The notes under the pieces: model-generated | Database searches by the model: none | Told to the model about the DNA's origin: nothing | What the model saw: only the letters and a program-made list of their open reading frames with translations | Origin: Candidatus Fervidifonticultor secundus | Lineage (GTDB): Bacteria > Sysuimicrobiota > Sysuimicrobiia > Sysuimicrobiales > Humicultoraceae | Assembly (NCBI GenBank): GCA_031459385.1 | Contig: JAVKIP010000002.1 | Coordinates: 32,355 to 96,354 of the forward strand | Length of the DNA stretch: 64,000 nucleotides | Reading direction: 5' to 3' | Shown here: positions 1 to 64,000 of the stretch, piece by piece | How positions within the stretch are numbered: the stretch's first letter is position 1 | Layout of the letters: each line of letters begins with the position of its first letter | Position numbers and translations under genes: made by a program

Positions 1-1
1 C

Positions 2-163
2 CCCCGGCTTGAGGCCCTCGCCGCACGGGTGCGCGCGCTGCACTCCTACCAGGTGCCCGAGGTGGTGGCGGTCCCGATCACCGGCGGGTGGCCGCCCTAC
101 CTGGCCTGGCTGGTGGAGGAGGTGGCGACGCCCGCGGCACCTGAGGGCGGCGCGGCGCCGTGA
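2..163 (+). CDS. cutA: Divalent-cation tolerance protein CutA, 3' part (5' end outside window)
   Basis: Hand translation of frame 2 gives ..VRALHSYQVPEVVAVPITGGWPPYLAWL.., the CutA C-terminal HxYxVPE...YLxW signature. The stop overlaps the surE start (GTGA). Confidence 0.85.
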   Translation, partial: PRLEALAARVRALHSYQVPEVVAVPITGGWPPYLAWLVEEVATPAAPEGGAAP

Positions 164-927
164 AGATCCTCCTGACCAACGACGACGGCATTCACTCCCC
201 TGGGCTCCAGGCCCTGGCCGCCGTTCTGGTCGCGCGCCACGAGATCGTCGTGGTGGCCCCCGAACACGAGCGCAGCGCCACCGGGCATGCTATCACGCTC
301 CACAAGCCGTTGCGGGCCACGCCCACCGCGATGCCGATCGCCGGCCGTGTGCGGGCCTGGGCGACGAACGGCACACCGGCCGACTGCGTCGTGCTGGGCG
401 TCGTCGAGCTGGTAGGTGACCGCCCGGACCTCGTTGTCTCGGGAATCAACGTCGGGGCCAACCTGGGCCTGGACCTCACGTACTCGGGGACCGTCTCCGG
501 CGCCATGGAGGGCGCCATCCTCGGGATTCCCAGCATCGCGGTCTCGGTCGCCTCGTTCGTGGACGTGCGGTTCGACGTGGCTGCCGGGTTCGTCGAGCAA
601 CTCGCCCGGCACGTGGCGGCCCACCGGCTGCCCGCCGACGCCCTCATCAACGTCAACGTCCCCAACCTGCCACGGGAGCAGATCCGCGGCGTGGCCCTGA
701 CGCGGCAGAGCATGCGGCGCTACCTGTCCAGGCTGGAGCGGCGCACCGACCCGCGCGGCCGGTACTACTACTGGCTCACCGGCGAGCGCGAGCCGGCGGA
801 CGACCAGGAGGGGACCGACGGGTGGGCGGTCGCCCGCGGCTACATCTCGGTGACGCCCATCCACCTCAACATGACCGACGAGCGGCTCGTGGAGGAACTG
901 GCGGCCTGGGGGCTCGTGCCCCCGTAG
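160..927 (+). CDS. surE: 5'/3'-nucleotidase SurE
   Basis: ILLTNDDG, GTPADCV, SGINxGxN, YSGTV and SVTPIH motifs. Confidence 0.97.
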   Translation: MKILLTNDDGIHSPGLQALAAVLVARHEIVVVAPEHERSATGHAITLHKPLRATPTAMPIAGRVRAWATNGTPADCVVLGVVELVGDRPDLVVSGINVGANLGLDLTYSGTVSGAMEGAILGIPSIAVSVASFVDVRFDVAAGFVEQLARHVAAHRLPADALINVNVPNLPREQIRGVALTRQSMRRYLSRLERRTDPRGRYYYWLTGEREPADDQEGTDGWAVARGYISVTPIHLNMTDERLVEELAAWGLVPP

Positions 928-1053
928 CGGCACCCGCGGCCCGCGGGGCCCACGCCGCGGAGCCGGCGGCAGGAAAAGGCTGGGGCACGGAGAAGTTGAC
1001 GCCGACGCCGCGACGTCGGCGTGTCATCGTCGCACGTTTTCGTCGGAGCGGGC

Positions 1054-1740
1054 ATGGTCCACTTTCACGGCGTCGTCAAGCGCTACCCTACCGGTGTTGT
1101 CGCCCTCCAGGACGTCACGGTCGCCATCGAGCCCGGGGAGTTCGTCTTCCTGGTGGGCCCCACCGGCAGCGGCAAGTCCACGTTTCTCAAGCTCATCCAG
1201 CGCGTCGAACACCCCACCACGGGGCGCATCGTCGTGGACGGAGTGGAGCTGGGCGCTCTGACCGCCGCGGACGTGCCGTACTTCCGGCGCCGGCTGGGCG
1301 TGGTCTTCCAGGAGTTCAAGTTGCTGCCCCACCGCACGGTGGCCGACAACGTGGCCTTCGCGCTCCAGGTCACCGGGACCGACCCCGTGGAGATCACGCC
1401 GCGGGTGCGCTGGGCGCTGGAGGTCGTCGGGCTCGCCGACCGGGCCCACGCGCTGCCCGGGCGTCTCTCGGGCGGCGAGCAGCAGCGCGCGGGCATCGCC
1501 CGCGCCATCGTCAACCGGCCGCGCCTAGTCCTGGCCGATGAGCCCACCGGCAATCTGGATCCCGGGGCGGCCTGGGAGATCATGCACCTGCTCAGCGAGA
1601 TCAACCGGCGGGGAACCACCGTGATCGTCACGACGCATAACCCGACGCTGGTGGACGTCCTCCGGCGGCGCGTCGTGGAGCTGCAGGCCGGGCGCGTGGT
1701 GCGGGATGAGCATCGGGGCCTCTACCTCCCCGCGCACTGA
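1054..1740 (+). CDS. ftsE: Cell division ATP-binding protein FtsE
   Basis: Walker A GPTGSGKST, LSGGEQQR, LADEPTGNLD. Precedes ftsX. ATG 1054 follows GGAG. Confidence 0.93.
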   Translation: MVHFHGVVKRYPTGVVALQDVTVAIEPGEFVFLVGPTGSGKSTFLKLIQRVEHPTTGRIVVDGVELGALTAADVPYFRRRLGVVFQEFKLLPHRTVADNVAFALQVTGTDPVEITPRVRWALEVVGLADRAHALPGRLSGGEQQRAGIARAIVNRPRLVLADEPTGNLDPGAAWEIMHLLSEINRRGTTVIVTTHNPTLVDVLRRRVVELQAGRVVRDEHRGLYLPAH

Positions 1741-2695
1741 GTCGGGCGCGCGCTCGCGCGCCCGCCCGCGGCGCACCGCGGGGGGAGCGCCCTGGTCCGG
1801 CCCGGCCCCGTCCGGCCGGCGGCAGCGCCTGGCGGCCGTCCTGGCGGCGGTGGCGGAACTGCGCCGGCACACGCTGATGACCGTGGCCGCCACCACCACG
1901 ATCCTCGTGGCGCTTACCGTCGCCGGCGGCGGCGCGCTGCTGTCGGCGAACCTGGTGCACCTGGCCGTGCTCCTGGAGGGCCAGGTGGAGGTGGTGGCGC
2001 TCCTGCGTGACGGGCTCACGCCGGCCCAGCAGCAGCGCGTGCTGGCGGCCGTCTCCGACCTCCCGGCCGTGGAGCGCGCCGTGCTGGTCGGCCGGGACGA
2101 CGCGCTGCGGCGGCTGCAGGCGACGTACGGGATGCCGCCCTCCCTGGGCCAGTCGTTGCCGTCCAACCCGCTTCCCGACTCCATCGAGGTGCGGGTGCGC
2201 GACGCGGCGCGTATCCGCGAGGTCGCCGAGGCCGCGCGCCGGCTCTCCGGCGTCGACGAGGTGGTCTTTGGCGCCCCGGTGGTGGACCGCCTGGTGGCCG
2301 TCACGCGGGCCGTACGGCTCGCCGGCGCCCTCCTCGCGGGCGTGCTGGCAGCCGCGGCCCTGCTGATCATCACCAACACGATCCGCCTCACGGTGTCGGC
2401 GCGCCGCCAGGAGATCGAGATCATGACCCTCGTCGGCGCCACCCCCGGGTTCATTCGCGGGCCGTTCCTCTGGGAGGGCGCCCTGCAGGGCGCCCTGGCC
2501 GCGACGGGCACGAGCCTGCTGCTGGGCGCGGGGTACGCCTGGCTGGCCGCGCGGGTCGAGGCATCGCTGCCCTTCCTGCCGGTGCTGCCGCCGCTCGCCG
2601 TGCTGCCGGGCGTGCTGGCCCTGGTCTGGGGGCTGGGGGTCGCGGTAGGGGTGGGCGGCAGCGCCCTGGGCGTGCGCCGCTACCTGGTGCCGTGA
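1706..2695 (+). CDS. ftsX: Cell division permease FtsX
   Basis: NPLPDS and NTIRLTVSARRQEIEIMTLVGATPGFIRGPF..EG signatures. Start uncertain. Confidence 0.92.
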   Translation: MSIGASTSPRTESGARSRARPRRTAGGAPWSGPAPSGRRQRLAAVLAAVAELRRHTLMTVAATTTILVALTVAGGGALLSANLVHLAVLLEGQVEVVALLRDGLTPAQQQRVLAAVSDLPAVERAVLVGRDDALRRLQATYGMPPSLGQSLPSNPLPDSIEVRVRDAARIREVAEAARRLSGVDEVVFGAPVVDRLVAVTRAVRLAGALLAGVLAAAALLIITNTIRLTVSARRQEIEIMTLVGATPGFIRGPFLWEGALQGALAATGTSLLLGAGYAWLAARVEASLPFLPVLPPLAVLPGVLALVWGLGVAVGVGGSALGVRRYLVP

Positions 2696-3822
2696 GGGGG
2701 CTGGCCGCGCGCGAGCTGGCCGCCGCCAGCGCCATCGCCCTGCTGCTCGGGGTGAGCGATTCGGGCGCAGGCGGCCCCGCGCCGCTGGGCGACCGGCAGC
2801 AGGAACTTCGGCGCGTGCAGCAGCAGCTTCAGGTCGAGCGGCACCGGCTCCAGGTGGCGCGCAGGCGCGAGCGCCGGCTCGCCGACGAGGTGCAGCACCT
2901 GGACCGGGCGCGGGAGGCCACCGAGGCGCGGCTCGACCGGCTGGAAGCCGAGCGCCGGCGCGCGGAGGTGCGTGCCGCGGCAGCGGCCGCCGCGGTGGCG
3001 CGGGCGGAGATGGGACTGGCCCGGCGGCGCGCCTTGCTGGGCAGCCGGCTGCGCGACCTCCACCGGTACGGCCGGGCAGGCTACCTGGACGTGGTGCTCG
3101 GGGCCGCGACATTCTCGGAGTTCGTGACCCGGGCCCGCGTCGTCGGCGCGGTCGTCCGCACCGACGCCCGGTTCATCGCCGGCTACCAGCACGACCGCGA
3201 CCGCGCCGAGGCCCTGCGCGCGCAGCTGGAAGCCGAGCAGGCCCGCCTGGCGGCGCTTATGGAGGAGACCCGGCAGCGCCGCCGTCTGCTGACCGAGCAG
3301 ATCGAGGCCAAGCGGCGGGTGCTGGAGAGCGTGGCGCAGGAGCGCGCGGCCGTCGAGCGTGTCGTCGAGGACCTGCGCCGCGAGTCTGCGGAACTGGAGG
3401 CGCTCATCCGGCGCCTGCAGGCCGGCGGCCCGTCGCGGATGGCGGTCGGTGCGTTCATCTGGCCCCTGCGCGGCGCGATCACGTCGCGGTTTGGCTTCCG
3501 ACGCCACCCCATCTTCCGGGCGCGTCTCTTCCACCAGGGCGTGGACATCGCGGCCCCGTACGGGGCGCCCGTGCGCGCCGCCGGCGACGGCACCGTGCTG
3601 TTCGCCGGCTGGTACGGCGGGTACGGCAAGCTGGTGGTCCTGGACCACGGCGATGGGCTCAGCACGCTCTATGGTCACCTGTCCGCGATCCTGGTGGCGC
3701 CGGGTGCGCCGGTGACCCGCGGCCAGATCCTCGGGCGCGTCGGCAGCACCGGCTACAGCACCGGGCCCCACCTGCACTTCGAGTTCCGGCGCAACGGGCG
3801 ACCGGTTGATCCCGGACGCTGA
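2692..3822 (+). CDS. EnvC-like murein hydrolase activator / M23 peptidase with coiled coil
   Basis: Signal-like N-terminus, long coiled coil and C-terminal M23 domain (HQGVD, YGHL, STGPHLHFE). Confidence 0.9.
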   Translation: MRGLAARELAAASAIALLLGVSDSGAGGPAPLGDRQQELRRVQQQLQVERHRLQVARRRERRLADEVQHLDRAREATEARLDRLEAERRRAEVRAAAAAAAVARAEMGLARRRALLGSRLRDLHRYGRAGYLDVVLGAATFSEFVTRARVVGAVVRTDARFIAGYQHDRDRAEALRAQLEAEQARLAALMEETRQRRRLLTEQIEAKRRVLESVAQERAAVERVVEDLRRESAELEALIRRLQAGGPSRMAVGAFIWPLRGAITSRFGFRRHPIFRARLFHQGVDIAAPYGAPVRAAGDGTVLFAGWYGGYGKLVVLDHGDGLSTLYGHLSAILVAPGAPVTRGQILGRVGSTGYSTGPHLHFEFRRNGRPVDPGR

Positions 3823-3905
3823 CCACGCGTCGCTGGGTCCGCGCACCTCCTCCCGGCGCGGCGCGATGCCCGCCTGCCCGATGGCTGCTGCATCCGCCGG
3901 TGCGC

Positions 3906-3934
3906 TTGTTCACCGTCCCTGCCCACGATAATCT
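3906..3934 (+). promoter_or_regulatory. Possible sigma70 promoter for ctpA
   Basis: TTGTTC-N17-TAATCT about 40 nt upstream of the start. Confidence 0.4.
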
Positions 3935-3976
3935 ACAACAGGCGGCCGGTGGACCGGCCGCCGGGAGGCGAGAGGT

Positions 3977-5194
3977 GTGTTGACCGGCACCCGACAGCGA
4001 CCGACGTGGCCGGCCGTAGCCGCCCTGACCCTTGTGGTCTTCCTCGCTGGCTATGGGGCCGGGCAGGCGTCCGTGGCGCGCGGCGCCGACGACCAGGGAT
4101 TCGCGCTGCTGCGGCAGTTGTTGACCCACATCCGGCAGGACTACCTGTTGCCCGCGCCCGACGCGAGCGTGCTGTTCGACGGCGCGGCGCGCGGCATCCT
4201 CGAGGCGCTGGGCGACCCGTACACGCGGTACATGGACGCGAAGGCGTTCAGGGAGTTCGCGCAGGACGCCCAGGGGTTCTTCTTCGGGATCGGCATCTTC
4301 ATCGACATCCGCGACGGCCACCTGATCGTCGTCCAGCCCATCGAGGGCACGCCGGCCCATCGCGCGGGCCTGCGCCCCGGCGACCGCATCCGGGCCATCA
4401 ACAACGTCCCGACCGATGGGATGGCCCTGCAAGAAGCCGTGAGCCGGATCCGGGGCCCGGCCGGGACCCGGGTCGTGCTGCGCGTCGTGCGGGCCGACCG
4501 GACGTTCGACGTGGAGATCACCCGCGCGCGCATCCAAATCGTCTCCGTCCAGGGCGCCGCCACCCTGGACGCCGATGTGCAGAAGCGGCTGCAGGCCGAG
4601 CGGCTCGGGTACGTGCGGCTGTTGACCTTCAACGACCGCACCGCCGAGGAGGTGGCGACGGAGATCGCCCGACTCCAGCAGGCCGGTGTTCGGGGGCTCC
4701 TCATCGACCTGCGCAGTAACGGGGGAGGGCTGCTGGACGCATCCCTGCGGGTGGCGGAGCGCTTCGTGCCAGAGGGCCGGCCGCTGGTGCACATCGTGGA
4801 CCGCGCGGGCCGCCGGACGACGGAGCGCGCTGGACGCGGGCCCAGGGTCGTGCTGCCGGTGGTCGTGCTCGTGAACGAGTTCAGCGCCAGCGCGTCCGAG
4901 ATCCTGGCCGGCGCCCTGCGGGACTCCGCGGGCGCCACGCTGGTGGGGATCAGGACGTTCGGCAAGGGCGTCATCCAGTCGGTCTACGCGCTGCCGGGCG
5001 GCGGCGGCGCAGCCATCACGACGTCGAAGTACCTGACGCCGGCGGATCACGATATCCACGGCAAGGGCGTGCCGCCCGACGTCGTCGCCGGCGACCGGCT
5101 GGAGGGCAAGAGCGACGCCGAGGTGACGCGCATCCAGAGTGAGCAACTGCGCCGGGCCATCGACGTCCTCAGGCAGCGCGTCGGCGGCCGGTAG
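3977..5194 (+). CDS. ctpA: Carboxyl-terminal processing protease (S41) with PDZ domain
   Basis: GDPYT, GIGI PDZ, DLRSNGGG, SASASEI and TFGKG motifs. Confidence 0.93.
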   Translation: MLTGTRQRPTWPAVAALTLVVFLAGYGAGQASVARGADDQGFALLRQLLTHIRQDYLLPAPDASVLFDGAARGILEALGDPYTRYMDAKAFREFAQDAQGFFFGIGIFIDIRDGHLIVVQPIEGTPAHRAGLRPGDRIRAINNVPTDGMALQEAVSRIRGPAGTRVVLRVVRADRTFDVEITRARIQIVSVQGAATLDADVQKRLQAERLGYVRLLTFNDRTAEEVATEIARLQQAGVRGLLIDLRSNGGGLLDASLRVAERFVPEGRPLVHIVDRAGRRTTERAGRGPRVVLPVVVLVNEFSASASEILAGALRDSAGATLVGIRTFGKGVIQSVYALPGGGGAAITTSKYLTPADHDIHGKGVPPDVVAGDRLEGKSDAEVTRIQSEQLRRAIDVLRQRVGGR

Positions 5195-5210
5195 CGCCGG
5201 AGCGGAGGGA

Positions 5211-6134
5211 ATGCCCGGCCCTCGTCGCGTAGGCGCCCGGTGGCGACCGCTGGGGGTTGCGGGGCTGGTCGTCGTGGCCCTGGGGGCCGGCGTGGCGCTG
5301 GCCTGGGTCGCGCGGAGCACCCCACCGCCCGGCCGCACCACGGCCCAGCCCTCACGGGCGGTGGTGCCACGGAGCGTCCTGCCGCCTCCCGCCCGACCTG
5401 CGCCGGCACCGTCCAACCAGGCGCGGGCGGTCCCCCAGCCGCGCCCCGCCCCGGCGCCCCCAGCTCCTTCCCCGCAGGGCCGGCTGGCCATCGTCTTCGA
5501 CGACGCAGGCGGCAGCCTGGAGGGCGTGGAAGCGATCATCGCCATCGGCCGACCGGTCACGGTGGCGGTGCTGCCATATCTCGCGCACTCGACCGAGGTG
5601 GCGCGGCGGGCGCGCGCAGCCGGGCTCGACGTCCTGCTGCACCTGCCGCTGGAACCCGACGACGCGCGCAAGGACCCCGGGCCGGGCGGCATCACCGTCG
5701 AGATGAGCGATGCGGCGATCTACCGGGCGGTGCAGGCGGCGCTGGCCTCCGTGCCGGGCGCGGTGGGGATTAACAACCACATGGGGTCGCGGGCCACCAC
5801 CGACCGGCGCGTGATGCGTGCCGTGCTGCGCGCGGCGCGCGGCGCCGGGGTGTTCTTCCTCGACAGCTACACGACGTCGCAGTCGGTGGTGCGCGAGGTG
5901 GCCGCCGAGGTCGGCGTGCGCACGGCGACCCGGGCGGTCTTCCTCGACAACGAGGACGAGGCGGCCGCCATCGCGGCCCAGATCCGGCGCGCGATCGCCC
6001 GCGCCCGCCAGGAAGGCAGGGCCATTGCCATCGGCCACGTGCAGCGCCTGACGCCGACGGTGGTGACTGCCATGCTGCACGAGTTCGACGAGGCCGGGGT
6101 GGTGCTCGTGCCGGTGTCGGCGCTGGTCCGGTAG
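5211..6134 (+). CDS. Divergent polysaccharide deacetylase family protein
   Basis: AIVFDDAG, LHLPLEP, NNHMGS, FFLDS, VFLDN and AIAIGH motifs. ATG follows GGAGGG. Confidence 0.9.
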   Translation: MPGPRRVGARWRPLGVAGLVVVALGAGVALAWVARSTPPPGRTTAQPSRAVVPRSVLPPPARPAPAPSNQARAVPQPRPAPAPPAPSPQGRLAIVFDDAGGSLEGVEAIIAIGRPVTVAVLPYLAHSTEVARRARAAGLDVLLHLPLEPDDARKDPGPGGITVEMSDAAIYRAVQAALASVPGAVGINNHMGSRATTDRRVMRAVLRAARGAGVFFLDSYTTSQSVVREVAAEVGVRTATRAVFLDNEDEAAAIAAQIRRAIARARQEGRAIAIGHVQRLTPTVVTAMLHEFDEAGVVLVPVSALVR

Positions 6135-6176
6135 GCAGGCGTCGGGACGCCCCGGCGTAAAAGGGGGACGAGAGGG

Positions 6177-7448
<1,272 letters not shown>

Positions 7449-7454
7449 CGCGGC

Positions 7455-8378
7455 GTGGTCGTGCTGGACGGCGCGACGCTGCCGGCCCGCCTGCCCGTGG
7501 CCGAGGCCGTCTCCGCCTGCGCCGCGGCGCTGCGCGCCCTGGCCACCGGCGCGGTCGTCGAGGGAGCCACGACCGTCGCAGATCTCGGCCCGGGCCGCCG
7601 CGTGCTCGGGGGGACCGCGGCGTGGGAGGGCGACGTCGTCGTGTGGACCGCCCTGCGGCCGGCGGCGCGCGCGGCGGGGCGCGCGTACGATACCGCGGTG
7701 CTGATCGACGCGGCCGGCGTCGGCCGGCTGGTGCTCCACGGGTACGAGGTCGCGGTCCTGGGGGCGGCGGCCGCCGCGGGCGCGGCCGTGGACCTGCTGG
7801 CCCCGCGGGCGGCAGGGCTGGTGGCCCTGGTCGGGACCGGCGGGCTGGCGGCGGCGCTGCTGGAAGCGGTGTGTGCCGTGCGGCCCGTCACGCAGGTACG
7901 CGTCGTCGGCCGCAATGCCGGACGCGCCGCGGCGTTCGCGGCCCGGACGCGGGCGCAGGCGTGGGTCCGGGGCGCCACGGTCCTGCCCGCGCGGGATGCC
8001 GGCCTGGCGACCAGGGGCGCCGAGATCATTTTGATGGCGACCGCCTCGGAGGAACCGGTGGTGCCTGCCGAGGAGGTCGCGGCCGGCGCGTGCCTGGTGG
8101 CGGCGGGGACCGGCGGCGGCTGGGCTGCCGAGGTCCCGCCCGCGCTGGTCGAGCGCAGCGTGGTCGTGAGCGACAACGTGCACGCGGCGCGCCGGTGGAG
8201 CGACGGTCCCTCGATGCGAGGGCACGCCCGGTGGACGGGTACCTGCCTCGTGGCCCTGGCAGACGCCTCCGGCGGATGCCCCCGGCCTGCGGGTGCGGTG
8301 ACGCTGGTCGTGCTGGTGGGCGCTCCGGTGACCGCGCTGGCGCTGTGCCGGCTGGCCGCCGGCCGGATCGGTGCCTGA
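7455..8378 (+). CDS. Degenerate ornithine cyclodeaminase / mu-crystallin-like protein
   Basis: LVGTGGLA Rossmann motif, ADIIxxAT-like 'AEIILMATAS' and EVPPAL. Very Ala-rich and divergent. Confidence 0.55.
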   Translation: MVVLDGATLPARLPVAEAVSACAAALRALATGAVVEGATTVADLGPGRRVLGGTAAWEGDVVVWTALRPAARAAGRAYDTAVLIDAAGVGRLVLHGYEVAVLGAAAAAGAAVDLLAPRAAGLVALVGTGGLAAALLEAVCAVRPVTQVRVVGRNAGRAAAFAARTRAQAWVRGATVLPARDAGLATRGAEIILMATASEEPVVPAEEVAAGACLVAAGTGGGWAAEVPPALVERSVVVSDNVHAARRWSDGPSMRGHARWTGTCLVALADASGGCPRPAGAVTLVVLVGAPVTALALCRLAAGRIGA

Positions 8379-8606
8379 CCGTGGTCGGGCCCGTCCCCCG
8401 GCCGCTCACGCGCCCGGCCGGAGGACGGCAGGAAGTGTCGGGCGGTTGGACGAACCCGGTAGTGACGTGCGCGGGAACACTGGGAGCCCTGCCGCGAGCA
8501 GGCCGCGGGGGAGGTGAGGTCTCGAGCGGGCAGAGCGTGTGGCGTGTACGCGGTCGCCGGAGCACAGCCGTGCGCGTAGCCGCGCGAAATACACGATGAA
8601 GGAGAG

Positions 8607-9824
8607 ATGAGTATGACGCGATTCCGTGGAGTCCTCGTGGCGCTGGTGATCGTGGTGGTCGCCGCGCTGCTGGCACCGGCCCCGGCGCCGGTGCAGGCGC
8701 AGGCGACGAAGGGCAAGATCAAGATCGCCACGCAGAGCCCGCTCTCGGGCGGGCAGGCCGCCCTGGGTGAGGGCATCAAGAACGGCGCCCAGCTGGCCAT
8801 CGAGCAGCTCGGCGGGCCGATCAAGCGGCTGGGGTTCGACCTCGAACTGGTGCCGTTCGACGACCAGGCGAAGCCCGACGTCGGCGTGGCCAACGCCAAG
8901 AACCTGGTCACCGACCCGGACATCCTGCTGGTGATCGGGCACCTGAACTCCGGGGTCGCGATCCCCTCGTCCGAGGTCTACAAGGACAGCATGCTGGCGA
9001 TGATCTCGCCGGCGAACACCAATCCGAAGATTACCGACCGGAAGCTCAAGAACGTCTTCCGGGTGGTGGGCCGTGACGACGTCCAGGGGGTGGTGGGCGC
9101 CGAGTTCGCGGCCAAGGACATGAAGGTCAAGACCGTCTACATTATCCACGACAAGACGGCGTACGGACAGGGCGTCGCGGAGTTCTTCCGCGATCACGCG
9201 CCGAAGGTGGGGATGCGGGTCGTCGGCTTCGAGGGGACCGAGGAGCAGGCCAACTTCGATCCCATCATCACGCCGATCCTGGCCCGGCGGCCCGACCTGG
9301 TGTACTTCGGTGGCATCTACAACCAGGCCGGCGTCTTCTTCAAGCAGGCCCGCGCCAAGGGGCTGCGGGCGCGCTTCCTGGGTCCAGACGGCATGGACTC
9401 CAGCGACCTCGCCAAGATCGCCGGCCAGGCGATCGTGGGCATGCACTACACGACCGTCGCCGGGCCAGTCTCGGTGTACCCCAAGGCCGCCAAGTTCGCC
9501 CGCGACTACAAGGCCAAGTTCGGCAAGGACCCCGAGCCCTTCGCGGCCCAGGCCTACGACGCCACCGCGATCGGCCTGAAGGCCCTTGAGAACGCCATCA
9601 AGGCTGCAGGGGGCAACAAGCCGACCCGCGAGCAGGTGACCAACGAGGTGCGCAAGATCAAGGCGTTCCCGGGCCTGACCGACACGTTCACCTTCGATGC
9701 GAAGGGCGACCCGGTGCCGGCCACGTACTTCGTCATCAACATTACGAGCGGCGACCCGGCCAAGTGGGGACAGAACAAGCTGATCAAGACACTGCGGATC
9801 AACCCGCCGGGGGCCGGTATGTAG
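8607..9824 (+). CDS. livK: Branched-chain amino acid ABC transporter substrate-binding protein
   Basis: Signal peptide, PLSG, DDQAKP, IGHLNSG, DDVQG, AYGQG and AYDA. Heads a livHMGF operon. Confidence 0.92.
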   Translation: MSMTRFRGVLVALVIVVVAALLAPAPAPVQAQATKGKIKIATQSPLSGGQAALGEGIKNGAQLAIEQLGGPIKRLGFDLELVPFDDQAKPDVGVANAKNLVTDPDILLVIGHLNSGVAIPSSEVYKDSMLAMISPANTNPKITDRKLKNVFRVVGRDDVQGVVGAEFAAKDMKVKTVYIIHDKTAYGQGVAEFFRDHAPKVGMRVVGFEGTEEQANFDPIITPILARRPDLVYFGGIYNQAGVFFKQARAKGLRARFLGPDGMDSSDLAKIAGQAIVGMHYTTVAGPVSVYPKAAKFARDYKAKFGKDPEPFAAQAYDATAIGLKALENAIKAAGGNKPTREQVTNEVRKIKAFPGLTDTFTFDAKGDPVPATYFVINITSGDPAKWGQNKLIKTLRINPPGAGM

Positions 9825-9851
9825 TGCAGGCTGGTCGCCGCGGCGTTGCGG

Positions 9852-9885
9852 AGGAGGGGCCCGCCTACCTGGCGCGGCCCCTCCT
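9852..9885 (+). terminator. GC-rich stem-loop after livK (no U tract; likely mRNA-stabilising or partial terminator)
   Basis: AGGAGGGGCC(9852-61) pairs with GGCCCCTCCT(9876-85), with an inner CGCC/GGCG stem. Confidence 0.55.
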
Positions 9886-9960
9886 GCTGTGCGCAGGCAG
9901 CGTCGGAGGGCTTCCTTTGCCAGGCGGTGAATAGTCGCCGCCGGTAGGGGGTGGGATCGG

Positions 9961-10932
9961 GTGGAGTGGGAGATCCTCGTGCGGATCCTGCCGACCGTCG
10001 TCGTCGACGGGTTCGTGCTGGGGTTCGTCTACGCCATGATCGCCCTGGGCTACACCATGGTCTACGGCGTCTTGCAGATGATCAACTTCGCGCACAGCGA
10101 GATCTTCGTCATGGGGGCGTTCGTGGGCGCGGAGACCCTGCTGATCTTGCAGGCCGGTGGCGCGCTGCACGCCCTGCACCCCCTGCTCCTGCTGGCGCTG
10201 ATCCTCACCCTGGCCATGGCCGGCAGCGGCATGCTGGCTGTGGCCGTCGAGCGGGTGGCCTATCGCCCCCTGCGAGGCGCGCCACGCCTCATCCCGCTGA
10301 TTTCGGCGATCGGCGTTTCGTTCTTCCTGCAGGACGCCATCCGGCTGTTCGAGAGCCTGTGGCGCAACGCGTTCTACCTCACGTACCCGACCATCGACTT
10401 CTTCGACACGCGGATCCCCCTGGTCGGCGAGGTCGACATCTCGGTCAAATCCGTCCTGATCGTCGCCGCGTCGCTGCTGATGCTGGTGGGTCTCACGCTC
10501 TTCGTGAACCGAACGAAGCTCGGCATGGCGATCCGGGCCGTGGCCGAGGACCAGCCCACCGCGGGGCTCATGGGCGTCAACGTGGGGCGGATCATCTCCC
10601 TGACGTTCCTCATCGGCGGAGCGATGGGCGGCGCGGCCGGTGCGCTGTTCGGCGTCCAGTTCGGGACGATCAACCCGTACACGGGGTTCATCCCGGGCCT
10701 GAAGGCGTTCACAGCCGCCGTCCTGGGGGGCATCGGCAACGTGCCCGGCGCGATGGTCGGGGGACTGGTCCTGGGCATGCTGGAGGCGTTCGCGGCGTCG
10801 TACATGTCGCTGCTCACGGGTGGCGCGTTCGGTGCCGAGTACAAGGACATCTTCGCCTTCAGCGTGCTCATCGTCATCCTGATGTTCCGGCCCCAGGGCC
10901 TGCTGGGGGAGGTCGTCCGTGAGAAACTCTAG
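9961..10932 (+). CDS. livH: Branched-chain amino acid ABC permease LivH
   Basis: YAMIALGYTMVYG..INFAH and LKAFTAAVLGGIG. Confidence 0.94.
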   Translation: MEWEILVRILPTVVVDGFVLGFVYAMIALGYTMVYGVLQMINFAHSEIFVMGAFVGAETLLILQAGGALHALHPLLLLALILTLAMAGSGMLAVAVERVAYRPLRGAPRLIPLISAIGVSFFLQDAIRLFESLWRNAFYLTYPTIDFFDTRIPLVGEVDISVKSVLIVAASLLMLVGLTLFVNRTKLGMAIRAVAEDQPTAGLMGVNVGRIISLTFLIGGAMGGAAGALFGVQFGTINPYTGFIPGLKAFTAAVLGGIGNVPGAMVGGLVLGMLEAFAASYMSLLTGGAFGAEYKDIFAFSVLIVILMFRPQGLLGEVVREKL

Positions 10933-12214
10933 CGTGCGGGCCCTGGGCCTGGCGCTCTATATCGCCGGCACGGTCTACCTCGTGGCGTCGGTGCCCCGGT
11001 CGTTGCCCGCCTTCCTGCTGTTCCTGGCGTCGATCTTCCTCCTTGCCCACCTGGACCTGCCGGGCTGGTTCCGCGGGCTCGGGCTGGTGGTGGTCCTGGC
11101 CGTGCTGATGCCCTACGTCGGCGTTCGGAACGCCTTCTACCTCGAGGTGGCCACGCAGGTCGGGATCTTCGTGGCGCTGGCGCTGGGTTTGAACATCGTC
11201 GTGGGGCTGGCCGGGCTGCTGGACCTGGGGTACGTGGCCTTTTACGCCGTCGGCGCCTACAGCTGGGCGATCGTCGGCTCGCCGCAGGCCCTGAAGATCT
11301 GGCCGGAGGCCACCCACATCCTCCCGCTGGGGGGCTGGTGGTTCTTCGTCTTCCTGCTGGTGGCGGTGGTTCTGGCGGCGCTCACCGGAGTGTTGCTGGG
11401 ACTGCCGGTCCTGCGGGTGCGCGGCGACTACCTGGCCATCGTCACGCTCGGGTTCGGCGAGGTCGTCCGCGTTCTGGCCAACAATCTGGACAAGCCCATC
11501 AACATCACCAACGGCCCCATCGGCATCACGCCCGTCGGGCGGCCGCCGTTGTTCTTCGCGCCGGTGGTGGAGATGCTGGGGCTGCCGGCGACGCCCATCG
11601 TGCTCTACCCGCTGTACTTCTACTTCATGGTCCTGGTCGTCGTCACCCTTGTCATCCTGGTCACCCAGCGCCTCAAGGACTCGCACATCGGACGGGCCTG
11701 GGAGGCGATCCGTGAGGACGAGGCCGCGGCGGTGGCCATGGGCGTGCCGCTGGTGCGCACCAAGCTGCTGGCGTTTGCCGCCGGCGCGTCGTTCGCCGGC
11801 GCCATGGGCGTGATCTTCGCCGGCAAGCAGCTGTTCATCAACCCCGAGAGCTTCACGTTCATGGAGTCGATCGGCGTGCTGGCCATGGTGATCCTGGGCG
11901 GCATGGGCAGTATTTCGGGGGCGATCCTGGGTGCCAGCGTGGTCACTATCCTCAACCTGCAGGTGCTCAAGCAGTTGTCGCTGACGTTGAACAGCTGGCG
12001 GCAGGCCGGGGTGGAGATCCTCGGGTATAACCTGGCCCACCTGCCCACGCAGCTGGAGCCCGCCAAGTACGAGCGCATGGTCTTCGGCGTCATCCTCATT
12101 CTCATGATGATCTTCCGCCAGCAGGGGATTCTCCCGTCGGCGCGCCGCCGCATGGAGCTGGAAGAAGCCCGGCAGGTGGCCGCCGAGGAGGCCCTGGCCG
12201 GCGGTGGGCGCTGA
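10919..12214 (+). CDS. livM: Branched-chain amino acid ABC permease LivM
   Basis: GLNIVVGLAGLLDLGYVAFY and LRVRGDYLAIVTLGFGE. Confidence 0.94.
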   Translation: MRNSSVRALGLALYIAGTVYLVASVPRSLPAFLLFLASIFLLAHLDLPGWFRGLGLVVVLAVLMPYVGVRNAFYLEVATQVGIFVALALGLNIVVGLAGLLDLGYVAFYAVGAYSWAIVGSPQALKIWPEATHILPLGGWWFFVFLLVAVVLAALTGVLLGLPVLRVRGDYLAIVTLGFGEVVRVLANNLDKPINITNGPIGITPVGRPPLFFAPVVEMLGLPATPIVLYPLYFYFMVLVVVTLVILVTQRLKDSHIGRAWEAIREDEAAAVAMGVPLVRTKLLAFAAGASFAGAMGVIFAGKQLFINPESFTFMESIGVLAMVILGGMGSISGAILGASVVTILNLQVLKQLSLTLNSWRQAGVEILGYNLAHLPTQLEPAKYERMVFGVILILMMIFRQQGILPSARRRMELEEARQVAAEEALAGGGR

Positions 12215-12998
12215 CGTGGCGCTGCTGCAGGCGGCGGGTGTCACCAAACGCTTCGGCGGTCTGGTCGCCGTGCACGGCGTGGACTTCACGCTGGAGGAGG
12301 GGCTGATCGCCAGCATCATCGGACCCAATGGCGCCGGGAAGACGACGTTCTTCAACGTGCTGACCGGCGTCTACGCGCCAGAGGAGGGGCAGGTACGGTT
12401 CCGCGGCCGGTCCATCGTCGGCCTGCGGCCCGACCAGATCACGGCTTTGGGCATGTGCCGGACGTTCCAGAACATCCGCCTGTTCGGCACCATGACCGTG
12501 GTCGAGAACATCCTGGTGGGGATGCACAGCCGGCTGGGCCTGGGCGCGTGGGACGCGCTGCTGCGCACGCCTCGCTTCCACGCCACGGAGCGCGACGCCC
12601 TGCGGCGGGCGCGCGAACTCCTGCAGCTCGTCGGGCTCTCCGGGCGGGCCAACGACCTGGCCAAGAACCTGCCGTACGGCGACCAGCGCCGTCTGGAGAT
12701 CGCGCGCGCGCTGGCCAGCCAGCCGACGCTGTTGCTGCTGGACGAGCCCACCGCCGGGATGTCGCCCACGGAAGCGCTGGCCCTGATGGACTTCCTGCGT
12801 CGCCTGCGGGCCGAGCTGGGCCTGACGATCCTGCTGATCGAGCACAACATGCGCGTGGTCATGAACATCTCCGACCGGGTCACGGTGCTGGACTACGGCG
12901 AGAAGATCGCCGAGGGGCCGCCCGCGCAGGTGCAGAACGACCCCAGGGTCATCGAGGCCTACCTGGGCGCTACCAAGGGCGTGGCCGCGATCCGGTAA
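12204..12998 (+). CDS. livG: Branched-chain amino acid ABC ATPase LivG
   Basis: GPNGAGKTT, RTFQNIRLF, LPYGDQRRLEIARA and EAYLG. Confidence 0.94.
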   Translation: MGADVALLQAAGVTKRFGGLVAVHGVDFTLEEGLIASIIGPNGAGKTTFFNVLTGVYAPEEGQVRFRGRSIVGLRPDQITALGMCRTFQNIRLFGTMTVVENILVGMHSRLGLGAWDALLRTPRFHATERDALRRARELLQLVGLSGRANDLAKNLPYGDQRRLEIARALASQPTLLLLDEPTAGMSPTEALALMDFLRRLRAELGLTILLIEHNMRVVMNISDRVTVLDYGEKIAEGPPAQVQNDPRVIEAYLGATKGVAAIR

Positions 12999-13010
12999 CG
13001 GGGCCAGCGA

Positions 13011-13721
13011 ATGGCGCTGCTGGAGATCGAGAACCTCCACGTCTACTACGGTCACATCCACGCCCTGCGCGGCATCACCGTGACCGTGGACGAGCGCGAG
13101 ATCGTGGCGCTGCTGGGCAGCAACGGCGCCGGCAAGACGACCACGCTGCGCACCGTATCGGGGCTGCACCGGGCGCGGGAGGGGGCCGTGCGCCTGGAGG
13201 GCGCCCGGATCGACGGCCGGCCGCCCCACGAGATCGTCGCGCTGGGGATCGGGCATGCGCCCGAAGGGCGGCGCATCTTTGGCCGGCTGACCGTGCGCGA
13301 GAACTTGATGATGGGCGCGTACCGGCGCCACGACCCCGGGGGGATCCGGGACGACCTGGAACGGGTGCTGACGTTGTTTCCCCGCCTGCGCGAGCGCCTG
13401 GGCCAGGTGGCCGGGACGCTGTCAGGCGGTGAGCAGCAGATGCTGGCCATCGGCCGTGCCCTGATGACGCGGCCGCGGGTGCTGCTGCTGGACGAGCCCT
13501 CCATGGGCCTGGCGCCGGTGCTGGTAGAGCAGATCTTCCAGACGGTTCTCGACATCAACGCCCAGGGGACCACGGTGCTGCTCGTCGAGCAGAACGCCTA
13601 CATGGCGCTCACCGTGGCGCACCGCGCCTACGTGCTGCAGACCGGGGAGATCACCCTCCAGGGATCGGCCGCCGAGTTGCGCGAGAACCCCGAGGTCAAG
13701 CGGGCCTACCTGGGCGGCTGA
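13011..13721 (+). CDS. livF: Branched-chain amino acid ABC ATPase LivF
   Basis: GSNGAGKTT, PEGRRIF, LSGGEQQML and LDEPSMGLAP. Confidence 0.95.
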   Translation: MALLEIENLHVYYGHIHALRGITVTVDEREIVALLGSNGAGKTTTLRTVSGLHRAREGAVRLEGARIDGRPPHEIVALGIGHAPEGRRIFGRLTVRENLMMGAYRRHDPGGIRDDLERVLTLFPRLRERLGQVAGTLSGGEQQMLAIGRALMTRPRVLLLDEPSMGLAPVLVEQIFQTVLDINAQGTTVLLVEQNAYMALTVAHRAYVLQTGEITLQGSAAELRENPEVKRAYLGG

Positions 13722-13759
13722 GCCGCCCGCAGGCCGCGCAGCCCGGCCCGCCCCGCCGG

Positions 13760-15523
13760 TCAGTCCCCGTTGCGCGGCAGCGTGACGACGAACGTCGTGC
13801 CCGCGCCGGGGGCGCTGGTGACGGCGATGCGCCCGCCGTGGGCCTCCACGATGTGTTTGGTGATGGCCAGGCCCAGGCCGCTGCCCCCCGGGCTCGCCGG
13901 CCGGGCCCGGTCGGCCTTGTAGAAGCGCTCGAAGACGTGGGGCAGGTCGTCCGGGGCGATGCCCGGCCCCGCGTCCGAGATCGAGATCTCGACCTCCCCG
14001 TCGGTGCAGCGCCAGCCGATGGCGATGCGGCCGCCGTCGGGCGTGAACTTGATGGCGTTGTCCAGCAGGTTGGTGAGGACCTGGCTCAAGCGGTCGCGGT
14101 CGGCCAGGGCGACGACCTCGCCGGGCGGCGCCTGCACGTCGAACACCCGCGCGCCCGCCAGCGGCCGCAGCCGGGCCAGGGTCTCGTCCACCAGCGTGCC
14201 CACGTCGACCTGCCCCAGCTGTAGGGTGACGCGCTTGTCCTCCAGCCGCGAGAGGTCCAGCAGGTCGTCGACCAGCTTCACGAGCCGGTTGGCCTCTTTG
14301 TCGATGATCTCCAGGAAGCGCCGGCCCGTCGCCTCGTCGTGCATGGCGCCCCCCAGCAGCGTCTCCGCGAACCCCTTGATCGACGTCAGAGGGGTGCGCA
14401 GCTCGTGGGAGACGTTGGCCGTCAGCTCCCGTCGCACGCGCTCGAGCCGGCGCAGCTCGGTGACGTCGCGCAGCACCGCGACGGCCCCGCCGGGGCCACC
14501 GCCCTCACCCGGCAGCGGCGCGCAGTGGACCTCCACCAGGCGGGTGCCGACCTCTGCCGGCGGCAGCTCCCCGGTGCAGGGCTGGCCGCGCGCCGCCGTC
14601 TCGGCCAGCAGCGCGCGCAGGCGCGGGCCGGGCCGCAGGAACGCCTCGTCGCCCCTGCGCCCGGGCGCCAGGAGGTCGGAGGCCGCCCGGTTGGCCAGGA
14701 TGAGGGTGCCGCCGCGGTCGACCGCCACCACGCCGTCGGACATGCTGGCCAGGATCGTCTCCAACCGGGTGCGCTCTGCCTCCAGGGTCGTCACCATCTC
14801 GCGCAACCGGCCGGCCATGTGATTGAAGTGCTCGGCGAGCCGTGCGATCTCGTCGGCCCCGCGGGGCGCGACGGTCTGGGTGAGGTCGCCGGCGCTCATC
14901 CGCGTGGCCACCCGGGTGAGGTCCTCGATGGGCTCGACGAGCCCCCGGGCCAGGCGTGCGCCCAGCACCCAGGCCAGCACCATCCCGATCACCAGACCGA
15001 CACCCAGCTGCGGGAGCATCCGGCGCAACTGCACCCACACCCATCCCGTCGGCACCGATACGTGCACGACGGCGAACAGCCGGCCGTCCACCAGCACCGG
15101 CGACGCGGCGAAGACCCGCTGGCCGCCCTCGGCCGGATCCCGGCGGACCGTCCGGAACGTGCAGTCGCCGGTGCGCTGGGGCGCGTCCAGGCACGCTGCC
15201 AGGGCAGCCAGTTCGCCGGCAGGGCCGGTGCGGGCCGGGGTGCGCAGCGCGGCGGCGGGAAGCACCCGGATGGTGGCGTCGGGCCGCCAGCGGAACTCCT
15301 GGGCCAGGCGTTCCAGGCGCGCGGGGTCGGCACCGCCGTCCCGTGCGTACTCCTCGAGCATGCGGCCGATGAGCCGGGCCTGGCGCTCGATCACCCACGC
15401 GTAGGTGGTCGTGTACTGCAGCTGGAGGCGCCAGGTGACGAACGTGGCCACCAGCACCAGGCACAGCGTGGCCAGCGCCAGGTACGAGAGGGCCAGGCGG
15501 CTGCGGATCGAGCGCGGCCTCAT
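13760..15523 (-). CDS. Sensor histidine kinase (HAMP-PAS-HisKA-HATPase; PhoR/WalK-like)
   Basis: Two TM segments, HAMP, SHELRTPLT, NLLDNAIKF and GSGLGL. True start ATG 15523 overlaps the response regulator stop. Confidence 0.92.
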   Translation of the reverse strand: MRPRSIRSRLALSYLALATLCLVLVATFVTWRLQLQYTTTYAWVIERQARLIGRMLEEYARDGGADPARLERLAQEFRWRPDATIRVLPAAALRTPARTGPAGELAALAACLDAPQRTGDCTFRTVRRDPAEGGQRVFAASPVLVDGRLFAVVHVSVPTGWVWVQLRRMLPQLGVGLVIGMVLAWVLGARLARGLVEPIEDLTRVATRMSAGDLTQTVAPRGADEIARLAEHFNHMAGRLREMVTTLEAERTRLETILASMSDGVVAVDRGGTLILANRAASDLLAPGRRGDEAFLRPGPRLRALLAETAARGQPCTGELPPAEVGTRLVEVHCAPLPGEGGGPGGAVAVLRDVTELRRLERVRRELTANVSHELRTPLTSIKGFAETLLGGAMHDEATGRRFLEIIDKEANRLVKLVDDLLDLSRLEDKRVTLQLGQVDVGTLVDETLARLRPLAGARVFDVQAPPGEVVALADRDRLSQVLTNLLDNAIKFTPDGGRIAIGWRCTDGEVEISISDAGPGIAPDDLPHVFERFYKADRARPASPGGSGLGLAITKHIVEAHGGRIAVTSAPGAGTTFVVTLPRNGD

Positions 15524-16236
15524 GGGCGTCCCTTCCGGCGCGCGGGCTCGGGCGCGCGGAGCTTGTAGCCGACGCCGCGCACGGTGACGATGTAGGTGGG
15601 TGCGGCGGGATCGTCCTCGATCTTCTCCCGCAGCCGGCTCACGTGCATGTCGACCGTGCGCGTGCTGCCGTAGAAATCGTGCCCCCACAGGTGTTCGAGG
15701 AGGAAGTCGCGGGTGAAGATGCGATTGGGGTAGCGCATGAACAACCGCAGGAGGTCGAACTCCCGGGCCGTGAGGTCCACCGGCCGTCCCTGGAGGGTCA
15801 CTTCGTGCGTGACCGGGTCGAGCCGCAGCTCCCCGACCTGGAGCGGCTCCTGCGCAGGCGGCGGCACCTCCCGGGCACGCCGCCGCAGCACCGCTTTCAC
15901 GCGGGCGACCAGCTCGCGGGGACTGAACGGCTTGGTGACGTAGTCGTCGGCCCCGCGCTCGAGTCCTTCGACCCGTTCGAGCTCGCCGCCGCGCGCCGTG
16001 AGCATGATGATGGGCACCGGGCCCTCGCGGCGCAGCTGCCGGCACACCTCCATCCCGTCCAGGCCTGGCAGCATCAGGTCGAGGATCACGAGGTCGGGGC
16101 GCTCGGCCCGGGCCCGGGCCAGCGCCGCGTGCCCGTCGCCCGCCGTGGTGACCTCGTAGCCCTCCTGGAGCAGGTTGTACCGCACCAGCTCCACGATGTG
16201 CGGCTCGTCGTCCACGACCAGCACGCGCGCGTGCAT
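15520..16236 (-). CDS. OmpR/PhoB-family response regulator
   Basis: VVDDE, LDLMLP, GADDYVTKPF, RTVDMHVSRLREK and TVRGVGY. Confidence 0.95.
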   Translation of the reverse strand: MHARVLVVDDEPHIVELVRYNLLQEGYEVTTAGDGHAALARARAERPDLVILDLMLPGLDGMEVCRQLRREGPVPIIMLTARGGELERVEGLERGADDYVTKPFSPRELVARVKAVLRRRAREVPPPAQEPLQVGELRLDPVTHEVTLQGRPVDLTAREFDLLRLFMRYPNRIFTRDFLLEHLWGHDFYGSTRTVDMHVSRLREKIEDDPAAPTYIVTVRGVGYKLRAPEPARRKGRP

Positions 16237-16239
16237 CGC

Positions 16240-16647
16240 TCACATCACCCGCCGCAGTTCGCCGCCGATGTAGCCGGTAGCCGCGATCAGGACCGCGCCC
16301 AGAACCGCGAGCCCGACGAACACCGGCCGGGACAGGGCCGGCCGGCGCCACCGCGCCAGGAAGCTCACCAGGTACACCCCAGTGGCCGCAGCCGCCACCA
16401 GCTGGTGCACGCGGTGCTGGGTGACGAACTCCTGCCCGATCCCCTGCGCGACCAGGGGCAGGTAGTCGACGTAGCCGCTCGCGACCGACGCCACCGCGCC
16501 CAGCAGGCCCAGGCCCACGAGCCACTGCGAGGCGCGCAGGTGGCCCAGGTCGCCCGACCGCAGGAACAGCACGTCGAACAGCGCGCTGGTCAGCCACAGC
16601 GCCACGGGGAAGTGCACGATCAACGGATGGACCAGAAAGGGCATCAC
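16240..16647 (-). CDS. DUF2231-like membrane protein
   Basis: HPLIVHFPVAL N-terminal motif, four TM helices and C-terminal TGYIGGEL. Confidence 0.8.
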   Translation of the reverse strand: MMPFLVHPLIVHFPVALWLTSALFDVLFLRSGDLGHLRASQWLVGLGLLGAVASVASGYVDYLPLVAQGIGQEFVTQHRVHQLVAAAATGVYLVSFLARWRRPALSRPVFVGLAVLGAVLIAATGYIGGELRRVM

Positions 16648-16835
16648 ACCACCTCGCGGTGCCGGTCGGGCCGCGCGGCCAGCGAGAGCCGGCGGCCGTG
16701 CCCACGGCCTGTCAGAGTCGTTCGGCTCCGGCCGGCCGGCCTCCTCGGGGCAGGCTAGCGCCGTCGGGTAACGGCGGTGTCACTCAAAGGGCGCGCGCCC
16801 CGGTGCGTCGAAACGCGCTGGCGGTGAGCCACCCG

Positions 16836-18038
16836 ATGAGCACCGACGCGCTGGACACCCGGGCCAACCCCCTGGCCTTCCTCGACGACGAGCTGCGCGA
16901 CCTGCGGGCGCGCGGCGCCTGGCGCTGGCCGCGGCTGCTGGAGGGACCGCAGGAGCCCTGCAGCCGCTACGACGGGCGCGAGGTCATCAACCTGTGCTCC
17001 AACAACTACCTGGGGCTCGCCACGCATCCGGCGCTGAAAGCCGCCGCCCGGGAGGCCCTGGACCGCTACGGCGTGGGATCGGGCGCGGTCCGCACGATCG
17101 CCGGCAACATGAGCCTGCACCAGGAACTCGAGGCGGAGCTCGCCGCGTTCAAGAAGACGGAGGCCGCGCTGTTGTTCCAGTCCGGCTTCACCGCCAACGC
17201 CGGTACCGTCGCGGCGATCCTGGGCAAGGGCGACGTGGTGGTGAGCGACGAGCTCAACCATGCCAGCATCATCGACGGTTGCCGCCTCTCCGGTGCCGAG
17301 AAGAAGATCTACCCCCACGGCGACGTGGCCGCGGCGCGGCGCCTGCTGGAGGAGGCGCGCGGCGCGCGGCGCGTGCTGCTCATCACCGACGGCGTCTTCA
17401 GCATGGATGGCGACATCGCCCCGCTGCCCGCGCTGGTGGAGGCCGCCGAGGCTTACGGCGCCATCATGATGGTGGACGACGCCCACGCCAGCGGCGTGCT
17501 CGGCGATGCCGGCCGCGGCACCGTCGACCACTACGGGCTGCACGGCCGCGTGCACATCCAGGTGGGGACGCTGTCCAAGGCGTTCGCGGGGCTGGGCGGC
17601 TACGTCGCGGGCAGCCGCGCGCTGATCGACATCTTGATGCACCGGGCCCGCCCGCTGCTGTTCTCCACCTCCCATCCGCCGGCGGTGGCGGCTGCGGCCC
17701 TGGCGGCCGTGCGGCTGGTGCAGCGGGAGCCGCAGCTGATCCAGCGGCTGTGGGAGAACACGCGTTTCTTCAAGGAGGGGCTGGGTCGGCTCGGGTTCGA
17801 CACCGGCCGGAGCCAGACGCCGATCACGCCGGTGATGATCGGTGACGAGCGCGCGGCCTTCGCCTTCTCGGACCGGCTCTTCGAAGAAGGGGTCTTCGCG
17901 GTGGGGATCGCGTTTCCCACGGTGCCGCGTGGCGCTGCCCGCGTGCGCACCATCGTCACGGCCGCACACACCCGCGCACACCTGGAGGCGGCGCTGGACG
18001 CGTTCGCGCGGGCCGGCCGCGCGCTGGGAGTGATCTGA
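16836..18038 (+). CDS. kbl: Glycine C-acetyltransferase / 8-amino-7-oxononanoate synthase family (PLP)
   Basis: CSNNYLGL, SDELNHASIIDG, DGVFSMDGD, DDAH and GTLSKA (PLP Lys). Confidence 0.88.
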   Translation: MSTDALDTRANPLAFLDDELRDLRARGAWRWPRLLEGPQEPCSRYDGREVINLCSNNYLGLATHPALKAAAREALDRYGVGSGAVRTIAGNMSLHQELEAELAAFKKTEAALLFQSGFTANAGTVAAILGKGDVVVSDELNHASIIDGCRLSGAEKKIYPHGDVAAARRLLEEARGARRVLLITDGVFSMDGDIAPLPALVEAAEAYGAIMMVDDAHASGVLGDAGRGTVDHYGLHGRVHIQVGTLSKAFAGLGGYVAGSRALIDILMHRARPLLFSTSHPPAVAAAALAAVRLVQREPQLIQRLWENTRFFKEGLGRLGFDTGRSQTPITPVMIGDERAAFAFSDRLFEEGVFAVGIAFPTVPRGAARVRTIVTAAHTRAHLEAALDAFARAGRALGVI

Positions 18039-18039
18039 C

Positions 18040-19287
18040 CTGACCGTTCCCACCAGGGCCTTCGGCGCGCTGCTCTCCCCGAGCGAGGCGCGCGAGCGCT
18101 ACCTGGCCGCGCTGGAGGCGGCGCCGCGCGGGGTCGAGGAGGTGCCGGTACACGCGGCGCTGGGTCGGGTGCTGGCCGCGGACGCCGTGGCCGGAGTCGA
18201 CCTCCCGCCCTTCGACCGCTCCGCCGTGGACGGTTGGGCCGTGCGGGCGGCCGACGTGGCCGGGGCTGCGGTCGACCGACCGGTCAGCCTGCGCCACGTC
18301 GGAGAGGTGACCATGGGAGCCGAAGCAGGGCTGCGCGTGGGCACGGGCCAGGCCGTCCGCGTGCCGACGGGCGGGATGCTGCCCCCAGGCGCCGACGCCG
18401 TCGTGATGCAGGAGGACGTCACCTTCCGCCCGCCGGAGGTGCTGGTCCGACGGGCAGTGGACGTGGGCGCCAACGTCGTGCCGCGCGGCGTCGACGTCCG
18501 TGCGGGCGAGGTGGTCCTGGCCCGTGGCCGCCGTCTGCGGCCTGCGGACCTGGGGATCCTGGCCGGGCTGGGGTACGCGAGGATCGCGGTCACGGTGCGG
18601 CCGCGGGTGGCAGTGGTGTCCACCGGTGACGAGGTCGTGCCGCCGGGGGCGCCGCTCGGTCCCGGGCAGGTGCGGGACATGAACAGCGCGGCGCTGGCGG
18701 GCGCTGTTGAGGCGGCCGGCGGCGTGGCGGACCCGCTGGGCATCGTGCGGGACGATCGCGGGATGCTGGAGGCGACGCTTTCGGCTGCCGTGAGCAGCCA
18801 CGAGATGGTGCTGGTCTCGGGCGGCTCGTCGGTCGGCGAACAGGACAGCGTCGCCGAGGCGATCGGCGCGCTGGGTCCACCGGGAATCATCGTGCACGGT
18901 GTCGCGGTCCGGCCTGGCAAGCCGACGATCCTGGCGGCCGCCGGCAGGGTGCCGGTCATCGGCCTGCCCGGCAACCCGGTCTCGGCGCTGGTAATCTTCG
19001 ACCTCTTCGCGCGCCCCGTGCTCGAGCGCCTGCTGGGCATGGATCCGGCCGCGCGTCCCTGGGACCGGGTGCGGGCGCGCGTGGCGGCGCCGGTGCCGGC
19101 CGCCGGGGCCAGGGAAGACCACCGGCGCGTGCGCCTGGAGGCGCGCCCCGACGGCCTGTGGGCACAGCCGCTGCCCGCAGCGTCGCAGGTGCTGACGTCG
19201 CTGGTGCGGGCAGACGGGATCGTCGTCGTGCCGGCTGGCGGGCCCGGGTACGCGGCGGGAGACGAGGTCGAGGTGCGGCTCCTGTGA
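18040..19287 (+). CDS. moeA: Molybdopterin molybdotransferase MoeA (probable CTG start)
   Basis: PPFDRSAVDG, TGGMLPPGADAVVMQE, STGDE and GLPGNP. MoeA-like N-terminus extends upstream of GTG 18142 to CTG 18040. Confidence 0.9.
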   Translation: MTVPTRAFGALLSPSEARERYLAALEAAPRGVEEVPVHAALGRVLAADAVAGVDLPPFDRSAVDGWAVRAADVAGAAVDRPVSLRHVGEVTMGAEAGLRVGTGQAVRVPTGGMLPPGADAVVMQEDVTFRPPEVLVRRAVDVGANVVPRGVDVRAGEVVLARGRRLRPADLGILAGLGYARIAVTVRPRVAVVSTGDEVVPPGAPLGPGQVRDMNSAALAGAVEAAGGVADPLGIVRDDRGMLEATLSAAVSSHEMVLVSGGSSVGEQDSVAEAIGALGPPGIIVHGVAVRPGKPTILAAAGRVPVIGLPGNPVSALVIFDLFARPVLERLLGMDPAARPWDRVRARVAAPVPAAGAREDHRRVRLEARPDGLWAQPLPAASQVLTSLVRADGIVVVPAGGPGYAAGDEVEVRLL

Positions 19288-19862
19288 CCGGGCGGACGCG
19301 TGCCGGAGGCCCAAGCCCCAGGGGGCGGGGCCTGGCAGCCAGCCGGCAGCCCGCCACAGCCGCGAGGCTCACGCACGTCGATGCCGCCGGACGCAGCCGG
19401 ATGGTGGACGTCTCGGCCAAGCCCGCCACGGTCCGTCGCGCCACGGCCCGGGGCGAGGTCCACATGCAGCCCCGCACGCTGGCCCTGCTGCGCGCCAACC
19501 GGCTCGCCAAGGGCGACGTGCTCGGTGTCGCTCAGGTTGCCGGCGTGCTCGCGGCCAAGCGCACGGCCGAGCTGATTCCCCTGTGCCATCCGCTGCCGCT
19601 CGCGGATGTGCAGGTCCGGCTGACCCCGCACAGGGCGCCGGCGCGCGTGGCCATCGAGGCCACGGTGCGGACTGTGGCGCCCACCGGCGTGGAGATGGAG
19701 GCGCTGACGGCGGTGGCTGTGGCGGCCCTCACGGTGTACGACATGTGCAAGGCCGCCGACCGCGCGATGACGATCGAACGCATCCGGCTCGTGCACAAGG
19801 CCGGCGGACGCCGCGGGGAGTATCGCCGTCCAGGCGAGCCGCCTCCCCAGGAGGAGTCATGA
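19284..19862 (+). CDS. moaC: Cyclic pyranopterin monophosphate synthase MoaC
   Basis: MVDVSAK, KGDVL, LIPLCHP, TGVEMEAL and YDMCKA. Confidence 0.95.
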   Translation: MTGRTRAGGPSPRGRGLAASRQPATAARLTHVDAAGRSRMVDVSAKPATVRRATARGEVHMQPRTLALLRANRLAKGDVLGVAQVAGVLAAKRTAELIPLCHPLPLADVQVRLTPHRAPARVAIEATVRTVAPTGVEMEALTAVAVAALTVYDMCKAADRAMTIERIRLVHKAGGRRGEYRRPGEPPPQEES

Positions 19863-20383
19863 CCACCCTGGAAGGTCGGCGCGTCGCCGTCCTCACCGCC
19901 AGCGAGACCGTGGCCCGAGGGGCGGGCACCGATACCAGCGGCGATGTGGTGGTAGAGCGCCTGACCGCCATGGGCGCTGAGATCGTGGCGCGGGACGTGG
20001 TCCGCGACGACCGGGCGGTCATCGCCCAGCGCCTGCGCGCCTACGCCGACGACCTGGGTGTGGCGCTCGTGCTGACCACCGGCGGCAGCGGTCTCTCCCC
20101 CACTGACGTGACGCCCGAGGCCACGCTGGACGTGGTGGAACGACTCGTCCCCGGGCTCCCGGAGGCAGCGCGCCAGCGCACCGCGGCCGCAGCCCCCCTG
20201 GCCGTGCTCTCGCGCGGGGTCGCGGGCATCCGCGGGCGCACGCTCATCGTGAACCTGCCAGGCAGCCCCCGGGCCGTGCGCGAGTGGCTGGACGTTCTCC
20301 TGCCGGTGCTGCCGCACGCGCTAGCGCTGCTCGGCGGCGAGTCGCCCCCCTGGGGCCAGGAGCACCGCACGGACATCCGGTGA
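19859..20383 (+). CDS. mog: Molybdopterin adenylyltransferase (MogA/MoaB family)
   Basis: DTSG, TTGGSG..DVTPEAT, SRGVAGIR and NLPGSP. GAGGAG SD. Confidence 0.9.
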   Translation: MTTLEGRRVAVLTASETVARGAGTDTSGDVVVERLTAMGAEIVARDVVRDDRAVIAQRLRAYADDLGVALVLTTGGSGLSPTDVTPEATLDVVERLVPGLPEAARQRTAAAAPLAVLSRGVAGIRGRTLIVNLPGSPRAVREWLDVLLPVLPHALALLGGESPPWGQEHRTDIR

Positions 20384-21816
20384 GCGACCCCGGACCACCG
20401 TGGAGCCGGTGGGAGCGGCGCTGGACCCTGCTGCTCCTGGGAGCCGTCGCACTCAGTCTGGCTGGCCTGGGCCTGCCATCGTTGCAGGGCGACGACGTCT
20501 TCTACGGTGCCATCGCGCGGCACATCGTCGCCTCCGGCGAGTGGATCACGCTGACCCATCCCGACCATCCCGGGTGGCTGGTGGACAAGCCGCCCCTGAC
20601 GTTCTGGCTCATGGCCATCTCGCTGCGCCTGGGGGGCGACCACCCCGGGGTGCTGCGCTTCTGGCACGTGGGGCTCGCCCTGGCCACGGTAGCCGCGACG
20701 TGGCGGCTCGGCCGGCGTGCGCTGGGGCGCGAGGGCGGAGTGCTGGCCGCGCTGTTGCTGGGGACCAGCGGGCAGTTCTTCTACGTGGCCTTCGATCCGG
20801 CACAGGACATCCCCCTGACGTTCTTCCTGACCGTGGCCATGCTGGCCTACACCGACTACCGGGCCGGGGCCGGCGTGCGCGCCGCGGTGCTGACAGGACT
20901 GGCTGTCGCGCTGGCGGTGCTGACCAAAGGCATCGTGGCGCTCGTCGTGTTCGGACTGGTGGTCGCCGGCGATCTGGGGCTGCCGCCGTGCGGCGGGGCC
21001 TGGCGCTGGCGCGACGTCTGCGCCGGTGCCGCCGTCTTCCTGGCGGTGGCATCGCCATGGTTCGTCGCGGGTGCGCTCCGGGGCGGGCGGCCGTTCGTCG
21101 ACACGTTCTTCCTCTGGGGCCCGTTGGGCGTCGGGCGCTTCTTCCAGGGCGTGACGGCCAGGATGCCCTACGGGCAGGCGCTGGTGATCTTCGTGCCGAC
21201 GCTGATGGTGGGCGTCCTGCCGTGGACGGGGCTGCTCCCCGGGGCGGTGCGCGAGGGGTGGCGGGCCGTGCGCGGCGGCGCGCCGATCCTGCGCGTCTGC
21301 GCCCTGTGGGCGGGCCTCTACTTCCTGCTGCTGTCGCTGTCGCCAGGGGACAAGATGATGCACCACCTGCTGCCGCTCTATCCGGCAGCGATGGTCCTCG
21401 CCGCGCGCTTCGTGCTGGCCGCCGACGGGGATCCCCTGCGCCTGCGCGCGTCCGCAGGCGTGGCGCTGGCGGCCATCGTCCCGGCCGTCGCCGGTCTGGT
21501 CATCATGCGCCTGCGCTACCCCGAGACAGCCGGCGCCGTGCTGCCGGCGGCCGCGCCGTTCGTGCTCGGGTTGCTGGCCGCGCTGGGGGCGTTCGCCGCC
21601 CGTGCCCTCCGGGGCCGTGCGCGCGAAGCGGTGGCGCTCGCCGGGGCGGCGATACTGGTCGCGCACGGGTTTGCCGAGGCGCTGGTGTTGCGTCGCTGGG
21701 ACGCGTTCGCGCCAGCTGGGCGTCCCACCGCGCCGCCGGTGCTCCGGCAGGGTGGAGCCCCAAGCGGTGATCTGGTGGGACGGGGTGTGGTGGGGGCGCG
21801 TGGCGGCTTGCCTTGA
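20380..21816 (+). CDS. ArnT-like GT-C membrane glycosyltransferase (PMT_2)
   Basis: DDVFYGAIAR, DKPPLTFW, LTKG, PWF and LPW motifs with many TM helices. Confidence 0.85.
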   Translation: MSDPGPPWSRWERRWTLLLLGAVALSLAGLGLPSLQGDDVFYGAIARHIVASGEWITLTHPDHPGWLVDKPPLTFWLMAISLRLGGDHPGVLRFWHVGLALATVAATWRLGRRALGREGGVLAALLLGTSGQFFYVAFDPAQDIPLTFFLTVAMLAYTDYRAGAGVRAAVLTGLAVALAVLTKGIVALVVFGLVVAGDLGLPPCGGAWRWRDVCAGAAVFLAVASPWFVAGALRGGRPFVDTFFLWGPLGVGRFFQGVTARMPYGQALVIFVPTLMVGVLPWTGLLPGAVREGWRAVRGGAPILRVCALWAGLYFLLLSLSPGDKMMHHLLPLYPAAMVLAARFVLAADGDPLRLRASAGVALAAIVPAVAGLVIMRLRYPETAGAVLPAAAPFVLGLLAALGAFAARALRGRAREAVALAGAAILVAHGFAEALVLRRWDAFAPAGRPTAPPVLRQGGAPSGDLVGRGVVGARGGLP

Positions 21817-21842
21817 CGCTGGCAGATGGCGACCGATATAAT
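21813..21842 (+). promoter_or_regulatory. sigma70/sigmaA promoter driving the T-box leader
   Basis: TTGACG(21813-18)-N18-TATAAT(21837-42). The -35 overlaps the upstream gene's TGA. Confidence 0.85.
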
Positions 21843-22042
21843 TGCACGAGATTTCCGCCATATCGGCGACGAACGGGAGCAGTAGGCCGGAAGTCTGCCT
21901 GCGAGCGAGCCGGTGGAGGGTGCGAACCGGCGGCAGGCCCGGCTGAACTCGCCCGGGAGCCGCGGGCGCGAACGCGTCGCGGACGCGACGCCAAGCGTCC
22001 GCCGCCTGGCCCGCGAGACGGGTCTAGAGTGGATGGACGCAC

Positions 22043-22117
22043 GGGGCAGTAGCTCAGCGGGAGAGCGCCCGCTTGGCGTGCGGGAGGTCGAGGGTTCAAT
22101 TCCCTCCTGCTCCACCA
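22043..22117 (+). tRNA. tRNA-Ala (anticodon GGC), nested within the T-box leader
   Basis: Full cloverleaf: GGGGCAG/CTGCTCC acceptor with G3.U70, GCTC/GAGC D-stem, CCCGC-TTGGCGT-GCGGG anticodon arm, GAGGG-TTCAATT-CCCTC T-arm, A73 and encoded CCA. Confidence 0.96.
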
Positions 22118-22153
22118 GCGTGATCGGCGCGTCCGTCAACCGGGGTGGTACCG

Positions 22154-22199
22154 CGGAGGCCGCCTTCGCCCTTGGGGAGGAGGCGGCGCGCCGTTTTTT
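22154..22199 (+). terminator. T-box intrinsic terminator (mutually exclusive with the antiterminator)
   Basis: GCCGCCTTC(22159-67) pairs with GGAGGCGGC(22179-87), extendable to 22154/22193, followed by TTTTTT at 22194-99. Confidence 0.85.
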
Positions 22200-22213
22200 G
22201 GGAGGAGAGCGGG

Positions 22214-23146
22214 ATGCAGCCATCGAGTCGGGTCTGGTTTGACGGCAAGCTGGTGCCGTGGGACGAGGCCACGGTGCACGTCGCAGCCCACGTCATCCAG
22301 TACGGGTCCAGCGTCTTCGAGGGCATCCGCTGCTACGAGACGGCGAGCGGGCCCGCGATCTTCTGCCTGACCCCGCACCTGCGGCGCCTGGAGGACTCGT
22401 GCAAGATCTTCCGCATGGCGCTGCCCTACACGACCGAGGATCTCGCCCGGGCGATCCTCGAGACCGTGGGGGTCAACGGGCACCGGTCGTGCTACATCCG
22501 CCCGGTGGTGTTCCGGGGCGTGGAGTCGTGGAGCGTGGAGCCGCGCCGCTCGCCGCTGCACGTGGCCATCATCACCATCGAGTGGGGGCGCTATCTGGGG
22601 CCCGAGGCGATCGAGCAGGGCGTCGACGTCATGGTGAGCTCGTGGCGGCGCATGGCCCCCGATACGCACCCTGGCATGGGCAAGATCGGCGGGAACTACG
22701 TCAACTCGGCGTTTGTCGTCATGGAGGCGGTGGACAACGGGTACGCCGAGGGGATCGCCCTGGACGTGTACGGGTACGTCAGCGAGGGCAGCGGGGAGAA
22801 CGTGTTCGTGGTGCGCGACGGCGTGATCTACACGCCACCGCTGGCCGCCTCAATTCTCAGCGGCGTGACGCGTATGGTGGTCACGACGCTGTGCCGCGAC
22901 TTGGGCATCGAGGTGCGGGAGATCCCGATCCCCCGCGAGTTGCTCTACGTGGCCGACGAGGTCTTCTTCACCGGGACCGCCGCAGAGATCACCCCGGTGC
23001 GGTCGGTGGACAAGGTGCGCATCGGCGGCGGGACCCGCGGACCGGTCACGCGGCGGCTGCAGGAGGAGTTCTTCGGTATCGTCGAAGGCCGGATTCCCGA
23101 CCGGCACGGCTGGCTCACGGCCGTGCCCGTCCTGAGCCGGCCGTAG
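22214..23146 (+). CDS. ilvE: Branched-chain amino acid aminotransferase
   Basis: YGSSVFEGIRCY, YIRP, KIGGNY (PLP Lys), EGSGEN, LSGVTR and GTAAEITP. GGAGG SD. Confidence 0.96.
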   Translation: MQPSSRVWFDGKLVPWDEATVHVAAHVIQYGSSVFEGIRCYETASGPAIFCLTPHLRRLEDSCKIFRMALPYTTEDLARAILETVGVNGHRSCYIRPVVFRGVESWSVEPRRSPLHVAIITIEWGRYLGPEAIEQGVDVMVSSWRRMAPDTHPGMGKIGGNYVNSAFVVMEAVDNGYAEGIALDVYGYVSEGSGENVFVVRDGVIYTPPLAASILSGVTRMVVTTLCRDLGIEVREIPIPRELLYVADEVFFTGTAAEITPVRSVDKVRIGGGTRGPVTRRLQEEFFGIVEGRIPDRHGWLTAVPVLSRP

Positions 23147-23171
23147 CGCGCCCGGGAGGCGTCCGGAACCC

Positions 23172-25622
23172 ATGCGGTACGATCACCGGACCGTCGAGGC
23201 GAAGTGGCAGGCGCGGTGGGAGGCCGACCGGCTGTACCACGCGCCGGACTTCGACCCGCGGCCCAAGTTCTACTTCCTGACGATGTACCCGTATCCGTCG
23301 GGGGACGGGCTGCACATCGGCCACTGGTACGCCATGGCGCCCTCCGATGCGGCCGCGCGCTACAAGCGGATGCGGGGGTACAACGTGATGCTCCCCATGG
23401 GCTTCGACGCCTTCGGGCTGCCGGCGGAGAACGCCGCGATCAGCCGGGGCGTCCACCCGTACCGGTGGACGATGGACAACATCGCCCGGATGCGCCAGCA
23501 ACTGCGCTCCATGGGCGCGATGTGGGACTGGGACCGCGAGATCGTGACCTGCCAGCCCGAGTACTACCGGTGGAACCAGTGGTTCTTCCTGAAGATGTAC
23601 GAGCGCGGCCTGGCCTACCGCGCGCTGGCGCCGGTGGACTGGTGCCCGAAGGACAACACCACGCTGGCCCGCGAGCAGGTGGTGGGCGACGAGCGCGTCT
23701 GCGAGCGGTGCGGGACGCCGGTGGTCAAGAAGAACCTGGAGCAGTGGTTCCTGAAGATCACGGCGTACGCCGACGAGCTGCTCGACTTCTCGACGATCCA
23801 GTGGCCCGAACGCGTCGTCACGCTCCAGCGGAACTGGATCGGGCGCAGCGACGGGGTGGAGTTCGCCCTCGAGGTCCGCGGGCACCCCGGCGTGACGTTC
23901 CGGGTGTTCACCACCCGGCCCGACACCGTCTTCGGCATGACGTTCTGCGTGCTGGCGCCGGAGCACCCGCTGGTCGACCGCCTGGTGACCCCCGACCGGC
24001 GGGCGGTGGTGGACGCCTACAAGTTCAAGGCCGCGCGCGAGTCGGACATCGAGCGCCTGTCCACCGAGAAGGAGCGCGACGGGGTCTTCATCGGCGCCTA
24101 TGCCCTCAATCCCATGAACGGCGCCGCGGTGCCCATCTACATCGCGGACTACGTGCTGCTGACCTACGGCACCGGCGCCATCATGGGTGTGCCCGCGCAC
24201 GATGCCCGCGACTTCGACTTCGCCCGCAAGTACGGGCTACCCATTCCGGTGGTGGTGGCGCCGCCGGGGTGGGACGGGCAGCCGCTCGCCGCCGCGTACC
24301 TCGGCGAGGGGACGATGGTGAACTCGGGCGAGTTCGACGGCCTGCCCTCAACCGTGGCGTGGCAGCGCATCGCCGACGCCATGGTGGCCCGCGGCATCGG
24401 CGAGCGGAAGGTGCACTACCGCCTCCACGACTGGCTGATCAGCCGCCAGCGCTACTTCGGCACGCCGATCCCCATCGTCTACTGCGGCCACTGCGGTATC
24501 GTGCCGGTGCCGGAGGAGGACCTGCCGGTGGTGCTGCCCGAGGACGCGGAGTTCCGCCCGACCGGCGAGTCCCCCCTGAAGTACCACGACGGATTCCGGC
24601 GCACGACCTGCCCCCGGTGCGGGGCGGAGGCCGAGCGCGAGACGGACACTATGGATACCTTCGTGGACTCCTCCTGGTACCAGTACCGCTACCTGAGCCC
24701 GCACGACAGCCAGCGGCCGTTCGATCCTGCCGTGGGGCGGTACTGGCTACCCGTCGACCAGTACACCGGCGGCGTGGAGCACGCCGTCATGCACCTGCTG
24801 TACACGCGGTTCTGGACCAAGGTGATGCGCGACCTCGGGCTGGTCACGTTCGACGAGCCGATGCTGCGGTTGTTCAACCAGGGCATCATCCTGGGCCCCG
24901 ACGGCCATCGCATGAGCAAGTCCCGGGGAAACGTCGTCAATCCCGATGAGCTCGTGGCCGCGCATGGCGCCGACGTGGTCCGCGCGTACCTGATGTTCAT
25001 CGGTCCGTGGGACGAGGGCGGCCCGTGGGATCCCCAGGGCATCGGCGGGATCGTGCGCTTCCTGGGCCGGGTCTGGAGCCTCGTGACCCAGACCGCCAGC
25101 CGCACGCCGGCCGGAGCCCCCGACGGCGGCGCGGACCGCGAGCTGGAGTACTGGGTACACCGTACGATCGCACGGGTCACGGCCGACCTGGAAGAGTTCC
25201 GGTTCCACACCGCCCTGGCGGCCCTCATGGAGTTCACCAACACGTTGCAGCGGCTGCGGGAGGCCCTGGCCGCGACGGTGGCCTGGCAGGCGGCCCTGCG
25301 GACGCTGGTGCTCCTGCTCGCGCCGTTCTGCCCGCACATGGCGGAGGAGCTCTGGGTGGAGCATCTCGGAGAGGCCTACAGCGTCCACACCCAGGCATGG
25401 CCCGCCTACGATCCCGCGAAGGCCGTCGCCGAGCACCAGACGCTGGTGCTCCAGGTCGACGGCCGGGTGCGCGACCGCATCCAGGTGCCGGCCGGCATCA
25501 GCGACGAGGAGGCGCGGGCGCGGGCGCTGTCGAACCCGCGGGTGCGTCAGTTCATTGACGGCCGGCAGGTCGCCAGCATCATCGTTGTGCCAGGGCGCCT
25601 GGTCAACGTCGTGACGCGCTGA
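23172..25622 (+). CDS. leuS: Leucine--tRNA ligase
   Basis: YPYPSG..LHIGH, GFDAFGLPAEN, FTTRPDT editing domain, SRQRY, DTMDTF and RMSKS. Confidence 0.98.
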   Translation: MRYDHRTVEAKWQARWEADRLYHAPDFDPRPKFYFLTMYPYPSGDGLHIGHWYAMAPSDAAARYKRMRGYNVMLPMGFDAFGLPAENAAISRGVHPYRWTMDNIARMRQQLRSMGAMWDWDREIVTCQPEYYRWNQWFFLKMYERGLAYRALAPVDWCPKDNTTLAREQVVGDERVCERCGTPVVKKNLEQWFLKITAYADELLDFSTIQWPERVVTLQRNWIGRSDGVEFALEVRGHPGVTFRVFTTRPDTVFGMTFCVLAPEHPLVDRLVTPDRRAVVDAYKFKAARESDIERLSTEKERDGVFIGAYALNPMNGAAVPIYIADYVLLTYGTGAIMGVPAHDARDFDFARKYGLPIPVVVAPPGWDGQPLAAAYLGEGTMVNSGEFDGLPSTVAWQRIADAMVARGIGERKVHYRLHDWLISRQRYFGTPIPIVYCGHCGIVPVPEEDLPVVLPEDAEFRPTGESPLKYHDGFRRTTCPRCGAEAERETDTMDTFVDSSWYQYRYLSPHDSQRPFDPAVGRYWLPVDQYTGGVEHAVMHLLYTRFWTKVMRDLGLVTFDEPMLRLFNQGIILGPDGHRMSKSRGNVVNPDELVAAHGADVVRAYLMFIGPWDEGGPWDPQGIGGIVRFLGRVWSLVTQTASRTPAGAPDGGADRELEYWVHRTIARVTADLEEFRFHTALAALMEFTNTLQRLREALAATVAWQAALRTLVLLLAPFCPHMAEELWVEHLGEAYSVHTQAWPAYDPAKAVAEHQTLVLQVDGRVRDRIQVPAGISDEEARARALSNPRVRQFIDGRQVASIIVVPGRLVNVVTR

Positions 25623-25662
25623 GGCCGCCGTACGCCGCCCCCGCCCGGGTCGATGTCTTTGG

Positions 25663-26304
25663 GTGGGGGCGAGGCGTATCTCGCGTGCCGAGCAGATCGC
25701 TCTTGGAGCACTCGTGTGCGCGTCGGCGCTCCTGATCGGCGTGGCCAGCCGGAGCGCCCGTGCGCCCGCGCCCGTCGTCATCACCACGCCCCGGGCGCCC
25801 ATGCCGGTCCGTGTCCACGTCGCGGGCGAGGTGGTCTGGCCTGGCCTCTATGCGCTGTCCCCCGGCGCCCGCGTCCAAGATGCGATCGCCGCCGCGCGCG
25901 GCCCCACGCTCCTGGCTGACCTGGACCAGCTCAACCTGGCGGCCGTGCTGCGTGACGGCGACCGCGTCCTGATCCCTCGCCGGGCTCCGACGCCGCCGTC
26001 AGCGGCGTTCCCCGGGGGCGACGCCTCGCCCCGTCGCCGGGCTCCATGTGGTCCCCCGCGCCCCGCCGGCCCGGCGCAACGGCCCCGGTCCCCGGCAGGG
26101 GTGCCGGGCCGGCCGGTGAACGTCAACACGGCCTCCGCCGACGACCTGGAGCGGCTGCCAGGGGTGGGCCCGGTGCTGGCCAGACGGATCGTGCACGACC
26201 GCCAGACCCGCGGCCCGTTCCGACGGGTCGAGGATCTGGAACGGGTGCGCGGTATCGGCCCCGGCCTCGTACGGCGCCTCCGGCCGCTGGTGCGGCTCGA
26301 TTGA
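25663..26304 (+). CDS. comEA: ComEA-family DNA-binding protein (SLBB + helix-hairpin-helix)
   Basis: TM anchor, VHVAGEV..PGLY, LNLAA, VNVNTAS..LERLPGVGP and VRGIG. Confidence 0.9.
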   Translation: MGARRISRAEQIALGALVCASALLIGVASRSARAPAPVVITTPRAPMPVRVHVAGEVVWPGLYALSPGARVQDAIAAARGPTLLADLDQLNLAAVLRDGDRVLIPRRAPTPPSAAFPGGDASPRRRAPCGPPRPAGPAQRPRSPAGVPGRPVNVNTASADDLERLPGVGPVLARRIVHDRQTRGPFRRVEDLERVRGIGPGLVRRLRPLVRLD

Positions 26305-26305
26305 C

Positions 26306-26331
26306 GGAACCCGGGCCGTCCGGCCTCCGTA
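26306..26331 (+). promoter_or_regulatory. Putative ECF-sigma autoregulatory promoter
   Basis: GGAAC(26306-10)-N17-CGTA(26328-31), 30 nt upstream of the ECF sigma start. Confidence 0.65.
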
Positions 26332-26361
26332 GAAGCAGAGGGGCACGGGCGCAGGTGGGAT

Positions 26362-26949
26362 GTGACCGACGAACGCCGGCATGCCCGACCAGCGTACACC
26401 CCGGAGGACGTGGCGCAGTTTGAGACCCTCGTGGCGCGGTACGGTGCCCACGTGTATGCGGTGGCTTACCGGCTGGCGGGCAACGAGGCCGACGCCCGGG
26501 ATCTGGCCCAGGAGGCCTTCATCCGGGCCTGGCGCGCACTGCGGACGATCCAGCCCGGGACGGCTCTGGAAGGCTGGTTCTACCGCATCGTCAAGAACCT
26601 GTACATCGATCTGGTGCGCCGGAAGCCCCGCCAGCGTGTCCAATCGCTGGACGCGCCCCTCGACACCGGCGAGGCGACCGTGGCCCGCGAGCGGCCCGAC
26701 CCGGCCGCCGACGTCGAGCGTGCTGCGGCCGACCGCGCCATCGACCGGCGCATCCAGGCCGCGCTGCTGGCGCTGCCGCCCGACCTGCGCGCGGTCGTGG
26801 TACTCTCTGACGTCGAGGGCTACGGGTACGAGGAGATCGCCGCGATGCTCGACATCCCCATCGGCACGGTGAAGTCGCGGCTGCACCGCGCACGGCGCGC
26901 GTTGCGCGACCGGCTGGCGCCCCATCGGGCGGAGCTGATGCAGCCATGA
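26362..26949 (+). CDS. ECF RNA polymerase sigma factor
   Basis: DARDLAQEAFIRAW (region 2) and YEEIAAMLDIPIGTVKSRLHRAR (region 4). Confidence 0.95.
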   Translation: MTDERRHARPAYTPEDVAQFETLVARYGAHVYAVAYRLAGNEADARDLAQEAFIRAWRALRTIQPGTALEGWFYRIVKNLYIDLVRRKPRQRVQSLDAPLDTGEATVARERPDPAADVERAAADRAIDRRIQAALLALPPDLRAVVVLSDVEGYGYEEIAAMLDIPIGTVKSRLHRARRALRDRLAPHRAELMQP

Positions 26950-27455
26950 GCGCACCCCACGGGCTGCGGCAGCACCTGAGCGCCTACCTCGACGACGAGT
27001 TGCTCCCCGGGGAAGCTGCCAAGGTGCGCAGGCACCTGGCCGAGTGTCCTGCGTGTGCCGCGGAGCTGGAGGAGCTCAGGGCCGTGCGGGCGCTGCTGCG
27101 CCGGCTGTCGCCGCCACCGGTACCCGAGGGATTTCTCAAGGGCCTGCGCGCCCGTCTGGCAGCGGAAGCCGCCACCGGCCGCCGGGCGTGGTGGCGGCCG
27201 GTCCTGGTGCCGCGGCCGGCCGTCCTGGTGGCCGCGGTGGTCGCTGTGTTGATCCTGGTGGGCCTGCCGCTCGCGCGCGGCCGGCTCGAGCGCCTGCGCG
27301 CCGCCGAAGTGGGACCGGACCTCTTCATACGGGCGTACGTGCCCAATGCCGCCGTCGACCCGCTGGTGGACCGGGCGTACCTGGGGCTGCTGGTCACCGA
27401 TGCGAACCTGCGCCTGATCGGCGAGGACCCGCGGCAGATCGGGGGACAGCGGTGA
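26946..27455 (+). CDS. Zinc-finger (ZAS/zf-HC2) transmembrane anti-sigma factor
   Basis: LSAYLDDEL..HLAECPAC (Hx3Cx2C) followed by one TM helix. Confidence 0.9.
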   Translation: MSAPHGLRQHLSAYLDDELLPGEAAKVRRHLAECPACAAELEELRAVRALLRRLSPPPVPEGFLKGLRARLAAEAATGRRAWWRPVLVPRPAVLVAAVVAVLILVGLPLARGRLERLRAAEVGPDLFIRAYVPNAAVDPLVDRAYLGLLVTDANLRLIGEDPRQIGGQR

Positions 27456-28576
27456 GCGCGCTCGGCCTCGGCACCCGCGCCGGTTGGCAGCTCCGGCGCT
27501 CTGCGGCCACGGGCGCGGCCGGCCGGCTGCCGGTACTCGCCGCGACGCTGCTCGGCGCGCTGGCCGCAGGCCTGCTGGGCGTGCTGGCCGTGGGACGTGC
27601 AGCCGCGCAGCCCGCCCCGGAGCGTCTCCTGGGCGGCGTCTTGCTGGACCAGTTCCTGCGCCACGCGATGCTCGCCCCGCAGATCATCGACTACGAGGGC
27701 ACGAAGATCATCTCGGTGCTGCGGGGCGCCACCATGGAGAGCGTGACGGTCAGCGAGGCGCACAAGCGCCCCAACCGAACCCGTCTGGAGTTCCTCTCGC
27801 CCGAGGCCGTGGCGGGCCGCCTGGTGGTCGATGACGGCCTGCAGACCTGGCAGTACGAACCGCGCCTGCACGTGGTGATTCAGGGCCCCTCGCTCGCACC
27901 GCCGGTGGAAGCGCCGCCCGCGAGGCTCACCGATCGCTACGAGGCGTCGGTGATGGGCCTCGAGCAGGTCATCGGCCGCCTGGCCGTCCACGTGCGGCTG
28001 CGGCCCCGCGGCGCGGGCGGCGAGCGGCGCCTGTGGATCGACCGCTACACCGGCGTGGTGCTGCGCAGCGAGGACCGCGACCCCGTCGACGGCGTGGTCG
28101 CCACCAGCTTCTTCACGCGGATCAGCTACGGCCTGAACTTCCCCTCGGCGATGTTCCTCCCGCGCATCCCGGCCGGCGCACGCGTCCTCTCCCCGGCGGA
28201 GGTCGCGGAGCCCGTGATGCCCCTTGGGGCGCTGGAACGGCGGGTGGGCTACGCCGTCCGCGCGCCGGCGGTGCTGCCGGGTGGGTTCCGGCTGCTGGGC
28301 GGCGAGGTCGTCAGCGCCGGCGTCCTGCGCGCCGCGCACCTGCACTACCACGACGGCACCCGGGCCCTGGGCCTGTTCGTGGTACCGTCGCGCCGGCTGG
28401 GCCCGCCGCGCAGCGAGATCCCGGTGCCCATGCTGGGCCCGCGCGCGGCGGCGACCGCCCGGGGCGCGACGCGAATGGTGCAGTGGGAGACGGGCGGCAT
28501 GCGCTACGCCCTGGTCGGGCCACTCCCGCTGGCCGACCTCGTGACACTCGCGCAGGCCGTGGCGCCCCCGCGCTAG
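27452..28576 (+). CDS. MucB/RseB-like (LolA-fold) extracytoplasmic sigma regulator
   Basis: Signal/TM segment, 'DYEGTK', 'RLEF', 'LWIDRYTGVVLR' and C-terminal 'LPGGF'. Third gene of the ECF operon. Confidence 0.75.
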   Translation: MSALGLGTRAGWQLRRSAATGAAGRLPVLAATLLGALAAGLLGVLAVGRAAAQPAPERLLGGVLLDQFLRHAMLAPQIIDYEGTKIISVLRGATMESVTVSEAHKRPNRTRLEFLSPEAVAGRLVVDDGLQTWQYEPRLHVVIQGPSLAPPVEAPPARLTDRYEASVMGLEQVIGRLAVHVRLRPRGAGGERRLWIDRYTGVVLRSEDRDPVDGVVATSFFTRISYGLNFPSAMFLPRIPAGARVLSPAEVAEPVMPLGALERRVGYAVRAPAVLPGGFRLLGGEVVSAGVLRAAHLHYHDGTRALGLFVVPSRRLGPPRSEIPVPMLGPRAAATARGATRMVQWETGGMRYALVGPLPLADLVTLAQAVAPPR

Positions 28577-28672
28577 CCGGGCCCGTGCCGGCCGCCGGCC
28601 ACCGCGCGCGAGCGACCGGCGGCGCGCAGGACTAGGGAAGGGCTGGGCCGCCGACGGCGCGAATCGCGGCCC

Positions 28673-28957
28673 ATGACCCTGCGCGAGTTCCAGGAGCGGA
28701 TCGACAGCACCTACGGCCGCCGCGACCGCGAGCGCGGGATCGACGGGACGTTTCGCTGGCTGGTGGAAGAGATCGGGGAACTCGCCCGCGCCATCCGCGC
28801 CGGCGACCCGGACCGCCTGCACGAGGAAGTCGGCGACGTGCTGGCCTGGACCGTGAGCCTGGCGTCGCTGTGCGGCGTGGACGTGACCAGGGCGGCGGCG
28901 CGATATGCCGCGGGCTGCCCCAAGTGCCGGCAGCGCCCGTGCGCGTGCGGTGCGTAA
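28673..28957 (+). CDS. Small MazG-like nucleotide pyrophosphohydrolase with C-terminal Cys cluster
   Basis: FQ..I..Y, WLVEEIGELA, EEVGDVLAW and CPKC..PCAC. Confidence 0.85.
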   Translation: MTLREFQERIDSTYGRRDRERGIDGTFRWLVEEIGELARAIRAGDPDRLHEEVGDVLAWTVSLASLCGVDVTRAAARYAAGCPKCRQRPCACGA

Positions 28958-29045
28958 CGCGTGTGCGGTGGAGGCCAGAAGCTGCGGTCGGGCCTGGGCG
29001 CGACGGCCCGGCGCGCGGCGTCGTCCCGAGGGACGCCGCCGCGCC

Positions 29046-29864
29046 TCAGCGCGCGAAGGCCAGGATCATCTCCCGGACCAGCCAGGCAGCCAGCATCGCG
29101 GTCCGCCCGCCGGGGTCGTACGGCGGACTGACCTCGACGACGTCGCAACCGACGACGCGCGCCTGCCGCAGGACACCGAGCAACGAGACCACGTCGTCCA
29201 CCGCCAGGCCCAGCGGTTCCGGGTTGCCAGTGCCGGGCGCGTGCGCAGGGTCGAGCCCGTCGATGTCCACCGACAGGTAGAGCGGGCGGTCGGCGAGCGC
29301 GGCCCACGCCGCCTGCGGCAGGCGGCCGGTGGACGCCACCGCCAGGAGGCCGCCCGCGCGGGTCCATTCGTCCCGCGTCCCGGCGCGGGCGCCGAGTACC
29401 GCGACGCGGCCGCCGTCCAGGCGGTCCAGGATCCGCGCCAGCGTAGTGGCGTGCGACCAGCGGGTCCCCTCGTAGTCCTGGCGCAGGTCGAGGTGGGCGT
29501 CTACCACCACGAGCCCGAGGTCCGGGTGGCGGTCGAGCAGCGCGGCCACGGCGCCCGCGGTGACCGTGTGCTCGCCGCCGAGCAGTACGGGCAGCCCGAT
29601 CCCCGCGGCGACGGCTGCCCGGACACGCTCGACGGCGGTCGCGCTGTCCGCGCCCGCCAGGTCCAGGTCGCCCGCGTCGGCGAGCCGGATCTCCTGGAGG
29701 TCGCGCTGCTGCAGGGGGCTGTAGGACTCGAGCGCATCCGACGCCCACCGGATCGCTGCCGGTGCCCAGCGGGCGCCGCGCCGGTGCGTGGCCGTGGCAT
29801 CGAACGGGGCGCCGAGGATGGTGGCCTGCGGCGCGGGCACGGCCCGCGCGGCCAGGAACGGCAT
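29046..29864 (-). CDS. speB: Agmatinase / ureohydrolase
   Basis: GAPFD, GGEH, DAHLD, SHAT, DIDGLDP..APGTG and VEVSP. Confidence 0.92.
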   Translation of the reverse strand: MPFLAARAVPAPQATILGAPFDATATHRRGARWAPAAIRWASDALESYSPLQQRDLQEIRLADAGDLDLAGADSATAVERVRAAVAAGIGLPVLLGGEHTVTAGAVAALLDRHPDLGLVVVDAHLDLRQDYEGTRWSHATTLARILDRLDGGRVAVLGARAGTRDEWTRAGGLLAVASTGRLPQAAWAALADRPLYLSVDIDGLDPAHAPGTGNPEPLGLAVDDVVSLLGVLRQARVVGCDVVEVSPPYDPGGRTAMLAAWLVREMILAFAR

Positions 29865-29866
29865 CG

Positions 29867-30760
<894 letters not shown>

Positions 30761-30765
30761 GACGG

Positions 30766-31227
30766 TTACTCCGGCCAGAAGAGCACGGCAGCCACCACAC
30801 AACCCGTGCGCTGCACGGTGTGCTCCTTCACCGCCACCTGGACCTGTGCCAGGCGCAGGCCCCGCATGGCCACCGCCTCCTCGACCATGCGCCGCACGAT
30901 GCCTTCGGCGTTCTCTCCGGTGCCGGTGTGCGAGTGCTCCATGATGACGCCGTAGCCGTCCGCGGCGATGCCCACGCCGACCGCGGCCGCGATCCGCTCG
31001 CCGGGGGTGTGTCGGACGATGCGGGCGTAGACCGCCGGCATCAGCAGCCCGGGCTGGTAGGGGCGCAGGGGGACGATCCGCGCGCCCAGCGGGAAGATGC
31101 TGGTCACGCGCACGAAGTTGAGGTTGGCGATGCCGGCGTCCATCAGGGCGCTGTCGAACGCGGTGAGATCCGTGGCGCCTTCGCCGGCGCCGGCGACCAG
31201 CGAGACGGCCTTCGGCAGGTGCCACAT
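30766..31227 (-). CDS. pdaD: Pyruvoyl-dependent arginine decarboxylase
   Basis: GAGEG..LTAFDSALMDAGIANLNFVRVTSIFP (self-cleavage T-S). GGAGG SD. Operon with speE and speB. Confidence 0.88.
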   Translation of the reverse strand: MWHLPKAVSLVAGAGEGATDLTAFDSALMDAGIANLNFVRVTSIFPLGARIVPLRPYQPGLLMPAVYARIVRHTPGERIAAAVGVGIAADGYGVIMEHSHTGTGENAEGIVRRMVEEAVAMRGLRLAQVQVAVKEHTVQRTGCVVAAVLFWPE

Positions 31228-31438
31228 CGCGGTCCTCCACAGTCTTCGGGCGCACGCCGGCGCGCGGGCGCCGGCAACAAGGCGCTATAGTTTCGATCCC
31301 CGCCAGCGCGTTCCTGCCCGCCGGTCTCCACGTCCGGACGCGGAGGGGGCCCGACAGCGGCCTGGCGATGCGGCGCCGCCCTGTGCGGTGCGCGCCCGGG
31401 GAAGGGAGGTGCCGGCCCGGCTGGCGAACTCCGATGGA

Positions 31439-31792
31439 GTGCCAAGACGCGCGCGGGTTGCTCGCGGCCTGGCGGCCGCGTACATGACGGTGCTCCTGGT
31501 GACCTCACTCCTTCCCGGGCCGTCCGTTCGCACCGTCTCGGATCTCGCGCAGCACGCCGTGGCCTACGCCGGGTTGACCGGCGTGTTCTGGTGGGCGGCG
31601 CCGGCGGCAGACCGGCGGTGGCTCGCCGGGCCCGCCGCGTGGGGGTACGGGGTCGTGCTGGAACTCCTGCAGCGCGCGGTGCCGTACAGGACCAGTGAGG
31701 TGCGTGACGTCGCCGCCAACGGCGTCGGGGTGCTCGTGGCCATGCTGATCGCGCTCGGTCTGTCCAGGCGTAGGGAGCCGCCGGGACGGTGA
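31439..31792 (+). CDS. VanZ-family membrane protein
   Basis: D..QHAVAY and ELLQ..VPYRTSEVRDVAANGVG motifs. Confidence 0.8.
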   Translation: MPRRARVARGLAAAYMTVLLVTSLLPGPSVRTVSDLAQHAVAYAGLTGVFWWAAPAADRRWLAGPAAWGYGVVLELLQRAVPYRTSEVRDVAANGVGVLVAMLIALGLSRRREPPGR

Positions 31793-33531
31793 CCTCGAGA
31801 GGCCCGGTCGGTCCAGGGCGGGTGCCGGACACCCGTTCGCGGGCCACGGCAGCGTGGCGCGGTCTGGCGCGTGGCGTCGCCACCCTGCTCGTTCTGGTCG
31901 GCCTCGCCCAGGGGGGCGATCGGCACGGGCGCGCGGCCCCGGTGCCTGGCACCGCGCCGGAGCTCGCCATGGGGCTGGAGAAGTCGGGGCTATCCGGCCC
32001 GGCGGCTAGGGCCGTGGGCGCGCGCGCCCTGAGCATCCTGGCCGACTGGAGCGTCGTAGAAGCGCGGCAGGGCCAGCCGGCGTGGGAAGATCTCGACCGG
32101 GCCGTGGCCGCCGCGATGCAGGACGGTATGGCGCCGGTGCTGGTTCTGGCCCACACGCCACAGTGGGCGAGCCTCGCCACCGGCGCCGATCTCGCGCGAC
32201 CCGAGATCTCTTCGCGGCAGCCGCCACGGCACGTGCGCGACTGGGAGCGCTTCGTGGGGCTGGCGGCCAGCCGCTACCGGGGCCGCGTGCGTGACTGGCA
32301 GGTGTGGACGCGGCTCGGCCTGCCCGCATTCCGGGGCACGGGCGGGGAGTACCTCCAGTTACTGCAGGCAGCCGCCGCGCGGATCCGCGCCGTCGATCCG
32401 CAGGCTCGCGTGGTCGCGGCGAGCCCGGGCGGCGTGGATCTCGGCTTCATCGTGCGCCTGGCCGAGAGCGCGCCCGGGGTCTTCGATGCCATCGCGGTCC
32501 CGGCCGCCGGTATGGCCCCTGAGGCGATGCTGCGGCCGCTTGGGGTCCTGGCGGGGCGTCTGCGCGACCGCGGGAAGCCTGTGTGGCTCGAGTGGGCTCC
32601 GGAGGCATCCCTGGGAGGGACGCGGGCGCGCGCCGAGTGGACGAAGATGCTGCTCGTGGCCGAGGCGACGGGCGTCCAGCGCCTGGTCGTCGCCGACCCG
32701 GACCGGAACGCGGATCCCCTGCGCCAGGCCGTGAGCGGTCTCGGTGCCAGGTGGTTCGCGGGGTACCTCGCGCGCGATCCCGACGTGTTCGTGGCGGCCG
32801 CAGGGTTTCCGGCCGACGCCGTCCTGCTGGCTTGGGCCCGCGCCGGCGAGCGGACCCTGGACCTGCCCGCCGCGCCGGGTCTCCAGGCGGCCACGGTGGA
32901 CGGCCGCCCCGTGACCCTGGAGGTCCGCGACGGCCGCGTGGTCGCCCGCCTGAGCGAGATCCCCCTGGTCATCACCGGCGTGCCGGTCGGCCTCCTGGAA
33001 GAGGCCAGGGCGGCGGCCGTCCGGGCGCCGTGGCTTCCGGTGCCCCAGCGCGACTTCGGTCAGAGCCCTGAGGTCTTTGCCCGGCTCGGGCGGTCGGGGG
33101 AGGAGCGCGGCCTGTACAACGCGGCCTACCGCAGTCGGCCCAACGGCGCTGTCGAGGTGGTCGAGCTCGACGGTGGCGAGGCCGTGCGCACGGCCGTCGG
33201 CCGGGGGGTGGTCTACGTCTACTTCGACGTCGACGACACCTTCCTGTTCTTCAGCGAGGGACGCGTGCCGCTGGACGTAACTGTGGAAGTCTGGGGCGCG
33301 CGCGCCGCGCGCTCCCTCGGCTTCAACCTGCTGTACGACGCGGCGGGCGGATACCGCTTCACGCCGTGGGTGTGGGTCGATCCGGGCGAGGGCTGGCGCA
33401 GCTACACGATCCGCCTGCCCGACGCCAGCTTCGCGAACACCTGGGGCTACGACTTCGCGATCAACGCCGCCGGCAACCGCGCCGAAGACCTGACGGTGCG
33501 TGCGGTGCGGGTGCGCAAGGCGCTGCCCTAG
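31789..33531 (+). CDS. Exported protein with degenerate clan GH-A (GH39/GH5-like) barrel and C-terminal beta-rich domain
   Basis: W..VE...G...W..LD, TPQWAS, 'RYRGRVRDWQVW' and 'KPVWLE' match the GH-A pattern, but NEP is absent. Confidence 0.6.
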   Translation: MTSRGPVGPGRVPDTRSRATAAWRGLARGVATLLVLVGLAQGGDRHGRAAPVPGTAPELAMGLEKSGLSGPAARAVGARALSILADWSVVEARQGQPAWEDLDRAVAAAMQDGMAPVLVLAHTPQWASLATGADLARPEISSRQPPRHVRDWERFVGLAASRYRGRVRDWQVWTRLGLPAFRGTGGEYLQLLQAAAARIRAVDPQARVVAASPGGVDLGFIVRLAESAPGVFDAIAVPAAGMAPEAMLRPLGVLAGRLRDRGKPVWLEWAPEASLGGTRARAEWTKMLLVAEATGVQRLVVADPDRNADPLRQAVSGLGARWFAGYLARDPDVFVAAAGFPADAVLLAWARAGERTLDLPAAPGLQAATVDGRPVTLEVRDGRVVARLSEIPLVITGVPVGLLEEARAAAVRAPWLPVPQRDFGQSPEVFARLGRSGEERGLYNAAYRSRPNGAVEVVELDGGEAVRTAVGRGVVYVYFDVDDTFLFFSEGRVPLDVTVEVWGARAARSLGFNLLYDAAGGYRFTPWVWVDPGEGWRSYTIRLPDASFANTWGYDFAINAAGNRAEDLTVRAVRVRKALP

Positions 33532-33676
33532 CCTGCGCCGGCGCGTGCCGTCGTCTTGGCCCTGGCGGGCCGGACGCCCCCACCGGGGACTCCCAGGGCC
33601 TGCAGGGAGCCTTCTCGAACCCGCCGAAGCCAGGGGCACAACGCAGGGCCCTGGCTCTGGAGGGAGGGATGGTCCG

Positions 33677-34951
33677 GTGAAAGAACAGGTTCGTGGCCTC
33701 GCGTTCGCGCTCGGCGTCCTCCTGGCCATCGCGGTGATCCCCGCGGTCGCGCAACAGCCACCGCCGTTGCCGGCGAGCATCAAAGTCGGCGCGCTGTTCG
33801 ATCTTACCGGCCCCACGTCGGATGTGGGCGTCGACTACTCCAAGGGCGTGCTGGACCACGTCCGGTACATCAACGAGGTGCTGGGCGGCGTTCGCGGCAG
33901 GGTGAAGCTCGACCTGGTCTGGGCCGACTACGCCTACCGCATCCCCGAGAGCCTGAACCTCTATCGCAAGTACCGGGATGTGGACCGCGTGCAGGCCATC
34001 ATCGGGTGGGGGACCAACGACACCGAAGCGCTCAAGGAGCAGATCGCGGCAGACCAGATCCCGTTCATCTCGGCGTCGTATTCGTCCCACCTGAACGACC
34101 CGTCCAAGACGCCCTACAACTTCTACCCGGTGTCGTCCTACTCCGATCAGCTGCGGGCCGTGCTCAAGTTCGCCGCCGAGCTGGCTAAGAAGGAAGGCAA
34201 GGCCCGGCCCAAGTTCGTCTTCGCGTACCCCGACCACCCCTACGGCCGAGCACCGATCCCTGCAGGCAAGGACTACGCCAGGGAGCTGGGGTTCGAGGTC
34301 GGTCCCGACCAGTTCGTCCCGCTGACGGCCCTCGAGGCCCGCTCCCAGGTCGCGGCGATCCGGACCTTTGGTGCCGACTTCGCCTGGTTCGGCGGCACGA
34401 CCAACTCGGCGTCGGTGACGATCCGCGACGCGAAGCAGGCGGGCCTGACCACCCGCTGGTTCGTGAACGTGTGGGGGTTCGACGAGAACATGATCAAGCT
34501 CATCGGCGCGGCGGCCGAGGGCACGTACGGCAGCACCCCGCACGCCTACTACGGCGAGCCGGTATCCGGCATGCGGACGATCTACGATGCCTACAAGCGG
34601 TTCCAGGGCAAGGACGTGCCCCAGTTCCAGTGGGGCACGACCCAGACGCCGTACATCGCCTCGTACATCCGCGGCTGGCTCAACGTCTACCTCCTGCGCC
34701 GCGGGCTGGAGCAGATCGTGGACGGCTGGTCGTCCTACGGGCGCCTGGGCGGGTTCGCCGGCGTCAACGTGCGCTCGGCGCTGGAGCTGCTGAAGAACTG
34801 GGACCCCGAGGGCCTGGCCCCGCCCATCACGCTGGCCCGCGACGACCACCGGCCATCCACCACGACGCGCATCATGCAGGTTCGGGGGGGCCGCATCGTC
34901 GTGGTCGAGCCGGTGACGGTCGAGCGCCGCAAGGACTGGCTGGGGTACTAG
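33677..34951 (+). CDS. LivK-like (type I) ABC substrate-binding protein
   Basis: Signal peptide, IKVGALFDLTGPT, GWGT..T and YSDQ. Confidence 0.88.
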   Translation: MKEQVRGLAFALGVLLAIAVIPAVAQQPPPLPASIKVGALFDLTGPTSDVGVDYSKGVLDHVRYINEVLGGVRGRVKLDLVWADYAYRIPESLNLYRKYRDVDRVQAIIGWGTNDTEALKEQIAADQIPFISASYSSHLNDPSKTPYNFYPVSSYSDQLRAVLKFAAELAKKEGKARPKFVFAYPDHPYGRAPIPAGKDYARELGFEVGPDQFVPLTALEARSQVAAIRTFGADFAWFGGTTNSASVTIRDAKQAGLTTRWFVNVWGFDENMIKLIGAAAEGTYGSTPHAYYGEPVSGMRTIYDAYKRFQGKDVPQFQWGTTQTPYIASYIRGWLNVYLLRRGLEQIVDGWSSYGRLGGFAGVNVRSALELLKNWDPEGLAPPITLARDDHRPSTTTRIMQVRGGRIVVVEPVTVERRKDWLGY

Positions 34952-35016
34952 CCTGCGCGGGGGGGCGGCGTCCGCCGCCCCCCGCTGGTTCCGTTCCCCC
35001 TGCAGCGCCCCGGCCC

Positions 35017-35802
35017 GTGCTGACCCTGAACAACATCGAGGTCGTCTTCTGGGGCACGATCCTGGTGCTCAAGGGCGTGTCGCTGCGCGTCGAGCCCGGC
35101 AGTATCACGGCCCTCATCGGCGCCAACGGCGCGGGCAAGACCACCACGCTGAAGGCGATCTCCGGCCTCATCCGGCTCGAGCGGGGCGAGGTGACCCGCG
35201 GGAGCATCGAGTTCGAGGGGCAGCGCATCGAGAACCGGCTGCCCGAGGACGTGGCCCGGATGGGCATCGTCATGGTCCGCGAGGGCCGGCGCCTCTTCGA
35301 GGAGCTGACCGCCGAGGAGAACCTGCTGGTCGGTGCCGCAGTGCGGCGCGACGGACGGCGCGAGGGCATCGACCTGGTCTACACGTACTTTCCCCGGCTG
35401 AAGGAGCGCCGGCGGGTGCGCGCCGGCTATCTCTCCGGCGGCGAGCAGCAGATGCTGGCCATCGGCTGTGCGCTGATGGCCCGGCCCCGCCTGCTGCTGC
35501 TGGACGAGCCCAGCCTGGGGCTGGCCCCGATCGTCGCCCACGAGATCTTCGGTCTCGTCCAGCGGCTGAACCGCGACGAGACGATCACGATCTTCCTGGT
35601 CGAGCAGAACGCCCGCATGGCCCTGCAGCTGGCGTCGTACGGCTACGTGATGGAGAACGGGAAAATCGTCCTCGACGGCCCCGCCGAGCGCCTGCGCGAG
35701 GACGCTGACGTGAAGGAGTTCTACCTGGGGATGAGCAAGGCCGGCCGCCGGCGCTTCACCGAGGTGAAGAGCTACAAACGTCGCAAGCGCTGGCTGGCGT
35801 GA
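35017..35802 (+). CDS. LivF-like ABC ATPase
   Basis: GANGAGKTT, LSGGEQQML and C-terminal VKEFYLG..VKSYKRRKRW. Confidence 0.92.
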   Translation: MLTLNNIEVVFWGTILVLKGVSLRVEPGSITALIGANGAGKTTTLKAISGLIRLERGEVTRGSIEFEGQRIENRLPEDVARMGIVMVREGRRLFEELTAEENLLVGAAVRRDGRREGIDLVYTYFPRLKERRRVRAGYLSGGEQQMLAIGCALMARPRLLLLDEPSLGLAPIVAHEIFGLVQRLNRDETITIFLVEQNARMALQLASYGYVMENGKIVLDGPAERLREDADVKEFYLGMSKAGRRRFTEVKSYKRRKRWLA

Positions 35803-35824
35803 CCCGGCGCGGCGCGCGGTCTCC

Positions 35825-36868
35825 TCAGTGGGGGAACGGCCAGAGGTCCAGGTGGCGCTTCAACTTGCGGAAGAGCATGGCCAGCCCCCCCGGCTCCCAG
35901 ATCAGCAGGGCGATCAGCAGCGTCCCGAAGACGATCTCGCGCAGCGGCGTGGCCGCCTGGCCGAGCGCCGGAACCGCGGCCACCAGCAGGGGCGTCGCGA
36001 AGCGCAGCCCCTGGTTCAGCAGCGTGACGAACGCCGCGCCCAGGTGCGGGCCCCAGATGCTGGTGAGGCCGCCCAGCACGATGATCGCGATGTAGTCGAT
36101 GGACAGCCCGATGCTGAAGTGCTCGGCGCCGATGACGCGGTTGTAGTGCGCGAACAGACTCCCGCCGACCCCGGCGAAGAACGCCGCCAGCGCGAACGCC
36201 AGGGTCTTGTAGTAGAGCAGGTTCACCCCCAGCACCTGCGCCGCGTAGTCCCGGTCGCGCACGGCCATCAGCGCCAGGCCGATCCGCCCGCGTACCAGGT
36301 TGGCGGCGAACACTCCCGCCCCGAGCCAGAGGGGCAGCAGCAGGTACCGGTAGAAGTCGGCCTCCTGCTGGAGGACGCGGCCGCCGACGCGGGCCGGAGG
36401 GACCACGTTCCCGGCCATGCCTCCCGCCGTGTGGATGATGACGTACTCGGTGATGAACTGGAACGCCATGGTGGCGATGGCCAGGTACAGCCCTTTGATG
36501 CGCAGCGACGGGAGGCCCACGACGGCCCCGACCAGGAAGGCCACCACCCCCGCCAGCGGCAGGGCGGCCAGGAAGGGCCACTGCAGCCGGGTGGTCACGT
36601 ACCAGGACGTGTAGGCCCCCACCGCCATGAACGCCGCGTGGCCCAGCGAGATCTGTCCGGCAAAGCCCGTGAGCAGGGCCAGGCCCACGGCCCCGATGGC
36701 GAAAATGCCAATGGTGTTCAGCAGGAACAGGTACCGGCCGGCCCACACGGGCGCTGCCACCAGGACCGCCAGCAGTACCAGGAACCCCACCCGGTACGTC
36801 CAGGTGTCCAGCAGCGCCATGTCGGCGGCGTAGCGCGTCTTGAAGTCGCCGGCGGGGCGCACGCTCAT
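35825..36868 (-). CDS. LivM-like ABC permease
   Basis: GDFKTRY..D, TGFAGQISLGHAAF and LRIKGLYLAIAT. Confidence 0.9.
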   Translation of the reverse strand: MSVRPAGDFKTRYAADMALLDTWTYRVGFLVLLAVLVAAPVWAGRYLFLLNTIGIFAIGAVGLALLTGFAGQISLGHAAFMAVGAYTSWYVTTRLQWPFLAALPLAGVVAFLVGAVVGLPSLRIKGLYLAIATMAFQFITEYVIIHTAGGMAGNVVPPARVGGRVLQQEADFYRYLLLPLWLGAGVFAANLVRGRIGLALMAVRDRDYAAQVLGVNLLYYKTLAFALAAFFAGVGGSLFAHYNRVIGAEHFSIGLSIDYIAIIVLGGLTSIWGPHLGAAFVTLLNQGLRFATPLLVAAVPALGQAATPLREIVFGTLLIALLIWEPGGLAMLFRKLKRHLDLWPFPH

Positions 36869-37785
36869 AGGCGCTCGATGTGCTCCGTACCGAACAGTCC
36901 GTAGGGTCGGACCAAGAGGACCAGCAGGATCACCAGGAACGGCGTGATGTCCTTGAAGCCCTGGAGGGGGATACCGAAGAGCACCACGTTGGCGTCGATG
37001 TAACCCCCGACGACCGTCTCCAGCACGCCGATGATGAGCCCGCCCAGGATAGCGCCCGGGATGCTGTCCAGGCCGCCCAGGATGACCGCCGCCAGGGCCT
37101 TCAGGCCCACGTGGGCCAGGGCGAAGTTGACGCCCAGCCACAGCCCGATGAGGACGCCGCCCACCGACCCGGCGATCGCGGCGAACGCCCACGCGTAGGC
37201 GAACACTCGTTTCAGACTCACCCCCAGCGTTGAGGCGGTGAGTTGCTCGTTGGCGGCCGCGCGCATGGCGATGCCCCACAGCGAATAGCGGAAGAACAGG
37301 GAGAACAGCGCCAGCAGCGCCACCGCCACGCCCGCACTCCAGACGCCGACCCGGGGAATGGGAATGCTCCCGAGCCGTACCACATCGGCGGCAATGACCG
37401 GCGGGAACTGCCGGGTATCCCCGCCCCACAGGCCCACCATGAGGCCGCGGATGACGTACCCCAGCGCCAGGGTCACGATGATGACCGAGAGCAGCGACTG
37501 GCCGAACAGCGGCCGCATGATCCCCCGCTCGACCACGAACCCCAGCGCCGCCGCGGCGGCCAGCGTCCCGGCCACACCCAGCCCGAACGCGGCCAGCACC
37601 GGCAGGTCCAGGGCCCGTGTCAGCGCGATGGCCAGGTAGCCGCCGAACAGGACCAGCTCACCGTGGGCCAGGTTCAGGATCTTCGTGGACTTGTACAGGA
37701 GGGCGAAGCCCAGGGCGATGAGCGCGTAGATAGACCCGACCGCGAGGCCGACGACGATCCCGTCGAGGACGAATGCCAGGGTCAC
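36865..37785 (-). CDS. LivH-like ABC permease
   Basis: GSIYALIALGF..LNLAHGE, ILGGLDS and RPYGLFGTEHIERL. Confidence 0.9.
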   Translation of the reverse strand: MTLAFVLDGIVVGLAVGSIYALIALGFALLYKSTKILNLAHGELVLFGGYLAIALTRALDLPVLAAFGLGVAGTLAAAAALGFVVERGIMRPLFGQSLLSVIIVTLALGYVIRGLMVGLWGGDTRQFPPVIAADVVRLGSIPIPRVGVWSAGVAVALLALFSLFFRYSLWGIAMRAAANEQLTASTLGVSLKRVFAYAWAFAAIAGSVGGVLIGLWLGVNFALAHVGLKALAAVILGGLDSIPGAILGGLIIGVLETVVGGYIDANVVLFGIPLQGFKDITPFLVILLVLLVRPYGLFGTEHIERL

Positions 37786-39749
37786 GACGCCGCGGCGGAC
37801 TCGACGGTGACGATCCGCATGACCGGATGCAGTTCGGCGGTGCGGCCGTCCTCGTAACGGATGGTGACGGTCGCCTGGAACGTCTCGGCCCCAGCGTAGA
37901 TCGCAGCGATGAGGTCGTGGTAGCGCTGGTTGATATGGGCCCGCCGCAGCTTGCGCGTCCGCGTCAACTCGTCGTCGTCGGGATGGAACTCCTTGTAGAG
38001 CGACACGAACCGCGCGATCCGCCACCCGGGTTGCAGCCGGGCGTTGGTCTCCTGCACCAGCCCCTGCAGCAGCGCCAGCACCTCGGGGCGCTGCGACAGG
38101 TCGGCGTAGGAGGTGTAGGCGATCCCCCGGTCTTCGGCCCACTTGCCCACGTTGCGCAGGTCGATGTTCAAAATGGCCGCCAGCACCGGCTGCCCGTCGC
38201 CGAGGACACACGCCTCCTGGATGAAGGGCGTGAACTTCAACATGTCCTCGATAACCCGGGGCGCCACGCGGGTGCCGTCGGCCATCTGGATCATGTCGCC
38301 CATGCGGTCGAAGAGGATGACGTCGCCGCTGGGATCCAGCGTGCCGTAGTCGCCGGTGTACAGCCAGCCGTCGCGGAGCGCCTTGGCGGTGGCCTCGGGG
38401 TTCCGGTAGTAGCCGAGGAAGACCGAGGGACTGCGCTCCAGGATCTCGCCGTCGTCGGAGATGCGCACCTCGGTCTGCGCGATGGGAGCACCCATGGTCC
38501 AGAAGCGCACCTGGCCGTCACGGTGCACGCACGAGATGCCGGCGATCTCGGTCTGACCGTAGATCTGCTTGAGGTTCAGCCCCAGCGCCCGGAAGAACTT
38601 GTGGTAGTCGGGCCCCAGGGACGCGCCGCCGTTCCAGGCCACCCGCATGCGCACCATGCCCATTTTGTCCAGGATGGGCCGGTAGACCGTCCAGCGCCAC
38701 AGGAGCCGTAGCGCCCGGAGCCACCAGGGAATCGGCTTCCCCTCGGCTTCCAGCTCGACGGCGCGGATGCCGTGGCGCATGGCCGCCTCGTAGATCCACC
38801 GGCGCAGGGGCCCCGCGTCCAGGATGCGTACGGTGACCGCCGAGTGCATCCCCTCGTAGATCCGGGCCGGGGCGAAGGTGAAGTGGGGGCCGATCTCGCG
38901 GAAGTCGCGCTGGGCGGTCTCGGGCTCCTCGGGGAAGTTCACCGTGAACCCGACCCACTGGTGGAGGCTGTAGGCGAACATCTGCTCGCCGATCCAGGCA
39001 AAGGGCAGGTACGAGACGAACTCGTCGCCGGGGGCGATGTGCGGCTCGACGGCGTGAAAGTGCTCGGCCTGGGTGAGCAGGTTGGCGTGCGAGAGCATCG
39101 CCAGCTTCGGCATGGCGGTGGTGCCCGACGTCTGGCAGAGGATGGCCACGTCGTCGGGCCGCGTCTGCGCCACCAGCGCGGCGAACTGCCCGGGCGCCCG
39201 CGCGTGCACTTCGCGGCCCAGCGCCACCAGATCGGCGAAGGCCAGCAGCTTCGGGTGCCGGTAGCGCCACATCCCCCGCCAGTCCTCGACGATGATCCGC
39301 TCCACCGTGGGCAGGCGCGACTCCATCTCCAGGATCTTGTCGGCCTGCTCCTGGTCCTCGCAGAACACGAACCGGGCGCCGGCGAAGGCGATGAGTTCGG
39401 CCAGCTGCTCGGCCAGGCTGTCCTGGTACATCCCGCAGGAGATGGCGCCCAGGGCCTGCGCGCCCATGGCCATGTAGAACTGCTCGGGACGGTTGTCGCC
39501 GATGATCATCAGCACGTCGCCCCGCCGCAGGCCCAGAGCCTCCAGGCCCAGCGCGCAGGCGCGCGCGTGGTCCAGGTACTGCGCCCACGTGATCTCCCGC
39601 CAGATGCCGAACTCCTTCTCCCGGAAGGCGACGCGGTCGCCGAAGCGCGCGGCGTTGTAGACCAGGCGCCGGGGAAACGTGTTGGGGGCGTCCACTGTGG
39701 CGGCGACGGTGGCAGGATGGGCGCGTTCGAGGACCGCTTCGGCCGTCAT
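37782..39749 (-). CDS. Long-chain acyl-CoA synthetase-like AMP-binding enzyme
   Basis: REKEFGIW, QTSGTTAMPK, YGQTE, GWLYTGD and ELTRTRKLRR. Confidence 0.9.
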   Translation of the reverse strand: MTAEAVLERAHPATVAATVDAPNTFPRRLVYNAARFGDRVAFREKEFGIWREITWAQYLDHARACALGLEALGLRRGDVLMIIGDNRPEQFYMAMGAQALGAISCGMYQDSLAEQLAELIAFAGARFVFCEDQEQADKILEMESRLPTVERIIVEDWRGMWRYRHPKLLAFADLVALGREVHARAPGQFAALVAQTRPDDVAILCQTSGTTAMPKLAMLSHANLLTQAEHFHAVEPHIAPGDEFVSYLPFAWIGEQMFAYSLHQWVGFTVNFPEEPETAQRDFREIGPHFTFAPARIYEGMHSAVTVRILDAGPLRRWIYEAAMRHGIRAVELEAEGKPIPWWLRALRLLWRWTVYRPILDKMGMVRMRVAWNGGASLGPDYHKFFRALGLNLKQIYGQTEIAGISCVHRDGQVRFWTMGAPIAQTEVRISDDGEILERSPSVFLGYYRNPEATAKALRDGWLYTGDYGTLDPSGDVILFDRMGDMIQMADGTRVAPRVIEDMLKFTPFIQEACVLGDGQPVLAAILNIDLRNVGKWAEDRGIAYTSYADLSQRPEVLALLQGLVQETNARLQPGWRIARFVSLYKEFHPDDDELTRTRKLRRAHINQRYHDLIAAIYAGAETFQATVTIRYEDGRTAELHPVMRIVTVESAAAS

Positions 39750-40543
39750 GCCACGCGATGCTCCTCCCCGAGGTAGGCCCGGATGACCTCCGGGTCGCAC
39801 TGGATCTCCTGCGGGAGCCCCTCGGCGATCTGCTTGCCGTAGTCCATGGCGATCAGTCGGTCGCACAGGTCCATGATGACGCCCATGTCGTGCTCGATGA
39901 GGATCATCGGGAGCCCGCGCACCTCGCGCAGCTCCAGGAGGTAGCGGGCCATGTCGGTCTTCTCATCGGCGCTCATGCCCGCCATGGGTTCGTCCAACAG
40001 GAGCAGGCGGGGCTCCATGGCCAGCGCGCGTCCCAGCTCCACCTTCTTCTGCACGCCGTAGGGCAGTTCGGCCACGCGGTGTCCGCGGTGCTCTTCCAGT
40101 TCCAGGAAGTCGATGATCTCCTCCACGCGGGCCCGGTGAGCGAGGAACTCGCGCTCGGCAGGCCCCCAGTAGATGCCCGAGGCCAGCACCCCCGCCCGCA
40201 TGTGGATCAGGCGGCCTGAGAGGATATTGGCCAGCACCGTCATGCCTGGGTAGAGCGCGATGTTCTGGAACGTGCGCGCCAGCCCCAGCGCCGCCCGCTG
40301 GTGGGGCGGCAGCCGGGTCACGTCGCGCCCGAAGAAGGTGATGCGCCCGTCCTGGGGATGGTAGAACCCGCTGATGGCGTTGAGGACGCTGGTCTTCCCT
40401 GCACCGTTGGGCCCGATGATACCCAGCAGCTCCCCGGCGCGCACGGTGAACGAGAGGTCGCTCACAGCGGTAATACCGGCGAACCGGAGCGTGATCCGCT
40501 CCACGGTCAGCACCGTGTCCGCGAGGGGGATCGGCGGACCCAC
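39746..40543 (-). CDS. LivG-like ABC ATPase
   Basis: GPNGAGKTS, RTFQN, LPYGVQKKVELGRAL and AYLG. Confidence 0.92.
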   Translation of the reverse strand: MGPPIPLADTVLTVERITLRFAGITAVSDLSFTVRAGELLGIIGPNGAGKTSVLNAISGFYHPQDGRITFFGRDVTRLPPHQRAALGLARTFQNIALYPGMTVLANILSGRLIHMRAGVLASGIYWGPAEREFLAHRARVEEIIDFLELEEHRGHRVAELPYGVQKKVELGRALAMEPRLLLLDEPMAGMSADEKTDMARYLLELREVRGLPMILIEHDMGVIMDLCDRLIAMDYGKQIAEGLPQEIQCDPEVIRAYLGEEHRVA

Positions 40544-40642
40544 GGCCTACAGATTAGGTCCGCCGGAGGCCCATTCCTGCCCGGCAGGAGGCCCAGGACC
40601 GCCGCGGAAGACCACGGCGTACCGCGGGAGACGGAGGCAGCG

Positions 40643-41890
40643 ATGGACGAACTCTGGAGCCCTGCGGAGGCGTGGTCGGCGGCCGTCCGGCGCACCTGGC
40701 AGGACCAGCGGTTGCGTGAGATCGTCGCCGCCGCCTGGCCCCACGCGCCGGCGCTGCGGGAGGCGCTCGAGGGCGCGGGTGCTTCCGCTGCGGAGATCTC
40801 GCTGGACCTGCTTCCCCGGTTGCCCGTGCTGCGGAAGGACGCGCTGCCGGCGCTGCAGCGGCAACGTCCCCCATTTGGGGGGTGGCTCGGAACGCCGCTG
40901 GCCGCGCTGGGGCGCATCTACCGGTCGCCCGGGCCGATCCTCGACCCGGAAGGCCGCGAGGAGGACTACTGGCGGTTCGCCCCGGCGCTGTTCGCGGCGG
41001 GCTTCCGGGCTGGCGAGGTGGTGCTGAACACGCTGGCCTACCAGCTGACGCCGGCAGGGCTGATGTTCGACGGTGCGTTGCGGGTGCTGGGTTGTCCGGT
41101 CGTGCCCGCCGGTCCCGGCAACACTGAGACGCAGGTGTCGCTGCTGGCGCAGGTGGGCATCACGGGCTACATCGGCACGCCGAGCTTCCTGGCGACGCTG
41201 CTCGACGCCGCGGCGACAGCCGGGCGGCCCGTGACGCTGCGGCGAGCGTTCGTGATCGCCGAGATGCTGCCCGAAGCGCTGCGGCAGCAGGTGCAGGCCA
41301 CCCACGGCGTGGAGGTGAGTCAGGGCTACGGCACCGCCGACGTGGGCTCGGTCGCCTACGAGTGCTCGCGCCGCCAGGGCATGCACATCTGGCACGAGCT
41401 GATCGTGGAGCTGCTCGACCCCCAGACCGGTCAACCGGTGCCGGCCGGCGCGCCGGGCGAGGTGGTCGTGACCGCGTTGAACCCCGTCTACCCGCTGCTG
41501 CGGCTCGCCACCGGCGATCTGGCCGTCATGGCCGAGGGCGCCTGCCCCTGTGGCCGCACGGCACCGCGCATCGGGCGGATCCTCGGCAGGGTCGGCGACG
41601 CCGTGAAGGTCCGGGGCATGTTCGTGCACCCCGCGGAGATCGACCTGATCATGGCTCGCCACCCCGAGGTGGCTCGCTATCAGGTCGCGGTGTCGCGCAC
41701 GGGACACCAGGACGAGATGCGCCTGCGCATCGAGCTCCGGCCCGGCGCCGTGGCCACCGATGGGCTGACCCAGCGCCTGCGGCAGGCGATCCATGAGGGT
41801 GTCCGGCTCCGGTGCGAGATCGACCTGGTTCCACCCGGCGCGTTGCCCGCCGACGCCAGGAAGATCGTAGACGAACGGCGCTGGGAGTGA
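40643..41890 (+). CDS. Phenylacetate-CoA ligase-like (PaaK family) adenylate-forming enzyme
   Basis: SPGPI.DPE, GTPSFL, YGTAD, RLATGD, GRVGDAVKVRGMFVHP and DERRW. Confidence 0.85.
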   Translation: MDELWSPAEAWSAAVRRTWQDQRLREIVAAAWPHAPALREALEGAGASAAEISLDLLPRLPVLRKDALPALQRQRPPFGGWLGTPLAALGRIYRSPGPILDPEGREEDYWRFAPALFAAGFRAGEVVLNTLAYQLTPAGLMFDGALRVLGCPVVPAGPGNTETQVSLLAQVGITGYIGTPSFLATLLDAAATAGRPVTLRRAFVIAEMLPEALRQQVQATHGVEVSQGYGTADVGSVAYECSRRQGMHIWHELIVELLDPQTGQPVPAGAPGEVVVTALNPVYPLLRLATGDLAVMAEGACPCGRTAPRIGRILGRVGDAVKVRGMFVHPAEIDLIMARHPEVARYQVAVSRTGHQDEMRLRIELRPGAVATDGLTQRLRQAIHEGVRLRCEIDLVPPGALPADARKIVDERRWE

Positions 41891-42017
41891 GCCTGGAGGG
41901 TACGCGTCGCGGCTCCCCGAGGATGTTCCCCGCGGTCCCTGACGAGCCGCGGCGCATGGCGATCCGCCGTGCGCGGGAAGCCGCGGGTGATGGCGCAGGG
42001 CCGCGGGGACGGTCGCG

Positions 42018-42046
42018 TTGACACCCGGGGGCACGCGTGCTAGATT
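42018..42046 (+). promoter_or_regulatory. sigma70 promoter for the lysA-M50-scpAB operon
   Basis: TTGACA(42018-23)-N17-TAGATT(42041-46) with extended -10 TG. Confidence 0.8.
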
Positions 42047-42078
42047 GGCACCGATCTCGCACACGGTATGCCTGCGCG

Positions 42079-43443
42079 ATGCCGGTCACCGATGACGCTG
42101 CGATGACGACGCCCCGCCGCCACGGCTTCGACGTCAACGGCCGCGGGCATCTCGTCATCGGAGGCGTGGACGCCGCCGAGCTCGCGGCACGGTTCGGTAC
42201 GCCCCTGCACGTCTTCGACGAGGCGCGCCTGCGCGCCAACTGCCGCACGTACCTCGAGACCCTGCGCGCCTCCTACCCTGGCCCGGGCCGGGTGCTGTTC
42301 GCCAGCAAGGCATTCTGTACCATTGCGTCGTGCCAGCTCGTCTACGAGGAAGGCCTGGGCCTCGATGTGGTCAGCATGGGTGAGATCCACACGACGCGGC
42401 TTGCCGGGGTGCCCGGGGACGCCCTGGTCTTCCACGGCAGCAACAAGACTCCTGAGGAACTCACCTACGCGCTCGATGCCGGCGTGGGCCGCTTCATGGT
42501 GGACAACGAGTACGAGCTGCAGACCCTCGACCGGCTGGCCCAGCACCGCGGCATCGTGGCCGACATCCTCCTGCGGGTGACACCGGGCATCGAGCCGCAC
42601 ACGCACAAAGCCATCCAGACCGGCGGCGTCGACACGAAGTTCGGGTTCGGACTCCTGGGGTCCGCGGCCGAGCGGGCGGTGCGTCAGGCGCTGGCGGCGC
42701 GCGGGCTGCGGCTGCGCGGCCTGCACTCGCACATCGGGTCGCAGATCCTCGACGTCGAACCGTTCCTGCTGGCTGCCCGCGCCGTCATCGCGTTCGCCGC
42801 CGAGATGCGGGGTGCCGGCCTGCAGCTGGAGGAGCTCAACCTGGGCGGCGGACTGGGCATCCGGTACGTCGCCGACCAGGCGCCGCCCGACCGGGCCGCG
42901 TTCGTGCGCACGCTGGCTGCCACGGTCCAGGCGCTGCTCCGCCAGCACCGCCTGCCCCTGCCGGCGCTGGCGCTGGAGCCCGGTCGCTCCATCGTGGGCG
43001 ACGCTGGGGTGACGCTGTACAGGGCAGGGGCCATCAAGACGATTCCGGGGATCCGCACGTATGTCTCCGTCGACGGCGGCATGTACGAGAACCCACGGCC
43101 CGCGCTCTACGGTGCCAGGTACGAGGCGGTGGTGGCCACGCGCGCCGATGCTGCCCCGACCCAGACCGTGGCGCTGGCGGGCCGTTGCTGCGAGTCTGGC
43201 GACGTTCTCATCTGGGACGCAGCGCTGCCGGACGTGCGGGAGGGCGACCTGATCGCCGTGTTCGCCACCGGTGCGTACACCTACTCGATGGCCGGCAACT
43301 ACAACCGGTACTCGCGGCCTGCGGTGGTCTTCGCGCGGGACGGCGAAGCTGACGTCGTGGTGGCCCGCGAGACGTTGGACGACCTGGTGCGGCTCGATCG
43401 GCCGCTGCGGCGCCGCGCCGTGGGGTCGGCCGCGCCGCGCTGA
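42079..43443 (+). CDS. lysA: Diaminopimelate decarboxylase
   Basis: FGTP, FASKA (PLP Lys), KFG, HIGSQI, GGG, EPGR, CESGD and GAY. Alternative start 42103. Confidence 0.95.
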   Translation: MPVTDDAAMTTPRRHGFDVNGRGHLVIGGVDAAELAARFGTPLHVFDEARLRANCRTYLETLRASYPGPGRVLFASKAFCTIASCQLVYEEGLGLDVVSMGEIHTTRLAGVPGDALVFHGSNKTPEELTYALDAGVGRFMVDNEYELQTLDRLAQHRGIVADILLRVTPGIEPHTHKAIQTGGVDTKFGFGLLGSAAERAVRQALAARGLRLRGLHSHIGSQILDVEPFLLAARAVIAFAAEMRGAGLQLEELNLGGGLGIRYVADQAPPDRAAFVRTLAATVQALLRQHRLPLPALALEPGRSIVGDAGVTLYRAGAIKTIPGIRTYVSVDGGMYENPRPALYGARYEAVVATRADAAPTQTVALAGRCCESGDVLIWDAALPDVREGDLIAVFATGAYTYSMAGNYNRYSRPAVVFARDGEADVVVARETLDDLVRLDRPLRRRAVGSAAPR

Positions 43444-44060
43444 TGCTGGGTCTCGCGCCGCAGACGCTCGTCTTCCGTCTCGTCGCGCTGCTGGTGGCTG
43501 CCACCGTCCACGAGTTCGCCCACGCCTGGATGGCCAACCGGCTGGGCGACCCCACGCCGCGGCTGCGCGGACGCCTGTCGCTGAACCCGCTGGTCCACCT
43601 GGATCTGGTCGGCTCGCTCCTGCTGCTCCTCGTGGGGTTCGGCTGGGCGAAGCCGGTCGAGGTGAACCCGCGGTACTTCCTGCGCGGGCGGCAGGGGATG
43701 ATGCTCGTGGCAGCAGCGGGGCCGCTGGCGAACGTGACGCTGCTGTTCCTGCTCGGGCTCTTGGTGCAGGGCGGGCCGGTGGTCAGCGACACGGTGCTCG
43801 GCCGGCTCGTCTTCACCACCATGGTGATCAATGCAGTGCTGGCCGTGTTCAATCTGATCCCCATTCCGCCACTGGACGGGTCGAAGATCCTGGCCGGCCT
43901 GCTGCCGCCCCAGCAGGCGCTCGCCCTCGACCGGGTGCAGCAGTACGGCCCGCTGGTCCTCCTGGTTCTGATCGTGCTCCCGGGAAATCTCGTCGGGCGC
44001 ATCATCTGGCCGCCGACGCAGTGGCTCGTTCGGCTGGCCCTGGGCGCAGGGGCCTTCTGA
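43443..44060 (+). CDS. Site-2 protease (M50) family
   Basis: HEFAH, GDPT, AGP..N and FNLIPIPPLDG. Confidence 0.93.
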   Translation: MLGLAPQTLVFRLVALLVAATVHEFAHAWMANRLGDPTPRLRGRLSLNPLVHLDLVGSLLLLLVGFGWAKPVEVNPRYFLRGRQGMMLVAAAGPLANVTLLFLLGLLVQGGPVVSDTVLGRLVFTTMVINAVLAVFNLIPIPPLDGSKILAGLLPPQQALALDRVQQYGPLVLLVLIVLPGNLVGRIIWPPTQWLVRLALGAGAF

Positions 44061-44875
44061 TGCGCGAAGCCGGAGCCCCCCGGGGCCCGGCGGACGAGCC
44101 GCAGGGTGACGTGCGGGGGGGTGGGCCGGGTCGGGAGCCGGGCCCGGGGGGGCGCAGCGGCGCAGCCACCTATACCGTCAAGGTGCCGGGCTTCGAGGGG
44201 CCGCTGGATTTGCTGCTCGCGCTGGCCCATCGCGGCGACGTCGACCTCTCGAAGATCGCCCTGACCGACCTGGCGCGCGACCTCCTGGAGCGCGCCAGGC
44301 GTCAGCTCGATCTCACCGAGGCCACCGAAGCGCTGTGGATGCTGGCCGCCCTGGTCGAGATGAAGGCAAAGCTGCTGCTGCCCAAGCCGCCGCCGGCCGA
44401 GCCGCTGCCGGAACCCGAGGCCTCTGACCTGCCCGAGCGGCTGGAGGAGCAGTTCGCGGAGTACCGGGCGTTCCGGGACGCGGCGGAGGCGCTGCGCGCC
44501 CTGGAGGAGCTGCAGCAGCGTATCTTCCTGCGCCCGCCGCAGGACCCGGAGCCCTCGGCGCTCCTGCTGGTCGGCTTGAGCCTCGACGACCTGTTCCGGG
44601 CCTTTCAGACGGTGCTGGAGCGCGCGCGGCGCAACCAGGCAGCCGAGGTCGTCGCCGAGCCCGTGCGCGTCGCCGACCGCATGGCGGCGATTCTCGACGC
44701 TCTCCAGCGCGCGCCCGCCGGCGTCACCTTCGACGCGCTGTTTCCTGACCGCGTGACGACCGTCATGATCGTCGTGACGTTCCTGGCCCTCCTGGAGCTC
44801 ATCAAGGACCGGAAGGTCCGGGCCGAGCAGGAAGGGCCCCTGGCGCCGATTCGCGTGCGAGCGGTGGCGGCGTGA
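44060..44875 (+). CDS. scpA: Segregation and condensation protein A
   Basis: FEGPLDLLL, MKAKLLLP and VTFLALLELIK. Confidence 0.93.
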   Translation: MREAGAPRGPADEPQGDVRGGGPGREPGPGGRSGAATYTVKVPGFEGPLDLLLALAHRGDVDLSKIALTDLARDLLERARRQLDLTEATEALWMLAALVEMKAKLLLPKPPPAEPLPEPEASDLPERLEEQFAEYRAFRDAAEALRALEELQQRIFLRPPQDPEPSALLLVGLSLDDLFRAFQTVLERARRNQAAEVVAEPVRVADRMAAILDALQRAPAGVTFDALFPDRVTTVMIVVTFLALLELIKDRKVRAEQEGPLAPIRVRAVAA

Positions 44876-45462
44876 CCGACGAGGTCGTGCCCGCAGGCGT
44901 GGCCGTGGAGGCCGAGGCGACGGACGCCGCGCTGGTACACCTCGCTGCCGTCGTGGAGGGGATTCTCTTCGTGGCCGGAGGACCGGTGGCGGCACGGCAG
45001 CTGGCCGAGGTGACCGGCGCAGCGCCCGAGCGCGTGACGCAAGCCCTGGCCATGCTGCAGAGGCGCCTGACCGGCAGCGGGCTGCTCGTCCAGGCCGTGG
45101 CCGGCGGCTACCAGCTGGGAACGCGCCCCGAGCACGCCGAGGTCATCCAGCGGTTCCTCCAGGCTGAACATCGCGAGCGGCTCACGAAGGGTGCGCTGGA
45201 GGTGCTGGCCATCATCGCCTACCGCCAGCCGTGCACGCGCGGGGAGGTCGAGCAGATCCGCGGGTCGCGCAGCGACTGGCACATCGAGCGGTTGCTGGAG
45301 CGCCAGCTCATCCGCGAGGTCGGGCGGCGCGAGGCGCCCGGCCGTCCGGTCCTGTTCGGCACCACCGAGCTGTTCCTGCGGTACTTCGGCCTGCGGGATC
45401 TGAGCGACCTGCCGCCGCTCGGCGAGCGCGGCGTCCAGGTGCTGCTCGACACACTGCGCTGA
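44872..45462 (+). CDS. scpB: Segregation and condensation protein B
   Basis: EGILF, ALEVLAIIAYRQP.TR and PGRP..FGTT..FL..FGL..L.DLP. Confidence 0.95.
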   Translation: MTDEVVPAGVAVEAEATDAALVHLAAVVEGILFVAGGPVAARQLAEVTGAAPERVTQALAMLQRRLTGSGLLVQAVAGGYQLGTRPEHAEVIQRFLQAEHRERLTKGALEVLAIIAYRQPCTRGEVEQIRGSRSDWHIERLLERQLIREVGRREAPGRPVLFGTTELFLRYFGLRDLSDLPPLGERGVQVLLDTLR

Positions 45463-46559
45463 TGCGACCGCGGCCTGTCGCCGCCCTCTGGCTGTCCGTG
45501 GCTGTCGTCCTGGCCGGCGCGGTCCTGGCTGGCGCTGCCTCCGGCGGGGTCGCACGTGGGGCGCCTGAGGCGTCGCTGGCGTCCGGTGCCGCGGCTGCCG
45601 TGCTGATGGACGTGCGCACGGGCACGGTGCTCTACGCCCTCGATGCGCACCGCCGGCTGGCACCGGCGTCCACCACGAAGATCCTCACGGCGGTCCTGGT
45701 CCTGGAACGGCTGCCGCTGTCCGCGACCGTGACCATCAGCGAGCGTGCAGCGGCGCAGCGCAACGGCGCCGCCGTGGGCCTGGAGCCCGGGGACCAGTGG
45801 ACGGTGGAGGACCTGCTGCACGCGATGCTGGTGCGGTCGGCCAACGACGCGGCCGTGGCGCTGGCCGAGGCCGCGGCCGGCAGCGTGGAGCGGTTCGTCG
45901 CGCTGATGAACGCCCGGGCGCAGAGCCTGGGTGCGCGCAACACGCGGTTCGCCAACCCCCACGGGCTCGACCACTCCGACCACTACAGCACCGCCTATGA
46001 CCTGGCGGTCCTCGCGCGGTACGGCCTGCACCACCCCGTGTTCGCCTCGCTGGTCCGCACGCGGGCGTGGGTGCTGCGGCGGCCCGGCCGCGAGCCCCAG
46101 GAACTCCCGTCCACCAACCGGTTCCTGGCGCGCTACGACGGTGCCGACGGCGTGAAGACCGGCTGGACCGCGCGCTCCGGCCCCTGCCTGGTGGCCTCGG
46201 CGACGCGGGACGGCTGGCAGCTCCTGGCCGTCGTGCTCAACAGCGCCGATGTCGTTTCCACCGCCGGGCGCTTGCTGGACTACGGGTTCTCGACGTTCGA
46301 GCCGGTGCGGGTGGCCGAGCGAGGCCAGCGCCTCGCGACGGTACCCGTCGGGCGCCGCGCGCAGGTCGAGGCCGTGCTCGCAAGCGATCTGTACGCGGTG
46401 ATACCACGGGGTGCCACCGTGACGCCACGCGTGCGCCTGCGCGAGCCGCTGGCCCCACCACTGGCTGCCGGTGCGGTCGTGGGGCACGTGGAGGTCGTCT
46501 CGGGCGGCACCGTCGTGGCGAGGGCGCCGCTGGTGGCGGCCCGCGGCGTCCCGCGGTAA
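45462..46559 (+). CDS. D-alanyl-D-alanine carboxypeptidase (S11)
   Basis: ASTTK (SxxK), SAND, NPHGL, KTG and a PBP5_C-like tail. Confidence 0.92.
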   Translation: MRPRPVAALWLSVAVVLAGAVLAGAASGGVARGAPEASLASGAAAAVLMDVRTGTVLYALDAHRRLAPASTTKILTAVLVLERLPLSATVTISERAAAQRNGAAVGLEPGDQWTVEDLLHAMLVRSANDAAVALAEAAAGSVERFVALMNARAQSLGARNTRFANPHGLDHSDHYSTAYDLAVLARYGLHHPVFASLVRTRAWVLRRPGREPQELPSTNRFLARYDGADGVKTGWTARSGPCLVASATRDGWQLLAVVLNSADVVSTAGRLLDYGFSTFEPVRVAERGQRLATVPVGRRAQVEAVLASDLYAVIPRGATVTPRVRLREPLAPPLAAGAVVGHVEVVSGGTVVARAPLVAARGVPR

Positions 46560-46565
46560 CACCGC

Positions 46566-47036
46566 ATGGCGGCCGACCGCCGGACGTGGGAGGCCCGCTC
46601 CCGGTCCCTGGCCTGGCCCCACGACGGCGCGCCCTCGGCCGTGCTGGTCCGGTGGGCCGCCCGCGTGCCGCCGGGTCGGGCACTGGACTAGATCGTGGCG
46701 GATCTCGATCGCTACCCGCTGGCGCGGGCGCGGTACGACCTGGTGGTGAACACGTTTTTCCTCAGGCCGCGCCTGGTGCCGCGGCTGATGGCTGCGGTGC
46801 GCCCCGGCGGGCTGCTGGTGGTGGAGACGCACCTGGTGAGCCAGCAGCCGTCCGCCGGCCCAACCCAGGAACGGGGCGCGCACGGGCTGCGGTCCGGCGA
46901 GTTGCGGCGGCGGTTCAGCGCCTGGGAGGTCCTCGAGGTGGCAGAGGGCTACTTCACCGAGGGGGGCTGGGGCCGGTGGCTGGGCCGGATCGTGGCGCGC
47001 CGGCCACGGCGCCGCGCCCGGCGGAGGAGTCCGTGA
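46566..47036 (+). pseudogene. Class I SAM methyltransferase (TehB-like) pseudogene with internal deletion and in-frame TAG
   Basis: One frame reads MAADRRTWEAR..PPGRALD*IVADLDRYPL..YDLVV..VRPGGLLVVET. TAG at 46689-91; the Gly-rich motif I is missing. Confidence 0.75.
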
Positions 47037-47716
47037 GCCGGCGGCCGCCGGTGGTGGCCATTGATGGTCGGAGCGCCTCGGGTAAGTCCACCGTGGCCGA
47101 GGCGGTCGCGATCCGGCTCGGCTTCCGGCACGTGGACACTGGCGCCATGTATCGGTCCGTGGCGCTGGCCGCCCTGCGGCGGGGGATACCGCTGCACGAC
47201 GCCGACGCCCTCGCGGCCCTGGCTGCCTCTCTGGAGATCGACCTGCGCGCCGCGGCAGGGGGCAGCCGTGTTATCGTCGACGGCGAGGACGTCACCGAGG
47301 CCATCCGCGCGCCGGAGGTCGGCGACGCCGCCTCCGTGGTGAGCGCCGTGCCCGGCGTGCGCGCGGCCCTCGTGGCGCGGCAGCGCCAGCTGGGGCAGAC
47401 CGGCGCCGTGGTCGTGGAGGGGCGCGACATCGGCACCGTGGTCTTTCCGGATGCCGAGGTCAAGGTGTTCCTCGACGCGTCGCTGGAGGAGCGCGCCCGT
47501 CGGCGCCACGAAGAGCTGGCCGCGCGCGGTGTTCGTGTGGATCTGGACGACGTGCGGCGCCAGCAGGCCGAGCGCGACCGTCGCGACGAGACGCGGGCCG
47601 TCTCGCCCCTGCGGCCGGCAGCCGACGCGGTCGTCATCGATACCACCGGACGCGACGCGCAGGACGTCGTCGAGGAGATCGTCCGGCTGGTGCGCGAGCG
47701 GACCCGTGTGGTATAG
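47033..47716 (+). CDS. cmk: Cytidylate kinase
   Basis: AIDGRSASGKST, DTGAMYR, EGRDIGTVVFP and RD..D..R..SPL. Confidence 0.96.
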   Translation: MSRRPPVVAIDGRSASGKSTVAEAVAIRLGFRHVDTGAMYRSVALAALRRGIPLHDADALAALAASLEIDLRAAAGGSRVIVDGEDVTEAIRAPEVGDAASVVSAVPGVRAALVARQRQLGQTGAVVVEGRDIGTVVFPDAEVKVFLDASLEERARRRHEELAARGVRVDLDDVRRQQAERDRRDETRAVSPLRPAADAVVIDTTGRDAQDVVEEIVRLVRERTRVV

Positions 47717-48371
47717 GCTCTGGAAGCGCTTCTTCCTGACCTGGTTCCGGCTGCAGTTCCGCTTCCGCGTGGAAGGCGCGCAGCACGAGCCCGCCGACGG
47801 GCCCGTCCTGGTCATCGCCAACCACACCAGCGCGGCCGATCCGGTGCTCGTGGCCGTCGCCCTGCGGCGCCGCGTGCTGACCATGGGCAAGGAGGAGCTG
47901 TTCCGCGTGCCGGTCCTGGCGTGGTGGCTGCGGTCCCTGGGCGGGTTCCCCGTGCGGCGCGGCGAGCCCGACCGCCAGGCGCTGCGGCTCGCTGCCGCCG
48001 AGCTGGCGCGCGGCGGGGCGGTCGTGATCTTTCCCGAGGGCACGCGCAGCACCGACGGTCGCCTGCAGCCGGCCGAGCCGGGCGCCGCCCTGCTGGCGTT
48101 GCGCAGCGGCGCGCCGGTACTGCCGGTGGCGGTGGTGGGCGCGCACCGCGTGCTGCCCAAGGGGGCGCGCCTGCCGCGCCCGCGGCCGATCGTCGTCCGG
48201 CTGGGCCCACTGCTGCACCCGCCCCGCCTGGAGGGCCGCATCGACCGCGAGGCGCTGGAAGCCTGGGGACGGCGCTTCATCGATGCGCTGACGGCGCTGC
48301 TCCCGCCCGACCAGCAGCCCGCGTCCGGGGCTACGGTGCCAGCACCGTCAGGGCCTGCGGCAGCACGCTGA
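47706..48371 (+). CDS. plsC: 1-acyl-sn-glycerol-3-phosphate acyltransferase
   Basis: NHTSAAD (HX4D), KEELF and IFPEGTRS. Confidence 0.92.
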   Translation: MWYRLWKRFFLTWFRLQFRFRVEGAQHEPADGPVLVIANHTSAADPVLVAVALRRRVLTMGKEELFRVPVLAWWLRSLGGFPVRRGEPDRQALRLAAAELARGGAVVIFPEGTRSTDGRLQPAEPGAALLALRSGAPVLPVAVVGAHRVLPKGARLPRPRPIVVRLGPLLHPPRLEGRIDREALEAWGRRFIDALTALLPPDQQPASGATVPAPSGPAAAR

Positions 48372-49200
48372 ACGTCGCGGGGAGACGGCCGACGAGCTCG
48401 CCGTCGGCCTGGATGGGCAGCGGCCGCACCCCGTCCACGCGAATCACGCGCCCGCGGACCTGCCGCACTTTGGCGTGGCCGAGGTGGCGGCCCGAGAACA
48501 CCTTCGGGAGCACCGCCAGCGTCTCGAGCCGGCCCAGGGGGCCCGCGACGACCGCGTCGAGCAGGCCGTCATCCGGCCGGGCGGCCGGGACGAGCCACAT
48601 GCCGCCTGCGTTCCACGCCGTGTTGCCCACCGCTACCAGGAAGACGCGCTCGCGCGTGCGGACGCCGTCGACGTCCAGGGCCACCTCGACCGGCGCGTAG
48701 GTCGCCAGCGTCGCGAGAATGCCGGCCACGTACAACAGCGTGCCGCCGACGACCTTCGGCCAGCGGTTCACCCGCGCCGCGACCTCGCCATCGAACCCGA
48801 CCCCGGCGACGGTGAGGAAGTACCGGTCGTTGACGCGGCCCACGTCGACCTGCCGGTGCTCGCAGCCCGGTAGCGCCCGGGCGGCGGCGATCGGATCACG
48901 CGGCATCCCCATCGCGCGGGCGAAGTCACACCCGGTACCCACGGGCACGATGCCCACCGGCACCTGCCCGCCCGCAGCCAGCACGCCGTTGACCACCTCG
49001 TGCACCGTGCCGTCCCCACCCACGGCCAGAATCAGGTCGGCGCGGGCGGCGCGCGCGACCTCCATGGCGTGGCCGCGACGCTCCGTGAGTGATGTCGTCA
49101 CCGACCAGCCCGCCTGCTCCAGCACCAGGCGAACCCGGGGCCAGATGCGGCCGCCGCGACCCCATCCGGCCTGCGGGTTGACGACGGCGTGGACGCGCAC
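48331..49200 (-). CDS. Diacylglycerol/lipid kinase family (YegS/DgkB-like)
   Basis: VNPQAG, GGDGT..EV.NG, P.GT..DFAR, G.GFD and Q.DGE. Confidence 0.92.
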   Translation of the reverse strand: MRVHAVVNPQAGWGRGGRIWPRVRLVLEQAGWSVTTSLTERRGHAMEVARAARADLILAVGGDGTVHEVVNGVLAAGGQVPVGIVPVGTGCDFARAMGMPRDPIAAARALPGCEHRQVDVGRVNDRYFLTVAGVGFDGEVAARVNRWPKVVGGTLLYVAGILATLATYAPVEVALDVDGVRTRERVFLVAVGNTAWNAGGMWLVPAARPDDGLLDAVVAGPLGRLETLAVLPKVFSGRHLGHAKVRQVRGRVIRVDGVRPLPIQADGELVGRLPATFSVLPQALTVLAP

Positions 49201-49311
49201 GGCTCCCTCCGAAGGGAACGTCCCATGACAACTACGGAGGCCCGGGGGCGACTCCTGCTCCTGGCAGGAGTCGCGGGCTGCGGGAGCGGACTGTTACGCA
49301 CGGGGACGCTG

Positions 49312-49668
49312 ATGGAGTTGCCGGTCGTGGTGGAAGTCCTGGCCCCGGGCCTCGCCGGTGCAGCGGTGGGCCGCCCGGCCCGTGGCGCGCCGATGGGCGG
49401 GTGCGACCTGGAGCGGTCGGACGACACCTTCCACCTGTTCCGCGTGCTGGATCGGTTGCGGGAAGTCTTCGCCGACCGCGTCGTGGTCCACTTGCTGGAA
49501 CCGTTCTCGCTTCCCTGGATCGTCCGCGTCGTGCGGTTCCGGCCGCGGCGCTACCCGGCCTTCATCGTGGGTGGCCACGAGCTGATCGCCGGGCTCGACG
49601 AGCGCACGCTCTTCCGGGCGGTGGACGCCCGGCTCGGGGCGATCTCGGGCGCGGGGCACACCGCCTGA
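49312..49668 (+). CDS. Hypothetical protein (possibly thioredoxin-like fold)
   Basis: ORF with GC3-biased codons and C-terminal 'RRYPAFIVGG'. Start uncertain (49225 or 49312). Confidence 0.55.
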   Translation: MELPVVVEVLAPGLAGAAVGRPARGAPMGGCDLERSDDTFHLFRVLDRLREVFADRVVVHLLEPFSLPWIVRVVRFRPRRYPAFIVGGHELIAGLDERTLFRAVDARLGAISGAGHTA

Positions 49669-49809
49669 GCGGGGTGGGCGCACGCGCTAGCGCGGGACGG
49701 CGGCACGGCAAAGGAACCGCGTTCGACGTGGTGAAACGCGTGTACCGACGGCTCGAACGCGCCTGAGGCTGCTGAGGGAGGAGAGGAGATTATGCAGCGC
49801 GAGGAGACT

Positions 49810-50946
49810 ATGCAGCGCATCGTCAGACTGATCGTGGTGGCATTGGGCATCGCAGCCATCGTGGTGCCGGCGACGCGCACCTGGGCCCAGCCGGCCATCG
49901 AGGACCGGCTGGTGATCATCACACCCGTGGCGCGGACCGTGGCTGACCCCACCGTGGCCGCGTTTCGCGACTTCGCGCGGCGGCAGTTCAACGTCGACGT
50001 GCGGGTGACCGTGGTCTCGGCCGGGACCCCCGTGGCCTACGGGCGCATCCGCGAGTGGGGAGGCCGGCCGGAGGCCGACATCTTCTGGGGCGGCGAGCCC
50101 GCGCTGTTCGACGATCTGGCCGAGCGCAGGCTGCTGGCGCTCCTGGAGCTGCCCGAGGCCGTGTGGCGGGAGATCCCCGCCGCCATCGGCACGCCCAAGC
50201 AGGTCCTGCTCAAAGACCCCCGGGGCTTCTGGGTCGGGTGCTGCCTGACCCCCTACGGCCTCGTCTATCACCCGCGGCTGTTGAAGCGGCTGGGCGTGGA
50301 GGCGATCCGCGACTGGGATGACCTGCTGGACTGCCGGTTGAAGGGCCAGGTCGCGCAGGCGACGCCCGACCGCTCCAGTTCGAACCACGCCTCGTACGAG
50401 GTCATCCTGCAGATGCACGGCTGGCAGAAGGGCTGGGAGTGGGCCCAGCGTCTGGGCGCCAACACCGGCATCTTCGTGGCCCGCAGCCGCGACGTGCCGA
50501 CGGTCGTCGCCAAGGGCGAGTTCGCCGTGGGCTTTGCGGTACCGGCGTACATGGCGTTCGAGGACGTGCTGGACGGACACGACCTGAAGTACGTGCATCC
50601 CACGGCGGCGTTCGTGACGCCCGAGCCCCTGGCCATTCTGGCCGGGAGCCGCAGCCCCCGGGCGGCCCGCGCCTTCATCCAGTACGCGTTGAGTGACGAG
50701 GGGCAGCGCGTCATGATGGCGCGCGGCCAGTACGGGATCACGCCCAAGCACCGGATGGAGGGGCCGGCGGGCTCGCCGCTGGCGCGCATGGCCGAGTTCG
50801 CGGGCATCAAGTCGTTCTTCGACCGGCCCGTGCGCAACGTCTACGACGACAACGTGGCCCAGCAGCGCTACAGTCTGGTCAACGATACGTTCCGCAAGCT
50901 GATCGTGGAACGGCATGCCGAGCTCAAGCGGCTGTACTGCCCGTAA
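49810..50946 (+). CDS. ABC substrate-binding protein, Fe3+/AfuA/phosphonate-type
   Basis: Signal peptide, PEADIFWGG, WDDLL, P..SSS and AARAFIQYALS.EGQ. GAGGAG SD before ATG 49810 (alternative start 49792). Confidence 0.88.
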   Translation: MQRIVRLIVVALGIAAIVVPATRTWAQPAIEDRLVIITPVARTVADPTVAAFRDFARRQFNVDVRVTVVSAGTPVAYGRIREWGGRPEADIFWGGEPALFDDLAERRLLALLELPEAVWREIPAAIGTPKQVLLKDPRGFWVGCCLTPYGLVYHPRLLKRLGVEAIRDWDDLLDCRLKGQVAQATPDRSSSNHASYEVILQMHGWQKGWEWAQRLGANTGIFVARSRDVPTVVAKGEFAVGFAVPAYMAFEDVLDGHDLKYVHPTAAFVTPEPLAILAGSRSPRAARAFIQYALSDEGQRVMMARGQYGITPKHRMEGPAGSPLARMAEFAGIKSFFDRPVRNVYDDNVAQQRYSLVNDTFRKLIVERHAELKRLYCP

Positions 50947-51015
50947 CCGCAGCGCCCGGCACGGGCCGCCGGGCCTGCCGTCGATGGAGGCACCGGGGGT
51001 GTCCGGGACGTCAGC

Positions 51016-52098
51016 ATGCAGGTTCGCCTGACCGACGTCGTGAAGCGCTTCGGCCCCGTGGAGGCCATGGCGGGCGTCTCCGTGACCATCGCCGACGGCG
51101 AGTTCTTCACGCTGCTGGGGCCCTCAGGCTGCGGCAAGACCACCACGCTGCGGGTGATCGCGGGGTTCTACGACCCGGATGCCGGCACCGTGCACTTCGA
51201 CGACGTGCTGATGAATGGCGTCCCGCCGGCCGAGCGCGGCATTGGCATCGTCTTCCAGAACTACGCGCTCTGGCCGCACATGACCGTGTACGAGAACGTC
51301 GCCTATGGCCTGCGCCTCAAACGCATCCCACCCGACGAGATCCGCCGCCGGGTCGTCGCGACCCTGGAGCAGGTCGGCCTCCAGGGGTTGGGCGACCGGT
51401 CCCCGGGCCAGCTCTCCGGCGGGCAGCAGCAGCGCGTGGCCGTGGCGCGGGCGCTGGTGCTGAACCCCCGGGTGCTCCTGCTCGACGAGCCGCTCTCGAA
51501 CCTCGACGCGAAGGTGCGCGCGCGGCTGCGCAGCGAGATCCGCCGCCTCCAGCAGGACCTGCGGATCACGACGGTCTACGTCACGCACGACCAGGAGGAA
51601 GCCATGGTCCTCTCCGACCGCATCGCGGTCATGGAGGCGGGCAGGATCCTTCAGATCGGGTCGCCGGTGGACCTCTACGAGCGGCCCGCCAGCCTGTTCG
51701 TGGCCGACTTCATCGGCACCAACAATCTCATTCCCGGCACCGTGGTAGCGTCCCGCGACGGCCAGACCGAACTGGAGACGCCGGCCGGTCTCCTGCGGGG
51801 GGTCGCAGGCCGGCCGCTCCCGCCCGGAAGCCGCGCCGTGGTGGCGGTGCGGCCCGAACACCTCGTCCTGCAGAGTGACGCCACGGGGCCCCTGGACGTC
51901 ACGCTCCGGGGCCGGGTGGTCCTCTCGCAGTACCTGGGCAACGTCGTCCGCTACGAACTGGAGGCCGGCGGCGGCGTCGTGCTGCTGGTGGACGTCCACG
52001 ACCCCCGTCGGCACCGGCTCCTGGCACCCGGCGCCGAGGTCACCGTGGGGTTCGCGGCCACCTCGGCGCTGGTCTTCCCCGAGGACCGGCGGTCGTGA
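51016..52098 (+). CDS. ABC ATPase (FbpC/AfuC/PotA-type) with TOBE domain
   Basis: GPSGCGKTT, VFQNYALWPHM, LSGGQQQR and YVTHDQEEA. Confidence 0.93.
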   Translation: MQVRLTDVVKRFGPVEAMAGVSVTIADGEFFTLLGPSGCGKTTTLRVIAGFYDPDAGTVHFDDVLMNGVPPAERGIGIVFQNYALWPHMTVYENVAYGLRLKRIPPDEIRRRVVATLEQVGLQGLGDRSPGQLSGGQQQRVAVARALVLNPRVLLLDEPLSNLDAKVRARLRSEIRRLQQDLRITTVYVTHDQEEAMVLSDRIAVMEAGRILQIGSPVDLYERPASLFVADFIGTNNLIPGTVVASRDGQTELETPAGLLRGVAGRPLPPGSRAVVAVRPEHLVLQSDATGPLDVTLRGRVVLSQYLGNVVRYELEAGGGVVLLVDVHDPRRHRLLAPGAEVTVGFAATSALVFPEDRRS

Positions 52099-53819
52099 CG
52101 CCGCCCGCGGTGGAAGCGGCACCCCTCCCCGCCGTCGCACGGCGATGGCGCGTGCCCGGCGTGGCGTGGGTCGTGCCGATCTATGCCTTCCTGTTCCTGT
52201 TCATCGTGTTCCCGCTGTGGCGCCTGTTCGCCGACGCCGTCTCCACCGACGAGGGGCAGTGGACGGTCCGGTTCCTGGTGGCCTTCGCCCGCGACGCCTT
52301 CTACCAGCGCGCACTGGCCAACTCCGTCGTGGTGGCTGCGGGCACCGTCGTCGGGTGCGCCCTGATCGGGTTCCTGGCCGCGTTCCTCCTGGTCCGGTAC
52401 GACTTCCCCGGCCGCGCGCTGTTCTCCTACCTGACCATGCTGCCCATTATCATGCCGCCGCTGGTGGGCATCATGGGCTTGGTCTTCATCCTGGGGCGGG
52501 CCGGCACGGTCAACGTGCTGCTCATGGACTACCTGGGGCTGCGGCAACCCGTCAACTTCATCTACGGCTGGCACGGGGTCCTGCTGGCCATGATCCTGCA
52601 CTACTTCCCCCTGATCACGCTCAACGTGGTCGATGGCCTGAGCAAAGTCGACGCCTCGATCGAGGAAGCGGCCGAAGCCGCGGGCGCCCGCGGGCTGCGC
52701 AAGATCGTCGACATCACCCTCCCGCTGGTCACCCCGGGGTTCATCTCGGGCGCCACGCTGGTCTTCATCTTGGCGTTTGCCGACTTCGCGACGCCGCTGG
52801 TGGTGGGCGTGCAGAACCTAATCGCCTCCCAAGCCTACCTGAACATCGTCCAGTTCATCGACCGGCGACTGTTCAAGATGGGCATCGTCATCGGCGCGCT
52901 GATGGGGGCCATGGCCATCGTCTTCCTCGTCGTGGCCCGGCGCGTGGTGGCCATGCGGGAGTACGCCATGGTGTCCTACCGCGCCGTCGAGCGCCGGACG
53001 CTGCGCGGTGGCTGGCGGTTCGCGGTGCCGGCGTTCTTCACCGCGGTGCTGACCCTGGCGTTCCTCCCGTACCTGGGCGTGGCGCTGGCGGCGTTCGGCC
53101 GCGCCTGGTCGCTGACGCCGTTCCCCACGCGCTTCACCCTGGCCCACCTCGACGCGGTGCTGCACCTGACGCCGATCTACGTCATCAATACTCTGCGGTG
53201 GAGCGCCCTGGCCGTGGTGATCATCCTGGCGGTGGGGGTACCGCTGGGGTGGGTGCTGGCCCGGAGCACGGTGCCCGGGCGGGGGCTGATGGACGCCATC
53301 GTCACGCTGGTCCTGGCGCTGCCGGGCACCGCCATCGGCATCGCCTACATCCGCGCCTTCCACTTCCCGCTGCCGCTGGTCGGGCTGGTCCTGAGCCGGC
53401 TGTGGATCATCATGCCGCTGGTGCTGGCCGTGCGCCGCATGCCCTACACGGTGCGGGCGACCTTCGCGGCCCTGCTGAACCTGCACCGCGCCATGGAGGA
53501 AGCCGCGGCGAGCGTGGGCGCCTCAGGGCTACGCACCTTCTTCGACGTCACCCTGCCCCTGATCTGGCGCGGCGTGCTGGCCGGCGCGCTCTTCTCCCTG
53601 ATGTTCGCCCTGCAGGAGGCTGCCGCGACGATCCTGCTGTTCCTGCCGGGCTGGGAGACGATGACGGTCGGGATCTTCACCTTCTATACGTCGGGCACGA
53701 TCGGGCAGGCCGCCGCCCTGGGCTTCGTGCTGATCCTGCTCTGCGCGGTCACGCTGTATGCCGTCTACCGGCTGACGGGCGCGCGCATGGGCGGGCTCTT
53801 CGGCGCGGGCGGCGGCTGA
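52095..53819 (+). CDS. ABC permease with duplicated TM domains (FbpB/AfuB-type)
   Basis: Two EAA loops (IEEAAEAAGA and MEEAAASVGA) and DFATP. Confidence 0.92.
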   Translation: MTPPAVEAAPLPAVARRWRVPGVAWVVPIYAFLFLFIVFPLWRLFADAVSTDEGQWTVRFLVAFARDAFYQRALANSVVVAAGTVVGCALIGFLAAFLLVRYDFPGRALFSYLTMLPIIMPPLVGIMGLVFILGRAGTVNVLLMDYLGLRQPVNFIYGWHGVLLAMILHYFPLITLNVVDGLSKVDASIEEAAEAAGARGLRKIVDITLPLVTPGFISGATLVFILAFADFATPLVVGVQNLIASQAYLNIVQFIDRRLFKMGIVIGALMGAMAIVFLVVARRVVAMREYAMVSYRAVERRTLRGGWRFAVPAFFTAVLTLAFLPYLGVALAAFGRAWSLTPFPTRFTLAHLDAVLHLTPIYVINTLRWSALAVVIILAVGVPLGWVLARSTVPGRGLMDAIVTLVLALPGTAIGIAYIRAFHFPLPLVGLVLSRLWIIMPLVLAVRRMPYTVRATFAALLNLHRAMEEAAASVGASGLRTFFDVTLPLIWRGVLAGALFSLMFALQEAAATILLFLPGWETMTVGIFTFYTSGTIGQAAALGFVLILLCAVTLYAVYRLTGARMGGLFGAGGG

Positions 53820-53820
53820 G

Positions 53821-54630
53821 ATGCCCCATCCGCGGCCACGGCCGACGCGGCTGTACGCCGGGTACGCGTTCGATCTCGACGGCACCATCTACCTGGGCGA
53901 TGCGGCACTGCCGGGCGCGGCGCCCACGGTGGCCGCGCTGCGACAGGCCGGGGCCCGTGTCGTCTTCCTCTCGAACAACCCGTTGCGTACGCGCCAGGAG
54001 TATGCGGCCAAGCTCACCGCGCTGGGGATCCCCGCGACCGCCGACGACGTGATCAACTCGTCGTACGTCCTGGTGCGCCACCTGGCGGCGACGGCGCCCG
54101 GCGCAGCGCTGCTCGTCATCGGCGAGGAGTCGGTGAAGGCGGAACTCCGGGCGGCGGGCTTCGTCCTCACCGAGGCCCCCAGCCAGGTGGACTATGTCGT
54201 GGCGTGCTTCGACCGAACCTTCGACTACCGGAAGCTCAAGCTCGGCTTCGACGCCCTGCGGGCCGGGGCGCGCTTCATCGCCACCAACCGCGACCCGTAC
54301 TGCCCGACGCCCGACGGTGGCCTGCCCGACTGCGGAGCGATCATCGCGGCGCTGGAAGCCAGCAGCGGGCGCCGGGTGGAGACCGTGGTGGGCAAACCGT
54401 CGCCCATCACGGGACGGATGCTGCTCGAGCGGCTCGGCACCGCGCCCGCGCAGTCGCTGGTGGTGGGCGACCGGCTCGAGACCGACATTGCGCTGGGCGT
54501 GGCCACGGGCATGGCCACGGCCCTCGTGCTCACCGGCGTGACGACGCGCGAGGCAGCCCTCGCAGCGCAGCCGCGGCCCGACTACATCCTCGAGGGCATC
54601 GCCCAGGTGCTGCCGGAGTCCGACGGGTGA
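53821..54630 (+). CDS. HAD-IIA phosphatase (NagD/AraL-like)
   Basis: FDLDGT, LSNN, ATNRD, GKP, VGDRLETDI and VLTG. Confidence 0.93.
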   Translation: MPHPRPRPTRLYAGYAFDLDGTIYLGDAALPGAAPTVAALRQAGARVVFLSNNPLRTRQEYAAKLTALGIPATADDVINSSYVLVRHLAATAPGAALLVIGEESVKAELRAAGFVLTEAPSQVDYVVACFDRTFDYRKLKLGFDALRAGARFIATNRDPYCPTPDGGLPDCGAIIAALEASSGRRVETVVGKPSPITGRMLLERLGTAPAQSLVVGDRLETDIALGVATGMATALVLTGVTTREAALAAQPRPDYILEGIAQVLPESDG

Positions 54631-55364
54631 GCCGGCCACAGGTGATCGCGCACCGGGGCGCCTCGGCGCAGGCGCCGGAGAACACGCTGGCCGCGTTCCG
54701 GCGCGCGCTCGACCTGGGCGTGGACGCGGTCGAGTTCGACGTGCACCTGTCGGCCGACGGCGAACCGGTGGTGCTGCACGACCCGGTGGTGGACCGCACC
54801 ACCGACGGCCAGGGGCTGGTGCGGGACCTGCCGCTGGCCGTGCTGCGGCGCCTGGACGCCGGCCGGTGGTTCGGGGAAGCGTTCGCGGGCGAGCGCATTC
54901 CCACCCTGGCCGAGGCGCTGGACCTGCTGCGTGGCGTGCGGGCGATCGTGGAGATCAAGAACGGGCCCGTGGCCTACCCCGGGATCGCCGCGCGGGCGGT
55001 AGCCGTGGCACGCGCGGTCGGACATCCTGCGGTTACGTTCTCGTCGTTCGACCATCCGGTGCTGCTCGAGGTGCGGCGCGCCGACCCCACCGCCGACACC
55101 GCTGCGCTGTTCATGGGCAGGCCGGTCGACCCCGGCGCGCTGGCTGCCGCGGCAGCGGCCTGCCGGCTGCACGCCCACTGGGCGTGGGTGACGCCCGAGT
55201 TCGTGCGCGAGGCCCACGCGGCGGGCCTGACGGTGGAGGTCTGGACGGTCGACGAGCCGGCGGCGATCGCACACGTGCTCCCGCTGGGGGTGGACGGCAT
55301 CATGAGCAACTACCCCGACCGGCTCCAGGCTGTCCTTGCCGGTCGCGAGGCGGCCGGAGGCTGA
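54627..55364 (+). CDS. Glycerophosphodiester phosphodiesterase
   Basis: IAHRGAS..PENT, EFDV..S.DG.PV.HD..DRTT, EIK and WTVD. Confidence 0.94.
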   Translation: MSRPQVIAHRGASAQAPENTLAAFRRALDLGVDAVEFDVHLSADGEPVVLHDPVVDRTTDGQGLVRDLPLAVLRRLDAGRWFGEAFAGERIPTLAEALDLLRGVRAIVEIKNGPVAYPGIAARAVAVARAVGHPAVTFSSFDHPVLLEVRRADPTADTAALFMGRPVDPGALAAAAAACRLHAHWAWVTPEFVREAHAAGLTVEVWTVDEPAAIAHVLPLGVDGIMSNYPDRLQAVLAGREAAGG

Positions 55365-55371
55365 GACGGGC

Positions 55372-57036
55372 TCAGGGCGACGCCGCCTGCGCGGGCGGCA
55401 CCGCCGCCAGGGCTGCGTCGTCGCGGCGGCGGAGCGCCCGGTAGGCGTCCAGCTGGCGCGCGGTTTCCGCGTCGTCCCATCCCAGCACCCGCGCCATCAG
55501 CCGTGCCGCGCAGACGGCCGCCGCATCGGCAGCGCGCGCGTCGAGGACCGCCAGGCGCGTGCGCAGGTAGAGGCAGTCGGCCAGCGCCACGGCCTGCTCG
55601 GCCCGGCAGGCGTAGACGATCTCGGCGGCGACGTGCGGAAGGCCCTGCGCGAGCGGCGCGGCCAGCGACGGATCGTCGCGCACGAGCGCCGCGACCTCGC
55701 TGGCCAGGCTGCCGTAGGTCTCCAGGAGGTGCGCCCGCTGCTCGGGCGGCAGCCTGACCGCCTCGAGCGCCGCCCGCGCGTTGTCGAGCCCGGCGGCGCC
55801 AGCCAGGGGCAACGCGGCGGTCCGGCAGGGGCGCGCGGTGCCCTCACGCGCGGCGACCACGTTCACGGTGTCCTCGGCCATCTTGCGGTAGGTCGTCAAC
55901 TTGCCGCCGGTCACGGTCACCAGGCCACCGGGCGAGGTCACGACCAGGTGGTCGCGCGAGAGGGCGGCGGTCGAGCCGCCTGCGGTCGCGATCAAGGGCC
56001 GCACACCCGCGTAGGTCGCGGTGATGTCCACGGGCCGCAGCGGCCGCACCAGGTAGCGATTGGCGTGATCCAGCAGGTAGGCCACGTCGGCCGCCGTTGC
56101 CACCGGCGCCTCCAGGTCTCCGTCGTAGGGTTCGTCGGTCGTGCCCAGCACGAACCGTCCGCCCCAGGGCACGAGGAACGCCAGCCGTCCGTCGTCGGTC
56201 TCGGGGATCACGATGGCCGCGGTTGCCGCCACGGCCTGCGGGCGGAGCACCAGGTGCACGCCCTTGCTGTGGCGGATCCGGAACGACGGCGGGCCGTCCA
56301 GGGCGGCCACGCGCTCGGCCCAGATCCCCGTGGCGTTGACCACCGCCCGCGCCGGCACTTCGATCGTGCGGCCCGTGAGCCGGTCGAGCACCGCCGCGCC
56401 CCGGACCGCGGCGCCCTGCCGCAGCAGCGCGGTGACCTCGGCGTAGTTGACCGTGGTCGCTCCGTGCGCGCGGGCCGTCGCCAGCACCGCATGGGTCAGG
56501 CGCACGTCGTCCGTGCGGGCGTCGTAGTAGAGCAGCGCCGACCGCAGGCCCGCAGTGCGCAGGTCCGGTGCCAGCCGGCTCAGGTCGTCGCCCGAGAGGC
56601 GCCGGTGACGGAACGCGGGTGCGCGCGCGAACAGGTCATAAACGGTCAGACCGACCCGCACGCCCAGCGGCGCAAGCGGGCGCGCCAGGGCCGGCAGCCG
56701 CACGCCCAGCGGCCGACGGGCGCCAGCGTACAGGGGTACGACAAATGCCAGCGGGTGGACCAGGTGCGGGGCCAGGCGGAGCAGCCGCCCGCGTTCCCGG
56801 AGCGCGTCGCGCACGAGGCGGAGGTGCCCCTGGGGCAGGTAGCGGATGCCGCCGTGCACCAGCCGCGTGGACCGGCTGCTGGTACCGGCGGCGAAGTCCG
56901 CGCGCTCCACCAGGCCGACGCGGTAGCGGCGCGTGGCCGCGTCCAGCGCCACGCCCGCCCCCGTGATGCCCCCGCCGATGACGAGGAGATCCACGCCACC
57001 CGCCAGCACCCGGAACGCGTCATCGCGCGAGACCAT
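55372..57036 (-). CDS. glpD: FAD-dependent glycerol-3-phosphate dehydrogenase
   Basis: IGGGITG, DFAAGTSSRST.LVHGGIRYL, VNATG.W, GTTD and GGKLTTYR.MAE. GGAGG SD. Confidence 0.93.
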   Translation of the reverse strand: MVSRDDAFRVLAGGVDLLVIGGGITGAGVALDAATRRYRVGLVERADFAAGTSSRSTRLVHGGIRYLPQGHLRLVRDALRERGRLLRLAPHLVHPLAFVVPLYAGARRPLGVRLPALARPLAPLGVRVGLTVYDLFARAPAFRHRRLSGDDLSRLAPDLRTAGLRSALLYYDARTDDVRLTHAVLATARAHGATTVNYAEVTALLRQGAAVRGAAVLDRLTGRTIEVPARAVVNATGIWAERVAALDGPPSFRIRHSKGVHLVLRPQAVAATAAIVIPETDDGRLAFLVPWGGRFVLGTTDEPYDGDLEAPVATAADVAYLLDHANRYLVRPLRPVDITATYAGVRPLIATAGGSTAALSRDHLVVTSPGGLVTVTGGKLTTYRKMAEDTVNVVAAREGTARPCRTAALPLAGAAGLDNARAALEAVRLPPEQRAHLLETYGSLASEVAALVRDDPSLAAPLAQGLPHVAAEIVYACRAEQAVALADCLYLRTRLAVLDARAADAAAVCAARLMARVLGWDDAETARQLDAYRALRRRDDAALAAVPPAQAASP

Positions 57037-57187
57037 CACGATGCCTCCGCGTGTAGCGTAGCACGAGGATGCAGAGGAGCCCATCCGGCGCGTGCTGTAT
57101 CCCCCGGTCCGTGCCGTCACCCCGCGCCGCGCGCCGCACCCCGCCCGGCGCGGGGAGCCGCGGCCCGGCGCGGCTCGCGCGGCGCGG

Positions 57188-57216
57188 TTGCTGCGGGGGG
57201 TGCCGTCTGCTATCCT
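57188..57216 (+). promoter_or_regulatory. Putative sigma70 promoter for ispH-der
   Basis: TTGCTG-N17-TATCCT with extended -10 TG. Confidence 0.55.
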
Positions 57217-57247
57217 GCGGACGACGGCCCGCGCAGGGAGGCACCGC

Positions 57248-58120
57248 GTGGAGATCGTGCTCGCCAGGCACCAGGGGTTCTGTGGCGGCGTCCGCCGGGC
57301 GGTGGAGATGTCCGAGGCCGCCGCGCATGAGAGCGGTGGCAAGGCCCAGACGTGGGGGCCGCTCATCCACAACCCGCAGGTGGTGGGCAGGCTCGAGGCC
57401 GCAGGCCTGGCGGTCGTCGAGGATCTGCACGACCTGGGCGGGGAGGCGTTCGTCGTCTCCGCCTACGGCGTGGAGCACGCCGTGCTGGACGCAGCCCGCG
57501 CGCGCGGCATGCGGATCGTGGACGCCACCTGCCCGGTGGTGATCCGCGCGCACTCGCTGGCCCACCGGCTGGTCGAGGAAGGCTACCAGGTCATCGTCGT
57601 CGGCGATCACGGGCACCCCGAGATGGTTACCCTGAAAGAGGTACTGGGCGAGAAGGTCACGGTCGTCCACACCCTCGAGGAGGCCCGGCGGGTCAAGCTG
57701 CGCGGAAAGATCGGCGTCATGTCGCAGACCACCCAGTCCATGGACAACTTCCGCGCCATCGTCGGCGACCTGGCCCTGCGGACCAAGGAACTGAAGGTGC
57801 TCAACACGCTCTGCCCGGCCATCACCGTGCGGCAGGAAGAGGCCGAGCGGCTGGTGGAGCAGGTAGATGCGCTGGTCGTCGTGGGCGGGCACCACAGCAG
57901 CAACACGACCCGCCTGGCCGAGATCGGACGCGCGCGGGGCCTGCCGACGTTCCACGTCGAGATCGCCGACGAGCTCGACCCGGCATGGGTACAGGGCCGG
58001 CGCCGGGTGGGCGTCATGTCCGGCGCGTCCACACCCGAGTGGATCATCGCCGAGGTGGTCCGCCGCCTCGAGGAGATCGGGGCGGAGCGCGAGGAGGCGG
58101 CTGCGTTGCCGGCTCCGTGA
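57248..58120 (+). CDS. ispH: 4-hydroxy-3-methylbut-2-enyl diphosphate reductase
   Basis: GFCGGV.RA, IHN, DATCP, HPE, QTT, NTLC, SSN and GASTP; three Fe-S cysteines. Confidence 0.96.
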   Translation: MEIVLARHQGFCGGVRRAVEMSEAAAHESGGKAQTWGPLIHNPQVVGRLEAAGLAVVEDLHDLGGEAFVVSAYGVEHAVLDAARARGMRIVDATCPVVIRAHSLAHRLVEEGYQVIVVGDHGHPEMVTLKEVLGEKVTVVHTLEEARRVKLRGKIGVMSQTTQSMDNFRAIVGDLALRTKELKVLNTLCPAITVRQEEAERLVEQVDALVVVGGHHSSNTTRLAEIGRARGLPTFHVEIADELDPAWVQGRRRVGVMSGASTPEWIIAEVVRRLEEIGAEREEAAALPAP

Positions 58121-59460
58121 GTCCCCGCGCCGGGTTGCCGGTCGTCGCCATCGTCGGCCGGCCGAACGTCGGGAAGTCTGCACTGTTCAACCGCCTGATC
58201 GGCCGGCGCGTCGCCATCGTCGAGGACGTCCCGGGGGTCACGCGCGACCGCCTCTATGCCGAGGCCGAGTGGCGCGGCCGGCGTTTCGTCGTGGTGGACA
58301 CCGGCGGCCTCGTCTCGGACGCCGCGACCGGCCTGCCCGGCCAGGTCCGTGCCCAGGCCACCCAGGCCGCGGCGGAAGCCGACGTCATCCTCCTGGTCGT
58401 GGACGCCCGCAGTGGCATCGTGCCCGAAGACCGCGCCGTCGCCGATGTCGTGCGCCGTGCGCGCGCCCCGGTGCTGGTCGTGGCCAACAAACTCGACGAC
58501 CCCGCCAGCGAGCCCGCGGCAGCGGAGTTCTTTGCGCTGGGCTTCGGCGATCCGCTGCCGGCCTCGGCTCTGCACGGCCGCGGCATGGGCGACCTGCTGG
58601 ACGCGGTCGTGGCGCTGCTGCCCGCCGGAGCGCCTGCCGATGTTGCCGCCGCGGACGCCGCGCCGGCCGTCGCCATCGTCGGGCGGCCGAACGTCGGCAA
58701 GTCGTCGCTGGTGAACGCCATCCTGGGCGAGGAGCGCGTGGTCGTGGACGCCGCCCCAGGCACCACGCGCGACGCCGTGGACACCGTGCTGGAACGCGGC
58801 GGCCGGCGTTTCGTGCTGATCGACACGGCGGGGCTCCGGCGCCCGTCGCGGGTGCGCGAGACCATCGAGGCGTCCAGCGCTGCCCGCACGCGGCGCGCCA
58901 TCGAACGCGCCGAGGTGGTCGTGCTGGTGCTGGACGCTTCCGACCCCGTCACCGACCAGGACCAGCACATCGCGCGGCAGGCCACCGACGCGGGCTGCGG
59001 CCTCGTCATCGCCCTCAACAAGTGGGACCTCGTGGCGTCCACGCCACGGCGCGACCCGCGTCGCGAGCGCGTGGTGCGCCACGCGCTGCGGTTCGTGGCG
59101 TACGCGCCGCTGGTGGTCACGTCGGCCGTGCGGGGGTGGGGGATCGAGGCGCTGCTGGAGACAATTGCGCAGGTCGCCGCGGCGCACCGCGCCCGTATCT
59201 CCACGGGCGTGCTCAACCGCATCGTGGGCGAGGCGGTCCAGCGGAACCAGCCGCCCGCCGACGCCGCCGGACGCCGGCTGCGCATCTACTACGCCACCCA
59301 GCCCGAATCCGCGCCGCCGCGCATCGTGCTCTTCGTCAACGACCCGCAGCGGATGCCCGAGGCCTACCAGCGCTACCTCGAGCGCGCGGTGCGCGAAGCC
59401 CACCCGCTGCCCGGTGTGCCCCTGCGCTTCGTGCTGCGGCGCCGCGGGGAGACGGCGTGA
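58117..59460 (+). CDS. der: Ribosome biogenesis GTPase Der (EngA)
   Basis: Tandem GRPNVGKS G-domains, GVTRD/GTTRD, NKxD and a KH-like tail. Confidence 0.96.
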   Translation: MSPRAGLPVVAIVGRPNVGKSALFNRLIGRRVAIVEDVPGVTRDRLYAEAEWRGRRFVVVDTGGLVSDAATGLPGQVRAQATQAAAEADVILLVVDARSGIVPEDRAVADVVRRARAPVLVVANKLDDPASEPAAAEFFALGFGDPLPASALHGRGMGDLLDAVVALLPAGAPADVAAADAAPAVAIVGRPNVGKSSLVNAILGEERVVVDAAPGTTRDAVDTVLERGGRRFVLIDTAGLRRPSRVRETIEASSAARTRRAIERAEVVVLVLDASDPVTDQDQHIARQATDAGCGLVIALNKWDLVASTPRRDPRRERVVRHALRFVAYAPLVVTSAVRGWGIEALLETIAQVAAAHRARISTGVLNRIVGEAVQRNQPPADAAGRRLRIYYATQPESAPPRIVLFVNDPQRMPEAYQRYLERAVREAHPLPGVPLRFVLRRRGETA

Positions 59461-59609
59461 TCGCCCTGCCGGCGACCCGTGGCGTCGCCGCGGCGTCCGG
59501 GTTGCTGGCGGCCCAGGCGGCTGCCGTGGCGAGGAACTCCGCCTCGACTGGCGAAGGGGGCGGCGCTGAGACCGTGGTGGCTTCGTCGGTCGAGGCGTGA
59601 GCGTTCGTC

Positions 59610-60413
59610 ATGCCTGAGCTCCCTGAGGTCGAGACCGCCCGCCGCACGCTGGCCCCGCAGATCCTCGGCCGCCGTATCGAGAGCGTTGCGGTCCACCGCC
59701 CGCCCGCGCTGCGCACCCACCGGCCGGCCGAGGCCGCGCGTCTGCTGCGCGGGCGCATCTTTCGTGACGTGCAGCGGCGCGGGAAAGCGCTGCTGCTGCA
59801 TCTTGACGAAGGCTGGACCCTCGTGTTCCACTACGCGCTGTGGGGCGTGGTCGCGGTGCGGCCTGGCCCTGTCGGCGACGCCATGACCGCCGTGGTGGTC
59901 GGCCTCGACGACGGACGGGTGATCGAGTTTCGCGAGCTCCAGCTGAGCAGCCTGCACCTGGTGCCCACGGCACGCCTCGACGGCGTCTCGTTCCTGGCAG
60001 CGCTCGGTGCCGACCCGCTCGATCGGTCCCTGACGTACCCTCGATTTCGTGAACTCCTGGCCGGGCGGGGGAGCGTGCGGGGTCTGCTGACCGACCAGCG
60101 GCGCCTGGCTGGCATCGGCAACCTCTGGGTGCAGGAGATCCTGTTCGCAGCCGGGCTGCGGCCGACGCGTGCGGCGGCCACCCTCGATGAGGCTGCCTGG
60201 CGGCGGCTCTACCGCGCGATGCGCACCGTGCTGGGCCGCGCCGTCCGCGCCGGGGGGGAGCCTGAGTTCCTCGATGCCACCGGCCGCACAGGACGCGCCC
60301 GGCTCTACGTCTACGGACGCGGCGGGCAGCCCTGCCGCGTCTGCGGCGCGCGCATCGTCGCCAGCAGAGCCGGCGGCCGCCCCGCGTTCTGGTGTCCGCG
60401 GTGCCAGCGGTGA
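59610..60413 (+). CDS. Fpg/Nei-family DNA glycosylase/AP lyase
   Basis: N-terminal PELPEVE, RRGK, H2TH GIGN and C-terminal CxxC..CxxCQ zinc finger. Confidence 0.92.
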   Translation: MPELPEVETARRTLAPQILGRRIESVAVHRPPALRTHRPAEAARLLRGRIFRDVQRRGKALLLHLDEGWTLVFHYALWGVVAVRPGPVGDAMTAVVVGLDDGRVIEFRELQLSSLHLVPTARLDGVSFLAALGADPLDRSLTYPRFRELLAGRGSVRGLLTDQRRLAGIGNLWVQEILFAAGLRPTRAAATLDEAAWRRLYRAMRTVLGRAVRAGGEPEFLDATGRTGRARLYVYGRGGQPCRVCGARIVASRAGGRPAFWCPRCQR

Positions 60414-60453
60414 GGAGGGTGGCGATGGGATCGCGAGTGTGCGGGGTTCGGTG

Positions 60454-60798
60454 ATGCGCCCGCGGATGCCCACGCCCGTGGAGACCGGCAGCGTCGTCGA
60501 GCGGACGTTTCGCGTGACTTGGTCCGACGGCCACCGGTCCGAGTACGCATGGCGGACCCTGCGGATGCGCTGTCCCTGCGCGGCGTGCGCCGGCGAGTGG
60601 CGGTACCGGCCGCCGCCGTTGACCGAAGCCAGCATCCCTGCCGATATTCGCGCGATGAGCGTAGCGCGTGTAGGAAACTACGCGCTGCGCTTCGTCTGGT
60701 CCGACGGCCACGACACCGGCCTCTACACGTTCGCCACGCTCCGTTACGACCTGTGTGAGTGCGCGGAATGTCGGGCGGGGCGCCGGGAGACGCGGTAG
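60454..60798 (+). CDS. DUF971 / GBBH-like N-terminal domain protein
   Basis: WSDGH.S.Y, LR..CPCA.C and VGNYA....WSDGHDTG.Y. Confidence 0.88.
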   Translation: MRPRMPTPVETGSVVERTFRVTWSDGHRSEYAWRTLRMRCPCAACAGEWRYRPPPLTEASIPADIRAMSVARVGNYALRFVWSDGHDTGLYTFATLRYDLCECAECRAGRRETR

Positions 60799-60934
60799 CG
60801 TGGAGGAACGTTGCACGCCGCGCCGCACATGGTGCCCCAGCACACCGCATCCTGCTGCCGGCATCGTGCCGGACCCCGGGCCACTCCCCTGGGCCGGGAT
60901 TCGGGATGTCCACGGACGCCCGTGGCCTGACCTG

Positions 60935-60943
60935 TGCTATACT
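60935..60943 (+). promoter_or_regulatory. Extended -10 promoter for tRNA-Pro
   Basis: TG-c-TATACT 14 nt before the tRNA. Confidence 0.6.
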
Positions 60944-60957
60944 CGCGGCAGAGACGT

Positions 60958-61034
60958 CGGGCCGTAGCGCAGCTTGGTAGCGCGCCTGAATGGGGTTCAG
61001 GAGGTCGGCGGTTCAAGTCCGCCCGGCCCGACCA
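60958..61034 (+). tRNA. tRNA-Pro (anticodon GGG)
   Basis: CGGGCCG/CGGCCCG acceptor, CCTGA-ATGGGGT-TCAGG anticodon arm, GGCGG-TTCAAGT-CCGCC T-arm and ACCA end. Confidence 0.97.
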
Positions 61035-61048
61035 TGTAGCATGCGAGC

Positions 61049-61072
61049 AGAGCGCGGCTTCCGCGCTCTTTT
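61049..61072 (+). terminator. Intrinsic terminator after tRNA-Pro
   Basis: AGAGCGCGG-ctt-CCGCGCTCT followed by a T run. Confidence 0.75.
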
Positions 61073-61162
61073 GCGTTCCCGCCGCGCCCGGGGACCGACA
61101 GGGCCTGGCTGGCACGGCGGGCTGCGGACGGGTGGCGATCAGGGGGCCGGGGACGCCGGTGA

Positions 61163-62167
61163 TCAGACCGGCCCGTCCGCGGCCACGGGCAGCCGCCACT
61201 GGGCCTCCACCGCCGCGGGGGGCAGCGCCGCGAGCACCCGATTCAGCGCCGCGAGCACCCCCACGCCGTCCGCTGCCAGGGCGTGTGCCACCCGGCGCAG
61301 GTCAGGGTAGGCTGCCAGCGGCTGCCACCACACGGCGCGCCCCGCCAGGTATCCGCGCGCGCCGGCTGCCAGGGCGGCCCGCAGGGCCTCCACGAATCGG
61401 TCACCGGGCATGCCGCCGCTCAGCAACACCCACGGCGCGGGGAGGAGCCGCGTGATCTCGCGCATCACCTCGACGAGATCAGCCAGGCTGTAGCGCGCTC
61501 CGCCCCACTCCCGCACGTGCGCGGGGGTGCCGGGCAGGGCCAGCTTGTAGAGGTCGGCACCGTAGCCCGGGTCCGAGAACGCTTGCGCGATCGCCACCGA
61601 CAGACGCGGCAGTGCGTCGGCGTACTCGTCGGGAGACTGGCCGGGCAGCGGGTAGGGAAGCAGCTCGAGCACAAACGGCCGGTCGGAGGCGGCGCAGGCG
61701 TCGCCCACCTCACGGACCAGCCCCTGCTGCGCGCGTGCGACGGCCGGCGGGGCGTCGGGGTGGTAGAAGACCAGCAGCTTCAGCGCCTCGGCGCCCGCGC
61801 GGAGGGCCGCAGCGACGCTCCAGTCGGGAATCAGCCGGCTGATGCGGAACCCCGCGGGCGTGGTCTCCACGCGGTGGTCCTCCAGCGTCAGCAGCAGGCC
61901 GACGCTTCGCGGCAGCACCGGCACGACGCGATGGTAGCCGTATGTGGGATCCACCAGCAGCCCGGTGACGTGCCCCGACAGCGTCTCGGCCAGCAGCCGC
62001 TTCACGTCACCCAGGGCGGCGCTCGCCGCCGGCCCGGTGGTACCCACCGCTCGCGTCACCAGCGGGAGCAACTGCGCGCGCTGATCGATGGCCAGCATCG
62101 CGTAGCGTCCTTCGCCGTCCGAGATGCGGGCCAGGCCGCGAGCCTTCCCTGGGGTCGTGGGTGCCAT
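61163..62167 (-). CDS. LacD/YihT-like class I aldolase (tagatose-bisphosphate / sulfofructose-phosphate aldolase family)
   Basis: MLAIDQR, LLVDP.YG, LKLLVFY.PD, F.LE, DLYKL, WVLLSGG and GYLAGRAVW. Confidence 0.85.
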   Translation of the reverse strand: MAPTTPGKARGLARISDGEGRYAMLAIDQRAQLLPLVTRAVGTTGPAASAALGDVKRLLAETLSGHVTGLLVDPTYGYHRVVPVLPRSVGLLLTLEDHRVETTPAGFRISRLIPDWSVAAALRAGAEALKLLVFYHPDAPPAVARAQQGLVREVGDACAASDRPFVLELLPYPLPGQSPDEYADALPRLSVAIAQAFSDPGYGADLYKLALPGTPAHVREWGGARYSLADLVEVMREITRLLPAPWVLLSGGMPGDRFVEALRAALAAGARGYLAGRAVWWQPLAAYPDLRRVAHALAADGVGVLAALNRVLAALPPAAVEAQWRLPVAADGPV

Positions 62168-62307
62168 GGAATCCTCCGGAGCGTGCCGACGGTCACCCCC
62201 TACCATACCGTGCGCGTTGGCGGGTGTCATATGTCTCCTGGTGCGGGACCTCGGGTGGTAGGCGAGTGCGCCTGCGACCCCGCGCCGGTTGCGCGGCACG
62301 CGCGAGG

Positions 62308-63192
62308 ATGGTAGCATCATTTAAATACAGTACAGCATCCCACATCGTGAGACGTCGGCTATCTCTCAAGTCCCCCCGGCGCGCCGCAGGCTGGCGCGTC
62401 GACGGCACATCCAGCCTGGCCAAGGGCCTGCGGCTGCTGGATGCGTTCTCCCTGGAGCGCCCGGGGCTGACCCTGGCGGACCTCACGGCCGCCTCGGGGT
62501 TGCCCCGCGCCACGGTCCACCGGCTCCTGAGCGCGCTCCGCGGGCTGGGCTACGTACACTACGATCCGCCGACGCGGCAGTTCCGGCTGGGCTACAAGCT
62601 GCTGGAGCGCGGCTACCTCGTCAGCGAGCAGATCGACCTGCGCCCCGTGGCGCGGCCGCACCTGGAGCGCCTGCGCGATGAGACGGGCGAGACCGTGTCC
62701 CTGCAGGTCGTCGACGGCTACGAGGGGGTCTACGTCGAGAAGCTCGAGCCGCTGGCAGGGTTTCGGCTGTGGACGCGGGTGGGCATGCGGCGGCCGCTGC
62801 ACGCCGGATGCTCCATGAAGGTCCTGCTGGCGCACCTGCCGCCCGAGCAGATCGACGAGGTGCTGCAGCAGGGCCTTGCGCGCCTGACGCGGCTGACGAT
62901 CACCGACCCCGAAGCGCTGCGCCGTGACCTGGCCACGATCCGCGCGCAGGGCTACAGCGTGACCTTCGGCGAGTCGCATGACGGCGTGCACGGCGTCGCG
63001 GCGCCGATCCGCGACCACACGGGGCGTGTGGTCGCCAGCGTCAGCGTCCTGGCGCCCGCCGCGCGGATTCCTCGAAGCCGCATCCCGGAGCTCGTCGAGA
63101 AGGTGACGGAGGCCGCCCGGCGGATCTCGCGCGATCTGGGGTACGCCGGCCCGACGACCGGCACGGGCGGCGCTGGCAGGACGCGCCGATGA
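62308..63192 (+). CDS. IclR-family transcriptional regulator
   Basis: SLAKGL.LL, GLPRATVHRLL, TGETV, RAQGYS and GVAAPI. The start may instead be GTG 62347. Confidence 0.92.
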   Translation: MVASFKYSTASHIVRRRLSLKSPRRAAGWRVDGTSSLAKGLRLLDAFSLERPGLTLADLTAASGLPRATVHRLLSALRGLGYVHYDPPTRQFRLGYKLLERGYLVSEQIDLRPVARPHLERLRDETGETVSLQVVDGYEGVYVEKLEPLAGFRLWTRVGMRRPLHAGCSMKVLLAHLPPEQIDEVLQQGLARLTRLTITDPEALRRDLATIRAQGYSVTFGESHDGVHGVAAPIRDHTGRVVASVSVLAPAARIPRSRIPELVEKVTEAARRISRDLGYAGPTTGTGGAGRTRR

Positions 63193-64000
63193 GCCAGGCC
63201 CCGGCCGCGCGCGGCAGCGCGGTGGACTGCCACGCGCACCTGGCGCCGCGGGATGCCCTGGCGCGTCTTGGCTGGCTGCAGGTGGCAGACGGCCAGGTGG
63301 CGGTCCGCGTCGGCGATCGGTGGCAGCCGGTGCCGCGCGCGCTGGTGGAGCCCGATATGCTCGCAGACGACGGCGCCGCCCGGGGCATCGCGGTGCGCGT
63401 GGTGAGCCTGCCGCCGTTCCTCCTACGCCACGACCTGCCGCCCGCCGACGGGGCGGCGTACAGCCGGGCGATGAACAACGGCCTGGCGGCCCTGGCGCAG
63501 GCTGCGGGCGGCCGCCTGCGGGCGCTGGCGACGGTCCCGATGCAGGACCCGGCCGCCGCCGCCGCGGAGCTGCGGCGGGCGCGGGAGGATCTCGGCTGCG
63601 ACGGCGTGACGATCGCCGCCAGCGTGGCCGGCCGCCTCGAACTGGACGACCCGGCCCTCGAGCCGTTCTGGGAGGTCTGTGAGCGCCTGCGGGTGCTGGT
63701 CTTCGTGCACCCACACGATGTGGCCGGCGCCGGCCGCATGCAGCGCTATCACCTGCGCAACCTCGTCGGCAACCCGACCGAGACGGCCCTGGGCGCGGCG
63801 TACCTGATCTTCGGGGGCGTGCTGGATCGTCACCCCGGGCTGGTGGTGCTGCTTGCCCACGGCGGAGGCGCCCTGCCGTGGCTGGTCGGGCGCCTCGACC
63901 GTGGCGTCGATGTGCGTCCGGAGTGCAGGGGCATGGTCACTCCACCCAGCCAGCAGGCGCGGCGGTTCCTGTACGACACGGTGGTCTTCAGCCCGCAGAT
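63189..64000 (+). CDS. Amidohydrolase_2 family (ACMSD-like decarboxylase/hydratase), 3' truncated by window end
   Basis: Hand translation: MSQAP..VDCHAH, N..LA, VPMQDP..A..EL.R, FVHP, AHGGG.LP...GRLD and YDT. Confidence 0.85.
   Translation, partial: MSQAPAARGSAVDCHAHLAPRDALARLGWLQVADGQVAVRVGDRWQPVPRALVEPDMLADDGAARGIAVRVVSLPPFLLRHDLPPADGAAYSRAMNNGLAALAQAAGGRLRALATVPMQDPAAAAAELRRAREDLGCDGVTIAASVAGRLELDDPALEPFWEVCERLRVLVFVHPHDVAGAGRMQRYHLRNLVGNPTETALGAAYLIFGGVLDRHPGLVVLLAHGGGALPWLVGRLDRGVDVRPECRGMVTPPSQQARRFLYDTVVFSPQ

Follow-up and report, generated by a model that had tools for sequence, protein, structure and literature searches.

A tRNA-Ala(GGC) gene nested in Stem III of a putative leucine T-box leader upstream of ilvE-leuS

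The leader of the ilvE-leuS genes in Candidatus Fervidifonticultor secundus is probably a working transcriptional Leu(GAG) T-box that controls these genes and has its Stem III extended by a complete, functional gene of tRNA-Ala(GGC). Judged from the sequence, tRNA-Ala is most likely a product of every initiation at this leader. The locus lies in a 64,000-nt stretch of DNA, called here the window, and all positions are counted from its first letter (Table 1). An earlier note on this DNA had outlined the same arrangement: a promoter at 21813-42, a Stem I with the Leu specifier CUC, Stem II and a IIA/B-like hairpin, a 9-bp Stem III with one G.U pair (arms 22032-40 and 22129-37) and an intact, CCA-ending tRNA-Ala (22043-22117) in its loop, and ilvE-leuS downstream. 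These elements were recovered where it had placed them: the promoter with 11 of 12 consensus matches, the T-box domains in a full-length RF00230 alignment, the tRNA in concordant calls by ARAGORN and RF00005, and the two genes by their Aminotran_4 and LeuRS domains; the Stem III arms, moreover, covary.

Table 1. Features of the ilvE-leuS leader and adjacent genes, in positions of the window
Feature	Positions	Strand	Basis or remark
Sigma-70-type promoter TTGACG-18-TATAAT	21813..21842	+	11/12 consensus matches
Whole T-box leader, Stem I to antiterminator, tRNA inside	21860..22176	+	Rfam RF00230 alignment
Stem I: AGUA/GAA loop motifs, AG bulge, distal loop	~21866..21960	+	RF00230 model positions 7-103
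Specifier codon CUC (Leu)	21948..21950	+	GAA before, G after; GAA-CUC-G = 21945-21951
Stem II and Stem IIA/B hairpin	~21962..22015	+	RF00230 model positions about 105-150
GAGTG, 5' of Stem III	22027..22031	+	Fits purine-rich RRRNG motif
Stem III 5' arm GATGGACGC, also 5' leader of the pre-tRNA	22032..22040	+	
tRNA-Ala(GGC), 75 nt, anticodon 22075-22077	22043..22117	+	ARAGORN, Rfam RF00005
Stem III 3' arm GCGTCCGTC, also pre-tRNA trailer	22129..22137	+	Conserved AA next, 22138-22139
T-box sequence and antiterminator	22140..22173	+	GGUGGUACCGCG aligned to RF00230
Terminator-like hairpin 22159-22187, then GCGCCG, then U6 22194-22199	22159..22199	+	
ilvE, branched-chain aminotransferase	22214..23146	+	Aminotran_4, E 4e-48
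leuS, leucyl-tRNA synthetase	23172..25622	+	tRNA-synt_1_2 (E 6e-63), tRNA-synt_1, Anticodon_1

The arms GATGGACGC and GCGTCCGTC form nine pairs, one of them U.G, and fold as a single helix that encloses the tRNA. The elements around this helix follow in the order GAGTG, the 9-bp Stem III, AA and the T-box core CCGGGGTGGTACCGCG; an RRRNG motif 5' of Stem III and AA 3' of it are conserved T-box flanks, as described in excerpts of PMC7778990. The two hairpins of Stem II and IIA/B both align to the RF00230 model, the correspondence holding at the level of hairpins. The bulge UGGU (22146-22149) could pair with the ACCA end of the cognate tRNA-Leu(GAG), which is encoded in the genome by a gene ending in ...GGCACCA. 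An SD-like sequence, GGGAGGAG, lies ahead of ilvE at 22200-22207.

With the tRNA left in place, the RF00230 model aligned globally (positions 1-219 of 219) over the leader with a score of 49.7 bits and a search-specific E value of 5e-10, and the Stem III loop at this locus contains 92 inserted nucleotides versus 5 in the model consensus. The score does not reach the Rfam gathering threshold of 93 bits, which speaks against a working T-box; at curated thresholds Rfam reports two tRNAs only in the window, and the T-box surfaced in a search by E-value. However, all 11 T-box matches in this genome, whose G+C content is 72%, fall below 93 bits, and the ilvE-leuS leader is the third best of them. 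The Leu specifier agrees with the functions of both downstream genes. The terminator-like hairpin, with a folding energy of about -25 kcal/mol, overlaps the 3' strand of the antiterminator. No intrinsic terminator was called at the leader by a consensus scan, because the U6 run sits 6 nt past the stem, and this too counts against the proposed reading; nevertheless, a similar U-run spacing was seen on reading the other T-box leaders of the genome. Canonical terminators are present in the nested leaders of low-G+C relatives. Leaders of this kind will receive too low a score from annotation pipelines and T-box databases built around a short Stem III.

The Stem III pairing postulated in the earlier note is borne out by comparative analysis. 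In an alignment built by a covariance model, which is fitted to the structure and leans towards pairing, 89.0% of 776 cells are paired versus 62.6% after shuffling (none of 500 shuffles was as high), and sliding the partner arm leaves 21-45% paired. All nine pairs vary on both sides, the covariation score is 0.435 compared with 0.141 for shuffled and 0.024-0.056 for slid arms, and 72 distinct helix sequences are represented. At the 103 loci with a run of at least 5 pairs, the arms lie close to the tRNA, with median gaps of no more than 5 nt (5' side) and 7 nt (3' side). A MAFFT alignment put the inner Stem III columns of families f3 and f5 in the wrong place, and the counts were made without this alignment. 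When the 45 nt upstream were folded freely against the trailer as a duplex, cognate and control combinations hardly differed (-15.1 kcal/mol for cognate, -12.7 for shuffled and -12.4 for non-cognate pairs); the flanks hold other pairing partners, and free folding was therefore replaced by the anchored count and the covariance-model alignment.

By its sequence, the nested gene is a genuine tRNA. It scores 68.8 bits with RF00005 (cut-off 29), the cloverleaf is also called by ARAGORN, and both the sequence and the alignment show G3:U70, the identity pair of tRNA-Ala, together with A73 and an encoded CCA. The third pair is G3:U70 in 110 of the 112 aligned rows, 13 of which are other tRNAs, and CCA is encoded at 122 of the 142 loci. 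Of the 56 tRNA calls in the genome, no other is Ala(GGC), a point raised in the earlier note; since the draft assembly is 97.6% complete, a second copy may still exist. The codon GCC is the commonest Ala codon of ilvE and leuS (56 of 102), and RNase P RNA is encoded in the genome (263.9 bits). The copy number was also estimated by BLAST with one tRNA in five named genomes: a single locus was found in each of three, in Tengunoibacter a further Ala(GGC) call lies within a tRNA array, and in Desulfitispora not even the nested tRNA was detected by the query. The embedded tRNA-Ala was considered as the switch's own ligand in cis and dropped, as its anticodon GGC cannot pair with the specifier CUC.

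Several observations bear on whether the whole unit is transcribed from one promoter. The consensus scan of 21400-22500 found one promoter-like site (mean 0.0 in shuffled sequences; other promoter types may escape such a scan) and none between Stem I and ilvE, so that the separate promoter between the tRNA and the T-box sequence contemplated in the earlier note was not found there. A promoter would not fit into the linkers, only 20 nt separating the tRNA from the AA that follows Stem III. Contigs from RNA libraries of three studies span the tRNA together with the adjoining T-box sequence, and one of them continues into ilvE; these come from relatives that are 85-91% alike and prove neither transcription nor a single transcript. 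No RNA run contained more than a 0.05 share of the words sampled for this organism, and parts without RNA cover are uninformative. At the level of DNA, one hot-spring run, X1, which may be the source sample, provided three zero-difference contigs (21800-22072, 22078-22176 and 22147-22400) that cover both junctions; between the first two, 5 bases of the tRNA are missing.

Nesting of tRNA-Ala(GGC) in a T-box leader was found in 50 of the 94 genomes of the phylum. A pattern search matched 39 of the 94, and its reversed-pattern control none; 36 of these matches are tRNA-Ala(GGC), two are broken by contig ends and one is an unrelated tRNA-Leu. The nested gene also occurs, with longer linkers, in 14 of 32 pattern-negative genomes. 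Beyond the phylum, 108 of the 120 pattern matches proved to be tRNA-Ala(GGC), in Chloroflexota, Bacillota and others; the earlier note had suggested comparing tRNA calls with T-box hits across related genomes. Candidate carrier strains from this wider search are Thermosyntropha lipolytica DSM 11003, Desulfotruncus alcoholivorax DSM 16058, Desulfofundulus thermosubterraneus DSM 16057, Tengunoibacter tsumagoiensis Uno3 and Desulfitispora alkaliphila DSM 22410. In a sample of 20 distant loci, all gave full-length T-box alignments, nine of them at 93 bits or more (maximum 133). The specifier context GAACUC is present at all 20 and is also kept in the phylum relatives inspected. Of the 36 loci in the phylum, 34 have ilvE and 2 have leuS downstream; of 106 loci from the wider search, 10 have ilvE and 75 have leuS, the remaining 21 having no downstream gene or one too short. 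Five non-leuS downstream products were scanned (three GNAT proteins and two AMP-binding enzymes), and the leader and the tRNA persist there.

Matches with other anticodons were excluded, namely tRNA-Leu(CAG) (L044 and L162), tRNA-Thr (L091) and tRNA-Glu (L102); the sequence upstream of L044 contains no Stem I motifs. Extra hairpins of 40-130 nt adjoin the nested tRNA in several genomes. A tRNA-Ala(CGC) gene is located on the same strand within 600 nt upstream at 12 of the 99 loci with enough upstream sequence, and at four Chloroflexota loci it ends just 9-26 nt ahead of the start of the T-box alignment. Partial 3' copies of tRNA-Ala(GGC) were observed in one family at a distance of 3.6-7.5 kb downstream. 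Should they be traces of integrated elements, a tRNA nested at this site could make the riboswitch prone to disruption.

Nesting is dispensable, which counts against the proposed reading. In family f4, 21 of 23 genomes have a stand-alone tRNA-Ala(GGC) behind its own TATAAT box, 85-89% identical to the nested tRNA, with a T-box core near none of these 21 genes and within 1.5 kb of leuS in none of the 23 genomes. Partial losses are seen as well. Genomes G021 and G022 correspond to loci L023 and L024; at L023 a promoter directly before the tRNA replaces the Stem I/II region, the 3' half of the T-box and ilvE-leuS are retained, and Rfam finds no T-box. Since L023 has lost Stems I and II and kept the 3' half, the 5' domain of the T-box can be lost. 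At L031 (genome G032) the distal part of Stem I is missing.

We propose the following mode of action. Transcription from the single promoter would produce, in order, Stem I, Stem II, IIA/B, the 5' arm of Stem III, the tRNA, the 3' arm, the antiterminator and the terminator, and Stem III would close only once the tRNA has been transcribed. The helix would then serve both as the leader-trailer helix of the pre-tRNA and as a T-box helix that holds, with the purines on either side of it, the 3' end of the ligand tRNA. The nested tRNA is predicted to project at the distal end of Stem III; because it would point away from the ligand site, the choice between terminator and antiterminator should still be possible co-transcriptionally. 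Since the tRNA is already transcribed before this decision, each initiation would yield one pre-tRNA-Ala. When leucine is plentiful, this would be a pre-tRNA with the terminator hairpin as its 3' end; when tRNA-Leu is uncharged, it would be a pre-tRNA-Ala fused to the ilvE-leuS mRNA. RNase P and 3' processing are expected to free the tRNA and to strip Stems I and II from the message, which would place the antiterminator/terminator hairpin near the new 5' end of the mRNA. Leader-trailer pairing close to a tRNA may hinder RNase P; here just 2 nt separate the paired Stem III arm from tRNA position 1, which weighs against this scheme.

Four other explanations of the locus were weighed. The joining of a tRNA contig to a T-box contig during assembly has a negligible probability. 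In its favour, the draft genome comprises 59 contigs and has 5.5% contamination, breaks within tRNA-Ala(GGC) are frequent in contigs of relatives (as at L024 and L030), and the gap between the X1 contigs falls within this gene; against this, both junctions are covered by the zero-difference contigs, which come from an independent assembly of that run, and the same junctions recur in many assemblies, in 50 genomes of the phylum and at 108 further loci. Because dozens of independent assemblies repeat the arrangement, it is neither chance nor a chimera, and the chimeric junctions envisaged in the earlier note are, for practical purposes, refuted. It is also very improbable that the insert is a structural mimic, a tRNA-shaped domain of the riboswitch RNA that is never released. 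Its location inside a riboswitch helix, with a 5' end nearly flush with Stem III, would suit such a role, but the gene is the sole Ala(GGC) gene, its codon is the most used Ala codon, the full identity set and CCA are retained, and family f4 has a close counterpart as a stand-alone gene. A further reading takes the locus, in effect, for a gene of tRNA-Ala that has a long leader and a terminator of its own, the T-box parts having ceased to sense tRNA-Leu in this organism. The score under the Rfam cut-off, the atypical terminator geometry, the loss of the 5' domain with retention of the 3' half at L023 and the truncated Stem I at L031 agree with a relic of this kind. Nevertheless, we consider it quite improbable: the CUC specifier, the RRRNG/AA flanks, the UGGU bulge and all other T-box elements are intact and conserved, compensatory changes maintain the pairing of Stem III, the low score and the spaced U run are shared with other T-box leaders of the genome, and the downstream genes fit the Leu specifier.

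The remaining alternative accepts the working T-box and adds an active coupling, in which RNase P and 3' processing, acting on the leader while it is nascent or once it is finished, part the anticodon-reading from the acceptor-sensing domain and thereby either time or reset the switch or stabilise the readthrough ilvE-leuS mRNA through a hairpin-protected 5' end. Across several phyla the tRNA is always found within Stem III and not elsewhere in the leader, the arms hug it closely, the leader and tRNA are kept even where the next gene encodes a GNAT protein or an AMP-binding enzyme, and cleavage of the thrS and pbuE leaders offers precedents (mentioned in excerpts of PMC7913692). The arm duplex alone has an energy of -14.8 kcal/mol at 37 C and -8.3 kcal/mol at 65 C, and a Stem III clamp is therefore conceivable. 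However, a single old insertion, frozen by an essential tRNA and an insert-tolerant Stem III, explains the conservation equally well; the additional hairpins beside the tRNA in several genomes fit such tolerance, and family f4 and many other bacteria do without nesting. Active coupling hence appears unlikely.

A more specific idea, which we regard as possible though not the expected outcome, is a one-shot riboswitch that severs itself: maturation of the pre-tRNA would cut the sensor in two after each decision, freeing an essential tRNA-Ala, discarding the domain that reads the anticodon and leaving the ilvE-leuS mRNA with a 5' end capped and protected by the terminator/antiterminator hairpin. 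If this is true, the four Chloroflexota loci with a tRNA-Ala(CGC) immediately upstream would represent an aptamer used as a spacer of a tRNA operon and trimmed on both sides.

Returning to the T-box with a functional nested tRNA, one implication is that riboswitches, which are treated as self-contained leaders, can hold inside their own helix an essential gene for a different RNA, kept across several phyla. Terminated T-box transcripts may not be waste; each would be a tRNA precursor, and a strong constitutive leader promoter may in this way feed the pool of tRNA for the commonest Ala codon. The locus also offers a natural test case for the tolerance of Stem III to foreign RNA and for the role of tRNA-processing enzymes in riboswitch turnover and mRNA stabilisation. 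The earlier note knew of no riboswitch with this architecture; similarly, our literature search found no published description of a tRNA nested in a T-box, and the older surveys, Vitreschak 2008 and Gutierrez-Preciado 2009, may mention one.

The leader shares with the canonical T-box (RF00230) the specifier loop and distal platform of Stem I, a Stem III flanked by RRRNG and AA, a UGGN bulge and a downstream gene for an aminoacyl-tRNA synthetase; it also has hairpins that align as Stem II and IIA/B and a terminator-like hairpin that would compete with the antiterminator. Canonical transcriptional T-boxes are exemplified by the B. subtilis tyrS, glyQS and leuS leaders. In contrast to the canonical form, the Stem III loop here consists of a 75-nt tRNA gene with linkers (92 nt) instead of about 5 nt, the nested tRNA is for Ala and the specifier is for Leu, and the Rfam cut-off is missed in this high-G+C genome. 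Large inserts have been described before: according to excerpts of the respective papers, the S. aureus met leader has 150 nt with three stem-loops between IIA/B and Stem III (PMC7913692), and staphylococcal glyS has the 42-nt stem Sa in its terminator/antiterminator region (PMC9177973). These leaders likewise indicate that a functional T-box tolerates large extra RNA; their inserts are plain stem-loops, limited to one genus and at other positions, whereas the insert described here is an essential gene product, lies inside Stem III and is common to several phyla.

Leader cleavage also has counterparts. In the B. subtilis thrS T-box, a cut just upstream of the terminator leaves a stabilising 5' hairpin, and the pbuE adenine riboswitch is cleaved by RNase P (both cited in PMC7913692, from excerpts of that paper). 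A cut in the ilvE-leuS leader would similarly part the sensor from the mRNA, and excision of the tRNA would leave a 5' terminator hairpin like that which these excerpts describe for thrS. Unlike in thrS and pbuE, the predicted cut sites belong to a bona fide pre-tRNA, and processing would therefore follow from tRNA maturation. Finally, tRNAs are co-transcribed with other genes upstream of tufB in E. coli, in rRNA spacers (tRNA-Ile and tRNA-Ala) and as punctuation of mitochondrial transcripts. The nested tRNA-Ala resembles them in that it would be released from a longer transcript carrying another functional RNA or an mRNA; those tRNAs lie between units, whereas the tRNA-Ala described here is enclosed by a helix that belongs to a folded regulatory RNA.

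The leader was found by an E-value search of 21780-22260 in the window, no T-box being reported there at the Rfam curated thresholds. In that search the Rfam T-box model RF00230 aligns over its whole length (1-219 of 219) at 21860-22176, with 49.7 bits and an E-value of 5e-10. All 11 T-box matches of this genome (72% G+C) lie under the Rfam cut-off of 93 bits; the best scores 64.3, and the leader studied here ranks third. The alignment takes in Stem I with its specifier, Stem II, IIA/B, the Stem III helix, and the T-box core together with the antiterminator. Its Stem III loop is 92 nt long, against 5 in the consensus, and the Stem III helix is bordered on either side by GAGTG and AA. The following genes encode an Aminotran_4 protein (IlvE) and then LeuRS. 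The genome has a tRNA-Leu(GAG) gene ending in ACCA, which fits the CUC specifier as well as the UGGU bulge. The proposal of the earlier note, namely a Leu T-box in front of ilvE-leuS whose Stem III is formed by the two flanks of an intact tRNA-Ala gene, is confirmed by both the T-box and the tRNA models.

Features of the leader region, contigs of relatives aligned to it, and the other tRNA gene of the window
Feature	Position	Strand	Evidence or remark
Promoter TTGACG-18-TATAAT	21813-21842		consensus match; 24 nt upstream of Stem I
Stem I specifier region GAA-CUC-G	21945-21951		within the RF00230 alignment
Stem III arms GATGGACGC / GCGTCCGTC	22032-22040 / 22129-22137		helix in the RF00230 alignment
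tRNA-Ala(GGC)	22043-22117	+	ARAGORN; Rfam tRNA model, 68.8 bits
RNA-library contig, 162 nt	22031-22158		relative
RNA-library contig, 231 nt	21903-22105		relative
RNA-library contig, 339 nt	22031-22183 and 22233-22342		relative; Stem III 5' arm, tRNA, T-box, ilvE
tRNA-Pro(GGG)	60958-61034	+	62.5 bits; no T-box nearby

The nested gene, one of two tRNA genes detected by ARAGORN in the 64-kb window, has G3:U70, A73 and an encoded CCA, as read from the sequence and alignment. It is the only Ala(GGC) gene among the 56 tRNAs called in the whole draft genome (97.6% complete, 5.5% contamination), which answers a question left by the earlier note; Ala(CGC) and Ala(UGC) are represented by one gene each elsewhere. 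GCC is the most frequent alanine codon in ilvE and leuS (56 of 102), and the genome also has a gene for RNase P RNA (263.9 bits). The tmRNA model RF00023 also matches the nested tRNA, here and at many other loci, with 40-46 bits. This is below its cut-off of 47, and a tmRNA was rejected; such a sub-threshold match is expected, since the tRNA-like domain of tmRNA resembles tRNA-Ala.

Two other explanations of the arrangement are an assembly chimera and a separate promoter driving ilvE from between the tRNA and the T-box. Four DNA runs from hot springs, all belonging to a single study, contain 0.78-0.95 of the sampled words and may include the source sample. One of them, assembled on its own, yielded contigs identical to the window over 21800-22072, 22078-22176 and 22147-22400, so that both junctions are spanned, which argues against a chimera. 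A consensus scan of 21400-22500 recovered the sigma70 promoter predicted upstream of Stem I and no other promoter-like site, hence none between the tRNA and ilvE. A 606-aa open reading frame without a Pfam match (20044-21861, minus strand) terminates within the T-box promoter region; given the high-G+C DNA, it may be no real gene. None of the RNA runs examined contains this organism. RNA-library contigs of relatives, 85-91% alike, bridge the tRNA and T-box parts (see the table); they prove neither transcription nor a single transcript, and weakly favour unprocessed precursors.

A hairpin at 22159-22187 (-25 kcal/mol) overlaps the 3' strand of the antiterminator and is followed by GCGCCG and then U6. 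It escaped the consensus terminator scan, a point against a textbook terminator. By our reading, the U run is spaced in the same way in three other T-box leaders of the genome (L001, L002, and L007), and low-G+C relatives have canonical terminators at the equivalent place.

The Stem III helix covaries. At 142 loci we counted how many pairs follow one another without a break, going inward from the conserved RRRNG and AA motifs that anchor Stem III on its 5' and 3' sides; the mean run was 5.67 for cognate arms versus 2.95 for 20,000 non-cognate pairings, with 72 distinct helix sequences. From the window and 17 close relatives we built a covariance model that combines Stem III with the cloverleaf; it matches full-length in all 100 sources, as well as in 13 other tRNAs. 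Among 776 Stem III cells 89.0% are paired, compared to 62.6% after shuffling (0 of 500 shuffles as high) and 21-45% with the partner slid, in an alignment that was fitted to the structure, has mutually related rows, and includes 13 rows from unrelated tRNAs as well as several misplaced 5' arms, all of which lower the apparent pairing. Changes on both sides occur in 217 cells (65 shuffled, 0 of 500 as high; 8-47 slid), and the covariation score is 0.435 (0.141 shuffled; 0.024-0.056 slid). All nine pairs have such double changes, a measure that does not discriminate, since 97 of 500 shuffles likewise reach nine. The 9-bp duplex of the two arms has a predicted energy of -14.8 kcal/mol at 37 C and -8.3 at 65 C.

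To trace the arrangement in related genomes, as the earlier note had suggested, we used the pattern of a tRNA T-arm with a T-box core 25-55 nt further on. It is present in 39 of 94 genomes of the phylum Sysuimicrobiota (15 of 31 genera; reversed-pattern control, 0). These loci comprise 36 tRNA-Ala(GGC), two broken by a contig end inside the tRNA, and one unrelated tRNA-Leu(CAG). Nesting was also detected in 14 of 32 pattern-negative genomes (families f1, f2, f3, and f5), where the 3' linker carries 40-130 nt of extra hairpins or is cut by a contig end, giving 50 of 94 genomes in all. The phylum counts take in one unpublished genome, G024, on which alone no claim rests. An Rfam T-box match was obtained for 18 of 20 phylum loci tested; most matches span the tRNA, and one is 462 nt overall. 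The first downstream gene at the 36 loci is ilvE in 34 and leuS in two. At six loci (L226, L228, L231, and L233-L235) long GC-rich palindromic inserts of 40-130 nt separate the tRNA from the Stem III 3' arm, and in some loci such inserts also precede the tRNA; they share motifs such as TGCACCACTCGCT...GGTTCAGGGC and look like small repeat elements within the Stem III loop. Locus L031 (genome G032) lacks the distal half of Stem I, with AGTAGGCAGCGGCCGAACTCG uninterrupted; this reflects either a shortened form of Stem I or a deletion made in assembly.

The same pattern, applied to bacterial and archaeal genomes with each species represented once, gave at least 120 loci, a few of which duplicate the phylum set. 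The 120 matches listed comprise 108 tRNA-Ala(GGC), nine without a tRNA call, and three other tRNAs (Thr, Glu, and Leu). By record titles they include Chloroflexota (Thermomicrobiales, Ktedonobacteria, Limnocylindria, Anaerolineae, and Caldilineae), Bacillota (Syntrophomonadaceae, Peptococcaceae, Desulfotomaculum relatives, and Thermoanaerobacteraceae), and Coprothermobacterota. Twenty diverse loci among the matches listed all have GAACUC and align with the T-box model over its full length, across the tRNA; nine of them score at least 93 bits (best, 133.2). The first downstream gene at 106 loci among those listed is leuS in 75 and ilvE in 10, and is absent or too short in 21. Five products scanned from the last group are three GNAT acetyltransferases and two AMP-binding enzymes. 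These genes take the place of leuS after the nested Leu T-box at L054, L062, and L098 (Limnocylindria or Chloroflexota by record titles) and at L065 and L094 (Desulfotomaculum relatives); the first ORF of L129 is similar. The pairing of a Leu(CUC) T-box with tRNA-Ala(GGC) is a specific combination, which points to one old event rather than repeated accidents.

Several natural variants occur. In family f4 (loci L171-L191 and L197-L199), 21 of 23 genomes have a stand-alone tRNA-Ala(GGC), 85-89% identical, with a TATAAT box of its own; it follows an ORF whose C-terminal sequence suggests an rsfS-like gene. No T-box core occurs near the stand-alone tRNA (0 of 21 genomes) or within 1.5 kb of leuS (0 of 23); in several genomes leuS, without a T-box, lies 3.5-12.5 kb beyond the tRNA on the same contig and strand. 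Three f4 genomes (G059, G069, and G070) have 47-54-nt copies of the tRNA 3' part 3.6-7.5 kb downstream, which look like attachment-site repeats left by integrated elements. L023 (genome G021) has lost Stems I and II while keeping Stem III, the T-box core and ilvE-leuS; a TTGACG-17-TATAAT promoter stands immediately before its tRNA, and the Rfam T-box search gives no match. In L024 (genome G022) the contig breaks off within the tRNA, which leaves only the 3' half of the T-box visible. Of the 99 loci whose upstream sequence extends over 600 nt or more, 12 (L056, L074, L087, L088, L090, L092, L108, L111, L112, L121, L125, and L126) have a tRNA-Ala(CGC) gene on the same strand in the first 600 nt upstream. 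At L088, L092, L108, and L112 the T-box alignment starts only 9-26 nt beyond this gene, so that two tRNA-Ala genes have the aptamer domain as their spacer. L056 and L111 (Ktedonobacteria-type) have promoter-like sequence between tRNA-Ala(CGC) and the T-box.

We propose that every initiation would transcribe the tRNA together with the leader. The tRNA would fold first, and Stem III would close afterwards as a leader-trailer helix. Its distal end would hold the tRNA clear of the ligand site, and the T-box could therefore still select antiterminator or terminator. Terminated transcripts would then be pre-tRNAs with a hairpin 3' end, and readthrough transcripts tRNA-mRNA fusions; RNase P and 3' processing would free the tRNA and strip Stems I and II. 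Such processing might also time the switch, and the 9-bp arms might keep the two halves joined.

The earlier note knew of no such riboswitch, and likewise our full-text literature search returned no account of a T-box that encloses a tRNA gene; older comparative T-box papers could mention one. Large T-box inserts are known, such as a 150-nt insert in a met leader and the 42-nt stem Sa (PMC7913692, PMC9177973). The closest documented parallels to the proposed leader processing, both as cited in PMC7913692, are cleavage of the thrS leader, whereby the terminator becomes a structure that protects the 5' end, and cleavage of the pbuE riboswitch by RNase P.
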